Shown here: piece by piece, positions 1-64,000 of the stretch | How the letters are laid out: every line of letters starts with the position of its first letter | How positions within the stretch are numbered: the first letter of the stretch is position 1 | Sequence record: PX915678.1 | Direction: 5' to 3' (one strand) | From: a phage | DNA length: 64,000 nucleotides | Program-made: the position numbers and the translations under genes | The notes under the pieces: model-generated | What the model was told of the DNA's origin: nothing | What the model saw: the letters and a program-made list of their open reading frames with translations, nothing else | Database searches by the model: none

Positions 1-102
1 GCTCCTAATATTTCTTCACCATTTTTAATCCATGAAATACGTTCCTGACCTTCGCCAGGAACGTATTTCATGGATTAAAAATGGTGAAGAAATATTAGGA
101 GC
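1..102. repeat. perfect 47-bp inverted repeat (arms 1-47 and 56-102, 8-nt spacer) at the window edge
   Basis: Reverse complement of 1-47 is identical to 56-102; the right arm is genuine wac coding sequence ([16 protein letters not shown]). Confidence 0.9.
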
Positions 103-1462
103 TAGTACTAAGTATGGAAACGATGGGTCAATGAATAGACCAACTGTTTCCGTGTTTAAAAACGTCGAGGTTCTCGACGAAAATGTAGGAATTCTTAAAA
201 CTGCCATTGAAACATCTCAGGAAGATATTAAAACTATTCAAGGCATTTTAGATGTATCAGGAGATATAGAAGCGCTATCACAGATCAGCGTTAATAAAAA
301 TGATATATCAAGTTTAAAGACGCTCACAAGTGAACATACTGATATATTAAATGGTACAAATACTACGGTTGATAATATTCTTTCTGATATTGGTCCATTT
401 AATTCGCAAGCAAATTCAGTTTATAGAACGATTAGAAATGATTTGCTGTGGATTAAAAGGGAACTAGGACAATATGCTGGACAAGATATTAATGGTCTTC
501 CTGTTGTAGGAAATAGCAGCACGGGGATGAAGCACCGTATCATTAATAATACAGATGCTATAACTTCCCAAGGAATACGTCTAAGTGATTTGGAAGAAAA
601 ATTTATTGAATCTGATGTAGGTTCGCTTACAATCGAAGTAGGAAATCTTAGACAGGAATTAGGACAAAGACCGCCTTCATTTAGTGAAAGTATATATTCA
701 CGTGTGCATAATTTAGATCAATCACAAATTAATCTTAATTCCGAAATTAAATCTATCAAAACTTCTATTGGATATCCAGGAAATACTTCAATAATCACAG
801 ATGTTAACACTAATACACGAGAAATTTCAGCTTTAACTGATGAGCTAAATAAAAGCGGAGGTGTTAAACAGCGATTAACTGTCATTGAAACATCAATTGG
901 CTCAGATGATATTCCTTCTAGTATTAAAGGTAAAATTAAAGATAATACAACATCTATTGAGTTTTTAAATGGAATTGTTGGTGAAAACACTTCATCTGGA
1001 CTACGAGCAAACGTTTCGTGGTTAAACCAAATTGTTGGAACTGATTCTAGCGGTGGACAACCTTCTCCTCCTGGGTCTCTTTTAAATAGAGTTTCAACAG
1101 TTGAAACTTCCGTTAATAGACTGAATAATGATGTTCAAAACTTGCAAGTTGAAATTGGTAATAACAATTCCGGAATTAAAGGACAGGTTGTAACATTAAA
1201 TAAATTAGTAAATGGAACAAATCCAAATGGTTCAACTGTCGAAGAACGTGGATTAACTAATTCAATAAAAGCTAATGAAACTAACATTTCTTCTATTAAT
1301 CAAGAAATGCGTAGTATTAAAAGTAATGTATCTTCATTACAGGCGGATGTTCAGACTTTACAGGAAGCAGGTTATATTCCTGAAGCTCCAAAAGATGGTC
1401 AAGCTTACGTTCGTAAAGACGGCGAATGGGTATTACTTTCTACCTTTTTATCACCAGCATAA
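32..1462 (+). CDS. wac: fibritin (whisker/neck fibre), 5' end unreliable
   Basis: 476-aa ORF ending in the foldon [27 protein letters not shown]; body matches T4 fibritin from [14 protein letters not shown] onward. First 10 codons lie inside a 47-bp inverted repeat at the window edge, so the true N-terminus is probably missing. Confidence 0.85.
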
Positions 1463-1465
1463 CAT

Positions 1466-1492
1466 GGGGCCGCAAGGCCCCAAAGGATTTTT
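1466..1492 (+). terminator. intrinsic terminator-like hairpin after wac
   Basis: GGGGCC-GCAA-GGCCCC stem-loop followed by a T-rich stretch. Confidence 0.6.
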
Positions 1493-1494
1493 AA

Positions 1495-3196
<1,702 letters not shown>

Positions 3197-3237
3197 TAAA
3201 TATTATAAACTAATTAAAGCCCAGATTAGGAGAAATC

Positions 3238-6378
<3,141 letters not shown>

Positions 6379-6406
6379 TATTAAAGCATATTAAAGAGGA
6401 TTAAAA

Positions 6407-8386
6407 ATGACTTTATTATCTCCGGGCATTGAGCTCAAAGAAACTACGGTTCAAAGCACCGTGGTTAATAACTCTACTGGTACAGCAGCTTTGGCCGGTA
6501 AATTCCAGTGGGGTCCTGCTTTTCAAATTAAACAGGTTACAAATGAAGTAGATTTAGTTAATACTTTTGGTCAACCTACAGCTGAAACTGCTGACTATTT
6601 TATGTCTGCAATGAATTTCTTACAATACGGAAATGATTTGCGAGTTGTGCGTGCTGTCGATAGAGATACCGCTAAAAACTCATCTCCGATTGCCGGTAAT
6701 ATTGAATACACTATTTCTACCCCAGGTAGTAACTACGCGGTTGGAGATAAAATCACGGTTAAGTATGTTTCAGAAGATGTTGAAACAGAATGTAAAGTTA
6801 CCGAAGTAGATGCTGATGGAAAAATTAAGAAAATTAATATTCCTACCGCAAAAATTATCGCTAAAGCGAAAGAAGTAGGCGAATATCCAGCATTAGGTTC
6901 TAACTGGACCGCGGAAATTTCTTCGTCTTCCTCTGGTTTAGCTGCAGTAATAACTCTTGGAAAAATTATTACTGATTCTGGTATTTTATTAGCTGAAATT
7001 GAAAATGCTGAAGCTGCTATGACAGCTGTTGACTTTCAAGCAAATCTCGAAAAATATGGAATTCCAGGAGTAGTAGCTCTTTATCCAGGCGAGTTGGGCG
7101 ATAAAATCGAAATTGAAATCGTATCTAAAGCTGACTACGCAAAAGGTGCTTCTGCATTACTTCCAATTTATCCAGGTGGCGGAACACGCGCATCTACTGC
7201 CAAAGCAGTGTTTGGATATGGACCACAAACTGATTCACAATACGCTATTATAGTTCGTCGCAATGATGCTATTGTTCAAAGCGTTGTTCTTTCAACGAAG
7301 CGTGGTGAAAAAGATATTTACGATAGTAACATCTATATTGATGACTTTTTCGCAAAAGGTGGTTCAGAATATATTTTCGCAACTGCACAAAACTGGCCAG
7401 AAGGCTTCTCTGGAATTTTAACTCTGTCTGGCGGATTATCATCAAATGCTGAAGTAACAGCAGGAGATTTGATGGAAGCTTGGGACTTCTTTGCTGACCG
7501 TGAATCTGTTGATGTTCAGTTGTTTATTGCGGGTTCTTGTGCCGGTGAATCTTTAGAAACAGCATCTACTGTCCAAAAACACGTCGTTTCAATTGGGGAT
7601 GCTCGCCAAGATTGCTTAGTACTGTGCTCGCCACCGCGTGAAACTGTAGTTGGAATTCCTGTAACTCGTGCTGTTGATAACTTAGTCAATTGGAGAACTG
7701 CAGCAGGTTCATACACTGATAATAACTTTAATATCAGTTCAACCTACGCAGCAATTGATGGTAACTACAAGTATCAGTATGACAAATATAATGATGTAAA
7801 TCGTTGGGTTCCATTAGCAGCTGATATTGCTGGTTTATGCGCGAGAACCGATAACGTTTCTCAGACTTGGATGTCTCCAGCTGGTTATAATCGCGGCCAG
7901 ATTTTGAACGTTATTAAACTTGCTATTGAAACTCGCCAGGCGCAGCGCGATCGTTTATACCAAGAAGCTATCAACCCAGTAACTGGTACAGGTGGTGATG
8001 GTTACGTATTGTATGGTGATAAAACAGCTACTTCTGTTCCTTCTCCATTTGATCGTATTAACGTTCGTCGTCTGTTTAATATGTTGAAAACGAATATCGG
8101 ACGTAGTTCAAAATATCGTTTGTTCGAATTAAACAACGCGTTTACTCGTTCATCGTTCCGCACAGAAACTTCCCAGTACTTGCAGGGAATTAAAGCTCTC
8201 GGTGGAATTTATGAATATCGTGTAGTTTGCGATACAACAAATAACACTCCGTCAGTAATTGATAGAAATGAGTTTGTTGCAACATTCTACATCCAACCGG
8301 CTAGAAGCATTAACTACATTACCTTAAACTTCGTAGCAACTGCTACTGGTGCAGATTTCGATGAGTTAACTGGTCTTGCAGGTTAA
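6407..8386 (+). CDS. 18: contractile tail sheath protein
   Basis: 659-aa ORF (T4 gp18 is 659 aa); TATAAATA late promoter about 30 nt upstream. Confidence 0.95.
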   Translation: MTLLSPGIELKETTVQSTVVNNSTGTAALAGKFQWGPAFQIKQVTNEVDLVNTFGQPTAETADYFMSAMNFLQYGNDLRVVRAVDRDTAKNSSPIAGNIEYTISTPGSNYAVGDKITVKYVSEDVETECKVTEVDADGKIKKINIPTAKIIAKAKEVGEYPALGSNWTAEISSSSSGLAAVITLGKIITDSGILLAEIENAEAAMTAVDFQANLEKYGIPGVVALYPGELGDKIEIEIVSKADYAKGASALLPIYPGGGTRASTAKAVFGYGPQTDSQYAIIVRRNDAIVQSVVLSTKRGEKDIYDSNIYIDDFFAKGGSEYIFATAQNWPEGFSGILTLSGGLSSNAEVTAGDLMEAWDFFADRESVDVQLFIAGSCAGESLETASTVQKHVVSIGDARQDCLVLCSPPRETVVGIPVTRAVDNLVNWRTAAGSYTDNNFNISSTYAAIDGNYKYQYDKYNDVNRWVPLAADIAGLCARTDNVSQTWMSPAGYNRGQILNVIKLAIETRQAQRDRLYQEAINPVTGTGGDGYVLYGDKTATSVPSPFDRINVRRLFNMLKTNIGRSSKYRLFELNNAFTRSSFRTETSQYLQGIKALGGIYEYRVVCDTTNNTPSVIDRNEFVATFYIQPARSINYITLNFVATATGADFDELTGLAG

Positions 8387-8402
8387 TACGGTGCATTCTA
8401 AA

Positions 8403-8420
8403 GGCCTGTTTCGGCAGGCC
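8403..8420 (+). terminator. GC stem-loop after gene 18
   Basis: GGCCTG-TTTCGG-CAGGCC hairpin; no clear T-run, so it may be a stabiliser rather than a terminator. Confidence 0.4.
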
Positions 8421-8421
8421 A

Positions 8422-8429
8422 TATAAATA
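8422..8429 (+). promoter_or_regulatory. late promoter (TATAAATA), upstream of gene 19
   Basis: Exact TATAAATA in the 18-19 intergenic region. Confidence 0.55.
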
Positions 8430-8480
8430 CACTATATCCTTAATTCTTTAATTCTATATGCCCTAGGTTAAACATAGGGA

Positions 8481-8488
8481 TATAAATA
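8481..8488 (+). promoter_or_regulatory. late promoter (TATAAATA) for gene 19
   Basis: Exact TATAAATA about 15 nt before the ATG. Confidence 0.7.
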
Positions 8489-8502
8489 CTACAGAGGCTA
8501 AT

Positions 8503-8994
8503 ATGTTTGTAGATGATGTAACACGAGCGTTTGAATCTGGTGATTTTGCTCGACCTAACTTATTCCAAGTAGAAATTTCTTATCTTGGACAAAATTTTAC
8601 GTTTCAATGCAAAGCCACTGCTTTACCAGCTGGTATTGTAGAAAAAATTCCAGTCGGATTTATGAACCGTAAAATTAACGTAGCAGGCGATCGTACATTC
8701 GATGACTGGACTGTTACAGTAATGAACGATGAGGCACATGATGCTCGCCAGAAGTTTGTTGATTGGCAAAGCATTGCTGCTGGGCAAGGGAACGAAATTA
8801 CTGGTGGAAAACCAGCAGAGTATAAAAAGAGCGCTGTTGTTCGCCAATACGCTCGTGATGCTAAAACTGTAACAAAAGAAGTCGAAATTAAAGGCCTGTG
8901 GCCTACTAACGTGGGTGAACTTCAATTAGATTGGGATTCAAACAATGAAATCCAAACCTTTGAAGTAACTCTTGCTCTCGATTATTGGGAATAA
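8503..8994 (+). CDS. 19: tail tube protein
   Basis: 163-aa ORF after gene 18, preceded by two TATAAATA boxes; T4 gp19 size. Confidence 0.95.
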   Translation: MFVDDVTRAFESGDFARPNLFQVEISYLGQNFTFQCKATALPAGIVEKIPVGFMNRKINVAGDRTFDDWTVTVMNDEAHDARQKFVDWQSIAAGQGNEITGGKPAEYKKSAVVRQYARDAKTVTKEVEIKGLWPTNVGELQLDWDSNNEIQTFEVTLALDYWE

Positions 8995-9026
8995 AATGAA
9001 TGGGGAGAAATCCCCATCCTGCTTAA

Positions 9027-10651
<1,625 letters not shown>

Positions 10652-10652
<1 letters not shown>

Positions 10653-10894
10653 TGGAAGGTTTAATTGAAGCTATTAAATCAAACGACCTCGTAGCCGCTC
10701 GTAAATTCTTTGCTGAAGCCATGGCTGCAAGAACGATTGATTTAATTAAAGAAGAAAAAATCGCTATCGCTCGTAATTTCTTAATCGAAGGTGAAGAACC
10801 TGATGATGACGAGGATGATGAAGATAGCGATGATAAAGACGACAAAAAAGACAAAGACTCTGACGAAGATGACGAAGACGAGGATGATGAATAA
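10652..10894 (+). CDS. 67: prohead core protein gp67
   Basis: 80-aa ORF with an extremely acidic D/E-rich C-terminal tail; position between 20 and 68. Confidence 0.85.
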
Positions 10895-11319
10895 TGCTTC
10901 TGATCCCTGAAACTCATGAATTAGTTCTCGAGAATGTCGAAGCACTTATTCCTGAAGCACAGGGTCGCTTTGACGAATTGTCTTCTGCTTTAAATAAAGA
11001 CGATATAAATACAATTGTCGAGAATATGCTTGATGATGAAACTGATTTAGCGATTGCATTAGCTTCTATTAATGAAGATATGCCGCTAAATGAATTCATC
11101 GTTAAACATGTTTCTGCTCGTGGTGAAATTACACGTACCAAAGACCGTAAAACGCGTGAACGTAATGCATTTCAAACCACCGGGCTGTCTAAAGCAAAAC
11201 GTAGACAAATTGCTCGCAAAGCTACCAAAACGAAGATTGCCAACCCAGCAGGTCAATCTCGTGCTCAGCGTAAGCGTAAAAAAGCTCTTAAACGCCGTAA
11301 AGCATTAGGATTAAGCTAA
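10894..11319 (+). CDS. 68: prohead core protein gp68
   Basis: 141-aa ORF with basic K/R-rich C-terminus; between 67 and 21. Confidence 0.85.
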
Positions 11320-11957
11320 TGAATGAACCCCAATTACTAATTGAAACTTGGGGTCAACCTGGCGAAATTATTGATGGCGTGCCAATGCTTGAATCTCACG
11401 ATGGAAAAGACCTAGGTTTAAAACCTGGTTTATACATCGAAGGAATATTCATGCAAGCGGAAGTCGTCAATAGAAATAAACGTCTTTATCCAAAACGCAT
11501 ATTAGAAAAAGCGGTAAAAGACTATATCAATGAGCAAGTTTTAACTAAACAAGCTCTCGGAGAATTAAATCATCCTCCACGCGCTAATGTTGACCCGATG
11601 CAAGCCGCTATCATTATAGAAGATATGTGGTGGAAAGGAAATGACGTATACGGACGAGCTCGTGTTATTGAAGGTGACCATGGTCCTGGAGATAAATTAG
11701 CAGCTAATATTCGTGCCGGATGGATTCCAGGAGTTTCTTCTCGTGGATTAGGTTCATTGACTGACACAAATAAAGGTTATCGTATCGTAAACGAAGGATT
11801 CAAATTAACTGTAGGTGTTGATGCAGTATGGGGTCCAAGTGCTCCAGATGCATGGGTAACTCCTAAGGAAATTACCGAATCACAGACGGCGGAAGCCGAT
11901 ACAAGTGCCGATGACGCCTATATGGCTCTCGCAGAGGCCATGAAAAAAGCGTTATAA
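11319..11957 (+). CDS. 21: prohead core protease
   Basis: 212-aa ORF in T4 gene 21 position and size. Confidence 0.92.
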   Translation: MNEPQLLIETWGQPGEIIDGVPMLESHDGKDLGLKPGLYIEGIFMQAEVVNRNKRLYPKRILEKAVKDYINEQVLTKQALGELNHPPRANVDPMQAAIIIEDMWWKGNDVYGRARVIEGDHGPGDKLAANIRAGWIPGVSSRGLGSLTDTNKGYRIVNEGFKLTVGVDAVWGPSAPDAWVTPKEITESQTAEADTSADDAYMALAEAMKKAL

Positions 11958-11960
11958 ATA
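11953..11960 (+). promoter_or_regulatory. late promoter (TATAAATA) for gene 22
   Basis: Exact TATAAATA about 28 nt before the ATG. Confidence 0.7.
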
Positions 11961-11987
11961 TTATTATCTAAACAACAGGACTACAAA

Positions 11988-12797
11988 ATGCTTAAAGAAC
12001 AACTGATTGCTGAAGCGCAAAAAATTGATGCTTCCGTTGCTCTTGATAGTATTTTCGAATCAGTTAATATTTCTCCGGAAGCAAAAGAAACTTTCGGCAC
12101 TGTATTCGAAGCTACCGTCAAGCAGCACGCCGTTAAATTAGCTGAATCTCATATCGCTAAAATTGCTGAAAAAGCAGAAGAAGAAGTAGAAAAAAATAAA
12201 GAAGAAGCCGAAGAAAAAGCTGAGAAGAAAATCGCTGAGCAAGCTTCTAAATTCATCGACCATCTTGCGAAAGAATGGCTCGCTGAAAATAAATTAGCAG
12301 TTGATAAAGGCATCAAAGCCGAACTGTTTGAATCCATGCTTGGTGGATTAAAAGAGCTCTTTGTTGAACACAACGTTGTTGTTCCAGAAGAATCAGTTGA
12401 TGTTGTAGCTGAAATGGAAGAAGAGCTGCAAGAACATAAAGAAGAATCAGCTCGTCTGTTCGAAGAACTCAATATGCGCGACGCATATATCAATTATGTG
12501 CAGCGTGAAGTGGCATTGAGCGAAAGTACTAAAGATCTGACTGAGTCTCAAAAAGAAAAAGTCTCTGCTCTGGTCGAAGGTATGGATTATTCAGATGCAT
12601 TCTCAAGTAAATTGAGTGCCATCGTAGAAATGGTGAAGAAGTCTAATAAAGATGAAAGCACTATTACTGAGGGTATAAATACTCCTGATACTGAAGCAGC
12701 CGGACTGAATTTCGTCACTGAAGCTGTAGAAGATAAAGCTGCACCTGGTGCAGAAGATATTGTAAGTGTATATGCGAAAGTCGCATCTCGTTTCTAA
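11988..12797 (+). CDS. 22: prohead scaffolding core protein
   Basis: 269-aa strongly acidic, coiled-coil-rich ORF; TATAAATA about 28 nt upstream. Confidence 0.92.
   Translation: MLKEQLIAEAQKIDASVALDSIFESVNISPEAKETFGTVFEATVKQHAVKLAESHIAKIAEKAEEEVEKNKEEAEEKAEKKIAEQASKFIDHLAKEWLAENKLAVDKGIKAELFESMLGGLKELFVEHNVVVPEESVDVVAEMEEELQEHKEESARLFEELNMRDAYINYVQREVALSESTKDLTESQKEKVSALVEGMDYSDAFSSKLSAIVEMVKKSNKDESTITEGINTPDTEAAGLNFVTEAVEDKAAPGAEDIVSVYAKVASRF
12674..12681 (+). promoter_or_regulatory. late promoter (TATAAATA) for gene 23, inside the 3' end of gene 22
   Basis: Exact TATAAATA about 135 nt upstream of the gene 23 ATG. Confidence 0.6.
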
Positions 12798-12815
12798 TTT
12801 TAAAGGTTAACACAA

Positions 12816-14381
12816 ATGACTATCAAAACTAAAGCTGAACTTTTGAACAAATGGAAGCCATTACTGGAAGGTGAAGGTTTACCGGAAATTGCTAATAGCA
12901 AACAAGCGATTATCGCTAAAATCTTTGAAAACCAGGAAAAAGATTTCCAGACAGCTCCAGAGTACAAAGACGAAAAAATCGCTCAGGCGTTCGGTTCTTT
13001 CTTAACAGAAGCTGAAATCGGTGGTGACCACGGTTACAATGCTACTAACATCGCTGCAGGTCAGACTTCTGGTGCAGTAACTCAGATTGGCCCAGCTGTT
13101 ATGGGTATGGTACGTCGTGCTATTCCTAACCTGATTGCTTTCGATATTTGCGGTGTTCAGCCGATGAACAGCCCGACTGGCCAGGTATTCGCACTGCGCG
13201 CAGTATATGGTAAAGACCCAATCGCTGCCGGTGCTAAAGAAGCATTCCACCCAATGTATGGTCCAGATGCAATGTTCTCTGGTCAGGGTGCTGCTAAGAA
13301 ATTCCCAGCTCTGGCTGCTAGTACACAAACCGTTGTAGGTGATATCTATACTCACTTCTTCCAGGAAACTGGTACTGTGTATCTGCAAGCTTCCGCTGTA
13401 GTAACAATCGATGCTAGTGCTAACGATGCAACTAAACTGGATGCTGAAATTAAGAAACAAATGGAAGCTGGTGTACTGGTAGAAATCGCTGAAGGTATGG
13501 CTACTTCTATCGCTGAACTTCAGGAAGGTTTCAACGGTTCTACCGATAACCCATGGAATGAAATGGGCTTCCGTATCGATAAACAAGTTATCGAAGCTAA
13601 ATCTCGTCAGCTGAAAGCTGCTTACTCTATCGAATTAGCACAAGACCTCCGCGCTGTTCACGGTATGGATGCTGATGCTGAACTGTCTGGTATTCTGGCT
13701 ACCGAAATCATGCTGGAAATCAACCGTGAAGTTGTTGATTGGATTAACTACTCAGCTCAGGTTGGTAAATCTGGTATGACCCTGACTCCGGGTTCTAAAG
13801 CTGGTGTATTTGACTTCCAGGATCCGATTGATATTCGTGGTGCTCGCTGGGCGGGTGAATCCTTTAAAGCTCTGTTGTTCCAGATTGACAAAGAAGCAGT
13901 TGAAATTGCTCGTCAGACTGGTCGTGGTGAAGGTAACTTCATTATCGCTTCCCGTAACGTAGTTAACGTTCTGGCTTCAGTTGATACTGGCATTTCTTAT
14001 GCTGCACAGGGTCTGGCTACCGGCTTTAACACTGATACTACCAAGTCAGTATTTGCTGGTGTTCTGGGTGGTAAATACCGTGTATATATCGACCAGTATG
14101 CTAAACAGGATTATTTCACTGTAGGTTATAAAGGTCCGAACGAAATGGATGCTGGTATTTACTACGCTCCATATGTAGCTCTGACTCCGCTGCGTGGTTC
14201 CGATCCGAAGAACTTCCAACCAGTAATGGGATTCAAAACTCGTTACGGTATCGGTATCAACCCATTTGCAGAATCCGCTGCTCAGGCTCCGGCTTCTCGC
14301 ATCCAGAGCGGTATGCCTTCTATTCTGAATAGCCTTGGTAAAAACGCTTACTTCCGCCGTGTATATGTTAAAGGTATCTAA
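12816..14381 (+). CDS. 23: major capsid protein
   Basis: 521-aa ORF recalled as near-identical to T4 gp23 (MTIKTKAELLNKWKPLLEGEG...); strong hairpin terminator downstream. Confidence 0.97.
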   Translation: MTIKTKAELLNKWKPLLEGEGLPEIANSKQAIIAKIFENQEKDFQTAPEYKDEKIAQAFGSFLTEAEIGGDHGYNATNIAAGQTSGAVTQIGPAVMGMVRRAIPNLIAFDICGVQPMNSPTGQVFALRAVYGKDPIAAGAKEAFHPMYGPDAMFSGQGAAKKFPALAASTQTVVGDIYTHFFQETGTVYLQASAVVTIDASANDATKLDAEIKKQMEAGVLVEIAEGMATSIAELQEGFNGSTDNPWNEMGFRIDKQVIEAKSRQLKAAYSIELAQDLRAVHGMDADAELSGILATEIMLEINREVVDWINYSAQVGKSGMTLTPGSKAGVFDFQDPIDIRGARWAGESFKALLFQIDKEAVEIARQTGRGEGNFIIASRNVVNVLASVDTGISYAAQGLATGFNTDTTKSVFAGVLGGKYRVYIDQYAKQDYFTVGYKGPNEMDAGIYYAPYVALTPLRGSDPKNFQPVMGFKTRYGIGINPFAESAAQAPASRIQSGMPSILNSLGKNAYFRRVYVKGI

Positions 14382-14396
14382 TCTTTGACGATTTAA

Positions 14397-14426
14397 GGGA
14401 CCTTCGGGTCCCTTTAGTTGTTTTTA
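14397..14426 (+). terminator. intrinsic terminator after gene 23
   Basis: GGGACC-TTCG-GGTCCC hairpin followed by TTTAGTTGTTTTT. Confidence 0.75.
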
Positions 14427-14429
14427 TGG

Positions 14430-14437
14430 TATAAATA
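14430..14437 (+). promoter_or_regulatory. late promoter (TATAAATA) for gene 24
   Basis: Exact TATAAATA just after the gene 23 terminator. Confidence 0.7.
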
Positions 14438-14464
14438 AATCATATAAACCAAAAGGAAAGCGCA

Positions 14465-15748
14465 ATGGCTAAAATCAACGAACTTCTGCGCGAATCAACC
14501 ACAACGAATAGCAACTCAATCGGTCGCCCAAATCTCGTTGCTTTGACTCGCGCTACCACTAAATTAATATATTCTGACATTGTAGCAACGCAAAGAACTA
14601 ATCAACCTGTTGCTGCTTTTTATGGTATCAAATACCTTAACCCAGATAACGAATTTACATTTAAAACTGGTGCTACTTACGCTGGCGAAGCTGGATACGT
14701 AGACCGAGAACAAATCACAGAATTAACAGAAGAGTCTAAATTAACTCTCAATAAAGGCGATTTATTCAAATATAATAATATCGTTTATAAAGTATTAGAA
14801 AATACACCATTTGCTGATATTGAAGAAAGTGATTTAGAATTAGCTCTTCAGATTGCAATCGTTCTTTTAAAGGTTCGTCTATTTTCTGATGCTGCAGTAA
14901 CAAGCAAATTTGAAAGCTCTGATAGTGAAATTGCGGATGCTAGATTCCAGATTAATAAATGGCAAACCGCAGTTAAATCTCGTAAACTTAAAACTGGCAT
15001 CACAGTCGAATTAGCACAAGATTTAGAAGCAAATGGATTCGATGCTCCTAATTTCTTGGAAGATTTGCTTGCAACTGAAATGGCGGATGAAATCAATAAA
15101 GATATTCTACAGTCTTTGATTACAGTATCAAAACGCTATAAAGTTACAGGAATTACTGATACTGGATTCATTGATTTGAGTTATGCATCTGCACCTGAAG
15201 CTGGTCGTTCATTATACCGAATGGTGTGTGAAATGGTTTCACATATTCAGAAAGAATCAACTTATACAGCAACGTTCTGCGTTGCTTCAGCTCGTGCCGC
15301 TGCGATTCTTGCTGCATCAGGTTGGTTAAAACATAAACCAGAAGATGATAAATATCTTTCACAAAATGCCTACGGGTTCTTAGCTAATGGTTTACCGCTT
15401 TATTGCGATACCAACAGCCCATTGGATTATGTAATCGTGGGTGTAGTAGAAAATATTGGTGAAAAAGAAATTGTTGGATCAATTTTCTATGCTCCGTATA
15501 CAGAAGGCCTTGACTTAGATGACCCTGAACATGTAGGTGCATTTAAAGTTGTAGTTGATCCAGAAAGTTTGCAGCCATCTATCGGTTTATTAGTTAGATA
15601 TGCTTTATCTGCAAATCCTTACACTGTAGCAAAAGATGAAAAAGAAGCAAGAGTAATTGACGGTGGAGACATGGATAAAATGGCGGGTCGTTCAGATTTG
15701 TCTGTTTTATTAGGTGTTAAGCTACCAAAAATTATCATTGATGAATAA
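14465..15748 (+). CDS. 24: capsid vertex protein
   Basis: 427-aa ORF following 23, with TATAAATA upstream; T4 gp24 size. Confidence 0.93.
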   Translation: MAKINELLRESTTTNSNSIGRPNLVALTRATTKLIYSDIVATQRTNQPVAAFYGIKYLNPDNEFTFKTGATYAGEAGYVDREQITELTEESKLTLNKGDLFKYNNIVYKVLENTPFADIEESDLELALQIAIVLLKVRLFSDAAVTSKFESSDSEIADARFQINKWQTAVKSRKLKTGITVELAQDLEANGFDAPNFLEDLLATEMADEINKDILQSLITVSKRYKVTGITDTGFIDLSYASAPEAGRSLYRMVCEMVSHIQKESTYTATFCVASARAAAILAASGWLKHKPEDDKYLSQNAYGFLANGLPLYCDTNSPLDYVIVGVVENIGEKEIVGSIFYAPYTEGLDLDDPEHVGAFKVVVDPESLQPSIGLLVRYALSANPYTVAKDEKEARVIDGGDMDKMAGRSDLSVLLGVKLPKIIIDE

Positions 15749-15752
15749 AACA

Positions 15753-15777
15753 AAGGGACCTTTCGGTCCCTTTTTAT
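15753..15777. terminator. bidirectional terminator between gene 24 and rnlB
   Basis: AAGGGACC-TTTC-GGTCCCTT hairpin flanked by A-run and T-run between convergent genes. Confidence 0.75.
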
Positions 15778-16782
15778 TTAACTTACCAATTCAATCCAAG
15801 CCGGACGAAGTACATCTTGTACCATTTTAACTAATTCCTTCTTAATCAAAGAAGGATTATCCGCTTGAGTTAGAGTAATACCTTCACGAGAAGTTTCTTC
15901 CAAAATATCTTGAACAGTTAGTCCCATCACCTTTCCAAAATCTTTTGGACCAATTTCGCCAATTTTAGAAATAACGTTATTTACTCGGTTCAGTGTAACG
16001 TAACAAGCTAAAATTCCCGCCAATTTGTTATCAGCTTCTGACAGTTCAACTTTAGCTTTAATAGGCTTATCAGACTTTTTCTTTTCGCTAAATTTAGAGT
16101 TCTTGCATTTGATGGCTACACGATTGCCGTTATGCAGCCAAGAAGGATAACAAGGTTTCAATACATATCCTTCAGCGGTAAATACTTCGCCTTTTGCTTC
16201 GGCATTCCAAACGCATTTATTTGCATCAACTAATCCAGCGTGGTCTACCGTAAAATTATAATCTTGGACGACAGAATCTAAATCATTTGGCAATTTAATA
16301 AGTTCTTCAAATTTACCGCGACCTAAAAGTGGAGCCATTTTAAATTTAAATGTATTACAGAATGATTCCATCATATAATCATCGACATAAGTCACATCAC
16401 CACTTTCTGTAGTAACAATAATGTCAAATACATAAAAATCTTTATCGCCATAATCGACATTCTTCTGAATGCCAGGTCCAGCGAATTCGCCAAAAACTTG
16501 ATAAGATACAACTGCTGAAGTTTCCATAATATCTTGTACTGCTTTAATGGAATCAGAGTAATTCTTCAAAATAATTTCATACCCAAAGAAATCTTCAGCA
16601 GGAAGAATAGGACCAGTGCGTTTAGCACAAGTTACTTTATCACGCTCAATAATTAATGAGAAATTTGTGCCATGAATCTTTTCACGAGCTACCCATTCGC
16701 CACCAGTCAATCCTAAACTATAAAGTTTTTCAATGAATTTAGAATTGTAATGATTTTCAAGACTGCTATACTTTTTAAACAT
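15778..16782 (-). CDS. rnlB: RNA ligase 2
   Basis: 334-aa ORF, sequence recalled as T4 Rnl2 ([16 protein letters not shown]...[10 protein letters not shown] with the ligase lysine motif KxHGxN). Confidence 0.93.
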
Positions 16783-16791
16783 AATTAATCC

Positions 16792-17070
16792 TCAAAATGT
16801 AATTTCTAACCAATCACCATCACGCTGATCACTATTGACTTTAAAGCTAAATCCTTCTTTTCTCAGCCAATCACCAATTTCTTCAGTAATCAATTTATCG
16901 CGAGCAGTACAATAATAACTAAAATATGTTTTACCTTGTTCAGCTGCTTTATTAGCAAGTTCCGAAAAATCTTTAATAAAACACTCTAGCTTAAACTGTT
17001 TGCTTTTAAGTGCTTTTTCTCGTAATTGATTAGCAAAAGATTCATTTTCATAAAGATCATACTGTTCCAT
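16792..17070 (-). CDS. hypothetical protein (T4 24.2 position)
   Basis: 92-aa ORF tightly packed between rnlB and hoc on the same strand. Confidence 0.6.
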   Translation of the reverse strand: MEQYDLYENESFANQLREKALKSKQFKLECFIKDFSELANKAAEQGKTYFSYYCTARDKLITEEIGDWLRKEGFSFKVNSDQRDGDWLEITF

Positions 17071-17073
17071 TTT

Positions 17074-17271
17074 TCACCTTTTATTAATATGTCTTTTTCT
17101 ATAGACAACTTTTTCTCGAGTCTCAAATTTATTCTTAGCAGTCATAGCTCGAGCCCATAATACAGCCACTTCTTTCGCCTGTAAGTTCAATTCACGAGCA
17201 ATTTCAATGAATGACTTTCCAGACTCATGGAGTGTAAACACCACAACCTCAGTTCTCATAATCAATCTCAT
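17074..17271 (-). CDS. hypothetical protein (T4 24.3 position)
   Basis: 65-aa ORF with ATG start, co-oriented and tightly spaced. Confidence 0.55.
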   Translation of the reverse strand: MRLIMRTEVVVFTLHESGKSFIEIARELNLQAKEVAVLWARAMTAKNKFETREKVVYRKRHINKR

Positions 17272-17326
17272 GTTATCGAGTTGGTGCCATTATATACATC
17301 ATTTTATGAGTGTGTTTTGTGTGCTT

Positions 17327-17354
17327 TCAAAATGAAGAAAGGGGCCGAAGCCCC
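17327..17354 (-). terminator. terminator after hoc
   Basis: GGGGC-CGAA-GCCCC hairpin with a T-rich tract on the minus strand. Confidence 0.6.
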
Positions 17355-17360
17355 TTATGA

Positions 17361-18779
17361 TTATGGATAGGTATAGATGATACCAGTTTCTAAAGCAGTT
17401 TTATGAATGATGTATCCATTACGTGATTCTTGAACATCAACTTCTGGATAGTCTTTCATCATCTTCTGAAGAGTGTAGCGGTGCAGGTAGTATTTACTAT
17501 CTGGATCTTCAGTTTTCCAATCTTTACCTTCTTCGGTCATTTTTTGGATTTCATCCATAACCCACCAACCGCACCAGATATAAGCTGAAGTACGATGTGG
17601 AAGAGGATGAACATAAGGCAATTCACCTTCTGGTTCCGGAGCAACTTTATCAGTTACCTGAACTTGACCAGTCGCTTTAACTGTTTTACTATCATAGTCA
17701 GTTGCCGTAACGACAGCAGTAACTTCAATAGTTTGACTTCCAATAGATGAGGTGTCAACGGTGTATACGTTAGTTGACCCTTCCACAGGAGAAGAATCTT
17801 TCTTCCATGAATAAGTAATTTGTGCTGCTTCAGGTGCTCCAGTAACATTAGCCGTAAATGTAGCCGAAGCATCTTGCTGAACGTTAATAGAAGGAGGAGT
17901 CAGTGTAACCTGTGGATTCATTGTCTTCTTATTAACTGTCAATGATACTTCATTAGAAGTAACTTCCTTTTCATTGTAATTTTCTGCCGTTACTTGGGCT
18001 ACGCATTTAATTCTTTTTACTCCACTTGTAGTTGGAGTATAGCTAAATGTAGCGGAAGTTGCTTCACTAATTTGTGAATCATCTACATACCACTGATACG
18101 TAGCAGACGCTCCATCAGGTTGAGAAACCAAGGCAGCAGTAAATTGAACTGGGGTTCCAATTACTCCAGCTGAAGGACTATCAGGAGTTACTGCCAAGGT
18201 AGTTGTCTGCGTCTTTTTATTAACTGTTAATGATACTTCATTAGAAGTAACGCTTAGTGCATCATAATCTGCCGCAGTTACTTGAGCTACACACTTGATT
18301 TTTTTAACTCCGCTTGTGTCAGGAGTGTAATTGAATGTAGCGTCAGTTGCTTCGCCAACAGGAGAACCGTCAACGTACCATTGATACGTAGCAGATGCAC
18401 TTGGTGGCTGTGAAGCTAAGGCAGCGGTAAATTCAATTGGAGTTCCAATCACTCCAGCATCAGGGCTACCAGGAGTTACAGCTAAGGTAGTTGTTTGTGT
18501 CTTATTTTGAACTGTGATAGTTGTAGTAACTGTAGCTGTTTCAGGTTCAGCTTCTGGAACTGTATTTGTTGCAACCACCTTAATAGTCTTTTGACCGGCA
18601 GGTCCTTTTAATACATAATCAAAAGTTGCTTCAGCTCCATCCTGTGGAACATTATCTACACTCCAAGCATAGGTAATAGTTCCACCTTCAGTTTGACCAC
18701 TGGGTGCAGCAGTAAACTGCTTGGTTTCATCAATAACTCCTGTTGGTGTTTTAGGAGTTATATCAACTGTAAAAGCCAT
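17361..18779 (-). CDS. hoc: highly immunogenic outer capsid protein Hoc, 4 Ig-like domains
   Basis: 472-aa ORF with the conserved Hoc C-terminal capsid-binding region (PEPEGELPYVHPLPHR...GIIYTYP); contains a 96-aa internal tandem duplication. Confidence 0.92.
   Translation of the reverse strand: MAFTVDITPKTPTGVIDETKQFTAAPSGQTEGGTITYAWSVDNVPQDGAEATFDYVLKGPAGQKTIKVVATNTVPEAEPETATVTTTITVQNKTQTTTLAVTPGSPDAGVIGTPIEFTAALASQPPSASATYQWYVDGSPVGEATDATFNYTPDTSGVKKIKCVAQVTAADYDALSVTSNEVSLTVNKKTQTTTLAVTPDSPSAGVIGTPVQFTAALVSQPDGASATYQWYVDDSQISEATSATFSYTPTTSGVKRIKCVAQVTAENYNEKEVTSNEVSLTVNKKTMNPQVTLTPPSINVQQDASATFTANVTGAPEAAQITYSWKKDSSPVEGSTNVYTVDTSSIGSQTIEVTAVVTATDYDSKTVKATGQVQVTDKVAPEPEGELPYVHPLPHRTSAYIWCGWWVMDEIQKMTEEGKDWKTEDPDSKYYLHRYTLQKMMKDYPEVDVQESRNGYIIHKTALETGIIYTYP
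17928..18503. repeat. tandem direct repeat of about 288 bp (2 copies) inside hoc
   Basis: Encodes two consecutive 96-aa Ig-like units, KTQTTTLAVTP(G/D)SP(D/S)AGVIGTP...SNEVSLTVNK, with high identity. Confidence 0.85.
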
Positions 18780-18788
18780 AAGTTATCC

Positions 18789-19469
18789 TTATTTTAATGT
18801 TACGAAAGAAGAGTTGCGTGTTTCACGAATTAGAACTGATCCGTCACGGTTAATGTAGTAAATTAAGCTAAATAAAGTTTGGTGTGCCGACGCGTGTTCA
18901 AAACTAGTTGGGTGAGATTTCCAATCCGGAGTTTCAGCAATCCATTGGTAAATCCACCAAGGAACAGTGCAGAATCCTGGATTTTTTCCAATCAGCTGAA
19001 GATTCGGACTAAAGTTTTCCGGAAGAGTAAATACAGACGGTTTTTCAGATTCAATAATCTCAGCTACAGCCTGCTCGAATTTTTCTTCAACAAAAGGAGT
19101 ATCTTCAATCAAAACATCGGTATTTTCAGGAATTTTATCCGTTTCTACTACTTCAATTTTAATGTCAGATTTAACCGGAGAATCAATCAGAAGTGCTGCC
19201 TCTGGATTGACTTCTTCATCGTCATATTTTAATCCGTCTGCGGCATCAGCAGCATCAATTAAGTCTTTAATAGATAACCCATCAGTCTCTGGCATAGGTT
19301 CACTAGCGAGCTTCTGGAGGGCTTCTTCAATATCATTAACGATATTATCAAAAGATTTATTCTTTTTGACCTTTATACCAAACTGTTCAGCATATTCAGC
19401 TAATTTAGCTTTAGCTTCTTTATTATCATCAAGAGCCTTCAGCTCTGCAATATAATCTTTATCTATCAT
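18789..19469 (-). CDS. inh: inhibitor of prohead protease Inh
   Basis: 226-aa ORF between hoc and uvsW; T4 Inh size and position. Confidence 0.85.
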   Translation of the reverse strand: MIDKDYIAELKALDDNKEAKAKLAEYAEQFGIKVKKNKSFDNIVNDIEEALQKLASEPMPETDGLSIKDLIDAADAADGLKYDDEEVNPEAALLIDSPVKSDIKIEVVETDKIPENTDVLIEDTPFVEEKFEQAVAEIIESEKPSVFTLPENFSPNLQLIGKNPGFCTVPWWIYQWIAETPDWKSHPTSFEHASAHQTLFSLIYYINRDGSVLIRETRNSSFVTLK

Positions 19470-19483
19470 AATATTTCCTCAGT

Positions 19484-19491
19484 ATAAATAT
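19484..19491 (+). promoter_or_regulatory. late promoter (TATAAATA) for uvsW
   Basis: Exact TATAAATA about 29 nt before the uvsW ATG in the inh-uvsW divergent spacer. Confidence 0.65.
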
Positions 19492-19519
19492 AGATATATT
19501 TATTACATGGTATTTAGAC

Positions 19520-21031
19520 ATGACTGACATTAAAGTACATTTTTATGATTTTAGTCACGTGAGAATTGATTGTGAAGAAAGTACATTTCATGAACTCCGT
19601 GATTTCTTTAGCTTTGAAGCTGATGGGTATCGTTTTAATCCGAAGTACAAATATGGCCACTGGGATGGACGAATTCGTCTTTTAGATTATAATCGCCTTC
19701 TTCCATTCGGTTTAGTCGGGCAAATTAAAAAGTTCTGTGATAACTTTGGCTATAAAGCCTGGATTGACCCGCAAATTAACGAAAAAGAAGAATTATCAAG
19801 AAAAGATTTTGATGAATGGCTTTCTAAATTAGAAATCTATTCAGGAAATAAAAGAATTGAACCACACTGGTATCAAAAAGATGCAGTGTTCGAAGGATTA
19901 GTTAATCGTCGTAGAATTCTTAATCTTCCAACATCCGCTGGTAAATCTTTAATTCAAGCTTTGCTCGCTCGGTATTATTTGGAAAATTATGAAGGTAAAA
20001 TTCTTATCATTGTTCCAACAACTGCTCTGACAACTCAGATGGCTGATGACTTTGTTGACTATCGTTTATTCAGTCATGCAATGATAAAGAAAATCGGCGG
20101 TGGAGCATCAAAAGATGATAAATATAAAAATGATGCACCAGTCGTTGTTGGTACATGGCAAACTGTAGTAAAACAACCAAAAGAATGGTTCTCACAGTTT
20201 GGAATGATGATGAATGATGAATGCCATCTTGCTACAGGAAAAAGTATTTCATCTATCATATCAGGTTTAAATAACTGCATGTTCAAATTTGGTTTGTCTG
20301 GTTCATTACGTGATGGCAAAGCTAATATCATGCAGTATGTTGGAATGTTTGGCGAAATATTTAAGCCAGTAACGACCTCTAAATTAATGGAAGATGGACA
20401 AGTAACTGAGTTAAAAATTAATAGTATTTTTCTTCGCTATCCAGATGAGTTCACTACTAAATTAAAGGGAAAAACTTACCAAGAAGAAATAAAAATTATT
20501 ACTGGACTCAGTAAAAGAAATAAATGGATTGCTAAATTAGCTATTAAGCTTGCACAAAAAGATGAAAACGCTTTTGTCATGTTTAAACATGTATCACATG
20601 GTAAAGCTATTTTCGATTTAATTAAAAATGAATACGATAAAGTTTATTACGTATCAGGGGAAGTTGATACCGAAACCCGCAATATAATGAAAACCTTAGC
20701 TGAAAACGGTAAAGGAATAATTATAGTAGCTAGTTATGGTGTATTTTCTACTGGTATTTCAGTTAAAAATCTGCATCACATTGTTTTAGCACACGGTGTT
20801 AAATCTAAAATTATTGTATTGCAAACAATAGGTCGCGTATTACGTAAGCATGGTTCTAAAACAATCGCAACAGTCTGGGACCTCATAGATGATTGCGGTG
20901 TTAAGCCAAAATCTGCTAATACGAAAAAGAAATACGTTCATTTGAACTATCTTTTAAAACACGGCATTGATCGTATTCAGCGATATGCAGATGAAAAATT
21001 TAATTACGTAATGAAAACAGTTAATTTATAA
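19520..21031 (+). CDS. uvsW: UvsW RNA-DNA / DNA helicase
   Basis: 503-aa ORF with SF2 helicase motifs (Walker A PTSAGKS, DECH box MMNDECHLATG); late promoter upstream. Confidence 0.95.
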   Translation: MTDIKVHFYDFSHVRIDCEESTFHELRDFFSFEADGYRFNPKYKYGHWDGRIRLLDYNRLLPFGLVGQIKKFCDNFGYKAWIDPQINEKEELSRKDFDEWLSKLEIYSGNKRIEPHWYQKDAVFEGLVNRRRILNLPTSAGKSLIQALLARYYLENYEGKILIIVPTTALTTQMADDFVDYRLFSHAMIKKIGGGASKDDKYKNDAPVVVGTWQTVVKQPKEWFSQFGMMMNDECHLATGKSISSIISGLNNCMFKFGLSGSLRDGKANIMQYVGMFGEIFKPVTTSKLMEDGQVTELKINSIFLRYPDEFTTKLKGKTYQEEIKIITGLSKRNKWIAKLAIKLAQKDENAFVMFKHVSHGKAIFDLIKNEYDKVYYVSGEVDTETRNIMKTLAENGKGIIIVASYGVFSTGISVKNLHHIVLAHGVKSKIIVLQTIGRVLRKHGSKTIATVWDLIDDCGVKPKSANTKKKYVHLNYLLKHGIDRIQRYADEKFNYVMKTVNL

Positions 21032-21056
21032 GGGCTTCGGCCCTTTGGAGAAAAAG

Positions 21057-21287
21057 ATGTTACTAGAATTTAAACAATTTCTTTATGAAGCTTCTATTGA
21101 TGAATTTATGGGTAAAATTGCCTCTTGTCAAACGATAGAAGGTCTAGAAGAACTTGAAGCTTATTATAAGAAAAGAGTTAAAGAAACTGAATTGAAAGAT
21201 ACTGATGACATCTCTGTGAGAGATGCTTTGGCAGGAAAAAGAGCTGAATTAGAAGATTCAGACGATGAAGTAGAAGAAAGCTTTTAA
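21057..21287 (+). CDS. uvsW.1: UvsW.1 small protein
   Basis: Track ORF starts at TTG (21045); ATG at 21057 preceded by GGAG gives 76 aa, the T4 UvsW.1 size. Confidence 0.8.
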   Translation: MLLEFKQFLYEASIDEFMGKIASCQTIEGLEELEAYYKKRVKETELKDTDDISVRDALAGKRAELEDSDDEVEESF

Positions 21288-21342
21288 ATTAAAAAAGGCC
21301 CAACCAAAAAGGAAGGGCCAAAACTATAGACTAAAGGTCACA

Positions 21343-21510
21343 CTATAGCAAAAGTTGCGTTTCATTTAATTGTTCTTCCGAACTTTCTGAAACTGGTAGT
21401 TCTTTAATGTAATTATAACAAGGCCCAGGATGTACAGGACCTTTGTCTGTTTCAACAACCAATGCAGAATCGATTGGAGTTTTACAGACAACACAAATCT
21501 TATCTGACAT
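21343..21510 (-). CDS. small Cys-rich protein (T4 uvsY.-2 position)
   Basis: 55-aa ORF found by hand, below the track's 60-aa cutoff: MSDKICVVCKTPIDSALVVETDKGPVHPGPCYNY...; CxxC...C pattern; co-oriented with the uvsY operon. Confidence 0.6.
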   Translation of the reverse strand: MSDKICVVCKTPIDSALVVETDKGPVHPGPCYNYIKELPVSESSEEQLNETQLLL

Positions 21511-21538
21511 GATTGTCTCCTCTAAATTATATATCTAT

Positions 21539-21763
21539 TTATATAACTCTCATATGCATATCAATACCCATATCTTTAGAATAAAAATATTCATCAAGAT
21601 ATCCAGCAAATTTTCCTTTAACATAAAGTACATCTTCACCGCATGAATGGTCGGCCAGGATACGAATATCCTGACGCTTAAGATTATACTTTTTCATTAA
21701 GAATTGAATTTCCGTTTCGAATTCTTCTTCATAATTAAAAGCATCATCAATGCTATATCTCAT
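21539..21763 (-). CDS. hypothetical protein (T4 uvsY.-1 position)
   Basis: 74-aa ORF whose ATG overlaps the uvsY stop (TAATG). Confidence 0.7.
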   Translation of the reverse strand: MRYSIDDAFNYEEEFETEIQFLMKKYNLKRQDIRILADHSCGEDVLYVKGKFAGYLDEYFYSKDMGIDMHMRVI

Positions 21764-22176
21764 TATTTTCCAGCCTCAAATGCTCGCATGTCTTGAATAT
21801 GCTTAATAGCAAATCCGCGTGATTTAATAGCATCAAGAGCTCCGCTACAGAAATCCAATAAAATTCCCCAATATTGCAATGAAGTATCAACTTTTAAAAC
21901 ATCCTTATCAGCTGATAGAACTGTCTTCATTTCTGATTTCTCATAACGGTCCATACTAAATTCATCACCATCTCCTCGTCCCGAGTAGTAGTCTAATTTA
22001 GCTTTAAGAGCAACTTTTTTCTGTGCTTCAATTCTAAGCATTTCCTTTTTAATACTTGAATGCTTATTGAGCCATTTACTATATAACATCACATTATTAG
22101 CTGCTTCATACTGTAATTTAGTCGAATCTATAAACACATCTTTCTTCAATTCTTCTTGAAGATCTTCTAATTTCAT
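21763..22176 (-). CDS. uvsY: recombination mediator UvsY
   Basis: 137-aa ORF (T4 UvsY is 137 aa) with a MotA-box middle promoter upstream. Confidence 0.93.
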   Translation of the reverse strand: MKLEDLQEELKKDVFIDSTKLQYEAANNVMLYSKWLNKHSSIKKEMLRIEAQKKVALKAKLDYYSGRGDGDEFSMDRYEKSEMKTVLSADKDVLKVDTSLQYWGILLDFCSGALDAIKSRGFAIKHIQDMRAFEAGK

Positions 22177-22216
22177 ATTGTTCTCTATTCAATTGTTATT
22201 GGATGGACTTAGATTC

Positions 22217-22244
22217 ATTATACCACGTTTATACGTGAAGCATT
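22217..22244 (-). promoter_or_regulatory. MotA-dependent middle promoter (PuvsY-like)
   Basis: Minus strand reads AATGCTTCA (MotA box) - 13 nt - TATAAT about 40 nt upstream of the uvsY ATG. Confidence 0.7.
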
Positions 22245-22641
22245 ATACTCTGTTACTTGAAGCCAGTTGTAGTTTTATCTGCTCAATATCATCAGGGTTA
22301 TCGATGACTGAAAAGCGTATTTCTACTATCAGAGTATAATCATCATAAACTGGTATTACATTAACTGCTAATTTATCAATACGTGGCTCGTAGTTTCTTA
22401 CTGCGCTTTCAATGTTACGCTCAACAGTATCAGCAGTAAGAGGAGTCATATTCTCAAAAAGCTGATCAGATAAATCACATCCAAATTCTGGGTCAAATGG
22501 CCTTGACCCTTTCCTGGTTGTAATAATTCCTAAAAGGCTATTTTTAATTGACCTTAATCCAAGAGATCTTGAAACATCTTTGTCCCAATCCATTTTCATT
22601 TCTGGGTCAATGTCAGAATAAAGCTTATTAATATTTGCCAT
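22243..22641 (-). CDS. 25: baseplate wedge protein gp25
   Basis: 132-aa ORF; T4 gp25 size and position. Confidence 0.9.
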   Translation of the reverse strand: MANINKLYSDIDPEMKMDWDKDVSRSLGLRSIKNSLLGIITTRKGSRPFDPEFGCDLSDQLFENMTPLTADTVERNIESAVRNYEPRIDKLAVNVIPVYDDYTLIVEIRFSVIDNPDDIEQIKLQLASSNRV

Positions 22642-23267
22642 TACAATAGCTCAAAGAATTCTTTGAGTCCTCTTATTACATGAGCGTGAGTTTTTCCACA
22701 CTCTGGACACTTAATTGGAACAGCCAAATAAACAGTAGGCTTTAAAAGCATATCTTTTATAGCTACAATATCTGACTCTGTGATGATAGAATATAAATCT
22801 TCCAGTTCTTTTTCATTTAAGTCTTCAACTGGAATGCTTTCCCCATTAGCATGAATCGTTTCTATACATGATACTATCATGTGGGCTATATTTTTATCAT
22901 CAAAAATTTTAGGGTAATGGAACTTAATTTTAATGTCACCCAGTGTATACCAGAGGTCTTCTGGTGCATCTATTTGTGTATGTAATAGATTTATATGGGT
23001 TGGTATTTCAGTTCCACAGGTGCACTTCCAGGAGTTTTCGTGATTAACTTCTCCAAGAGAATGCGCCCATAAATGAATCAGCAGTAGTTCTGATTCTTGA
23101 CGGTTTAAATCTTTTGCATTTGTACAGTCTTTAATTAGCTTTTTAACGATCTCTTCTACTGAACCGTTCTTTTTAGCAGTAATAAGTTCTAGATATTCTT
23201 TAAGAGTAAATGCGCGACAGTTGATTATTTTAGAACCAACTCTCACATCAAATTTGTATTCATACAT
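22641..23267 (-). CDS. 26: baseplate hub protein gp26
   Basis: 208-aa ORF divergent from gene 51; late promoter on the minus strand upstream. Confidence 0.88.
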
Positions 23268-23288
23268 ATTTAGCTCCTTTATTTATCA

Positions 23289-23296
23289 TATTTATA
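23289..23296 (-). promoter_or_regulatory. late promoter (TATAAATA, minus strand) for gene 26
   Basis: Plus-strand TATTTATA gives TATAAATA on the minus strand, overlapping the gene 51 promoter. Confidence 0.6.
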
Positions 23297-23300
23297 AATA
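23293..23300 (+). promoter_or_regulatory. late promoter (TATAAATA) for gene 51
   Basis: Exact TATAAATA 18 nt before the ATG; part of the palindrome TATTTATAAATA. Confidence 0.7.
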
Positions 23301-23317
23301 GAATAAAAGGAGCATCT

Positions 23318-24067
23318 ATGGCAAACATTATTCGTTGTAAATTACCAGATGGTGTTCATCGTTTTAAACCATTTACGGTAGAAGATTATCGAGATTTTTT
23401 GTTAGTTCGAAACGATATAGAACATCGGTCACCACAAGAACAAAAAGAAATAATTGCTGATTTAATTGCCGATTATTTTGGAGACTATCCGAAGACTTGG
23501 CAACCATTTATATTTTTACAGGTATTTGTAGGGTCAATAGGCAAAACTAAAGTACCGGTCACATTTGTATGCCCAAAATGTAAAAAAGAAAAGACAGTTC
23601 CATTTGAAATATATCAAAAAGAATTAAAGGAACCTATTTTTGACGTAGCTAATGTTAGAATTAAATTAAATTTTCCTTCTGAGTTTTATGAAAATAAAGC
23701 AAAGATGATTACTGAAAATATTCATTCTGTTCAAGTAGATGAAATATGGTATGATTGGAAGGAAATTAGTGAATCAAGTCAAATAGAACTTGTTGACGCC
23801 ATTGAGATAGAAACATTAGAAAAAATTCTCGATGCAATGAATCCTATTAATTTAACACTGCATATGTCATGTTGTAATAAGTATGTAAAAAAATACACTG
23901 ATATAGTAGATGTGTTTAAGCTATTAGTTAACCCAGATGAAATATTTACTTTTTATCAAATTAATCACACACTCGTAAAAAGTAATTATAGCTTAAATTC
24001 AATAATGAAAATGATTCCTGCTGAGCGCGGATTCGTATTAAAACTGATTGAGAAGGATAAACAATAA
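23318..24067 (+). CDS. 51: baseplate hub assembly catalyst gp51
   Basis: 249-aa ORF; TATAAATA about 18 nt upstream. Confidence 0.88.
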
Positions 24068-25242
24068 TGAGTATGTTGCAACGCCCCGGATATCCAAATC
24101 TCAGCGTTAAATTATTTGAGAGTTATGACGCTTGGAGTAATAATAGATTTGTTGAATTAGCTGCTACTATTACCACATTAACTATGCGGGATTCTCTTTA
24201 TGGTCGAAATGAAGGAATGCTACAGTTTTATGATTCTAAAAATATCCATACAAAAATGGATGGGAACGAAATAATTCAGATTTCTGTAGCTAATGCAAAC
24301 GATATTAATAATGTTAAAACACGAATTTATGGATGTAAGCATTTTTCCGTGTCAGTAGATTCAAAGGGCGATAACATCATTGCTATTGAATTGGGAACTA
24401 TTCATTCCATAGAAAATCTTAAATTTGGCAGACCGTTTTTCTCTGATGTAGGTGAATCTATAAAGGAAATGCTTGGCGTCATTTACCAGGATCGCACATT
24501 ATTAACTCCAGCAATAAATGCTATAAATGCATATGTTCCTGATATTCCATGGACTAGCACATTTGAAAACTATTTGTCATATGTCAGAGAAGTTGCTCTA
24601 GCTGTAGGAAGTGACAAATTTGTATTTGTATGGCAAGACATCATGGGAGTTAACATGATGGACTATGATATGATGATAAATCAAGAACCATATCCAATGA
24701 TTGTCGGTGAGCCATCTTTAATAGGTCAATTCATCCAAGAATTAAAATATCCATTAGCATATGATTTCGTTTGGTTGACTAAATCGAATCCTCACAAACG
24801 TGACCCAATGAAAAATGCTACTATCTATGCTCATTCATTTTTAGATTCTTCATTGCCAATGATTACTACAGGAAAGGGCGAAAACTCTATTGTAGTATCA
24901 AGGTCAGGTGCTTATTCTGAAATGACTTATAGGAATGGCTATGAAGAAGCTATTCGTCTTCAAACTATGGCGCAATATGACGGCTATGCTAAATGTTCTA
25001 CTGTCGGTAATTTTAACTTGACTCCTGGCGTTAAAATTATTTTTAATGATAGTAAAAACCAATTTAAAACAGAATTTTACGTTGATGAAGTTATCCATGA
25101 ATTATCCAATAATAATTCAGTAACTCATCTATATATGTTCACTAATGCAACGAAACTGGAAACAATAGACCCAGTTAAGGTTAAAAATGAATTTAAATCT
25201 GATACTACCACTGAAGAAAGTAGTTCTTCCAATAAGCAATAA
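24067..25242 (+). CDS. 27: baseplate hub protein gp27
   Basis: 391-aa ORF; T4 gp27 size; start overlaps gene 51 stop. Confidence 0.92.
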
Positions 25243-25720
25243 AGAAGTTTCTATTCCTAAAATGGGTCTTAAACATTATAACATTTTAAAAGATGTTAAA
25301 GGTCCTGATGAAAATTTAAAACTTCTTATTGATTCTATTTGCCCGAATTTATCACCAGCAGAAGTTGATTTCGTTTCCATTCATTTATTGGAATTTAATG
25401 GAAAGATTAAATCCCGTAAAGAAATAGATGGTTATACTTATGACATTAATGATGTTTATGTGTGCCAAAGATTAGAATTTCAATACCAAGGAAATACATT
25501 TTATTTTAGACCTCCTGGAAAATTTGAGCAATTTTTGACAGTAAGCGATATGTTATCTAAATGCTTGCTTAAGGTCAATGATGAAGTTAAAGAAATTAAT
25601 TTTCTTGAGATGCCAGCATTTGTATTAAAATGGGCAAATGATATTTCTACAACTTTAGCAATTCCTGGCCCTAATGGTCCAATAACTGGAATTGGCAATA
25701 TTATTGGATTATTTGAATGA
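25187..25720 (+). CDS. 28: baseplate hub distal protein gp28
   Basis: 177-aa ORF starting inside the 3' end of gene 27 in another frame. Confidence 0.85.
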
Positions 25721-27489
25721 AAAAGCCACAAGAAATGCAAACGATGCGTAGAAAAGTTATTTCAGATAATAAACCAGTTCAGGAAGCGGCTAAATCCGCT
25801 TCTAATACTTTATCTGGACTTAACGATATATCTACGAAATTGGATGATGCTCAAGCTGCTTCTGAATTAATTGCTCAAACTGTCGAAGAAAAATCGAATG
25901 AAATAATTGGAGCAATTGACAATGTAGAAAGTGCAGTGGGTGATACTACTGCTGGTTCTGAGTTAATTGCTGAAACTGTTGAAATTGGCAATAATATTAA
26001 TAAAGAAATCGGCGAATCGCTCGGGAGCAAATTAGATAAATTAACAAGTTTACTAGAGCAAAAAATTCAGACAGCTGGAATTCAACAGACTGGAACTAGT
26101 TTAGCCACGGTTGAAAGCGCTATTCCTGTTAAAGTTGTTGAGGACGATACAGCTGAATCTGTGGGTCCTTTATTACCGGCTCCTGAAGCAGTTAATAATG
26201 ATCCTGATGCTGATTTTTTCCCTACCCCTCAGCCAGTTGAACCCAAACAAGAATCGCCAGAAGAAAAACAGAAAAAAGAAGCATTTAATTTAAAATTATC
26301 TCAAGCTTTAGATAAATTAACAAAGACTGTTGATTTTGGATTTAAAAAATCCATTTCAATTACTGATAAAATATCAAGTATGCTATTTAAGTATACTGTC
26401 AGTGCTGCTATTGAAGCTGCTAAAATGGTTGCATTAATAATGGCTGTTGTTATTGGAATAGACCTACTGATGGTTCATTTTAAATATTGGTCAGATAAAT
26501 TTTCAAAAGCCTGGGATTTGTTTAGCACTGATTTTAAAACTTTTTCAAGCGAAACCGGAACTTGGGGTCCTTTATTACAGAGCATCTTTGAATCTATTGA
26601 TGAAATTAAAAAGTTCTGGGAAGCTGGAGACTGGGGTGGATTGACAGTAGCTATTGTGGAAGGACTTGGAAGTGTTCTTTATAATTTAGGAGAACTTATT
26701 CAACTTGGAATGGCTAAATTATCAGCAGCAATTCTTCGAGTTATTCCTGGTATGAAGGATACCGCTGATGAAGTAGAAGGAAGAGCATTAGAAAATTTCC
26801 AAAATTCTACTGGAGCATCTCTCAATAAAGAAGACCAAGAAAAAGTAGCAAATTATCAAGATAAACGAATGAATGACGATCTTGGTCCAATAGCAAAAGG
26901 ATTAGATAAAATTGCTAATTGGAAAACCCGTGCATCTAACTGGATTCGTGGTGTTGATAATAAAGAAGCGTTAACAACTGATGAAGAGCGCGCAGCAGAA
27001 GAAGAAAAATTAAAGCAGCTTTCACCAGAAGAAAGAAAAAACGCTTTAATGAAGGCTAATGAAGCTCGTGCTGCGATGATTCGTTTTGAAAAATATGCCG
27101 ATTCAGCTGATATGAGTAAAGACTCAACAGTTAAATCAATTGAAGCCGCTCATGAAGACCTTAAAAAACGGATGAATGACCCGGATTTAAATAATTCACC
27201 TGCAGTTAAAAAGGAGCTTGCTTCTAGATTTGCTAAAATTGATGCTACTTATCAAGAGCTTAAGAAAAATCAACCTGAGGCCAAACCTGAAACTTCTGCT
27301 AAATCGCCAGAAGCAAAACAAGTCCAGGTAATAGAAAAGAACAAAGCGCAACAAGCTCCTGTTCAACAAACATCTCCTTCAATCAATAATACTAATAATG
27401 TTATTAAGAAAAATACTGTCGTTCATAATATGACACCTGTTACGAGTACAACTGCTCCTGGTGTATTTGGCGCGACTGGAGTTAATTAA
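25717..27489 (+). CDS. 29: baseplate hub / tail tape-measure protein gp29
   Basis: 590-aa ORF, largely alpha-helical and low-complexity; T4 gp29 size. Confidence 0.92.
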   Translation: MKKPQEMQTMRRKVISDNKPVQEAAKSASNTLSGLNDISTKLDDAQAASELIAQTVEEKSNEIIGAIDNVESAVGDTTAGSELIAETVEIGNNINKEIGESLGSKLDKLTSLLEQKIQTAGIQQTGTSLATVESAIPVKVVEDDTAESVGPLLPAPEAVNNDPDADFFPTPQPVEPKQESPEEKQKKEAFNLKLSQALDKLTKTVDFGFKKSISITDKISSMLFKYTVSAAIEAAKMVALIMAVVIGIDLLMVHFKYWSDKFSKAWDLFSTDFKTFSSETGTWGPLLQSIFESIDEIKKFWEAGDWGGLTVAIVEGLGSVLYNLGELIQLGMAKLSAAILRVIPGMKDTADEVEGRALENFQNSTGASLNKEDQEKVANYQDKRMNDDLGPIAKGLDKIANWKTRASNWIRGVDNKEALTTDEERAAEEEKLKQLSPEERKNALMKANEARAAMIRFEKYADSADMSKDSTVKSIEAAHEDLKKRMNDPDLNNSPAVKKELASRFAKIDATYQELKKNQPEAKPETSAKSPEAKQVQVIEKNKAQQAPVQQTSPSINNTNNVIKKNTVVHNMTPVTSTTAPGVFGATGVN

Positions 27490-27497
27490 GGAATAAT

Positions 27498-28592
27498 ATG
27501 GCAATTGTTAAAGAAATAACTGCTGATTTAATTAAAAAGTCTGGCGAGACAATTTCAGCTGGACAGAGTACTAAATCAGAAGTAGGAACTAAAACATACA
27601 CAGCCCAGTTTCCAACTGGGCGTGCTAGTGGAAATGACACTACAGGGGACTTCCAGGTAACAGATCTATATAAGAATGGATTATTATTTACTGCATACAA
27701 TATGTCATCTAGGGATTCTGGAAGTCTCAGAACGATGAGATCTAACTACTCTTCTTCATCTTCTAGTATTTTACGTACAGCCAGAAACACTATCAGTAAT
27801 ACAGTATCAAAACTGTCAAATGGATTAATATCAGATAATAATTCAGGAACAATAAGTAAAGTTCCTGTTGCAAATATTCTTTTACCGAGATCTAAATCCG
27901 ATGTTGATACATCATCACATAGATTTAACGATGTTCAAGATAGTCTTATTACAAAAGGTGGAGGTACTGCTACTGGCGTGTTAAGCAATATGGCTTCAAC
28001 TGCAGTATTTGGAGCACTGGAAAGTATAACACAAGGTATAATGGCTGATAATAATGAACAGATTTATACGACAGCCAGAAGTATGTATGGTGGTGCTGAG
28101 AATAGAACTAAAGTGTTCACTTGGGATTTGACTCCGCGTTCCACGGAAGATTTAATGGCTATTATTAATATCTATCAATATTTTAACTATTTTTCTTATG
28201 GTGAAACAGGTAAATCTCAATATGCTGCTGAAATAAAAGGATATCTAGATGAGTGGTATCGCTCTACTTTTATTGAGCCATTAACTCCAGAAGATGCAGT
28301 TAAAAATAAGACGTTATTTGAGAAAATGACATCGAGTTTAACTAACGTTCTTGTAGTTTCAAACCCGACAATTTGGATGGTTAAAAACTTTGGCGCAACT
28401 TCTAAATTTGACGGAAAAACAGAAGTGTTTGGACCGTGTCAAATTCAAAGTATTAGATTTGATAAAACTCCGAATGGTAATTTTAACGGATTAGCTATTG
28501 CTCCTAACCTTCCAAGTTCTTTTACACTCGAGATTACTATGAGAGAGATTATCACGTTAAACCGTGCTTCTTTATATACGGGGACTTTCTAA
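27498..28592 (+). CDS. 48: baseplate tail-tube junction protein gp48
   Basis: 364-aa ORF; T4 gp48 size and order. Confidence 0.9.
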   Translation: MAIVKEITADLIKKSGETISAGQSTKSEVGTKTYTAQFPTGRASGNDTTGDFQVTDLYKNGLLFTAYNMSSRDSGSLRTMRSNYSSSSSSILRTARNTISNTVSKLSNGLISDNNSGTISKVPVANILLPRSKSDVDTSSHRFNDVQDSLITKGGGTATGVLSNMASTAVFGALESITQGIMADNNEQIYTTARSMYGGAENRTKVFTWDLTPRSTEDLMAIINIYQYFNYFSYGETGKSQYAAEIKGYLDEWYRSTFIEPLTPEDAVKNKTLFEKMTSSLTNVLVVSNPTIWMVKNFGATSKFDGKTEVFGPCQIQSIRFDKTPNGNFNGLAIAPNLPSSFTLEITMREIITLNRASLYTGTF

Positions 28593-29557
28593 TGTATTCT
28601 TTAGAGGAATTTAATAACCAAGCAATAAACGCAGACTTCCAACGTAATAATATGTTTAGCTGCGTTTTTGCCACTACTCCATCAACTAAAAGCTCATCAT
28701 TAATAAGCTCAATTAGTAACTTTGCTTATAACAACTTGGGGCTAAATTCAGACTGGTTAGGATTGTCTCAAGGCGATATTAATCAGGGAATTACCACGCT
28801 AATTACTGCTGGCACACAAAAACTGATAAGAAAATCAGGGGTTAGTAAATATCTTATTGGTGCAATGAGTCAACGCACAGTTCAAAGTTTATTAGGTTCA
28901 TTTACAGTTGGTACATATTTAATTGACTTCTTTAACATGGCATATAACTCATCTGGATTGATGATATATTCTGTAAAAATGCCAGAGAATAGATTATCCT
29001 ATGAAACTGACTGGAACTATAACTCTCCTAATATTCGTATAACTGGGAGAGAATTAGACCCTTTGGTTATTTCATTTAGAATGGATTCAGAAGCTTGTAA
29101 CTATCGTGCAATGCAAGACTGGGTTAACGCTGTTCAAGACCCAGTAACTGGACTGCGTGCTTTGCCGCAAGATGTCGAGGCAGATATTCAGGTTAATCTT
29201 CATGCTCGTAATGGATTACCTCATACTGCAGTGATGTTCACCGGATGCATTCCAATGTCAGTGAGCGCTCCTGAGTTATCATATGATGGAGATAACCAAA
29301 TAACTACGTTTGATGTTACTTTTGCGTATAGAGTCATGCAGGCTGGAGCAGTTGATAGACAAGCTGCCCTTGAATGGCTTGAATCTGCTGCTATAAACGG
29401 TATTCAAAGCGTTCTCGGAAATAGTGGAGGTGTTACTGGATTATCTAATTCGCTTTCACGACTTAGTAGATTAGGGGGAACTGCTGGAAGCATTTCAAAC
29501 ATTAATACTATGACAGGAATTGTCAATTCGCAAAGTAAAATATTAGGAGCAATATAA
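28592..29557 (+). CDS. 54: baseplate tail-tube initiator gp54
   Basis: 321-aa ORF; ATG overlaps gene 48 stop; hairpin terminator downstream. Confidence 0.9.
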   Translation: MYSLEEFNNQAINADFQRNNMFSCVFATTPSTKSSSLISSISNFAYNNLGLNSDWLGLSQGDINQGITTLITAGTQKLIRKSGVSKYLIGAMSQRTVQSLLGSFTVGTYLIDFFNMAYNSSGLMIYSVKMPENRLSYETDWNYNSPNIRITGRELDPLVISFRMDSEACNYRAMQDWVNAVQDPVTGLRALPQDVEADIQVNLHARNGLPHTAVMFTGCIPMSVSAPELSYDGDNQITTFDVTFAYRVMQAGAVDRQAALEWLESAAINGIQSVLGNSGGVTGLSNSLSRLSRLGGTAGSISNINTMTGIVNSQSKILGAI

Positions 29558-29560
29558 CAA

Positions 29561-29590
29561 TGGGGACCGAAAGGTCCCCATATTTTTATT
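29561..29590 (+). terminator. intrinsic terminator after gene 54
   Basis: TGGGGACC-GAAA-GGTCCCCA hairpin followed by TATTTTTATTT. Confidence 0.75.
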
Positions 29591-29876
29591 TACGGAATGA
29601 AATGAAAGCAGCAACTGAAGCAACTAAACTGTCTTCAATATAAACTTCAATTTTTACCGGAGCTTCTGACTCAAATTTACCTGTTACTACACCTTGGAAA
29701 ATGCTTTCAGTCTGTTCTGGCTTTGAAAAATTTTCAGAAGGAAAAATTCCGAACTTTTTATCTGTTCCAAAAATTTTGATAAATTCATCATAAACTGCTT
29801 CATTAAAAGCGTTATCAGCAGGAATAACGCCTTCAACTACAAGTTCTTGACCTAAAAAGCGTAAAGAAGATTTCAT
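29586..29876 (-). CDS. hypothetical protein (alt-downstream ORF)
   Basis: 96-aa ORF immediately downstream of an early-promoter cassette. Confidence 0.6.
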   Translation of the reverse strand: MKSSLRFLGQELVVEGVIPADNAFNEAVYDEFIKIFGTDKKFGIFPSENFSKPEQTESIFQGVVTGKFESEAPVKIEVYIEDSLVASVAAFISFRK

Positions 29877-29907
29877 TTTGTGTTCCTCATGTTATGTCAG
29901 TAAGATT

Positions 29908-29937
29908 ACTATAACACAACACGAGGGACTTGTAAAC
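29908..29937 (-). promoter_or_regulatory. early sigma70-type promoter, repeat copy 1
   Basis: Minus strand GTTTACA - 17 nt with TGt - TATAGT; the -35 overlaps the stop of the alt paralogue. Confidence 0.65.
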
Positions 29938-31994
29938 TACATCTTGAACTTTTTAGACATTCCGTTGATGTTAACCAAAGAAGCCAAGATTTGAGAAACT
30001 TCGTTTTCCTCTTCTTTTGATTCTTCTACAAGGAATTGATTAAATCCAGCCATTGGACGAACTTCACCAGTTTCCATTAGATGATCGCCATCATATACCG
30101 ATTCTTCTAATTGTTCAGAAGGAGGAACGATTGTGCCTTCGATTAGATACTTGTTATAAGCAGTTTCTTTCATCATGTACGTGCTTACTTTATTAATCTT
30201 CAACAAAATTCCACGCGGTAGAATAACTTCAGCTTCTGATGGAAATCCTGATAAATGACCTGGAACGATAACTTTAATTCGCTCAGCTCCTTTTATTACC
30301 ATACCTACGCTAGTTTCAGCATCTTCATTCGCATAAGCAGAGTGACTACCCATATGCATTAAATCTTCAGCATCAACTGAACCTTCTCCTTCGCCAGAAA
30401 ATACTGCACCGGAATCATCTAGAGCCATATAGTTTTTACCATGCTCACCGAAGATATTTGGTTTAAGTGATGTGGATACGAAGTTCTTGAAATAGAACAT
30501 TTTGTTTTCAATATTATGACGTAAAGTTTTAAAAGTAACTTCTTGTCCACGATAAAGCGTAGTTCCTGGAGGAAGAACTGATCCTTTGGCGAATGCAGAA
30601 TCCATCGTCTCGATGTGTTTAATAGCTCGTTCCATGTATTCTTCACGGGTAGAATCTGGTTTACCCAAGAGGAACGAGTTCATTTCAACATATGAATCTG
30701 CACAATAATCTTCTATTACATCAGACTCAGCCTGAGTTAATCCTTTTGGAGTTACTTCGGTGCTTGCGTATTCATATGCCTGAGCAGCAGATTCATTAAT
30801 TAATTTATAAATGCCATTCATGACAAATTGAATAATAGCTACCTTTTCGTCTGGCGTGGCTTTAGAACCTTTAACTAAATCATTGATAATTTTTTTAATA
30901 ACATCAAAGCTATTAGAAATATTAATGTCAGCGAGATCGCTCAAAATTTTATCGGTTTTATAATCAAAAAATTCTTTATTCTTTAAATATTCTTGAGAAC
31001 CTTGATGTGTTATATCGCTCTGCAGTCTGATAGACGGATCACGTAAACGTGCATGGGCCAATGCAATATGATTTCGGAAGCTTTCTAGTTCATAATCGTT
31101 AGATTTAAAACGAGAAGCACTTCTCATACCACCGATAGCTCCTTTGCCGAAGTTTGAACCAATCTGAATAACGCCAGAGTTCATTGGTCCTTCTGCTTTA
31201 TATACCGGAACTTTAGATTCAAACTCTTGATATTTCTTAGCAGCGAAGCTATCGCCCTGGAGTGAAGCATCGACAGTAGAATATTGAGCTTGTGCTGCTA
31301 ATCGACGACTAATTTTAGTTTTCTGAATAACAGCTTGATCCGTGCGCTTATCATTTTCTAAAGCAATAGAAGCAGCAACAGCAACAGCTTTAGGAACAGC
31401 ATTACCTGTTTTGACATCTACATAAACATCACCAACCTTTGATTCAACTTTTGTGAATAACTCAGTTGAAATAGGAGGTACACCTGGAATGTCTTCTAAA
31501 TTGGCATTTTTACGGTAAACCATAATATATGCATACTTTTTATCGTAATCCCAGATTTCCTTTAAAAGAACATATCGACCTGCTCCTTTAGTACGTACTA
31601 AACGGTCAGCAATAACTTGCATTTGACGAGCAGCTCCATTTGTTTTACTTTTTAGTACGCGGAATAGGCATGCGTCAATTTTATACTGTTTCATTGTTTG
31701 AAGAGCAGTATCAAAAACCGCATTAATGACACCAATTGGATTTCCACCCAAGTTTTTAAGTTTAACTAATGATAGTTTCTCATTAACACCTATCATTACG
31801 ATATGCATCATTTTATCGCCTGGCTTAACGTTTTTATTTGTATCACCGCCAGAGGTGTATGTACAAAATCTAAATCCAGGAAGCACACTTTCTTCGCCGG
31901 CTTGAATAGCAAAAATTTGAGGTATTTTATGCTTAGGATTTAAGTTAACAACCGGCGCCGAAGCGCCGTCAAATAATTCTGTAATAAGTTCCAT
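29937..31994 (-). CDS. Alt-like ADP-ribosyltransferase, diverged tandem paralogue
   Basis: 685-aa ORF; N-terminus MELITELFDGASAPVVNLNPKHKIPQIF parallels the upstream alt; retains R/STS/ExE motifs (TLYRGQ...FVSTSLKPNIF...SEAEVILPRG). Confidence 0.88.
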   Translation of the reverse strand: MELITELFDGASAPVVNLNPKHKIPQIFAIQAGEESVLPGFRFCTYTSGGDTNKNVKPGDKMMHIVMIGVNEKLSLVKLKNLGGNPIGVINAVFDTALQTMKQYKIDACLFRVLKSKTNGAARQMQVIADRLVRTKGAGRYVLLKEIWDYDKKYAYIMVYRKNANLEDIPGVPPISTELFTKVESKVGDVYVDVKTGNAVPKAVAVAASIALENDKRTDQAVIQKTKISRRLAAQAQYSTVDASLQGDSFAAKKYQEFESKVPVYKAEGPMNSGVIQIGSNFGKGAIGGMRSASRFKSNDYELESFRNHIALAHARLRDPSIRLQSDITHQGSQEYLKNKEFFDYKTDKILSDLADINISNSFDVIKKIINDLVKGSKATPDEKVAIIQFVMNGIYKLINESAAQAYEYASTEVTPKGLTQAESDVIEDYCADSYVEMNSFLLGKPDSTREEYMERAIKHIETMDSAFAKGSVLPPGTTLYRGQEVTFKTLRHNIENKMFYFKNFVSTSLKPNIFGEHGKNYMALDDSGAVFSGEGEGSVDAEDLMHMGSHSAYANEDAETSVGMVIKGAERIKVIVPGHLSGFPSEAEVILPRGILLKINKVSTYMMKETAYNKYLIEGTIVPPSEQLEESVYDGDHLMETGEVRPMAGFNQFLVEESKEEENEVSQILASLVNINGMSKKFKM

Positions 31995-31997
31995 GAT

Positions 31998-34055
31998 TTA
32001 TCCTTGAACGAACTTGTAAGGCATGTTTGTAATATCTATGCAAGACGCAATAATTCCAAGAGATGATTCTACTTTTTGTTTAACATTTGATGAAACAAAT
32101 GATGCAAAGTCAACTCTGTCTTCTATTTCAATATCACCTGTCATTGCAACTACTTCACCAGTTTCCATTAGACGATCACCGTCATAAATTACTGATTCGG
32201 TGAGTTCTTCCGTAGTCATAACTTCAGCTTGAATAAGCTTGTTGTTAGTTTTAGCTGTTCCATCATTGTAAGATGCATCGGTTATTTTATTAACTTTGAC
32301 CATTAATCCACGTGGTAAAATGACTTCCATTTCATTTGAAGGCGCTAAACTTCCACCTGGTAAAACAACGTTGACTTTATCAGCCCCAGTAATAACCCAT
32401 CCAATTCCAACTAAATTATCGCTAGAATTAACAAGTCCTTCATCGTTTTTATCGATAGAAATGTTTAGACGCTTTTCGTCTGGTAAAACACCCACAGCTG
32501 AATCAGTCATCCAAGTACCAAAAATGTTTGGATATAATGATGTTGATACAAAATTTCTAAAATAAAAAACTCGATTTTTTACCAATGCTTCATATATTGA
32601 AGGTAACATTCGCTGTGAACGATATAAAGTAATACCTTTTGGCAGTCGATCACCATTTTTAAAGGCTGAATCTAAATTATCGATGGCTTGTTCTATTTCT
32701 GGTGCTGTTAAAATACTTGTACGTTCATCTGGATTATATAATCCCAAAAGAGCATTATTCATGTCTACATATCCTGAACCTACGTATTCACGAATTCCAC
32801 GTTTTTGTGCCGGTGTGTATTTAGACGGATCTTTATTTTCGACTATAGAATGCAATGACCATCCAACGGTAAGAGCATATCCACGTAATTCTCTTCGAAT
32901 AATCTTTGTTTTTATTGCATTCCAAGAATTTTGTACTAACTCATTCGCAGCATCTTGATTTAAATGCGAATGCTTGTTAATATTTCTTTCTAACCAAGCA
33001 CCTTTATATTTTTCTAAAGTATCATCGACTATAGAAGCAATAGTTTCTAAAGTTTTTATTGAAGTAATAGATTCTTTTCGTAATCTTTCTAAAGCTTTAT
33101 TTTTTATTTCTGCATTAACATCAGATTCTTTATCTTCAGGAATTATAGAAGCTTCTCTGAATGCCATTCCAGCTGTAACACTATTAAGAGCATTCTCTAA
33201 TGCAAATCCTGAAGTAGAAATAACAGTTAATTCATTAGCATCAGAAATTAAAGGCGCGTCAGCGGGTTTATTTAATTCTGCTGCTGAAGCCTCAAATTTT
33301 TGAAACATTGGTGTTTCAAATCTGGAAGATTCTAACGATTGACTTTGTGCAATTGCTCTACGGGAAATTTTAACTTTAACGATTACAGCTTGGTCAGAAC
33401 GTTTATCGTTTTCTTGTGCAATAGATGCTGCAATTGCCTCATTTTTAGTTACTTGAGCTCCGGTATCTTTATTGATATAAACATCACCGACTTTCGATTC
33501 AACTTTAGTAAAGAGCTCGGTACTAATTTCCGGAACTCCTGGAATGTCTTCTAGTGATACATTTTTGCGATGTATAAGAATATATGCATACTTTTTATCG
33601 TAATCCCAGAGTTCCTTAAGAAGGACGTATCTGCCACCTGAACGACTACGGATAAGTCTATCAGCAATAAGTTGAATTTGACGAGCTTGACCAGCAGTTT
33701 TAGACTTAAGAATACGGAGCATGCAGGCATCAATTTTATACTGACGCATCGTCTGCATCGCAACAGTAAAAACTGAATTGATGTAATTAATTGGGCTTGG
33801 ACCGAGACCTTTTAATTTAGCAATTGAACCTTTGGCAGTTAATGTAAAAGGAACAATATGCATCATTTTATCGCCCATCTTTAAATCGCGATTAGTATCA
33901 CCTCCAGATGTATAGGTACATAAACGAAAGCCTGGCTGTTCAATTGCGTCATCAACATGAACTGAAAAAATTTGTGGTATTTTCTTCTTTGGATTTAAGT
34001 TTGTAATCGGAAGAGTAGTATCTTCGTCAAATAATTCTGTAATGAGTTCCATCAT
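31998..34055 (-). CDS. alt: ADP-ribosyltransferase Alt (packaged internal head protein)
   Basis: 685-aa ORF recalled as very close to T4 Alt; ART motifs YRSQ...FVSTSLYPNIF...EMEVILPRG; minus-strand TATAAATA upstream. True start may be the second Met (34052). Confidence 0.93.
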   Translation of the reverse strand: MMELITELFDEDTTLPITNLNPKKKIPQIFSVHVDDAIEQPGFRLCTYTSGGDTNRDLKMGDKMMHIVPFTLTAKGSIAKLKGLGPSPINYINSVFTVAMQTMRQYKIDACMLRILKSKTAGQARQIQLIADRLIRSRSGGRYVLLKELWDYDKKYAYILIHRKNVSLEDIPGVPEISTELFTKVESKVGDVYINKDTGAQVTKNEAIAASIAQENDKRSDQAVIVKVKISRRAIAQSQSLESSRFETPMFQKFEASAAELNKPADAPLISDANELTVISTSGFALENALNSVTAGMAFREASIIPEDKESDVNAEIKNKALERLRKESITSIKTLETIASIVDDTLEKYKGAWLERNINKHSHLNQDAANELVQNSWNAIKTKIIRRELRGYALTVGWSLHSIVENKDPSKYTPAQKRGIREYVGSGYVDMNNALLGLYNPDERTSILTAPEIEQAIDNLDSAFKNGDRLPKGITLYRSQRMLPSIYEALVKNRVFYFRNFVSTSLYPNIFGTWMTDSAVGVLPDEKRLNISIDKNDEGLVNSSDNLVGIGWVITGADKVNVVLPGGSLAPSNEMEVILPRGLMVKVNKITDASYNDGTAKTNNKLIQAEVMTTEELTESVIYDGDRLMETGEVVAMTGDIEIEDRVDFASFVSSNVKQKVESSLGIIASCIDITNMPYKFVQG

Positions 34056-34075
34056 ATCCTCTCTAGTGTTTATTC

Positions 34076-34083
34076 TATTTATA
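34076..34083 (-). promoter_or_regulatory. late promoter (TATAAATA, minus strand) for alt
   Basis: Plus-strand TATTTATA about 21 nt upstream of the alt ATG. Confidence 0.65.
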
Positions 34084-34090
34084 AAATTAA

Positions 34091-34104
34091 AGGCCCGAAG
34101 GCCT
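34091..34104. terminator. GC hairpin between alt and the 62-aa ORF
   Basis: AGGCC-CGAA-GGCCT stem-loop flanked by AT-rich sequence. Confidence 0.45.
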
Positions 34105-34293
34105 TTAATAATCTATTGGTAAGAGAGTACGATATATTTCAAACTTTGGACCTTTTTCATAGGTATCAAATGTTTCTGTGAATTTATTATAAGCATATGC
34201 ATCTATAAATTCAATCATAATTTGTGATACAGAAGTAGAAACATCTCCGCCTTCTTTTTGAGCAACGACAATTGTTTCTAAGTAAGCTTTCAT
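34105..34293 (-). CDS. hypothetical small protein
   Basis: 62-aa ORF whose stop lies just before the alt late promoter; start overlaps the ligase stop. Confidence 0.55.
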   Translation of the reverse strand: MKAYLETIVVAQKEGGDVSTSVSQIMIEFIDAYAYNKFTETFDTYEKGPKFEIYRTLLPIDY

Positions 34294-35750
34294 AGACCAG
34301 TTACCTCATGAAAATCACCAAATACATCCTCGAATGTATTAGCTTTAGTTTTATCTTCACGTAAACGAATCGCAATCGGAAGAAATAATTTAACGTAATC
34401 AGTGCGGCCGTCAGATTTTAACCAACCATTGCATTCACATTCTAGAATTTTTCCAATATAATAATTTTGGTTTTCCATAATGCGAGTACGGTCAAGTTCA
34501 TGCGATTTTACACCGGCTTTATCTTTTAAGCCTGAACCAGCATTTACTTTAATTTTTCCACACTCTGATTCAAGAATAAATCCACCCGCTTTAGTTGGGT
34601 CTTTACGGTGAGGATAAATTCCTACAATTTTTAAATCAACATCAATTACTTCTTTAAATTTATAGAGATTTTTTGAACGAGAATTTTCCCATAATCCATC
34701 AATATTTTTGAGAATAATACCTTCAAGACCTTGGTCAATATACTTTTTATAAATTACCTTAGCTTCATCTAGGTTATTTACTACCTGGTTTTCAATTAAA
34801 ATTACTTTATCATATCCTGATGTCATTTGTTCTAGTTTAGAAAAACGTACATCATATTTTAAACGAAACGCCGGAAGACCGTATATTTCTACCAATGGGA
34901 CATAATCCCAGACCTGAAACTTCATGCATTTGGCTTCTTTTTCTGAAATAGTTCCCTTTAAAGATTTATTGGCGATTCCATTAGAAGCAGTACGTGATTC
35001 AGCTACTTCGGCAAACTCTTTGACTTTACTATTTTCAGGAGTATCAAAAAGAAAATCTAGGCCTTCTGGCTCCTTTTCAACTTGCTCATGGTATACCAAT
35101 TCGCCATCGATTAAAACACCTTCTGGATGAATCTGGCGGGCTTCAGCGGTCATTTTGATTAACTCTTCCTTAAGAAGATCTAATCCTAGATATTCATTAC
35201 CAGCTCGTGATAAAAGACGAACATCATCTAATTCATCGCCTCGGACTTCAGCAAAACACCGAGCTCCATCTGCTTTTAACTGTGCAAAGGCTGGAAATTT
35301 GATATTCTTACTAATGCCTTTTTCATCATAAGAACTTGCCAGCATTTGAGGTTGTTCAGGAATTAAACCTGGCCAAACTTTATTTGCAATAGATACTGAA
35401 GCACCGCATTCAAGATCTCGCATCATCACTCGACGCAAAACTTCAACATCATCCTTTTTACCGTCGGTGATATATCCAGTTAATTCCTCAATTGCCGCAT
35501 TTCCAGTCAATTTCCGAGTAGCTAACGTGAATTCAATGAAGTCAAGCATATCGGTAATAGTCAGCATTCCAAAACTCTGGGTAGCAATACCAGGTTTAGG
35601 CCATTTCTTGATATAATACTGTAACCCACGAGAATAAGTCAGACGATATACTCGTTTAAGCAATTCATTATCTTTATTCTTTTCAAGAATTGCTTGCTTC
35701 TGCTTAGTTGATCCAATAGATGCTATTTCATTCAGAATTTTAAGAATCAT
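34290..35750 (-). CDS. 30: ATP-dependent DNA ligase
   Basis: 486-aa ORF recalled as near-identical to T4 DNA ligase (MILKILNEIASIGSTKQKQAILEKNKDNELLKRVYRL...); adenylation lysine motif KADGAR. Confidence 0.97.
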   Translation of the reverse strand: MILKILNEIASIGSTKQKQAILEKNKDNELLKRVYRLTYSRGLQYYIKKWPKPGIATQSFGMLTITDMLDFIEFTLATRKLTGNAAIEELTGYITDGKKDDVEVLRRVMMRDLECGASVSIANKVWPGLIPEQPQMLASSYDEKGISKNIKFPAFAQLKADGARCFAEVRGDELDDVRLLSRAGNEYLGLDLLKEELIKMTAEARQIHPEGVLIDGELVYHEQVEKEPEGLDFLFDTPENSKVKEFAEVAESRTASNGIANKSLKGTISEKEAKCMKFQVWDYVPLVEIYGLPAFRLKYDVRFSKLEQMTSGYDKVILIENQVVNNLDEAKVIYKKYIDQGLEGIILKNIDGLWENSRSKNLYKFKEVIDVDLKIVGIYPHRKDPTKAGGFILESECGKIKVNAGSGLKDKAGVKSHELDRTRIMENQNYYIGKILECECNGWLKSDGRTDYVKLFLPIAIRLREDKTKANTFEDVFGDFHEVTGL

Positions 35751-36016
35751 TGCTCATCCTTCAAGGTTTGGTTTACAGCTCTATTATAAATCAATTCATC
35801 ATTAAGCTCAGGCAAAGACTTATGATATGTAGTTCTAACTTTATTTCCTTGCATCCAATGCTTGACGTAAATGAAACCTTGCTCTACGCATTTTTTAAAA
35901 ATTCGTTCGTCTTTTTGAGCTCGGAATTCTGGATTGCATCTAAAGAATTGATTTACGTGACCGTAATCACGTGTAGTATTACCTTCATTTTCATAAATAG
36001 TGTGAACGACAAACAT
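35747..36016 (-). CDS. hypothetical protein (30.x island)
   Basis: 89-aa ORF, ATG start, 4-nt overlap with neighbours. Confidence 0.6.
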   Translation of the reverse strand: MFVVHTIYENEGNTTRDYGHVNQFFRCNPEFRAQKDERIFKKCVEQGFIYVKHWMQGNKVRTTYHKSLPELNDELIYNRAVNQTLKDEQ

Positions 36017-36846
36017 TAGAATGCTCCTTGAAAAATATTATCACCACTAGTAGGTCTATTATACAAATACTCTATGCCACCAGGTTTAATATAGTTCCAT
36101 GTCTGAAATGGATGTGTCTGATATGGATGATTATAAGGATTAAATCCAGGCGTTCTCCAGGTAGTGTTCCAAGGAAAAGAATCGTTTTTAACCATCTTCT
36201 CAATTAAATCTTTTATAGCTTTTTCACTATCAAAACTTTCTTTATTTTCCTTCGGTGAAAAAAGCTTATTTTCTACATCATTCCATGTATAAACTCGCTG
36301 AGCAGTTTTTGGAATATTGTCACGCTCTCCTCGAGCCATCCAATAAACAGGAACATTTAATATTTCACTCGCGTGGTCGCAGTGGTGAGCGAGATCGTCA
36401 ATATAACAAATTACGTTATATTTCTCTTTTGCCTTTTTAAACAACTCTTCTTTTGAAGAATCATGACCACACATCATTACTTCTGAGAATGCACCAGGAA
36501 AAAGAGCATTCAAATTAAATTGACGATTCAGCAGAGCGTCAATAGAATCACCCAATGCTGTAACAGCTACAAAATTATAATCTTCTTTTAGTTTGTTAAT
36601 TACACATAGAGCATCTTTATATGGGGATAAGTAACGAATAAAATCTGATCGATTATATTTTTCAATTAACTTGACACCGAGTTCTTCATCACAATTAAAG
36701 AGTTTACCTGGAGAAATAAATTTCTCATCTTGGATCATTTTTAAAATATGTTCTAACGGAAGATTATATTTCTGAGCAAAATAAGGAAGACCTGATTGCC
36801 AGCTTAAACATACTCCATCAATATCAGTTAAAATAGTAGGCTTCAT
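36016..36846 (-). CDS. HAD-superfamily hydrolase-like protein (putative nucleotidase/phosphatase) with C-terminal extension
   Basis: 276-aa ORF; N-terminal HAD motif I (ILTDIDGVCL) and a downstream acidic motif (VICYIDDLAHH); roughly 100 C-terminal residues lack HAD features. Confidence 0.65.
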   Translation of the reverse strand: MKPTILTDIDGVCLSWQSGLPYFAQKYNLPLEHILKMIQDEKFISPGKLFNCDEELGVKLIEKYNRSDFIRYLSPYKDALCVINKLKEDYNFVAVTALGDSIDALLNRQFNLNALFPGAFSEVMMCGHDSSKEELFKKAKEKYNVICYIDDLAHHCDHASEILNVPVYWMARGERDNIPKTAQRVYTWNDVENKLFSPKENKESFDSEKAIKDLIEKMVKNDSFPWNTTWRTPGFNPYNHPYQTHPFQTWNYIKPGGIEYLYNRPTSGDNIFQGAF

Positions 36847-37301
36847 AGAGAGTCTCTTAATAGGTTTAACACATCAATAAATTCAGCTTCGGTTAGTATT
36901 GTATCATCTTTTGTTAGACCACTAGCCATGCTGTGCTTCAAAACTTTTCCTTTCGAGGCTTGTAATGCATCGCGAAAGCCCTTGTTTTGGAACGCTGCTT
37001 CAAAATATGCATTTGTGTATAATTCTTTCCACGCCGGGGAATATCTTGAAAACGGAGTTCCAAGCCAGAAGAGGGTCCCACGGTCCTGAGCTCTAGCATA
37101 AGACCTTCCAGCTTGTTGGGCGGCAAGCCCGGATAACCCAAATATACGACGTTGTTGTTCAACATTTTTCACCTTACACCCTTGGAGGAATCCTTCTAGA
37201 CCTCCAAATTGAATACCATCCATAACGAAAGGCCATTGGGCAAAATTACTTAATGCGCATGATGGCCATTTAAAATTGCTTCTTATCTCTAGCTCAGACA
37301 T
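36843..37301 (-). CDS. NADAR/YbiA-like (DUF1768-type) protein
   Basis: Track ORF starts at TTG (37307); ATG at 37301. The block LSNFAQWPFVMDGIQFGGLEGFLQGCK resembles the YbiA/NADAR signature (SNFA.WP...DG......E..FQ..K), from memory. Confidence 0.6.
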   Translation of the reverse strand: MSELEIRSNFKWPSCALSNFAQWPFVMDGIQFGGLEGFLQGCKVKNVEQQRRIFGLSGLAAQQAGRSYARAQDRGTLFWLGTPFSRYSPAWKELYTNAYFEAAFQNKGFRDALQASKGKVLKHSMASGLTKDDTILTEAEFIDVLNLLRDSL

Positions 37302-37500
37302 TTTCAATACTTATAATTTCAACATCAGCCCAATGACCATAGCAAGGAAGACGAAATTCAACTGGCCAGTTAGGGTCCTTTTCTAATATAATAGACTGAA
37401 CTTGTGGCTCTTCATATTCATCGGTATACGGACCTTTATACGTTACTTTATATGTGACTTTAATGTATTGAATTCCAAAAATCTTATTAATTATATTCAT
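37294..37500 (-). CDS. hypothetical protein
   Basis: 68-aa ORF, ATG start, in a head-to-tail overlapping array. Confidence 0.5.
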   Translation of the reverse strand: MNIINKIFGIQYIKVTYKVTYKGPYTDEYEEPQVQSIILEKDPNWPVEFRLPCYGHWADVEIISIENV

Positions 37501-37694
37501 ACTAATTCCTTTAATCCGTAAATAGGAGATAATTCATCACCCATACGAAGGTCTTCATTTCCATCTACCCAGGAAACAATATAAGCTTCTTTTATTTGAA
37601 TACCACTCCATTTAAATGGAGGTAGAACCTTAGAAATTAATCCAGGTATACCAACTCCCTTTAATTCAACAGTTTGACCTAAAAAGAATTTCAT
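37497..37694 (-). CDS. hypothetical protein
   Basis: 65-aa ORF, 4-nt overlaps both sides. Confidence 0.5.
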   Translation of the reverse strand: MKFFLGQTVELKGVGIPGLISKVLPPFKWSGIQIKEAYIVSWVDGNEDLRMGDELSPIYGLKELV

Positions 37695-37981
37695 TAGAAC
37701 CTCATCTGAAAACCGTGCGATTTAACATTACCGCCGCCAATATCAGAAATATTAATTTCACGCGCAATTGAAGGGTCAATGTCAATTTCACGATTGAGTT
37801 TAGTGATAGCTAAAGTATCGCGGCCATTTACAGTACGGAACTCTAAAGGACATACTACATTAACATAGTTTTTAATCGATTCACTGGTAGGTTGCAAATG
37901 AGCAGGAAGGTCTTTAGGCGCCTTTGAGAAAACTACTTCACAGAAATTTTTGCGGGTGTCAAAATAAGTAGTCATAAACAT
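37694..37981 (-). CDS. hypothetical protein
   Basis: 95-aa ORF; GC hairpin just beyond its start. Confidence 0.55.
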   Translation of the reverse strand: MFMTTYFDTRKNFCEVVFSKAPKDLPAHLQPTSESIKNYVNVVCPLEFRTVNGRDTLAITKLNREIDIDPSIAREINISDIGGGNVKSHGFQMRF

Positions 37982-38022
37982 AGTATTTTCCTCAATGAGG
38001 GGCCGAAGCCCCTCATTTTATT

Positions 38023-38388
38023 TTAAATATCAAATTCGTTAAGAACTACATCAAAGATTGCTTCAAGATGCTCAGGTTTAGCTCTGTTACTCAAAATATG
38101 ACGAATCCAAGTTTTAACCAGAAGCTTACGATTAACGCCATTCCAGCAAGGATGAGTCCCTAAATCGCGTTGACGAAAATCATCATCCAAAGCGATTTTG
38201 AAGTTGGAACCTTCCATTGTGATTGAAACTGTGATGCCATTTTCAAATCGCATATAAACGTAGTTAGGAGTCATATACTGTTCAATTTCGCATACTGATC
38301 CATTTTGATGTTTCCAAAGGCAAATAGTATCAATAGAACCTGCAATACCATTAGAAACATATTTACGTTCAAAGTTGATGTAGTTCAT
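38023..38388 (-). CDS. hypothetical protein
   Basis: Track ORF starts at TTG (38400); ATG at 38388 preceded by GGAG gives 121 aa. Confidence 0.55.
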   Translation of the reverse strand: MNYINFERKYVSNGIAGSIDTICLWKHQNGSVCEIEQYMTPNYVYMRFENGITVSITMEGSNFKIALDDDFRQRDLGTHPCWNGVNRKLLVKTWIRHILSNRAKPEHLEAIFDVVLNEFDI

Positions 38389-38455
38389 TTTATTCTCCAA
38401 GATGTTTAATTGCGGTACAGGTATATAATATCATATCCTGTACCAAAGTAAACAA

Positions 38456-38788
38456 TTATTTTACTACTTTCCAGTGCTGCATGTCAAGTTTACCAACTTT
38501 TTTCATCTTCTCAATTAAGCGTTCAGCACGTTGGCGAGCTGTAACATAATACCATTCACCCAATTCATTTTGTTCAATTTTTCCAACGATTACTGTATTC
38601 AATTCATAAATCCAACCAGTAAAGAAATTATGAACTTGAATTGTAAAGGTGAAATCTGTTCCCATACCTTCTGTTGTTTCTACTTCAATAATATCACCTT
38701 CAACTGCCATTAAGAACCACATAGTTTCATCATATTTACCATTGAAGCATTTAGTTTTAACTGTAGCGTTCAGATTAATCGTTTTCAT
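38456..38788 (-). CDS. hypothetical protein
   Basis: 110-aa ORF; early-promoter-like GTTTACA-N17-TGnTAGTAT upstream. Confidence 0.55.
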   Translation of the reverse strand: MKTINLNATVKTKCFNGKYDETMWFLMAVEGDIIEVETTEGMGTDFTFTIQVHNFFTGWIYELNTVIVGKIEQNELGEWYYVTARQRAERLIEKMKKVGKLDMQHWKVVK

Positions 38789-38815
38789 TTTATTCTCCTT
38801 TGTTTGTGTAAGATA

Positions 38816-38844
38816 ATACTATCACAAAGGAACCATACTGTAAA
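38816..38844 (-). promoter_or_regulatory. early promoter upstream of the 110-aa ORF
   Basis: Minus strand GTTTACA - 17 nt - TGaTAGTAT. Confidence 0.45.
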
Positions 38845-38865
38845 CAACTTTGTGCAATCTTTGGA

Positions 38866-38893
38866 AAATAAAAAAGGACTCCCGAAGGAGTCC
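38866..38893 (-). terminator. terminator after the small basic protein gene
   Basis: GGACTCC-CGAA-GGAGTCC hairpin followed on the minus strand by a T-run. Confidence 0.65.
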
Positions 38894-38898
38894 TCAAC

Positions 38899-39075
38899 TT
38901 ATGCTTTCTGCTTACCAAAACGAGAAGCATCATCTCGAAGAACCGCACGTGCTCGGCGCATGATCTTCTCAACAGTTTGATTGATACGAGAGTTCGACCC
39001 ACGCTTGTAACCAGCGCGTTTAGAATCACCAACTTTCTTTTCAACTGCTTTCTTTGCTTTAGCTTGTTTTGCCAT
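38899..39075 (-). CDS. small highly basic protein
   Basis: 58 aa from the ATG at 39075 (MAKQAKAKKAVEKKVGDSKRAGYKRG...); the track's longer ORF extends to a non-ATG start; hairpin plus T-run terminator downstream. Confidence 0.55.
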   Translation of the reverse strand: MAKQAKAKKAVEKKVGDSKRAGYKRGSNSRINQTVEKIMRRARAVLRDDASRFGKQKA

Positions 39076-39117
39076 TATAAATTCTCTTTTAAATGAAAAT
39101 GCAGGACTTATTGGCAT

Positions 39118-39470
39118 TGCCTGCGCAAGCCCTCAAGGGGAACATAGGTTTTGTATATTTACCGACAGGATAACCATAAACCCGTCATCATACTTATAAC
39201 TCTTATCTGTTGCACACCGTTAGCTTAAAGGTTCCGGGTTCGATTTCTCGAGGATAAGATATATACTGATGGATATATAGGCCTTGAGGCGTACTCCCGA
39301 TTAGCCATCACCTCGGGGTAGCATGCACTTGCCGCTATAAGAATAACATTCAAGAGGTACACCGTAAAACTGCCGGGGTCTTAAAACTATAATGATTCGC
39401 AAATCATTAATCAGACAGTTCGACGGCTCCTCGATTTTAGCTCACACTAAGGCAGTGAATCTCCAATAAA
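39118..39470. other. ORF-free region of about 350 bp between rIII and the small basic protein gene
   Basis: Stops in all six frames, no ORF of 60 aa or more, in an otherwise almost gap-free genome; contains complementary GC-rich segments. Confidence 0.6.
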
Positions 39471-39719
39471 TTACTTCAGTGTTACCACAAAGTGACGAAC
39501 TGCTTTTCGTGCAGCAGAAGCCAAAGGCTTAGCATATTTAAGTTCATCTTTTTCCTGAAGCTCAGCAGCTAATGCAGTTTGAGCAGGATTCAGATGTTTG
39601 AAATAACGCAGGATTTCAAGAGCTTCGGCTTCAACATCAATAGATGCGCCATAGTTTTCGTGACCATTATTCCATGCGTTTCGTTGCAGTTCAAGAGCGT
39701 GTTGTAATTGTTTAATCAT
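39471..39719 (-). CDS. rIII: rIII lysis-inhibition accessory protein
   Basis: 82-aa ORF (T4 RIII is 82 aa) directly downstream of gene 31. Confidence 0.88.
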   Translation of the reverse strand: MIKQLQHALELQRNAWNNGHENYGASIDVEAEALEILRYFKHLNPAQTALAAELQEKDELKYAKPLASAARKAVRHFVVTLK

Positions 39720-39866
39720 TTAAAAATTCTCGTTAGAGATTAAAACTCGGTAGTCACGTTCTTCTGAATTTCATCTTCTTTCGACAGATCTCTCAGTTGT
39801 AGACTACCACATAGAATTGTTCGGTTAACTTATTATTCCGACACCCAATTCATATTATTATTTATA

Positions 39867-40202
39867 TCACTTATAAAGACACGGAATAGCTTTATAGTGA
39901 CAGGTAACGAATTTTTGTTTAATTTCTTTTGGCTGCTTAAGACCCAGAGCTACAAAAGGATGTGGAACGTTTCGAATTTGACCAACTGGAAGAGAAGTCA
40001 AATCACCAACTTCACAGAAACCTTCAGGAACATCAGGACCAACAGAGTGAACTACACACAGTTCAGGAACTTCACCTTGAACACGTTTACCGATAATAAG
40101 TCCTGATTCTGTAACTTCTTCATCACCGGCTTGTGCAGGTTCAGAAACTAAAATAACATATTCACCGACAGCACGAATTGGTAGCTGTTGTACTTCAGAC
40201 AT
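39867..40202 (-). CDS. 31: co-chaperonin gp31 (GroES-like)
   Basis: [39 protein letters not shown]... recalled as T4 gp31; 111 aa from the second ATG. Confidence 0.95.
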
Positions 40203-40258
40203 CATTTTTCCTTTTTGTTAACAGATGAATTAATAATAACAAATAATTCTTAAAGCAT

Positions 40259-40567
40259 TTATTTACCAATAAATTGAAGCAAATGCTCAACTTTCATACC
40301 ATTAACGGAAATCAATTTGTTAATAGAAAAACCTCGCCACTCGCCAAGCTCAACATCAAATACTGGAATCATATCAGTAGATTCTTTCCGGGCAGATTCA
40401 GTCAATTTACCAGTTTGCATGGTTGGCATAAAATCGGCATCACGAGTACCTTTCATAGTACGAATAGTACCATCAGACTTTTCAAAAACTACGTTTGAAA
40501 TACCCATAGACAATTTAGTTTTCAAAATTTCACGAATTGCTACTTTTTGTTCAGTCGTCAGTTTCAT
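40259..40567 (-). CDS. hypothetical protein (T4 31.1 position)
   Basis: 102-aa ORF between 31 and cd. Confidence 0.65.
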   Translation of the reverse strand: MKLTTEQKVAIREILKTKLSMGISNVVFEKSDGTIRTMKGTRDADFMPTMQTGKLTESARKESTDMIPVFDVELGEWRGFSINKLISVNGMKVEHLLQFIGK

Positions 40568-40804
40568 TTATTTACCTATTACAGTTTTAATATGGGTTGT
40601 TCCACGTTCTTTAAGAGTGGAAAGCAATTTTTGGCATTTTTCTAAATCAGATTTCCAACTATACGGCCTATCAATACTAGTCCAATCAGTTTTATAATAC
40701 TGTTTCCATTTAGAGAAAAAATATTTCTTATACTCTACAGCAAATGAAATGTTCTCGTTAGAATAAGAACTAATTGCTGTGAGCTGTACCAAACGAAATT
40801 TCAT
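40568..40804 (-). CDS. hypothetical protein (T4 31.2 position)
   Basis: 78-aa ORF; ATG overlaps the cd stop. Confidence 0.6.
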   Translation of the reverse strand: MKFRLVQLTAISSYSNENISFAVEYKKYFFSKWKQYYKTDWTSIDRPYSWKSDLEKCQKLLSTLKERGTTHIKTVIGK

Positions 40805-41385
40805 TATTCACCACAGAATTCGTTGATATTTTCCCAGTTTAACTTATTCAAGTTTTTCTTAGGAACATTAAACACTTCAATACCCGCATTTCGCAGAATA
40901 TCATCCCAGCCAGGTTTATTTTTATCGTATGTTTCACAATAAACCAGCTTTTTAATTCCAGATTGAGCTATGGCTTTTGCACAATCCGGACAAGGAGAAA
41001 GCGTTACATACATAGTAGCACCTTCAATTGAAGAACCGTTTCGTGCAGCAAACAAAATTGCATTTAGTTCAGCATGAATTTCATTTTTAGATGACCATTC
41101 AGAGTGAGCGCTACGGTGTTCTTTCGCCAAGACAAAACGATCAGTTGAACCAAATGATACACATTCAGACTTATGACCTTGAATGATAGTGTGTTTAGGC
41201 TTATTCAACAACCAGCCTTGTTCAGCAGCATAATCGCAGCAGTTCACACCACCTGCAGGTGAACCATTATATCCGGTAGAAATAATACGTCCATTCTTTT
41301 CAATTACTGCTCCTACCTTCCAGGAGCAACATTTTGATTCTTGTGATACTAAATATGCAATTTGAAGTACTGTACTCGCTTTCAT
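40804..41385 (-). CDS. cd: dCMP deaminase
   Basis: 193-aa ORF with zinc-dependent cytidine/dCMP deaminase motifs (HAELNAI...SPCPDCAKAI). Confidence 0.95.
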   Translation of the reverse strand: MKASTVLQIAYLVSQESKCCSWKVGAVIEKNGRIISTGYNGSPAGGVNCCDYAAEQGWLLNKPKHTIIQGHKSECVSFGSTDRFVLAKEHRSAHSEWSSKNEIHAELNAILFAARNGSSIEGATMYVTLSPCPDCAKAIAQSGIKKLVYCETYDKNKPGWDDILRNAGIEVFNVPKKNLNKLNWENINEFCGE

Positions 41386-41720
41386 TTCATAATCACCAGA
41401 TAAGCAGATTTAGCAGTTTCAACACGATAAATTTCGTGACGAAGTTTAGTTATACTTTTAATAACAGAACTAATTATATTCTGCCCATCTTTAAAGCGGT
41501 TTTTCTTATCAATAAAAATTGCGCCAACCATCTTTTTGTGAAGCTCAACTGGATACTTCGTCACAATAATAGCATCATACACAGAAGGATGAATACTATT
41601 CACTAGAGTATCATTCATTAAAGTTATTCTAATGAACTGTGCTGTTTCAGAATCAAGCGCTCTATGATCGCCAGTATCATTTTCAAGACAATTATCAATT
41701 ATATCAGTTAAATTCATCAT
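41382..41720 (-). CDS. hypothetical protein (cd.1 position)
   Basis: 112-aa ORF, overlapping array. Confidence 0.6.
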   Translation of the reverse strand: MMNLTDIIDNCLENDTGDHRALDSETAQFIRITLMNDTLVNSIHPSVYDAIIVTKYPVELHKKMVGAIFIDKKNRFKDGQNIISSVIKSITKLRHEIYRVETAKSAYLVIMK

Positions 41721-41953
41721 AGTACGCCATACACCCTTTGTGCTTCAACTAATCCATCAAAATCCAATTTGAGATGTGTTATTTGGTCACCATCACCTGG
41801 ATTCACAATTACTAATACTGAACGAGGAGTTTCGGTAATAACGCGAACCGATGTTTCTGGAAATCGTTCAGAAACTTTATTTACCAATTCCTGAGCAAAT
41901 AGTTTAACTTTTTCTTGGAATTCTTTAACAGTAATTGGTTTTTCACTTAGCAT
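41717..41953 (-). CDS. hypothetical protein (cd.2 position)
   Basis: 78-aa ORF, overlapping array. Confidence 0.55.
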   Translation of the reverse strand: MLSEKPITVKEFQEKVKLFAQELVNKVSERFPETSVRVITETPRSVLVIVNPGDGDQITHLKLDFDGLVEAQRVYGVL

Positions 41954-42474
41954 GTTGATCCTAGCTCCTTACTTTCAACGTTTTTAACTAATTTGACAGA
42001 AACTAATTCGGCATCTTGGGTAATCATTACCGGGCCTTCTTTATACTCTTCAAGATATTCTAGAGCTTTCTTTTTAGCTTCTTCCTTCGTATCAGTTTGA
42101 GCATAGATATAAAACATACAACCAGTAATACCTACTACTTTCCACTTAATTTCTTTATCAGTTTTAATTTCAAATTTACTGACAGAATCATCTTTTTGAA
42201 CTTCTTCGAAAAAAGAATATTCTAACATATAAGCAATTGAAAATAACGGGCTAACTTTATAGGATTCGCCCATTACATCAACAGCTTTATACCAGCGGTC
42301 ATCAATTTCGCGTTTAATGCTAATAACATTTTTCGCAGGATCTATTTTTACTTTAAATGAATTTTCCCCAATAAACTGAGCAATTCGTTTATTGGCCCCA
42401 CAAGTTTCATTAAAAATATCTTTATATCCAGCTTTAAAGCGATAAACCTTATCTTCTTCAAACCATTCGCTCAT
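41947..42474 (-). CDS. hypothetical protein (cd.3 position)
   Basis: 175-aa ORF with an early-type promoter (TTTACT-N17-TGaTATTAT) upstream. Confidence 0.65.
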   Translation of the reverse strand: MSEWFEEDKVYRFKAGYKDIFNETCGANKRIAQFIGENSFKVKIDPAKNVISIKREIDDRWYKAVDVMGESYKVSPLFSIAYMLEYSFFEEVQKDDSVSKFEIKTDKEIKWKVVGITGCMFYIYAQTDTKEEAKKKALEYLEEYKEGPVMITQDAELVSVKLVKNVESKELGSTC

Positions 42475-42504
42475 TTCAATTTCCTCATTTGTTTTGGTAG
42501 AGCT

Positions 42505-42533
42505 ATAATATCACAACTCTACCATAAAGTAAA
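42505..42533 (-). promoter_or_regulatory. early promoter upstream of the cd.3-position ORF
   Basis: Minus strand TTTACT - 17 nt - TGaTATTAT. Confidence 0.5.
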
Positions 42534-42536
42534 CTA

Positions 42537-42818
42537 TTAAATTGCTTTGAATTCTGATGTCTGCGATTCAAAGCGAATATCGCCTTTGATGACTAGCTCA
42601 GCATCAAGACCAAATACGACAATGATATGCGCGGAACCCGGATACAGCGTAATTGCAATAGAATCCACCTGGTCTGGAAGCAAAGTGTTCAATACATGAG
42701 TCACTTGAGCATGAATTCGAAGCTCGGCTGCGTTATCAAGCTTTTCAAACATATTATTAGCGATAATTTGACTAAACACTACTTCTACGATTTTAGAATA
42801 AGTCGGAAACATATTCAC
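42537..42818 (-). CDS. hypothetical protein (cd.4 position)
   Basis: 93-aa ORF. Confidence 0.55.
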   Translation of the reverse strand: MNMFPTYSKIVEVVFSQIIANNMFEKLDNAAELRIHAQVTHVLNTLLPDQVDSIAITLYPGSAHIIVVFGLDAELVIKGDIRFESQTSEFKAI

Positions 42819-43015
42819 CCCACATAATTTTCTTCAAGCCAATTAATAACATCCAACGCATTATCAAAAGTTGAACCATCTACTATGTCTTCTGTTTCAT
42901 AATCAAGAATATCTAAGTCTATTCTTCCATCAACAATAGGCCATAAACAAAATAGATATTTCTTTTCTTTTTCAATTTTATCGCAAAGTTGATAAATCTT
43001 TTCTATGTTATTCAT
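42815..43015 (-). CDS. hypothetical protein (cd.5 position)
   Basis: 66-aa acidic ORF. Confidence 0.5.
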   Translation of the reverse strand: MNNIEKIYQLCDKIEKEKKYLFCLWPIVDGRIDLDILDYETEDIVDGSTFDNALDVINWLEENYVG

Positions 43016-43204
43016 AAGTTTTCCATGGTAAAGGCAGTTTAGTTTTCTTTACTGTTAGTTCAACATCAGGATTCTTTTCTCTTAATTTAAGACATTCCTC
43101 CCAAGCTCTGTTTTCACTAGTGAAAACACAAAATTGCCCATTACTAGTACCAACTAAACCGCTATTTACAATAACAATAGCCCAAGTTTCATGATGCAAA
43201 GCCA

Positions 43205-43205
<1 letters not shown>
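43008..43205 (-). CDS. hypothetical protein
   Basis: 65-aa ORF abutting pseT. Confidence 0.5.
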
Positions 43206-44430
<1,225 letters not shown>

Positions 44431-44433
44431 TTA

Positions 44434-44664
44434 TTATTTCTCAACCAATGATTGAATATAATCATGCAGGTCTTTAGATGCTTTACCCCACTTATTTTGG
44501 TATTCATTTTTAAGATTAGCACGAGATTGAGCTAATAAAACATCATTAGTTGGAGGTAAAGATTCTAACCGCTGAATCTGGCGTCCGTAAATCATTGCAG
44601 CCATCTCGGATTCATAAATCAATCCTTTGAGATGTTCAAATTGATGCCATGAAATCATTTGCAT
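44434..44664 (-). CDS. hypothetical protein
   Basis: 76-aa ORF between the pseT.1-like ORF and the spanin pair. Confidence 0.5.
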   Translation of the reverse strand: MQMISWHQFEHLKGLIYESEMAAMIYGRQIQRLESLPPTNDVLLAQSRANLKNEYQNKWGKASKDLHDYIQSLVEK

Positions 44665-44954
44665 TTATCCTCTTTTAACTCTTGGCGATAATAACATATC
44701 ATAGTTTTCTGATCATGTACATATCGTTTTACATCATTAAGCCAAATACGAAATTCCTGGGAATCTTCGAATGGCATACCGACCCAAGCTTTACCATCAA
44801 TAACCTTAACTTGCCAGGATAGTTTAGCTTCATCGTATGACTTTATTTGTACAGGCCAATTAGGATGAACTGTTTCTTTCTTTACTTCTAGAGGCTTTGT
44901 CGAACAACCAACTAGAAGACCAATAGATAATATTACTGCTGATAGTTTAATCAT
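44655..44954 (-). CDS. outer-membrane spanin lipoprotein (o-spanin)
   Basis: 99 aa; signal peptide plus lipobox (MIKLSAVILSIGLLVGC); adjacent to the i-spanin, as in the T4 pseT.2/pseT.3 pair. Confidence 0.75.
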   Translation of the reverse strand: MIKLSAVILSIGLLVGCSTKPLEVKKETVHPNWPVQIKSYDEAKLSWQVKVIDGKAWVGMPFEDSQEFRIWLNDVKRYVHDQKTMICYYRQELKEDKCK

Positions 44955-45304
44955 TTAGAAAGGTCCTGGATGTCTTCTGCGAACTTGTTGAAGGAGTTGT
45001 TGATTTGTTTTTCAACCAATCCTGGCTTATGAGCCACCACATCCGCCTTCTTTGCGTCTTTGCGCAGTTTTTCATTTTCACGCTCAATAGCAGCAATTGC
45101 CTCACGATTTTTATTATTCATCGCATCAATATAATTATACTGAATTCGCAAATTATTTAATGCTAAAGCGTTTTCATTGGCCGTTTTTGTAATTTCTACA
45201 ACAGACGTTTCTAATCTTTCAATTTTATTTTTTAAAATTAAAGAAGTTCCGCCCAATGCAATTACAATTAATAGCAAGCCTGTTGTCGTATTACTTAATT
45301 GCAT
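44951..45304 (-). CDS. inner-membrane spanin (i-spanin)
   Basis: 117 aa; N-terminal transmembrane helix (GLLLIVIALGGTSLIL) followed by a charged coiled-coil region. Confidence 0.75.
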   Translation of the reverse strand: MQLSNTTTGLLLIVIALGGTSLILKNKIERLETSVVEITKTANENALALNNLRIQYNYIDAMNNKNREAIAAIERENEKLRKDAKKADVVAHKPGLVEKQINNSFNKFAEDIQDLSK

Positions 45305-45801
45305 AAAGTTTTAATAACCTCTATAATATCGTCTTGAGAAAGACCGTTAATTAAAATATGATGTTCAGCAGGAGATTTAGAAATTTTAAAGCATGCCTCA
45401 ACATCTTCTGCCATATCCGATGCGCTACGATTTGGATTACTAATTCCAAGACGATGTTTTCCCGTTAAAGGATTAACGATGATATAGCATTTACAGTTGT
45501 TGATATGAACATTAGGTTGAGTCTGATTAATGAACACATCACAATCATATTTCGCAAGCTGATTTTCTAAAAAGACTTTCATCTCCTCAACCGCATCAGG
45601 AAGCATATCACGGGCTTGCTCAAGACGACGATTTCGATATTCTTTAATGGTCGTTTTCCGCTTGACTTGCTTAGCTAAATCTTTCTTAAGATCGGTGATA
45701 TATCCAACTCGACGATTTCCTTTAAATACAGAAATCCCATCTGTAGTATCACCGTATGCTTCAACGACCATCTCAGTAGTAATAAGCTGTAAATCCATCA
45801 T
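45295..45801 (-). CDS. alc: Alc transcription terminator / host transcription shutoff protein
   Basis: 168-aa ORF in the T4 alc position between the spanins and rnlA (T4 Alc is 167 aa); early promoter upstream. Confidence 0.85.
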   Translation of the reverse strand: MMDLQLITTEMVVEAYGDTTDGISVFKGNRRVGYITDLKKDLAKQVKRKTTIKEYRNRRLEQARDMLPDAVEEMKVFLENQLAKYDCDVFINQTQPNVHINNCKCYIIVNPLTGKHRLGISNPNRSASDMAEDVEACFKISKSPAEHHILINGLSQDDIIEVIKTLCN

Positions 45802-45829
45802 AAAGTCCTCATGTTATGTCAGTAAGACT

Positions 45830-45859
45830 ACTGTAACACAACACGAGGGACTTGTAAAC
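45830..45859 (-). promoter_or_regulatory. early sigma70-type promoter, repeat copy 2 (upstream of alc)
   Basis: Minus strand GTTTACA - 17 nt - TACAGT; a roughly 55-bp block nearly identical to 29883-29937. Confidence 0.65.
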
Positions 45860-45862
45860 AGC

Positions 45863-47450
<1,588 letters not shown>

Positions 47451-47472
47451 AATAAAATGGGCCTTGCGGCCC
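47451..47472 (-). terminator. hairpin between nrdB and denA
   Basis: GGGCC-TTGC-GGCCC hairpin followed on the minus strand by ATTTTATT. Confidence 0.5.
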
Positions 47473-47477
47473 ACTCC

Positions 47478-48656
47478 TTAAAAATATTTTTTAAAACTCA
47501 TCATAACTTTATCATCAACATCATTATCAATCTGTGCAACAAGGTAAGATGACAGTTCTACTTCTTGTGGCGCGGATTGAACATTATCAGAATTAAGATA
47601 TTCACGAATCCAAGGATACGGATGTTTAACCGGAGCATCGGTAATTGGGCATGGAAGACCACACTGTTTCATACGAGATACAGTTAAGTAATCAATAAAG
47701 CTCCACATGCTATTTGTATTTAATCCAGGAACATCACCATCTTTAAATAAATGAACTGCCCAGTCTTTTTCTTGGCGGTTGACTTCCATAAAAATATCAA
47801 CTGCTTCTTGTTCACACTCTTGGGCGATTTTAACCCATTCATCCCCATCAGTGCCAAGCTGAAGTTGACGAATAATATATTGGGTACCTTTAAGGTGAAG
47901 CTGTTCATCACGAGCAATGAACTTCATAATCTTGGCATTACCTTCCATGATTTCCATGTTCTTATGGAAGTTAAAGGTACATGCAAAAGATACATAAAAA
48001 CGAATAGCTTCCAATGCGTTGATTACATGAAGGCAAAGATAAAGAGATTTCATTAGTGCTCGTTTAGCTTCGGCTTCTTGTTTAATAGCTCGATTTAAAC
48101 GAAAATCAGCATCAGGAGATTCTTTAGCTAGTTCTACGAATTCTTTAGCATTTTCCCATTCACGGGTCTTCTTAAGAACATCATCGTAATAGCGACCAAT
48201 GGACTCGGCACGTTTCATAATATCTTCATCTAATACAATCTCATCAAATACCTTTGACGGATCAGTATAAAGATTTCGCATAATATGAGTATATGAACGA
48301 CTGTGAATAGTTTCACTAAAAGTCCATGTAGCAACCCATGTATCAAGACTTGGATCTGAAATTAATGACATAAGTACAGCAGACGGTGCACGACCCTGAA
48401 TGCTATCCAAAAGTGATTGATACTTCAGGTTATTAGTAAAAATATCTTGCTGATACTGAGGAAGCTTGTTAAATTGTGCAGCATCCATCATCAAGTTTAC
48501 TTCTTCAGGACGCCAGAAAAATGACAATTGCTTTTCGGTTAAATCTTCAAAAACTTTATGGCGTTGAATATCATAACGCGCAATACCAAGACCTGAACCG
48601 AAGAACATGGGTTCTTTTAAAACATCAACTGGATTTGTATTAAAAACTGTGCTCAT
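47478..48656 (-). CDS. nrdB: ribonucleotide reductase small subunit, uninterrupted
   Basis: 392-aa continuous ORF with a diiron R2-like fold; no intron or I-TevIII ORF. Confidence 0.93.
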   Translation of the reverse strand: MSTVFNTNPVDVLKEPMFFGSGLGIARYDIQRHKVFEDLTEKQLSFFWRPEEVNLMMDAAQFNKLPQYQQDIFTNNLKYQSLLDSIQGRAPSAVLMSLISDPSLDTWVATWTFSETIHSRSYTHIMRNLYTDPSKVFDEIVLDEDIMKRAESIGRYYDDVLKKTREWENAKEFVELAKESPDADFRLNRAIKQEAEAKRALMKSLYLCLHVINALEAIRFYVSFACTFNFHKNMEIMEGNAKIMKFIARDEQLHLKGTQYIIRQLQLGTDGDEWVKIAQECEQEAVDIFMEVNRQEKDWAVHLFKDGDVPGLNTNSMWSFIDYLTVSRMKQCGLPCPITDAPVKHPYPWIREYLNSDNVQSAPQEVELSSYLVAQIDNDVDDKVMMSFKKYF

Positions 48657-48707
48657 AAATTTTCCGCTTAGTTAATAGATAGTGACTCGTCCGTGAGTCA
48701 AATTATA

Positions 48708-50972
48708 TCATAATTTACAGGATGAACAATCTTCAGCTTTTGGAGTTTCTATTTCATAATCATCAGTACCAGAACCGTCACGGGTATTATGATAATAGAA
48801 ATTTTTTCCGCCAAAATACCAAAAATATAAAAGGTCATCAATCATTATTGACATTGGAACCTTTCCTTTTGGAAAAATCTGCGGGTCATAATATGTATTC
48901 GCTGAAGCTGATTGACACACCCATTTAAGCATAATAGCTACCTGCGTAAGATAAGGTTTATTACCTTTCTTAGCTAATTTCCACGTATAATCATATAGGT
49001 CTATGTTATGCTCAATATTGGGCACGACTTGATTAAAGGAACCCTCTTTTGATTCTTTAACAGAGACTGGTCCACGTGGAGGCTCGATACCGTTTGTACT
49101 GTTAGAAACTTGGGAAGATGACTCACATGGCATAAGTGCTGATAATGTGCTATTACGGATGCCAAAGAGCTTAAGGTCTTCCCGCAGCGACGACCAGTCA
49201 CAAACGTATTTTGGAGCTGCGATTTGGTCAATCTTTTTATTGTACCAGTCGATAGGTAATTCGCCTCGAGACCAACGAGTGTCTGAATAATATTCGCAAG
49301 GTCCTTTTTCTTTGGCGAGCTTAATGGATGCTTTAATGAGTCCATACTGTAATCTCTCAAATAGTTCGTGTGTTAAATCGTTAGCATCTTCATAAGAAGC
49401 AAAATTACTTGCCAGCCAAGCTGCATAGTTAGTAACACCTACACCAAGGTTTCGACGCTTTTTGGCTTTTTCTGCTTCAGGAACTGGATATCCTTGGTAA
49501 TCCAAAAGATTATCAAGAGCACGAACTTGGACTTCTGCCAATTCATTAATTTTATCTTGGTCTTGCCAATCGAAGTTATCTAACACAAATGCAGATAACG
49601 TGCACAATCCAATTTCAGCATCAGGACTATTCACATCATTTGTTGGAATAGCAATTTCACAACACAAGTTGCTCTGACGAATAGGTGCCTTTTCACGAAT
49701 AAACGGAGTATAGTTATTCGTATTATCAATGAACTGTACATAAATCCTTGCTGTTCCTGAGCGTTCAGTCATGAGCAATTCAAACAGTTCACGGGCTTTA
49801 ATACGCTTTTTACGAATATTAGGGTCTTTTTCTGCAGCTTCATATAATTCACGGAAACGGTCTTGGTCTTTAAAATAAGAATAATAAAGTTCGCCACCCA
49901 TTTCATGCGGACTGAACAAAGTAATGTAATCATTCTTTCCGAATCGTTCCATCATCAAATCATTCAGCTGGACGCCATAATCCATATGACGGATACGGTT
50001 TTCTTCTACACCTTTGTTATTTTTCAAAACGAGAAGATTTTCAACTTCCAAATGCCAAATAGGATAATAAGCAGTAGCAGCGCCGCCACGAATTCCACCC
50101 TGTGAGCATGATTTAACAGCAGTCTGAAAATGTTTCCAAAAAGGAATAACGCCAGTATGGCGTACTTCACCTGTGCCAATCTTAGAACCTTCGGCACGAA
50201 TCATACCAACGTTAATACCAATTCCAGCACGTTTGGAGATATATTCAACAATTGAAGCAGAAGCCTTATTGATAGACTTTAATGAATCACCTGCTTCAAT
50301 AACAACGCATGAACTAAACTGCCGAGTTGGAGTACGGCAACCAGCCATAATAGGAGTTGGCAGTGAAATCTGTCGAGTAGATACTGCTTCATAAAAACGA
50401 ATAACATGTTTTAATCTATCAACAGGTTCATCTTGATGCAATGCCATTCCAATAGTCATAAATGCAAACTGTGGAGTTTCATAAATTTGACCAGTGGTTT
50501 TATCTTTAACTAGATATTTTTCTTTTAATTGCATCGCCCCGGAATAAGTAAATTCCATATCCCGTTCGTGCTTAATTTTTGATTCTAAAAATGTAATTTC
50601 TTCTGCTGAATATTTTGACAACAATTCAGGGTCGTATTTACCTTCATTTACACAGTAAGAAATATGGTCAATAAATGAACGTGGTTCATACTGCCCGTAA
50701 ACATGCTTACGAAGAGCGAACATTAAACAGCGTGCAGCTACGTATTGATAATCAGGCTCTTCAACTGAAATAGAATTCGCAGCAGCCTTAATTACAATGG
50801 TTTGAATGTCATCAGTTGTCATTCCATCACGGAGATATGATTTAATATTTTCATATAATTCATAAGGATCTACAGATGTTCCTTCAGCTGCCCAAGATAA
50901 AACTTTAATAATTTTTTGTGGGTCAAAGCTCTGAGAAACACCACTACTTTTGATAACATTAATTAATTGCAT
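48708..50972 (-). CDS. nrdA: ribonucleotide reductase large subunit
   Basis: 754-aa ORF (T4 NrdA is 754 aa); class I RNR signature near the C-terminus. Confidence 0.96.
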   Translation of the reverse strand: MQLINVIKSSGVSQSFDPQKIIKVLSWAAEGTSVDPYELYENIKSYLRDGMTTDDIQTIVIKAAANSISVEEPDYQYVAARCLMFALRKHVYGQYEPRSFIDHISYCVNEGKYDPELLSKYSAEEITFLESKIKHERDMEFTYSGAMQLKEKYLVKDKTTGQIYETPQFAFMTIGMALHQDEPVDRLKHVIRFYEAVSTRQISLPTPIMAGCRTPTRQFSSCVVIEAGDSLKSINKASASIVEYISKRAGIGINVGMIRAEGSKIGTGEVRHTGVIPFWKHFQTAVKSCSQGGIRGGAATAYYPIWHLEVENLLVLKNNKGVEENRIRHMDYGVQLNDLMMERFGKNDYITLFSPHEMGGELYYSYFKDQDRFRELYEAAEKDPNIRKKRIKARELFELLMTERSGTARIYVQFIDNTNNYTPFIREKAPIRQSNLCCEIAIPTNDVNSPDAEIGLCTLSAFVLDNFDWQDQDKINELAEVQVRALDNLLDYQGYPVPEAEKAKKRRNLGVGVTNYAAWLASNFASYEDANDLTHELFERLQYGLIKASIKLAKEKGPCEYYSDTRWSRGELPIDWYNKKIDQIAAPKYVCDWSSLREDLKLFGIRNSTLSALMPCESSSQVSNSTNGIEPPRGPVSVKESKEGSFNQVVPNIEHNIDLYDYTWKLAKKGNKPYLTQVAIMLKWVCQSASANTYYDPQIFPKGKVPMSIMIDDLLYFWYFGGKNFYYHNTRDGSGTDDYEIETPKAEDCSSCKL

Positions 50973-51289
50973 AAGTCCTCAACTTGAAAATCGTCTTTAA
51001 ACAATCGGTTAACTATATGAGCTATTATATCACCATGACACGGCTTCGGTTTACATGTGCATCCTAGCCTCATTCCACGTAAAGGCTCTAAATGTGCTTT
51101 AGTTATTTCTCCGGATTTAATTCGACGTATAAAATCTTTTTTGAATAATTCAATGGCAGCCTCCCGGCTGCCAGCATCTTTACCGACGTAATTTCCCCAA
51201 AATGTACCACGGTGAATATTAACATCAAAGTCGGATTTATATTTATTCACTACCTGGCATAGACGGCCCGCGCGGTGATAATTCGTCAT
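50963..51289 (-). CDS. hypothetical conserved protein (nrdA.1 position)
   Basis: 108-aa ORF; start may lie downstream since it overlaps the next ORF by about 47 nt. Confidence 0.6.
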
Positions 51290-51518
51290 ATTGTTGTTCC
51301 GTTAAAACAGTAATATCATAATAACAATCAGAAGAAGTTTTAACTGTGGAAATTTTATTATCAAAATACTCACGGGTCATTTTATGAGTATAATATTTTT
51401 TGCCATAAATGATAATAGGCTGATTTGGTCCTGGAACTTCTAACTCACTTGGATTAGGAAGTGTAAAAAGAACGACACCAGAAGTATCCTTAAATCGTAA
51501 AATCATATATCCTCTCAA
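51243..51518 (-). CDS. hypothetical protein (nrdA.2 position)
   Basis: 91-aa ORF between td and nrdA. Confidence 0.55.
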
Positions 51519-51529
51519 TTAAATTAAAA

Positions 51530-52389
51530 TTACACCGCCATCTTTCCTTTAATTGGCGGGTGAGATACATAGTTGTTAAGAACAAAATTATGCGGCTTTG
51601 CGAATTGACTCAACCAAAATACCTGCGATTCTGTGTCCCATTCATCAAATTCATCTGGAAATTTTAATTGTAATTCGCATAAATCCATAGGTTCACGACG
51701 CAAAATTTCTTTACATTGTTCTACGTGATTCATATAGATATGAGTATTACCACCAGAAAATATCAAATCTCCAGGAATAAGATTACACATCTTAGCTACA
51801 ATATGAACTAACGTAGCATATGATGCAATATTAAATGGAAGACCGAGGAAAACATCTACCGAACGTTGATACCACTGCAAATCCAAATAGCCATTACGCA
51901 CATTAAACTGATAGAACATATGACAAGGTGGTAATGCCATATATTTAAGTTCAGCTGGATTCCATGCAGAAACAATTTGACGCCTATCATTTGGTAGTTT
52001 TTTAATACGATCAACAACTTCTATAATTTGGTCTACACCACCAAAATCGCGCCATTGTTTTCCATAAATTGGACCAAGTTCACCACTATGGTATCCTAAA
52101 TCTTTTGCTTGATTTTCGTAATTTTCATCCCAGACTGTTTTGCCTTGAATTAATGAATCATGTTGAATTAATCGCAAATCATTGACATTTGTGCTTCCCG
52201 ATAAAAACCATATTAGTTCAGCAATGCAAGCTTTCCAGGCGAGCTTCTTAGTCGTTACTGCAGGAAAACCTTTAGTTAAATCCCAGCGTAATTTAGTACC
52301 GAACAAAGCAATTGTTCCTGTGCCTGTTCGGTCATCGGTTTCGTAGCCATTTTCTAGGATATCTTTAATTAAAAATTGGTATTGTTTCA

Positions 52390-52390
<1 letters not shown>
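51530..52390 (-). CDS. td: thymidylate synthase, uninterrupted
   Basis: From the internal ATG: MKQYQFLIKDILENGYETDDRTGTGT...; catalytic Cys motif ALPPCHMFYQF; 286 aa continuous, no intron. Confidence 0.95.
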
Positions 52391-53419
<1,029 letters not shown>

Positions 53420-53427
53420 TTTATCTC

Positions 53428-53763
53428 CTAATATAAAGGATCGGGAACATATCCACTAGCTTTAATCATTTTAATTAATGTTAACATTCCTTTATTAACT
53501 GCTAGTGAAATTTCATCAAAAACTTCATCACTAAAAAGTTCTAACACGCCCTTCTGAACTTTTAGTTTACAGCCAACAATTTCGTCATCGCCTATAGTAA
53601 ATTCGTTTCCGCCAATTCCACCGAAAAACTTAATTACGCCAGTTAACTGTCTTCCACGAGAATATGGGTCGTGCGATAAAGTAATATGAGTCACCCCAGG
53701 TACAGTTTTAAATTGGCAGCGGATGTTTACTTGAGCAATTCCAGTTACATGAATGTCAGACAT
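53428..53763 (-). CDS. hypothetical protein (frd.2 position)
   Basis: 111-aa ORF. Confidence 0.6.
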   Translation of the reverse strand: MSDIHVTGIAQVNIRCQFKTVPGVTHITLSHDPYSRGRQLTGVIKFFGGIGGNEFTIGDDEIVGCKLKVQKGVLELFSDEVFDEISLAVNKGMLTLIKMIKASGYVPDPLY

Positions 53764-53773
53764 AATATTTTCC

Positions 53774-54016
53774 TCAAACAGTCTTTTTCACAATTTTCCA
53801 ATCAGCTTTAAACTGTTCAACATCAGAATGGTAAATCCAGAATCCTGCGCTTTCTCCATCCTCATAAAGAGGGCATCCATCACATTCATCTTCCCATCCC
53901 ATATCACGCAAAAGATGTTCAGCTTTTTCAACAAGTTCAGAATCTTTACCGATGATATTAAAATACCATTTACCTCTAACTTCTGAATCTTTAATACTCT
54001 GACGTTGTAATCTCAT
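53774..54016 (-). CDS. hypothetical protein (frd.3 position)
   Basis: 80-aa ORF with an early-type promoter upstream. Confidence 0.6.
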   Translation of the reverse strand: MRLQRQSIKDSEVRGKWYFNIIGKDSELVEKAEHLLRDMGWEDECDGCPLYEDGESAGFWIYHSDVEQFKADWKIVKKTV

Positions 54017-54041
54017 TTTATTCTCCTTAGTTGATAGGGTA

Positions 54042-54070
54042 ATAGTATCACACTACTACCCTACTGTAAA
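54042..54070 (-). promoter_or_regulatory. early promoter upstream of the frd.3-position ORF
   Basis: Minus strand GTTTACA - 17 nt - TGaTACTAT. Confidence 0.5.
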
Positions 54071-54436
54071 CTACTTTTTGAAAGTTTTTCGCAAAAGTTC
54101 AATGATTTCGTCGACGTTATTTTCGTCTACAATGCAGTGAATTTTTGTTACGCCAGAAACCTTGTCTTCGATTTCATCTTCTTCAGAAGTCGGTTCTTTA
54201 TATTCACGGAAACAATGAAATTCATCTTCGCAAACGTTAAAGTAAAAATGCTTTCCATTTGCGCATTCAATGTGTTTTATTACTCTAAATCCATCGGCAA
54301 AGAAAGCTTCTTTAACTTCAAACCATCCGCCATTTTCTTGAATAATTTTAACTATTGATGAATTAGAACGTGGGCGATAATTAATAAATGTATTAATAAG
54401 TCTTGGAACAAGCTCATACTTTTTGCCGATATACAT
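54071..54436 (-). CDS. hypothetical protein
   Basis: 121-aa ORF between gene 32 and the frd.x ORFs. Confidence 0.55.
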   Translation of the reverse strand: MYIGKKYELVPRLINTFINYRPRSNSSIVKIIQENGGWFEVKEAFFADGFRVIKHIECANGKHFYFNVCEDEFHCFREYKEPTSEEDEIEDKVSGVTKIHCIVDENNVDEIIELLRKTFKK

Positions 54437-54479
54437 TGTGTTTCCTCATTTTAATAGGGGCTTTATAGCCCCTTGATAA

Positions 54480-54710
54480 TTATTGTTCAATTAATCCCAT
54501 GTAAAATTCTGTGTCTTCAGAATCCATACCATCACAATATTCATTAGCCATAAAGCGGGTGAGGTCTTCAAGAGGACCTTCAATGACAATAGAAAAATTG
54601 CAATAATTGGGATCATCGTGAATACTTGTGATACTAAGCTCAGGATAACGATTACGAATAATTTCTTCAATATATTCAAAATCAACGATGTCAATATCAA
54701 CTTTAGCCAT
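54480..54710 (-). CDS. hypothetical acidic protein
   Basis: 76 aa from the internal ATG ([11 protein letters not shown]...) with AAAGAGGAAA upstream; the track ORF starts 7 codons earlier. Confidence 0.55.
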
Positions 54711-54753
54711 ATTATTTTCCTCTTTAATCATCAGCAGTATTGCCGATAGTTGT

Positions 54754-54782
54754 ATAGTACCACAGTCCTTGTGGTATGTAAA
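54754..54782 (-). promoter_or_regulatory. early promoter upstream of the 76-aa acidic ORF
   Basis: Minus strand GTTTACA - 17 nt - TGgTACTAT. Confidence 0.5.
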
Positions 54783-54803
54783 CTGTTTTGTGAAAAAATT
54801 TTT

Positions 54804-54833
54804 GAAATAAAAAAGGGGACCTCTAGGGTCCCC
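54804..54833 (-). terminator. strong intrinsic terminator after gene 32
   Basis: GGGGACC-loop-GGTCCCC hairpin followed on the minus strand by TTTTTTATTTC. Confidence 0.8.
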
Positions 54834-54855
54834 AATTAATTAGTAATATAATCTA

Positions 54856-55764
54856 TTAAAGGTCATTCAAAAGGTCATCCAGGTCCGTGTCATCAGCACT
54901 AGATGAACTGCCAGAGCTTGAGCTCATAAAATCATCTTCAGTTTTTGTATTGAAGTCGTCAACATTGAATGCATCCAAATCATCAGCAACTTTATCAGCT
55001 TTCTTAGCGGCAGTCGCTGCGGCACCACCCATAGCAGCAGTTCCCATAACTTGACTGAATTTAGTGCTCAGTTCTTCAAACGATTTGAATTTATCTTTAG
55101 AAGTCATTTCAGAAAGGTCAACCATTTGTTCGAACAGTTCTTTCTGGAAAGATTCATCATCAATGTTTGGAATCGCAGATTGATTCAGGAATTTAGATTC
55201 GTCGTAGTTACTAAAACCAGAAACTTGTTTAACTTTCAGTACAAAGTTAGCACCTTCCCACGGACAAGTTACATCAACCGGAGTTTCACCCATTTCAACA
55301 TCAACTGCAATCATTGCATTGATTTTATCCCAGATTTTCTTACCGAAACGGTATTTAAATACTTTACCTTCATTTTCTGGAGCAGCCGGGTCTTTTACTA
55401 CAAGAATGTTAGCCCAGTAAGAAGTTTTACGTTTAACAAGACCGTACTCTTTATTGTCAGTGTTATACAAATCATTTTTACTGATGTACTGACATACTGG
55501 ACAAGAATCGTAATCACCGTGGGTAGATGAACAGTTTTCAATATACCATTTACCATTTTTCTTGAAACCGTGATTTACAAGAATTGCGAATGGTGCTTGT
55601 TCATCATTTTTAGACGGAAGAAAACGAATTACTGCTTGACCGTTACCCGCGTTATCGAGTTTCAGTTTCCACTCACCTTTATCTTCAGAAGAAAAACCAC
55701 CTTTATTTCCAGCCAGTTTAGCCATTTGTGCAGCGAGTTCAGCAGTAGATTTACGTTTAAACAT
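54856..55764 (-). CDS. 32: single-stranded DNA-binding protein gp32
   Basis: 302-aa ORF ([17 protein letters not shown]...) with a zinc-binding His/Cys cluster and acidic Ser/Asp-rich C-terminus; strong terminator downstream. Confidence 0.96.
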
Positions 55765-55863
55765 TTTTATTTCCTTTTTAATTTAATTAACAGTTGGTGC
55801 TATGACGATGTATGACCTCATAGCTGGTCAGTGAGATAATTATAATCTATTTATAATAAGCAA

Positions 55864-56517
55864 TTAATACTTGCAAGATTTCACAGTTTCAATAAAAACA
55901 CTTTTAGCTTTCTGTGAATCAATATTTAAAATTTTTCTATAAGCCTTTAACTTTATAGAATAATTATTCCAGACTAAATTATCAGTCTGTTCATCATGTT
56001 TATCGATTATATTTAAAAACGAATCAAGCAAGATAAACGTCTCAAACGAAATTATATTCGATTGAAGTAGTTTAAAAATATAACTTGATTGGACTTTTGG
56101 ATTATACTCAAAGATTTCTTTAAAAGCAGAAACTTCAACTTTTTTACTAAAATAATAAATGTTGCGAATATCTTCTTCAAACTTAAATTTAATTTGCTTT
56201 AAGCGTCCGATATATTCACGATAAAACACAAGTGCATCAGCGTCAGAGATGTCACCAATCCAAGCATCTTGGTTAGCAACCAGATTGCTTATAAAGATTA
56301 AAGCAAGTTCCTTTAATTTATATTTTTCTGATAACTTCTGGAAAAAATACTTATCCCTTCGCTTTTGATAAGCGGCATCAGACACCCGCATGCACCAATT
56401 ATACTTAATTACATCATACTTTCCATTCATATGCTGTTTTATCATTAAGTATAATTTATAAACTGATTTACCATCAATATATCTTTCACCACCAGCAGGC
56501 ATGCGGAGTTTAATCAT
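55864..56517 (-). CDS. 59: helicase loader gp59
   Basis: 217-aa ORF (T4 gp59 is 217 aa), directly between 32 and 33. Confidence 0.93.
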   Translation of the reverse strand: MIKLRMPAGGERYIDGKSVYKLYLMIKQHMNGKYDVIKYNWCMRVSDAAYQKRRDKYFFQKLSEKYKLKELALIFISNLVANQDAWIGDISDADALVFYREYIGRLKQIKFKFEEDIRNIYYFSKKVEVSAFKEIFEYNPKVQSSYIFKLLQSNIISFETFILLDSFLNIIDKHDEQTDNLVWNNYSIKLKAYRKILNIDSQKAKSVFIETVKSCKY

Positions 56518-56852
56518 AGTAGAAAATCTAATGTATTAGTTTTTTCACAACGAACAACAGAAGGACGTAAAAGATTTTCGTCAATAGCTTCTGACTGAAT
56601 TTTTTCAATTATACCCGAAGGAATAAATTTAGCAAATTGAGTTTCAGGAATAGAATTTTCTTCTAAGAATGCTGTTGTAGCTTCAAGATAACTCATTCCA
56701 AACTCTTCTACCATTTTTTCAATAATAAATCCATTTTCTTGACGGTCAAGAAGCTTTGCAATTTCATCCTTTTCTTTCTTAATTGAAAGTTCTTTTTCTG
56801 AAAGACCGGTCTCATCGACCGGACGAATATCATTTAGAGAAAACTGTGTCAT
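56514..56852 (-). CDS. 33: late transcription co-activator gp33
   Basis: 112 aa from the internal ATG (MTQFSLNDIRPVDETGLSEKE...); the track ORF is extended by 3 codons. Confidence 0.92.
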   Translation of the reverse strand: MTQFSLNDIRPVDETGLSEKELSIKKEKDEIAKLLDRQENGFIIEKMVEEFGMSYLEATTAFLEENSIPETQFAKFIPSGIIEKIQSEAIDENLLRPSVVRCEKTNTLDFLL

Positions 56853-57099
56853 AAAGTTCAACTACCTCTTCAGTTTCAGCTTCAAACACATCACGGTTAT
56901 CTTTATGATACAAAGCTAACAGACGATTAAACATCTTTCCATCAACACCAAGTTCATCTTTGGCACGAATTCGAATATCTTTAATCAATTCATTATAACC
57001 AGAAATTTTCAGTTTATGATCAGATGCTTCTTTAATAAATTTAGCCAAATCTTCGCCATGGATAGCTTCATCAAATTCAACCATTTCTTTTTTAGCCAT
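56830..57099 (-). CDS. dsbA: double-stranded DNA-binding protein DsbA
   Basis: 89-aa ORF overlapping the gene 33 start; T4 DsbA size and position. Confidence 0.88.
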   Translation of the reverse strand: MAKKEMVEFDEAIHGEDLAKFIKEASDHKLKISGYNELIKDIRIRAKDELGVDGKMFNRLLALYHKDNRDVFEAETEEVVELYDTVFSK

Positions 57100-57107
57100 T
57101 ATTCACC

Positions 57108-58025
57108 TCAAAATTCATTAATGCTATTAGTTAATTTAGAAAGACCCGCTTTTACAAAATATGAATAAATTTTGCCACGCGGTGGTAATTTATATGAATT
57201 ATAATAATTCACAATGTTTGAAGCAATATTATCAGGAATATAATCAAAATCAATTAGAACTAAATTTTCTTTATATCGATTATATTCAGATTCTGTGAGA
57301 AGCACCTTAGCTTGCTCACGGTCATTAGCAATAGCTTCAACAATAGAGGTTTTCATTGAAGGAGTTCGTTCACCTTCAACTCTAGTAAACCAAAAGTCAG
57401 ATCGTACTTTAACTGAAGCAACGTTATCCTTTTTGTCGCCTTTAAGGATTTTAGTCATACAGTCAACTTCAGCAGAACCGCTTTTAATTTTAACCCATTT
57501 CTTGTGCATCGGTGACCATTGCTTAACATTTGGGTATTTATGAAGTTGAGTAAAGTCACCATCCGACGAAATGATTAAAATCTTATGTCCTTCTAAAGAG
57601 AACTTTTTAACAAGAACAGCAATATGGTCATCTGCTTCATACTTATCAATATCCATAACGATGTATGGCATATAAGCTTTCAATTCATCTATAACTTTAT
57701 GACTGGATTCAAAATAACCTTCCCAGTCCCAAGTAGATTCTTCTCGTGCTTTTCCACGGTTTTTCTTATAATAATAAGCAAAATCACGACGCCAGTATCC
57801 AGATTTCGCGTTATCAATACACAGTACAATTTTAGTGTATCCAAGAGTTTTTGCTTTTTTGACATTAAACTTAATTGAGTTCAATATCAAATGACGAACC
57901 ATTGATAAATTAATTTTTTCTTTATCTGGAAAGTTTACCAAAGCAGTTGAAAGCGCAATCTGACTAAAGTCAATTAAGCAGATTCCTTCTTTGTAATCTT
58001 CATCCAGCATCATTTCTAAATCCAT
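57108..58025 (-). CDS. rnh: RNase H / 5'-3' flap exonuclease
   Basis: 305 aa from the internal ATG (MDLEMMLDEDYKEGICLIDFSQIAL...); the track ORF starts at an upstream non-ATG codon. My hand count was 1 nt off the track here. Confidence 0.93.
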   Translation of the reverse strand: MDLEMMLDEDYKEGICLIDFSQIALSTALVNFPDKEKINLSMVRHLILNSIKFNVKKAKTLGYTKIVLCIDNAKSGYWRRDFAYYYKKNRGKAREESTWDWEGYFESSHKVIDELKAYMPYIVMDIDKYEADDHIAVLVKKFSLEGHKILIISSDGDFTQLHKYPNVKQWSPMHKKWVKIKSGSAEVDCMTKILKGDKKDNVASVKVRSDFWFTRVEGERTPSMKTSIVEAIANDREQAKVLLTESEYNRYKENLVLIDFDYIPDNIASNIVNYYNSYKLPPRGKIYSYFVKAGLSKLTNSINEF

Positions 58026-58087
58026 ATGAACCTCGTTCAATTAGTGAGATTTCTATTATATACTATCCAAATCTTAAAGTAAACAAG

Positions 58088-58095
58088 TATAAATA
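58088..58095 (+). promoter_or_regulatory. late promoter (TATAAATA) for gene 34
   Basis: Exact TATAAATA about 35 nt before the ATG. Confidence 0.7.
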
Positions 58096-58129
58096 CTTAT
58101 TATTGAAAACACAATAGGAGCCCGGGAGA

Positions 58130-61100
58130 ATGGCCGAGATTAAAAGAAAGTTCAGAGCAGAAGATGGTCTGGACGCAGGTGGCGATAAAATAATCAACGT
58201 AGCTTTAGCTGATCGTGCCGTAGGAACTGACGGTGTTAACGTTGATTACCTAATTCAAGAAAACACAGTTCAACAATACGATCCAACTCGTGGATATTTA
58301 AAAGATTTTGTAATCATTTATGATAACCGCTTTTGGGCTGCTATAAATGATATTCCAAAACCGGCAGGAGCTTTTAATAGCGTGCGCTGGAGAGCATTAC
58401 GTACTGATGCAAACTGGACAACTGTTTCATCAGGACCTTATCAATTAAAGTCAGGTGAATCAATTTCAGTTAATACTGCAGCAGGAAATGATATCACATT
58501 TACTTTGCCAACTTCTCCAATTGATGGAGATACTATCGTTCTTCAAGATATTGGTGGAAAACCTGGAGTTAACCAAGTTTTAATTGTAGCTCCAGTGCAA
58601 AGTATTGTAAACTTTAGAGGCGAACAAGTACGATCAGTACTAATGACCCATCCAAAATCACAGATAGTTTTAATTTTTAGTAATCGTCTGTGGCAAATGT
58701 ATGTGGCTGATTATAGTAGAGAAGCGGTAGTTGTGACGCCAGCAAGTCTCTACCAGGCGCAGTCAAACGATTTTATCGTACGCAGATTTACTTCTGCTGC
58801 ACCGATAAATATTAAACTTCCGAGATTTGCTAATCATGGCGATATTATTAATTTCGTTGATTTAGATAAATTAAATCCTCTTTATCATACAATTGTTACT
58901 ACATATGATGAAACTACATCAGTACAAGAAGATGGAACTCATTCCATTGAAGGCCGTACATCTATTGATGGTTTCTTGATGTATGATGATAATGAGAAAT
59001 TATGGAGATTATTTGACGGGGATAGTAAAGCACGTTTACGCGTTATAACAACTAATTCTAATATTCGTCCAAACGAAGAAGTTATGGTATTTGGTGCGAA
59101 TAATGGAACAACTCAAACAATTGAACTTCAGCTTCCGACCGATATTTCCATTGGCGATACTGTTAAAATTTCCATGAATTACATGAGAAAAGGCCAAACA
59201 GTTAAAATCAAAGCTGCCGGTGAAGATAAAATTGCTTCTTCAGTTCAATTGCTGCAATTCCCAAAACGTTCAGAATATCCACCTGAAGCTGAATGGGTGA
59301 CTGTTCAAGAATTAGTTTTTAACGGTGAAACTAATTATGTTCCAGTTTTACAACTTGCTTATATCGAAGATTCTGACGGAAAATACTGGGTTGTACAGCA
59401 AAACGTTCCAACTGTAGAAAGAGTTGATTCTTTAAATGATTCTACTAGAGCAAGATTAGGCGTGATTGCTTTAGCTACACAAGCTCAAGCTAACGTCGAT
59501 TTAGAAAATTCTCCACAAAAAGAATTAGCAATTACTCCAGAAACATTAGCTAACCGTACTGCTACAGAAACTCGTAGAGGTATCGCAAGAATAGCAACCA
59601 CTGCTCAAGTGAACCAGGACACTACATTCTCTTTTGCTGACGATATTATCGTCACTCCTAAAAAGCTGAATGAAAGAACTGCTACAGAAACTCGTAGAGG
59701 TGTTGCTGAAATTGCTACACAGCAAGAAACTAACGCAGGTACTGATGATACTACAATCATCACTCCTAAAAAGCTTCAAGCTCGACAAGGTTCTGAATCA
59801 TTATCTGGTATTGTAACCTTTGTATCTACTGCAGGAGCTACTCCAGCTTCTAGTCGTGAATTAAATGGTACAAATGTTTATAATAAAAACACTAATAATT
59901 TAGTTGTTTCGCCTAAAGCGCTGGATCAGTATAAAGCTACTCCAACACAACAAGGTGCAGTAATTTTAGCAGTTGAAAGTGAAGTAATTGCTGGACAAAG
60001 CCAAGAAGGATGGGCAAATGCGGTTGTAACACCAGAAACGTTACATAAAAAGACATCAACTGATGGAAGAATTGGTTTAATTGAAATTGCTACGCAAAGC
60101 GAAGTTAATACAGGAACTGATTATACTCGCGCAGTCACTCCTAAAACTTTAAATGACCGTAAAGCAACTGAAAGTTTAAGTGGTATAGCTGAAATTGCTA
60201 CGCAAGTTGAATTCGACGCAGGCGTCGACGATACTCGTATCTCTACACCATTAAAAATTAAAACCAGATTTAATAGTACTGATCGTACTTCTGTTGTTGC
60301 TCTATCTGGATTAGTTGAATCAGGAACTCTCTGGGACCATTATACCCTTAATATTCTTGAAGCAAATGAGACACAGCGTGGTACACTTCGTGTGGCTACA
60401 CAAGTTGAAGCTGCTGCAGGAACATTAGATAATGTTCTAATAACTCCTAAAAAGCTTTTAGGTACTAAATCTACTGAAGCGCAAGAAGGCGTTATTAAAG
60501 TTGCAACTCAATCTGAAACTGTAGCTGGAACGTCAGCAAATACTGCTGTATCTCCAAAAAATTTAAAATGGATTGTGCAGAGCGAACCTACTTGGGCAGC
60601 AACTACTTTGGTAAGAGGTTTTGTTAAAACTTCATCTGGTTCAATTACATTCGTTGGTAATGATACAGTTGGTTCAACGCAGTCATTAGACTTGTACGAG
60701 AAAAATAGCTATGCAGTATCGCCATATGAATTAAACCGTGTATTAGCAAATTATTTGCCTTTAAAGGCAAAAGCTGCTGACACGAATTTATTGGATGGTC
60801 TAGATTCATCCCAGTTCATTCGTAGGGATATTGCGCAGACGGTTAATGGTTCACTAACCTTAACTCAACAAACGAATCTGAGTGCCCCTCTTGTATCATC
60901 TAGTACTGCTACGTTTGGTGGATCAGTTTCGGCAAATAGTACACTAACTATTTCTAATACTGATGGAACAGCAACTCGTCTGATTTTTGAGAAAGGACCT
61001 CAAACTGGAACGAACCCGGCTCAAACGATGACAGTCAGCGTGTGGGGGAATCAATTTAGTGGGGAATCAAACACAACACGTTCTACCGTATTTGAAGTTA

Positions 61101-62002
61101 GTGATGAAACATCTTATCACTTTTATTCTCAACGCGATAAAGATGGTAATATAGCATTTAGCATTAATGGTACTGTAATGCCAATAAATGTGAATGCTTT
61201 AGGAACATTGAATGCAAATGGTGTAGCAACATTTGGTAATTCAGTCACTGCAAGTGGTGAAATTATTTCTCGAAGCGCAAATGCTTTCCGTGCTATTAAC
61301 GGAAATTATGGTTTTATTGTTCGCAATGACGGGTCAGTAACGAATTTTATGCTTACTGCATCGGGCGATCAGACTGGTGGATTTAATGGATTACGTCCAT
61401 TAACTATTAATAATGCATCTGGTCAAGTAACGATTGGTGAAAGCTTAATCATTGCCAAAGGTGCTACTATAAATTCAGGCGGTTTAACTGTTAACTCGAG
61501 AATTCGTTCTCAAGGTGTTAAAACATCTGACTTATATACCCGTGCGCCAACATCTGATACTGTAGGATTCTGGTCAATCGATATTAATGATTCAGCCACT
61601 TATAACCAGTTCCCGGGTTATTTTGAAATGGTTGAAAAAACTAATGAAGTGACTGGGCTTCCATACTTAGAACGTGGCGAAGAGGTTAAATCTCCTGGTA
61701 CATTGACTCAGTTTGGTAACACACTCGATTCACTTTACCAAGATTGGATTACTTATCCAACGACTCCAGAAGCACGTACCACTCGCTGGACGCGTACATG
61801 GCAGAAAACCAAAAACTCTTGGTCAAGTTTTGTTCAGGTATTTGATGGAGGTAACCCTCCTCAGCCATCTGATATCGGTGCTTTACCATCTGATAATGCT
61901 ATAATGGGGAATCTTACTATTCGTGATTTCTTACGAATTGGTAATGTTCGCATTATTCCTGACCCAGTGAATAAAACGGTTAAATTTGAATGGGTTGAAT
62001 AA
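58130..62002 (+). CDS. 34: long tail fibre proximal subunit
   Basis: 1290-aa ORF (T4 gp34 is 1289 aa) with an internal array of ITPKKL...TE..G...IAT repeats; late promoter upstream. Confidence 0.96.
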   Translation: MAEIKRKFRAEDGLDAGGDKIINVALADRAVGTDGVNVDYLIQENTVQQYDPTRGYLKDFVIIYDNRFWAAINDIPKPAGAFNSVRWRALRTDANWTTVSSGPYQLKSGESISVNTAAGNDITFTLPTSPIDGDTIVLQDIGGKPGVNQVLIVAPVQSIVNFRGEQVRSVLMTHPKSQIVLIFSNRLWQMYVADYSREAVVVTPASLYQAQSNDFIVRRFTSAAPINIKLPRFANHGDIINFVDLDKLNPLYHTIVTTYDETTSVQEDGTHSIEGRTSIDGFLMYDDNEKLWRLFDGDSKARLRVITTNSNIRPNEEVMVFGANNGTTQTIELQLPTDISIGDTVKISMNYMRKGQTVKIKAAGEDKIASSVQLLQFPKRSEYPPEAEWVTVQELVFNGETNYVPVLQLAYIEDSDGKYWVVQQNVPTVERVDSLNDSTRARLGVIALATQAQANVDLENSPQKELAITPETLANRTATETRRGIARIATTAQVNQDTTFSFADDIIVTPKKLNERTATETRRGVAEIATQQETNAGTDDTTIITPKKLQARQGSESLSGIVTFVSTAGATPASSRELNGTNVYNKNTNNLVVSPKALDQYKATPTQQGAVILAVESEVIAGQSQEGWANAVVTPETLHKKTSTDGRIGLIEIATQSEVNTGTDYTRAVTPKTLNDRKATESLSGIAEIATQVEFDAGVDDTRISTPLKIKTRFNSTDRTSVVALSGLVESGTLWDHYTLNILEANETQRGTLRVATQVEAAAGTLDNVLITPKKLLGTKSTEAQEGVIKVATQSETVAGTSANTAVSPKNLKWIVQSEPTWAATTLVRGFVKTSSGSITFVGNDTVGSTQSLDLYEKNSYAVSPYELNRVLANYLPLKAKAADTNLLDGLDSSQFIRRDIAQTVNGSLTLTQQTNLSAPLVSSSTATFGGSVSANSTLTISNTDGTATRLIFEKGPQTGTNPAQTMTVSVWGNQFSGESNTTRSTVFEVSDETSYHFYSQRDKDGNIAFSINGTVMPINVNALGTLNANGVATFGNSVTASGEIISRSANAFRAINGNYGFIVRNDGSVTNFMLTASGDQTGGFNGLRPLTINNASGQVTIGESLIIAKGATINSGGLTVNSRIRSQGVKTSDLYTRAPTSDTVGFWSIDINDSATYNQFPGYFEMVEKTNEVTGLPYLERGEEVKSPGTLTQFGNTLDSLYQDWITYPTTPEARTTRWTRTWQKTKNSWSSFVQVFDGGNPPQPSDIGALPSDNAIMGNLTIRDFLRIGNVRIIPDPVNKTVKFEWVE

Positions 62003-62010
62003 GAGGTATT

Positions 62011-63126
62011 ATGGAAAAATTTATGGCAGAGTTTGGACAAGGATATGTCCAAACGCCATTTTTATCGGAAAGCAATTCAGTAAGATATAAAATAAGTATA
62101 GCGGGTTCTTGCCCGCTTTCTACAGCAGGTCCATATGTTAAATTTCAGGATAATCTTGTTGGAAGCCAAACATTTAGCGCGGGTCTTCATTTAAGAGTTT
62201 TTGACCCTTCCACCGGAGCATTAGTTGACAGTAAGTCATATGCTTTTTCGACTTCAAATGATACTGCATCAGCTGCTTTTGTTAGTTTCATGAATTCTTT
62301 TTCAAACAACAGACTTGTTGCTATATTAACTAGCGGAAAGGTTAATTTTCCTCCTGAAGTAGTATCTTGGCTAAGAACCGCAGGAACGTCTGCTTTTCCA
62401 TCTGATTCTATATTGTCAAGATTTGACGTATCATATGCTGCTTTTTATACTTCTTCTAAAAGAGCTATTGCATTAGAGCATGTTAAACTGAGCAACAGAA
62501 AAAGCACAGATGACTATCAAACTATCTTAGATGTTGTATTTGATAGTTTAGAAGATGTTGGAGCTACAGGATTTCCTAAAAGAACATATGAAAGCGTGGA
62601 GCAATTTATGTCAGCAGTCGGTGGAACTAATAACGAAATTGCACGTTTACCAACTTCATCTGCGATAAGTAAACTCTCTGACTATAATTTAATTCCTGGC
62701 GATGTTCTTTATCTTAAAGCGCAGTTATATGCTGATGCAGATTTACTTGCGCTTGGAACTACAAATATATCTATCCGTTTTTATGATGAATCGAATGGAT
62801 ATATTTCTTCAACACACGCTGAGTTTACTGGACAAGCTGAGTCATGGGAATTAAAGGAAGATTATGTAGTTATTCCAGAAAATGCAGTAGGATTTACGAT
62901 ATATGCACAAAGAACTGCACAAGCAGGTCAAGGCGGCATGAGAAATTTAAGCTTTTCTGAAGTATCAAGAAATGGTGGAATTTCAAAACCTGCTGAATTT
63001 GGCGTCAATGGTATTCGAGTTAATTATGTCTGTGAATCTGCTTCACCTCCGGATATAATGGTACTTCCTACGCAAGCATCGTCTAAAACTGGTAAAGTGT
63101 TTGGACAAGAATTTAGAGAAGTTTAA
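62011..63126 (+). CDS. 35: long tail fibre hinge connector
   Basis: 371-aa ORF after gene 34; hairpin terminator downstream. Confidence 0.92.
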   Translation: MEKFMAEFGQGYVQTPFLSESNSVRYKISIAGSCPLSTAGPYVKFQDNLVGSQTFSAGLHLRVFDPSTGALVDSKSYAFSTSNDTASAAFVSFMNSFSNNRLVAILTSGKVNFPPEVVSWLRTAGTSAFPSDSILSRFDVSYAAFYTSSKRAIALEHVKLSNRKSTDDYQTILDVVFDSLEDVGATGFPKRTYESVEQFMSAVGGTNNEIARLPTSSAISKLSDYNLIPGDVLYLKAQLYADADLLALGTTNISIRFYDESNGYISSTHAEFTGQAESWELKEDYVVIPENAVGFTIYAQRTAQAGQGGMRNLSFSEVSRNGGISKPAEFGVNGIRVNYVCESASPPDIMVLPTQASSKTGKVFGQEFREV

Positions 63127-63131
63127 ATTGA

Positions 63132-63157
63132 GGGAGCCTTCGGGTTCCCTTTTTCTT
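63132..63157 (+). terminator. intrinsic terminator after gene 35
   Basis: GGGAGCC-TTCG-GGTTCCC hairpin followed by TTTTTCTTT. Confidence 0.7.
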
Positions 63158-63165
63158 TATAAATA
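63158..63165 (+). promoter_or_regulatory. late promoter (TATAAATA) for gene 36
   Basis: Exact TATAAATA about 24 nt before the ATG, right after the gene 35 terminator. Confidence 0.7.
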
Positions 63166-63188
63166 CTATTAAAATAAAGGGGCATACA

Positions 63189-63845
63189 ATGGCTGATTTA
63201 AAAGTAGGTTCAACAACTGGAGGCTCTGTCATTTGGCATCAAGGAAATTTTCCATTGAATCCGGCCGGTGACGATGTACTCTATAAATCATTTAAAATAT
63301 ATTCAGAATATAATAAACCACAAGCTGTTGATAACGATTTCGTTTCTAAAGCTAATGGTGGCACGTATTTAAATAAAGTAATTTTTAATAAAGGAATGAC
63401 TGTTCCTGGTGCAGGGTCAGGTGGCAATGGTATTTTTGCTGGTCCTGGTGATAATGCCACGTATGATACTACAAATATGGATATTGTTTCGTGGTATGGT
63501 ATCGGTTTTAAATCATCACAAGGAACAGCAGGTAGAACTGTAGTAATTAACACACGAAATGGAGATATTAGCTCAAAGGGCGTAATTGAAGCATCGCAAA
63601 TACGCGCAACTTCATTATCTCCAGTAAATAATTATGACCTCACGCGGAAAGATTATGTCGATGGAGCAATAAATATTGTTACAGCAAACGCAAACTCTAG
63701 GGTATTACGCTCTGGAGATACTATGACAGGTAACTTAACCGCGCCAAACCTTTTTTCGCAGAATCCTGCATCTCAACCATCACATGTTCCACGATTTGAT
63801 CAAATTGTTATTAAGGATTCTGTTCAAGATTTCGGCTATTATTAA
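63189..63845 (+). CDS. 36: long tail fibre distal connector subunit
   Basis: 218-aa ORF with TATAAATA upstream. Confidence 0.92.
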
Positions 63846-63853
63846 GAGGACTT

Positions 63854-64000
63854 ATGGCTACTTTAAAACAAATACAATTTAAAAGAAGCAAAACCGCAGG
63901 AGCACGTCCTGCCGCTTCAGTATTAGCCGAAGGTGAATTGGCTATAAACTTAAAAGACCGTGTACTTTTTACTAAAGATGACCAAGGAAATATTATTGAT
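63854..64000 (+). CDS. 37: long tail fibre distal subunit, 5' fragment (truncated by window end)
   Basis: ATG at about 63854 opens [39 protein letters not shown]..., the conserved gp37 N-terminus; runs off the window. Confidence 0.85.

Follow-up and report, generated by a model that had tools for sequence, protein, structure and literature searches.

An intact allele of T4 gene 30.3 (adfN), a probable NADAR guanine-ADP-ribose hydrolase countering DarTG1, in a T4-like phage genome

The closest described system is the product of gene 30.3 of phage T4. Johannesman et al. (Nat Commun 2025) renamed T4 gp30.3 as AdfN, for anti-DarT factor NADAR (PMC11825919). Recombinants of the crosses T2 x RB69 and T4 x RB69 mapped DarTG1 resistance to the 3' part of 30.3, and deletion of adfN in T4 or T2 abolished plaquing on DarTG1 cells (PMC11825919). 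AdfN-T4 was both necessary and sufficient for DarTG1 resistance, with full rescue of RB69 by ectopic adfN-T4, and the rescue given by the E36A and K43A variants was only partial (PMC11825919). Purified AdfN-T4 strips ADP-ribose from DarT1-modified DNA in vitro, and in two-hybrid assays it did not associate with DarT1 (PMC11825919). The DarTG1 sensitivity of RB69 was traced to an inserted T at gene position 411: the last 15 residues, those of the C-terminal helix, are cut off, and the truncated protein has reduced activity (PMC11825919). In addition, an independent biochemical study found that T4 gp30.3 hydrolyses guanine-ADPr and not thymine-ADPr (PMC11125620). The T4 phage NADAR, which consists of the NADAR core alone, appears again among the G-ADPr hydrolases (PMC12945103). 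Furthermore, a HIDEN-SEQ transposon screen of T4 showed that insertions in 30.3/adfN are lost specifically on DarTG1 hosts (bioRxiv 10.1101/2025.11.20.689424). The gene is described as conditionally essential on DarTG1 hosts and dispensable on plain K-12 (PMC11825919; bioRxiv 10.1101/2025.11.20.689424). Resistance to DarTG1 during infection has been shown for the T4 and T2 alleles only.

The window analyzed here is a stretch of 64,000 nucleotides (record PX915678.1) from a phage which, judged by its sequence, is T4-like (Tequatrovirus-type). The 2 kb around the gene share 97% identity with Escherichia phage EPIMRB01 and with hundreds of further T-even records. The T4 gene order is kept: alt, alt.1, 30, 30.1, 30.2, 30.3, 30.4 ... 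rIII, 31, cd. The ORF of 152 aa described by an earlier sequence-only reading was confirmed on the minus strand, from an ATG (37301-37299) to a TGA (36845-36843). Its product has the same length as T4 gp30.3 (NP_049816) and is identical to it at 148 of 152 residues (97%), and the two genes align over 459 nt without gaps. High identity, equal length and the location between 30.4 and 30.2 mark the gene as the orthologue of the AdfN-T4 gene. The Pfam family PF08010 (Phage_30_3), a sister family of PF08719 (NADAR), was matched over model positions 1-138 of 138, with 232.3 bits (gathering cut-off 36) and E = 1.9e-69. This ORF is very probably an allele of T4 gene 30.3/adfN encoding a NADAR G-ADPr hydrolase that counters DarTG1. 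The coordinates of all features are given in Table 1.

Table 1. Features of the adfN region, in positions of the window
Feature	Coordinates	Strand	Size or sequence	Basis
adfN (T4 gene 30.3) CDS	36843..37301	-	152 aa, stop codon included	
Overlap of 30.4 stop and adfN start	37294..37301	-	8 nt, ATGTCTGA	read from sequence; ORF coordinates
Gene 30.4 ORF, upstream of adfN	37294..37500	-		
Overlap of adfN stop and 30.2 start	36843..36846	-	4 nt, ATGA	read from sequence; ORF coordinates
NADAR active-site motif, codons E36-K43	37173..37196	-	EGFLQGCK	invariance; aligns with YbiA E-x3-Q-x2-K
Codon E36	37196-37194	-		residue mutated in AdfN-T4
Codon K43	37175-37173	-		residue mutated in AdfN-T4
Codon H123, last-strand catalytic position	36935-36933	-		invariant; model strand 120-122/123
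C-terminal helix, codons 138-151	36849..36890	-		model; no indel relative to T4 near gene position 411
Gene 30.2, HAD-fold hydrolase (predicted)	36016..36846	-	276 aa	predicted structure
DNA ligase	34290..35750			PF01068
Alt-type ADP-ribosyltransferase 1	29937..31994	-	685 aa	PF03496
Alt-type ADP-ribosyltransferase 2	31998..34055	-	685 aa	PF03496

The program-made ORF list places the start of adfN two codons further upstream, at a TTG at 37307, giving 154 aa. The ATG at 37301, taken here as the start, is the one annotated in T4 and lies inside the last codons of 30.4. Both ends of adfN overlap their neighbours, so the gene is packed tightly in a long minus-strand run that spans genes 30.9 to 30. 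A scan for promoters and terminators over positions 34000-40500 gave counts no higher than those in shuffled sequence, and nothing specific to adfN. Between genes 30.6 and 30.7 (37994..38017) there is a GC-rich perfect hairpin, AATGAGGGGCCGAAGCCCCTCATT, with a T-rich tract after it; its terminator-like score is on the plus strand, that is, opposite to the genes. The GC content over adfN (36850..37300) rises to 0.44, while the flanking genes have 0.30-0.37. Such a rise would be compatible with a foreign origin from a bacterial NADAR, but proves nothing alone.

The internal ORF 30.3', annotated in T4, is also present inside adfN (36938..37165, minus strand, +1 frame), with 75 aa and 93% identity. 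A run of 76 codons without a stop in this frame is shared with T4, PSD2002 (Dhakavirus) and VR26 (Gaprivervirus); RB43 and Acj61 have a shorter one, and JSE has none. The predicted 30.3' may be translated, or its open frame may simply follow from codon content in frame 0.

The NADAR/YbiA-like assignment made by the sequence-only reading is supported by fold, catalytic residues and orthology. When a profile of the gp30.3 family was compared with PDB sequences, E. coli YbiA (2b3w) was found with E = 9.5e-4. Residues 16-44 (ALSNFAQWPFVMDGIQFGGLEGFLQGCKV) were aligned to the YbiA segment FSNFAAWPIKVDGKTWPTSEHYFQAQKF, the profile block LSNF...EGFLQSLKF being paired with FSNF...EHYFQAQKF of YbiA. 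This is the block that the sequence-only reading had recognized as NADAR-like, and it is real. The window protein itself gave no direct match to Pfam PF08719 (NADAR/DUF1768) at E <= 1, while 19 of the 47 family members did match this model (best E = 1.5e-7). These members are a diverse sample of gp30.3 proteins taken from the protein database, and form with the window protein an alignment of 48 sequences. Residues E36, G37, F38, Q40, K43 and H123 are invariant in all 48. The invariant positions number 23 in total, all of them kept in the window protein, as follows from its being the first row of the alignment. At the last-strand position, His is typical of the phage gp30.3 clade, Glu of the YbiA type and Asp of the DarG1 type (PMC11125620, PMC11543638, PMC12945103), and H123 matches this published definition of the gp30.3 clade. 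In the predicted structure, obtained from an alignment that left out the T4 sequence row, the protein starts straight with the NADAR core, with a strand at residues 3-5.

Other collections said little about the protein. NCBIfam and PADLOC gave no match to it, and the sole match in PHROGs was phrog_652, whose function is not annotated. In PADLOC, the model PDC-M42C of a candidate defence system matched 32 of the 47 gp30.3-family members weakly (best E = 3.4e-5), which suggests that this candidate system may include a NADAR-type component.

In fold comparison, the match of the model to YbiA was as good as that to NADARs acting on DNA. As NADARs of the YbiA type cleave N-glycosidic bonds in riboflavin intermediates, the adfN product could mainly process soluble ADPr derivatives or small N-ribosides, such as immune signals or riboflavin-pathway intermediates, and not ADP-ribosylated DNA. 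However, the Glu that defines YbiA is His in this protein (H123), and its T4 orthologue takes ADPr off DNA in vitro and becomes essential precisely when the host carries DarTG1. Such a main role is very improbable, while a secondary small-molecule activity may exist.

The allele differs from T4 gp30.3 by four substitutions: K11 for R, T82 for V, F104 for I and M125 for I. All four are outside the invariant family columns, and M125 is the family consensus (HSMG). The C-terminal helix lost in the frameshifted RB69 allele is intact here, there being no RB69-type frameshift at position 411. The RB69 protein is a natural loss-of-function allele, and about a dozen protein-search clusters cover at most two-thirds of the query, so that the ORF could also be seen as a decaying remnant, inactive like its RB69 counterpart. 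Against this, the ORF has its full length and shows neither insertion nor deletion when aligned to T4, 23 of 23 invariant positions are kept, and the substitutions are placed as described; the probability of decay is close to nil. The four changes probably leave function unchanged in this allele. Given the orthology, the key residues, the intact helix and the position of the substitutions, we infer with high confidence that it shares the activity of AdfN-T4. Our evidence for the hydrolase is that the gene is an orthologue, intact and of full length, that its product has the NADAR fold and that the catalytic residues are conserved, while hydrolysis itself and resistance to DarTG1 would be as published for the 97%-identical T4 protein. 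For that orthologue, the reversal of guanine-ADPr against DarT-type toxins, which the sequence-only reading had proposed, has been shown experimentally. The same reading had named a conserved 30.x gene with a characterized, unrelated function as the outcome that would speak against it. The gene is indeed conserved and characterized, but its function is the predicted one.

According to the mechanism proposed here, AdfN would be a minimal, core-only NADAR-fold ADP-ribosylglycohydrolase, made from the minus-strand gene run 30.9 to 30. In a host carrying the DarTG1 toxin-antitoxin system, infection would release DarT1, which would ADP-ribosylate guanine in the phage DNA and so block replication. 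AdfN would then cleave the N-glycosidic bond of guanine-ADP-ribose by means of E36, K43 and the clade-specific H123, presumably without binding DarT1, and the restored, unmodified DNA would allow the phage to replicate. Since AdfN is inactive on thymine-ADPr, it would give no protection against DarTG2.

This picture of lesion reversal by one enzyme is incomplete, because AdfN-T4 does not neutralize DarT1 in uninfected E. coli and rescues T5 and Bas25 only weakly. The authors of the experimental papers proposed that an additional factor encoded by T-even phages is needed for full activity, and AdfN-T4 does seem to require one. Our literature search found no later paper naming this cofactor.

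The downstream gene 30.2 was considered in this respect. Its protein had no Pfam match and no meaningful match among PDB sequences, and its HAD fold was recognized by structure-based search only, not by sequence. The model has a confident core (residues 1-197, pLDDT >90) and a disordered C-terminal tail. In Foldseek the core matched HAD-superfamily hydrolases with E of about 1e-8 to 1e-7, the best structural matches being YfnB (3i76) and 5'(3')-deoxyribonucleotidases (2jao, 2i7d, 3bwv). Across 39 homologues of 30.2, residues D8, D10, K132, D150 and D151 do not vary, as expected for HAD motifs. The predicted core is that of a HAD-superfamily hydrolase. That 30.2 is the T-even factor needed by AdfN-T4 is pure speculation, and we consider it very doubtful. 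If it were, 30.2 might process the released ADP-ribose or a phosphoribosyl intermediate, or might localize AdfN. The idea is weakened by the arrangements in JSE, where 30.3 is fused directly to ligase and no 30.2 is annotated, and in RB43, where three ORFs lie between 30.3 and 30.2.

The genomic context given by the sequence-only reading, a ligase nearby and two ADP-ribosyltransferases about 3 kb from the ORF, is correct. Both Alt-type genes are full-length, and the gap from the nearer Alt gene end to adfN is 2.8 kb. The tandem Alt paralogues share 41% identity. Of the two, the second (31998..34055) is the orthologue of T4 alt (96%), and the first (29937..31994) has its full length in this phage, as it does in about 400 phage records with >=95% identity.

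The functional tie to the Alt genes that had been suggested from this proximity was not supported. The presence of two full-length Alt genes 2.8-7 kb away, with the same orientation as adfN, would fit a product that erases the marks of the phage's own ADP-ribosyltransferases, whether these paralogues or ModA/ModB. However, 30.3 homologues are kept in RB43 and JSE near ligase, and in CcrColossus (non-Straboviridae) beside RNA ligase and helicase, in each case with no annotated alt within 5 kb, and Acj61 has its alt on the other strand. Furthermore, the ADPr removed by every NADAR tested is base-linked (G, some C), while the annotation of Alt is that of an arginine-directed protein ADP-ribosyltransferase, and the phenotype of the adfN deletion is specific to DarTG1 hosts, the gene being dispensable on plain K-12. 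An eraser of the phage's own marks is thus extremely improbable. Coupling of adfN and Alt was rejected, as the linkage is gone in RB43, JSE and CcrColossus and the NADARs tested act on guanine-ADPr in nucleic acid. The tie is also not needed, because the proximity is the inherited T4 gene order, which phages further removed do not show. That T4-like NADARs are expressed together with phage ADP-ribosyltransferases as early genes was noted earlier (PMC9503650).

The function of adfN and its reading as a NADAR are already published, and nothing biologically new comes from this window. Its value is one of annotation: the function of 30.3 has been established since 2024-2025 and database labels lag behind, "hypothetical protein" still being the label in most of some 1,500 phage records with 30.3. 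An intact adfN predicts growth of the phage on E. coli that carry DarTG1, a point to consider when phages are chosen for their host range.

Compared with known systems, this allele is closest to AdfN-T4, with which it shares the same neighbours and E36, K43 and H123. The two phages differ in that this one has a full-length second Alt paralogue, whereas T4 has only the remnants alt.-1 and alt.-2. DarG1, the NADAR antitoxin of DarTG1, differs in several respects. The Geobacter lovleyi NADAR (PDB 8bat), for example, has 219 aa with an N-terminal extension, against 152 here, and DarG1 has a catalytic Asp in the last strand where the window protein has His. DarG1 is encoded beside DarT1, while adfN is an orphan with 30.4 and the HAD-fold 30.2 as neighbours in a wider region of T4 early genes, and AdfN-T4 cannot replace DarG1 in uninfected cells. 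The adjacent DarT1 and the N-terminal extension with Asp that characterize DarG1 are therefore both absent from adfN. E. coli YbiA (2b3w; YbiA-type, PF08719) has about 20% identity to the window protein and Glu in the last strand instead of the His invariant in the gp30.3 family, which places adfN outside the YbiA subfamily. It also differs in having a housekeeping role in riboflavin metabolism and a LexA-controlled operon.

Among phage factors, AdfN-Bas32 (T5-like) and AdfN-Bas60 (Vequintavirinae) are, like adfN, guanine-specific NADARs that reverse DarTG1. However, they belong to other NADAR clades than gp30.3 and were acquired independently. They are active in uninfected cells and for unrelated phages, while the gp30.3 type needs T-even infection for full activity. 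AdfM (T4 Tk.4) and AdfA (T4 61.2 family) are, like adfN, anti-DarTG factors of T-even phages. AdfM is likewise a proposed enzymatic eraser that mimics an antitoxin, but its fold is that of a macrodomain and it acts against DarTG2 (thymine-ADPr). For AdfA, the RB69 variant R164H associated with DarT1 in a two-hybrid assay, and its presumed mode of action is a direct block of the toxin and not DNA repair.

Follow-up and report, generated by a model that had tools for sequence, protein, structure and literature searches.

A conserved structured RNA element in the leader between rIII and 30.9 of T4-type phages

The intercistronic region between the genes rIII and 30.9 of a T4-type phage contains a core of 149 nt which, with little room for doubt, is a real, selected and sense-strand structured RNA family. 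Absent from Rfam and with no description found in the literature, it constitutes a new RNA family, though one of a type that is generally familiar, namely structured non-coding elements conserved in phage leaders. The core is unusual in its architecture and cassette-like in its behaviour, and the gap in which it resides is a transcribed leader composed of independently folding RNA modules, namely X1/X2, the core, M1, M2, M3 and the Shine-Dalgarno sequence of 30.9. The evidence is comparative and consists of compensatory base changes among relatives, which identify the paired positions as well as the strand under selection.

Results

The rIII-30.9 locus

The window, i.e. the whole stretch of 64,000 nt that was analysed (record PX915678.1), derives from a Tequatrovirus (T4-type) phage, and by BLAST the 1 kb around the gap shows 99% identity to numerous phages of Escherichia and Shigella. 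The genes gp31, rIII and 30.9 follow each other in this order, all encoded on the minus strand, with the gap between rIII and 30.9 extending from 39076 to 39470 (395 nt). The absence of a credible open reading frame and the presence of stops in all frames, on which the earlier note had commented for 39118-39470, are confirmed for this larger, true gap. The surrounding features are the following.

39867-40205, minus strand: gp31
39471-39719, minus strand: rIII, 82 aa, the upstream neighbour, taken from the open reading frame list (phrog_1457, lysis inhibition accessory protein, E=4.7e-44; named rIII in annotated relatives)
39084-39088, minus strand: Shine-Dalgarno sequence AAGAG of 30.9
38899-39075, minus strand: homologue of gene 30.9, 58 aa, very basic, the downstream neighbour (phrog_1427, unknown function)

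A strong intrinsic terminator lies downstream of 30.9. The product of this gene shows 100% identity to that of T4-type loci including gp30.9 of T4 itself, and Pfam and PDB searches with gp30.9 remained without a match. Homology to T4 gp30.9 together with the conserved Shine-Dalgarno sequence and leader places its start at the ATG at 39075 and not at 39117; the latter ATG, from which some annotations, the T6 record among them, let the gene begin, is located upstream of the conserved Shine-Dalgarno sequence.

The longest open reading frame overlapping the gap begins with GTG, encodes 45 aa and matches no PHROG or Pfam family, and all six frames are interrupted by stops in every lineage examined. 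Several GenBank records place 'hypothetical proteins' over the core, on strands and in frames that vary from record to record. As a U/C polymorphism, equivalent to the exchange of a G.U for a G-C pair, toggles a stop codon, there is no conserved small open reading frame or leader peptide.

Covariation and the selected strand

Seventeen distinct copies of the core were aligned by MAFFT, an alignment blind to structure, and the consensus was derived by RNAalifold. This consensus consists of 44 pairs in seven helices, 16 of which pairs show compensatory changes. Standard pairs occupy 98.4% of the pair cells, versus 27-43% when the 3' partners are slid by one to three columns, and upon shuffling of the columns none of 500 replicates reached the observed value on any of five measures. 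The compensatory pairs are spread over the fold (four of the five modelled pairs of P1, four in the P2 arm, two in P3 and three each in P4 and P5), with independent compensatory events in each of P1, P2a/b, P3, P4 and P5. P2 and a putative P6 are invariant and thus unproven, being neither supported nor contradicted by the comparison.

Read on the minus strand, the wobble count amounts to 43 G.U cells versus a single A.C cell, an asymmetry that identifies the minus strand, the gene-sense and transcribed strand, as the one under selection. The folding energy of the single sequence is unremarkable (core, z = -0.5 on both strands; entire gap, z = -2.0) and such thermodynamics uninformative; the case beyond chance rests on comparative covariation. 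A small structured RNA, one of the two readings offered by the earlier note, is therefore strongly supported by covariation, with a structure, strand and boundaries that differ from the cues which had led to it. The alignment with relatives that had been proposed there is the one that brought out the compensatory base changes, and no intact protein gene, of which the stretch could be a decayed copy, is located at this position in any relative compared.

Architecture of the core

A covariance model built from the alignment, R1, recovers the core with 172.8 bits (E=8.6e-38) on 39195-39339 and has no other match in the 64 kb. In the fold, an 8-bp P1 closes a perfect four-way junction with zero linker bases, and seven helices are present overall. 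Base 1 in RNA-sense numbering corresponds to window position 39341. The elements of the core are as follows.

39193-39341, minus strand: core structured RNA element, 149 nt including the 8-bp P1, delimited by comparison with relatives
39334-39341, minus strand: 5' strand of P1, CUUAUAGC, pairing with GUUAUAAG at 39193-39200
39280-39333, minus strand: P2 arm with invariant GGC/GCC, an 8x6 internal loop and the hairpin P2a/P2b
39260-39279, minus strand: P3 hairpin of 7 bp with the loop CCAUCA
39201-39259, minus strand: P4 arm, comprising P4 (UCUUAUC/GAUAAGA), P5, the P6 region and GCUAACGGUGUGCAACAGAU
39240-39251, minus strand: P5 hairpin with a GAAA-type loop (GAAA, GUAA or UAAA)
39205-39224, minus strand: invariant 20-mer GCUAACGGUGUGCAACAGAU, the same in all copies and unique in the window

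In phage EcS1 the strands of P1 are CAUAUUAC/GUAGUAUG, in the CF1 type UUUAUAAGC/GCUUAUAAA; this closing helix is short and AU-rich in some lineages and has 5 bp in Jiaodavirus. In the P2 arm, the 8x6 internal loop is conserved (AAGUGCAU / CUCAAG) and is followed by the P2a/P2b hairpin with the sequence GCUAC-CCCGA...UCGGG-GUAcGC. The P2b pairing CCCGA/UCGGG is replaced by CUCUA/UAGAG in PS2, CCCAA/UUGGG in PEi20, CCUGA/UCAGG in L075 and CGGAU/AUCCG in EcS1, and the P3 pairing AUAUA/UAUAU by AUACA/UGUAU and AUUCA/UGAAU in relatives. The P4 arm branches into the GAAA-type hairpin and a region of about 45 near-invariant bases; the invariant 20-mer has neither a second copy nor an antisense target elsewhere in the window.

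The other leader modules

The core shares the leader with further structures, each of which folds by itself.

39354-39432, minus strand: X2, a long irregular hairpin of the T4-type leader that T4 itself shares, containing an inner AU-rich hairpin with UAGUUUU after it
39147-39189, minus strand: M1 hairpin, GACGGG...CUGUCG, with the loop UUUAUGGUUAUC and the tail GUAAAUAUACAAAACC, unique in the window
39124-39140, minus strand: M2, a small hairpin, CCC-CUUGA-GGG, followed by CUUGCG, covarying across lineages and unique in the window
39091-39124, minus strand: M3 hairpin, GCAGG...CCUGC, followed by AUUUUCAUUU, terminator- or attenuator-like

X1/X2 form a 5' domain that is additional in the T4 type, and for X2 the RNAalifold consensus of 12 distinct sequences predicts 25 pairs, five of them compensatory, which is moderate support. 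M1, M2 and M3 are common to all relatives. M1, which occurs in every T4-like relative and lies to one or the other side of the core, covaries in its stem, as read from the alignments (GUGGA/UCCAC in PS2 and GUCGUGG/CCAGAC in L046). The stem of M3 is replaced with its pairing kept (GGGAGC/GCUCCC, AACUGG/CCAGUU, GAGAGG/CCUCUC and GGCUCUA/UAGAGCU), and the U-rich tail always comes next; judged from these sequence features, M3 would act as a terminator or attenuator, one that a simple terminator scan misses since the loop is too long.

No single order of the modules is kept between lineages. Tequatrovirus has X-core-M1-M2, Jiaodavirus and PS2 have M1-core-M2, the Citrobacter CF1 type has core-M1-M2, and EcS1 and L043 have M2-core-M1. 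The core keeps its own P1 in every arrangement. With their order permuted and P1 travelling with the core, the modules behave like beads on a string.

The sequence words that had been quoted as potential pairing partners are all present in the window and fall into the modules described above.

39132-39139: CCTCAAGG, within the M2 hairpin
39237-39245: GGTTCGATT, the T-arm-like word, antisense of P5/P6
39282-39289: CCTTGAGG, 3' side of the P2 internal loop in the core RNA
39312-39319: CCTCGGGG, 5' strand of P2b, pairing locally
about 39374-39379: CCGGGG

The long-range pairing of CCTCAAGG with CCTTGAGG proposed in the earlier note is not conserved among relatives. There, the CCTCAAGG motif corresponds to a local covarying hairpin of its own (CCCUUGAGGG, CCCUUCGAGGG, CCUCUUAGAGG and CCCUAUGGGG); as M2 varies in other lineages, keeps its own hairpin and loses the complementarity to the core, the long-range pairing finds no support. 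Similarly, the GGTTCGATT motif, taken as reminiscent of a tRNA T-arm, is no more than the antisense of a portion of helices P5 and P6. That it does not make a canonical tRNA was a correct reading, as ARAGORN finds no tRNA gene in the whole window.

Distribution

The gap is matched by BLAST in about 990 T4-like phage records, about 180 of which span it end to end. With the core alone as query, 407 phage records are matched at 408 places, a single place in nearly all of them. According to host names, the core records are from phages of Klebsiella (161), Escherichia (130), Shigella and Enterobacter (27 each) and Yersinia (18), with fewer from phages of Salmonella, Citrobacter, Serratia, Raoultella, Erwinia, Edwardsiella and others. 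Carriers include vB_EcoM_ACG-C40, SHFML-11, slur03 and Klebsiella phage KpV477. Identity of the core amounts to about 94% in the Jiaodavirus phages of Klebsiella and the Kanagawavirus phages of Enterobacter, about 85% in Serratia phage PS2 and 70% in the most divergent copy, that of Escherichia phage EcS1. Its position is constant, rIII | core | 30.9, and the immediate flanks cannot be aligned. Recombination through the conserved flanking genes could account for the constant locus as well as a function in cis on rIII or 30.9 would.

Searches of viral, metagenome and genome collections with an exact 18-mer, a 5'-half pattern and a gapped 3' pattern, scans that by their nature cannot detect distant relatives of the core, recovered T4-like contigs (about 165-177 kb) and otherwise chance matches only, some of which fall inside GC-rich coding DNA. 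On the sequences searched, the family is confined to T4-type phages of enterobacteria.

Anchored on the rIII protein, 40 loci could be compared, 15 of which carry the core and 25 lack it, some of the latter with an rIII 100% identical to that of the window. T4, T2 and T6 are without the core, which is probably why it has gone unnoticed; in T4, about 150 bp are missing from the centre of the gap, and the junctions are precise. In Tequatrovirus, the slot is found in three states, being empty as in T4, filled with an unrelated hairpin insert of about 45 nt (in the T2/T6 type, L027, L029, L034, L038 and others), or occupied by the core. The core appears to be fixed in the phage lineages of Klebsiella and Enterobacter and Tequatrovirus to be polymorphic for it, and the existence of close relatives without it indicates that it is dispensable.

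Constraint

Across genera, identity to the window copy is 82-98% for the core, with EcS1 (70%) as the exception, compared with 70-83% for rIII and 67-84% for 30.9 at the nucleotide level. Being more conserved than the adjacent genes, the core is not decaying. A scar of a lost mobile element, the second reading of the earlier note, is not supported in so far as it implies decay, the element being intact and under purifying selection; what is retained of it is an insertion/deletion-polymorphic cassette.

Invariant columns are found at 36 of 58 unpaired versus 42 of 88 paired positions. Such conservation in loops and junctions is what binding or catalytic RNAs are expected to show, and not what a hairpin with a purely stabilising role would. 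As a family the core has little depth, identity exceeding 90% for most copies, and recent spread may explain part of the conservation of unpaired bases. The first set of loci, fetched with an 18-mer from the invariant stretch, is biased towards invariance there, and the rIII-anchored and BLAST sets are independent of this pattern.

Comparison with known families

None of the 4227 models of Rfam 15, among them those for riboswitches, ribozymes, sRNAs, group I/II introns, RNase P, tmRNA, 6S and Y-RNA-like RNAs, has a match above the gathering threshold in the window, and neither a family nor a tRNA was recovered by the scans that the earlier note had called for. At E<=10, nothing falls on the core (39180-39350), and between 38800 and 39800 there is only Atu_C8, outside the gap, the weak match of which (38860-38943) is the intrinsic terminator after 30.9. 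A tRNA or tRNA pseudogene was rejected, as neither ARAGORN nor the Rfam tRNA model gives a hit and the T-arm-like word runs opposite to the strand under selection. Homology to the T4 RNAs rnaC and rnaD was likewise not found, R1 reaching at most 8.3 bits on the T4 tRNA region with filters off and having no match on rnaC/rnaD in the right sense. A group I intron is not indicated, with no match to Intron_gpI and an element that is intergenic and only 149 nt long. The PeSL cassettes of T4-type phages were considered and set aside, since 39190-39345 is devoid of promoter- and terminator-like sites in a consensus scan and the core is single-copy. A MITE or an IS-derived element is not indicated either: the core occurs at one place per record nearly throughout and shows no duplication at the junctions when compared with empty sites; the 'inverted repeat' that P1 represents covaries, including via G.U pairs. 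No covariance model of a known ribozyme class matches at E<=10.

Covarying helices, conserved unpaired bases and a location on the sense strand upstream of a gene are features that the core has in common with riboswitch aptamers. For an expression platform, inspection revealed no conserved alternative pairing, and the sequence following P1 differs completely between lineages. A decayed gene was rejected as well, as the 40 rIII-anchored loci and the annotated relatives show non-coding gaps of 120-422 nt wherever 30.9 follows. With respect to a host origin, there was no BLAST match in 5,426 E. coli genomes, a search insensitive to short matches. Mimicry of ribosomal RNA was rejected for 16S helix 27 (GGGAGUACG..CAAGG) and for 23S 2056-2077 (GAACCUUUA), as 7 and 29, respectively, of 200 shuffles score equally high. 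Neither the core sequence nor an RNA at this locus is described in the searchable literature, and an earlier mention may nevertheless exist.

Discussion

Equipped with neither a promoter nor a terminator of its own, the core is probably made within the rIII/30.9 transcript. Our preferred explanation is that it constitutes an autonomous RNA module, the activity of which would be independent of the exact neighbouring sequence, as suggested by its own covarying closing helix, by its permuted order with respect to M1 and M2 and by the unpaired bases being the most conserved. An accessory non-coding RNA would fold, probably be trimmed out at its AU-rich flanks and then bind a protein or small-molecule partner via the conserved internal loop and the invariant 3' region, with a dispensable host-interaction or takeover function as the outcome, such as is provided by other patchy T-even accessory genes. 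Taken as a whole, structured RNA and autonomous module together, this explanation has in our estimate an even chance of being correct; the autonomous or trans-acting mode as the right mechanism is proposed tentatively, as the constant locus in every genome also fits a function in cis on rIII or 30.9 and P1, where it is short and AU-rich as in some lineages, is more typical of a switching helix than of the end of a stable RNA. Somewhat more speculatively still, the core could be the founder of a new functional RNA class, be it a ribozyme, an aptamer for a metabolite or second messenger, or an RNA decoy that neutralises a protein of host defence or RNA metabolism, which would spread between T-even-type phages as a self-contained cassette.

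A cis-acting sensor in the 30.9 leader, riboswitch-like or operated by a protein, would be the doubtful but most serious competitor, with the core as the aptamer-type domain, the bound state of which would alter read-through at M3 or access to the 30.9 Shine-Dalgarno sequence. The core is indeed always sense-oriented upstream of 30.9 in the 407 records, it has a P1-closed multi-helix junction with highly conserved unpaired bases and a weak, AU-rich P1, M3 with its U-rich tail is conserved between the core and the start codon and, outside the T4 type, a hairpin sequesters the Shine-Dalgarno sequence (UCUCC...GGAAGA). However, as all genes are co-oriented in the genome, a location upstream of the same gene weighs little, and no conserved alternative pairing connects the 3' strand of P1 or P4 with downstream elements. 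Moreover, the core and M3 are separated by M1 plus M2 in Tequatrovirus, by M2 alone in Jiaodavirus and by M1 in EcS1, variation that makes a classical expression platform hard to reconcile, and relatives with an identical 30.9 and leader manage without the core.

Alternatively, a self-cleaving or self-processing ribozyme of a new class might cut the rIII-30.9 transcript and thereby uncouple the two messages. Perfect four-way junctions are also present in the natural hairpin and twister-sister ribozymes, and a fold that is compact and self-contained, many bases of its junction and loops being invariant, would be in line with such an activity, as would a patchy intergenic distribution in phages that does not depend on the exact position, a trait of several small ribozyme classes. 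We nevertheless regard it as unlikely, as all covariance models of known classes are negative even at E<=10, the size of about 150 nt exceeds most small self-cleaving ribozymes and a cleavage site cannot be identified in the sequence, so that the likeness is topological only.

That the element acts at the level of DNA without an RNA function, as a recombination cassette, a mobile scar, an endonuclease target or a hairpin-bearing miniature transposable element, is suggested by the precise presence/absence polymorphism, the alternative inserts in the same slot, the resemblance of P1 to short terminal inverted repeats and the known shuffling of small cassettes such as PeSLs in T4-type genomes (PMC2839356; PMC4122927). 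Yet the 43 G.U versus one A.C cells and the compensation in five helices point to selection on a transcribed single strand, the 408 places in 407 records go along with no visible target-site duplication at the junctions, the sigma-70 promoter that a PeSL needs is absent and the core is more conserved than the adjacent genes, which together leave this alternative very improbable. Decay of a protein gene or of a tRNA, or a small open reading frame missing from the annotation, is hardly credible at all, since the 'hypothetical proteins' annotated across the core in several GenBank records differ in strand and frame with no frame open in all lineages, the 45-aa frame has no counterpart in PHROG or Pfam, a gene at this position is absent from all relatives and the T-arm-like GGTTCGATT of the plus strand is antisense to the selected strand, with ARAGORN and the Rfam tRNA model negative.

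Among characterized systems, tRNA shares with the core a closing helix and three arms at a four-way junction as well as a patchy occurrence of its genes in T4-like phages; unlike tRNA, the core has 149 nt, no junction linkers and no signatures of D-, anticodon- or T-loops. Four-way-junction ribozymes, i.e. the natural hairpin and the four-way twister-sister ribozymes, resemble it in a perfect junction, the arms of which carry conserved internal loops, in compactness and in sporadic occurrence, whereas the conserved loops of the core are on the non-adjacent arms P2 and P4. The species 1 and 2 RNAs of T4 (rnaC and rnaD) are, like the core, structured non-coding T-even RNAs, 120-140 nt in length and of unknown function, dispensable and devoid of an own terminator, the T4 RNAs being made from a polycistronic precursor. 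They do not, however, share sequence or structure with the core and are encoded in the tRNA cluster instead of the rIII-30.9 gap, and rnaC ends in a tRNA-like T-arm, of which the core has none.

A close likeness in kind is provided by orphan structured RNA motifs and riboswitch candidates, defined by covariation as P1-closed multi-helix junctions with conserved unpaired bases, found consistently upstream of one gene family and without a known function (PMC2864571; PMC5737381). The core matches none of these motifs; in contrast to such candidates, it is without a conserved expression platform and moves relative to the other leader modules. PeSL cassettes, on the other hand, are small and non-coding and subject to insertion, deletion and replacement between close T4-type relatives, as is the core (PMC2839356; PMC4122927); PeSLs consist of an early promoter and a stem-loop terminator and are present many times per genome, whereas the core is promoterless, contains seven helices and is single-copy. 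RIII has recently been tied to RNA metabolism via ribosomal protein S1 and the RegB endoribonuclease (PMC9409239), a link that makes an RNA element at the rIII locus intriguing, although nothing here connects the two.

The spurious 'hypothetical protein' annotations over the core in GenBank should give way to a non-coding RNA feature. T4-type phages are the most thoroughly studied bacterial viruses and are widely used in phage therapy. About 400 sequenced isolates nevertheless carry a complex and strongly constrained RNA that is neither annotated nor catalogued. The natural occurrence of core-plus and core-minus relatives with identical flanks makes its function directly testable. A new RNA class, and a new layer of T-even host takeover or counter-defence, would be gained should the core turn out to sense a ligand, to be a ribozyme or to act as an RNA decoy.

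Annotations and sequence resemblances of the core

Many deposited genomes, such as KX258185, ON528726 and MZ753803, carry short 'hypothetical proteins' annotated over the 149-nt structured RNA core of the rIII-30.9 intercistronic region, of which the Klebsiella phage KpV477 provides an example:

L003 1417-1560, + strand: kpv477_220, 'hypothetical protein' annotated across the core (GenBank record KX258185)

As strands and frames of these annotations differ between records, the proteins are almost certainly spurious. Product names have plainly been mis-transferred in the phage T2 record AP018813.1 (L089), where, for example, the label 'major capsid protein' sits at the position of dCMP deaminase and pseT.3 is labelled 'DNA ligase'.

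The core shows short similarities to E. coli rRNA, namely to 16S helix 27 (GGGAGUACG-CC-CAAGG) and to 23S 2056-2077 around A2058-A2062 (GAAA..GACCCCG.GAACCUUUA), which were treated as chance since shuffled controls span the same range. A gene-flanking stretch of the Alistipes MAG contig JAZRRF010000028.1 (L024, about 7295-7334, minus strand), GGGUGAACCCGGA-[hairpin]-GCUAACGGUGUGCAAACAGAAAA, resembles P6, a putative helix region inside the P4 arm of the core, and the invariant 3' part beyond what the search pattern alone demanded. The full core model gave no match to this stretch, which could be a chance occurrence or a minimal related motif.

Alternative contents of the core slot

The slot that harbours the core in the window is empty in T4 and filled in T2/T6-type phages by a different insert of approximately 45 nt (L027, L029, L032, L034, L038, L042, T6 (L088 7541-7786) and T2 (L089 8348-8635)). 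This insert is a hairpin, GUCAGA-AAAAGGUUA-UCUGUC, and shares GGUUAUC-UGUC with the loop of the leader module M1. A hairpin related to the insert is located within module M3 in the T4-like relative L044.

Leader modules and gene 30.9

Downstream of the core lie small hairpin modules:

39091-39189, minus strand: M1, M2 and M3, conserved across all T4-like relatives (L003-L005, L043-L064)

Their order is permuted among these relatives. The sequence of M3 is wholly replaced, yet its stem and U-rich tail persist, which gives M3 the look of an attenuator or terminator. In non-T4-type relatives, an additional hairpin, UCUCC...GGAAGA, is predicted to sequester the Shine-Dalgarno sequence of 30.9.

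An ORF finder lengthened gene 30.9 upstream to the ATG at 39117 (72 aa, adding window 39076-39117), an extension that would pass through the M3 hairpin. This long form is annotated in the T6 record; T4 and most records start at the ATG at 39075 (58 aa) with the conserved Shine-Dalgarno sequence AAGAG. A weak Rfam match to the Rhizobiales sRNA Atu_C8 (38860-38943, minus strand; 31 bits, below its 50-bit threshold) was rejected, as the site is a GC-rich intrinsic terminator 3' of gene 30.9, GAGGACUCC-UUCG-GGAGUCCUU followed by a U-run.

The X2 domain

The T4-type portion of the gap, also present in T4 (L002) and in the T4-type loci L027-L042, is a further hairpin:

39354-39432, minus strand: X2, long irregular hairpin with 25 predicted pairs, 5 of them compensatory (covariation)

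UAGUUUU follows its AU-rich inner hairpin, and Salmonella phage STML-198 (L056) has a shortened X2 that retains the outer stem only. With this covarying hairpin in its own gap, the rIII-30.9 region looks like structured RNA even in T4.
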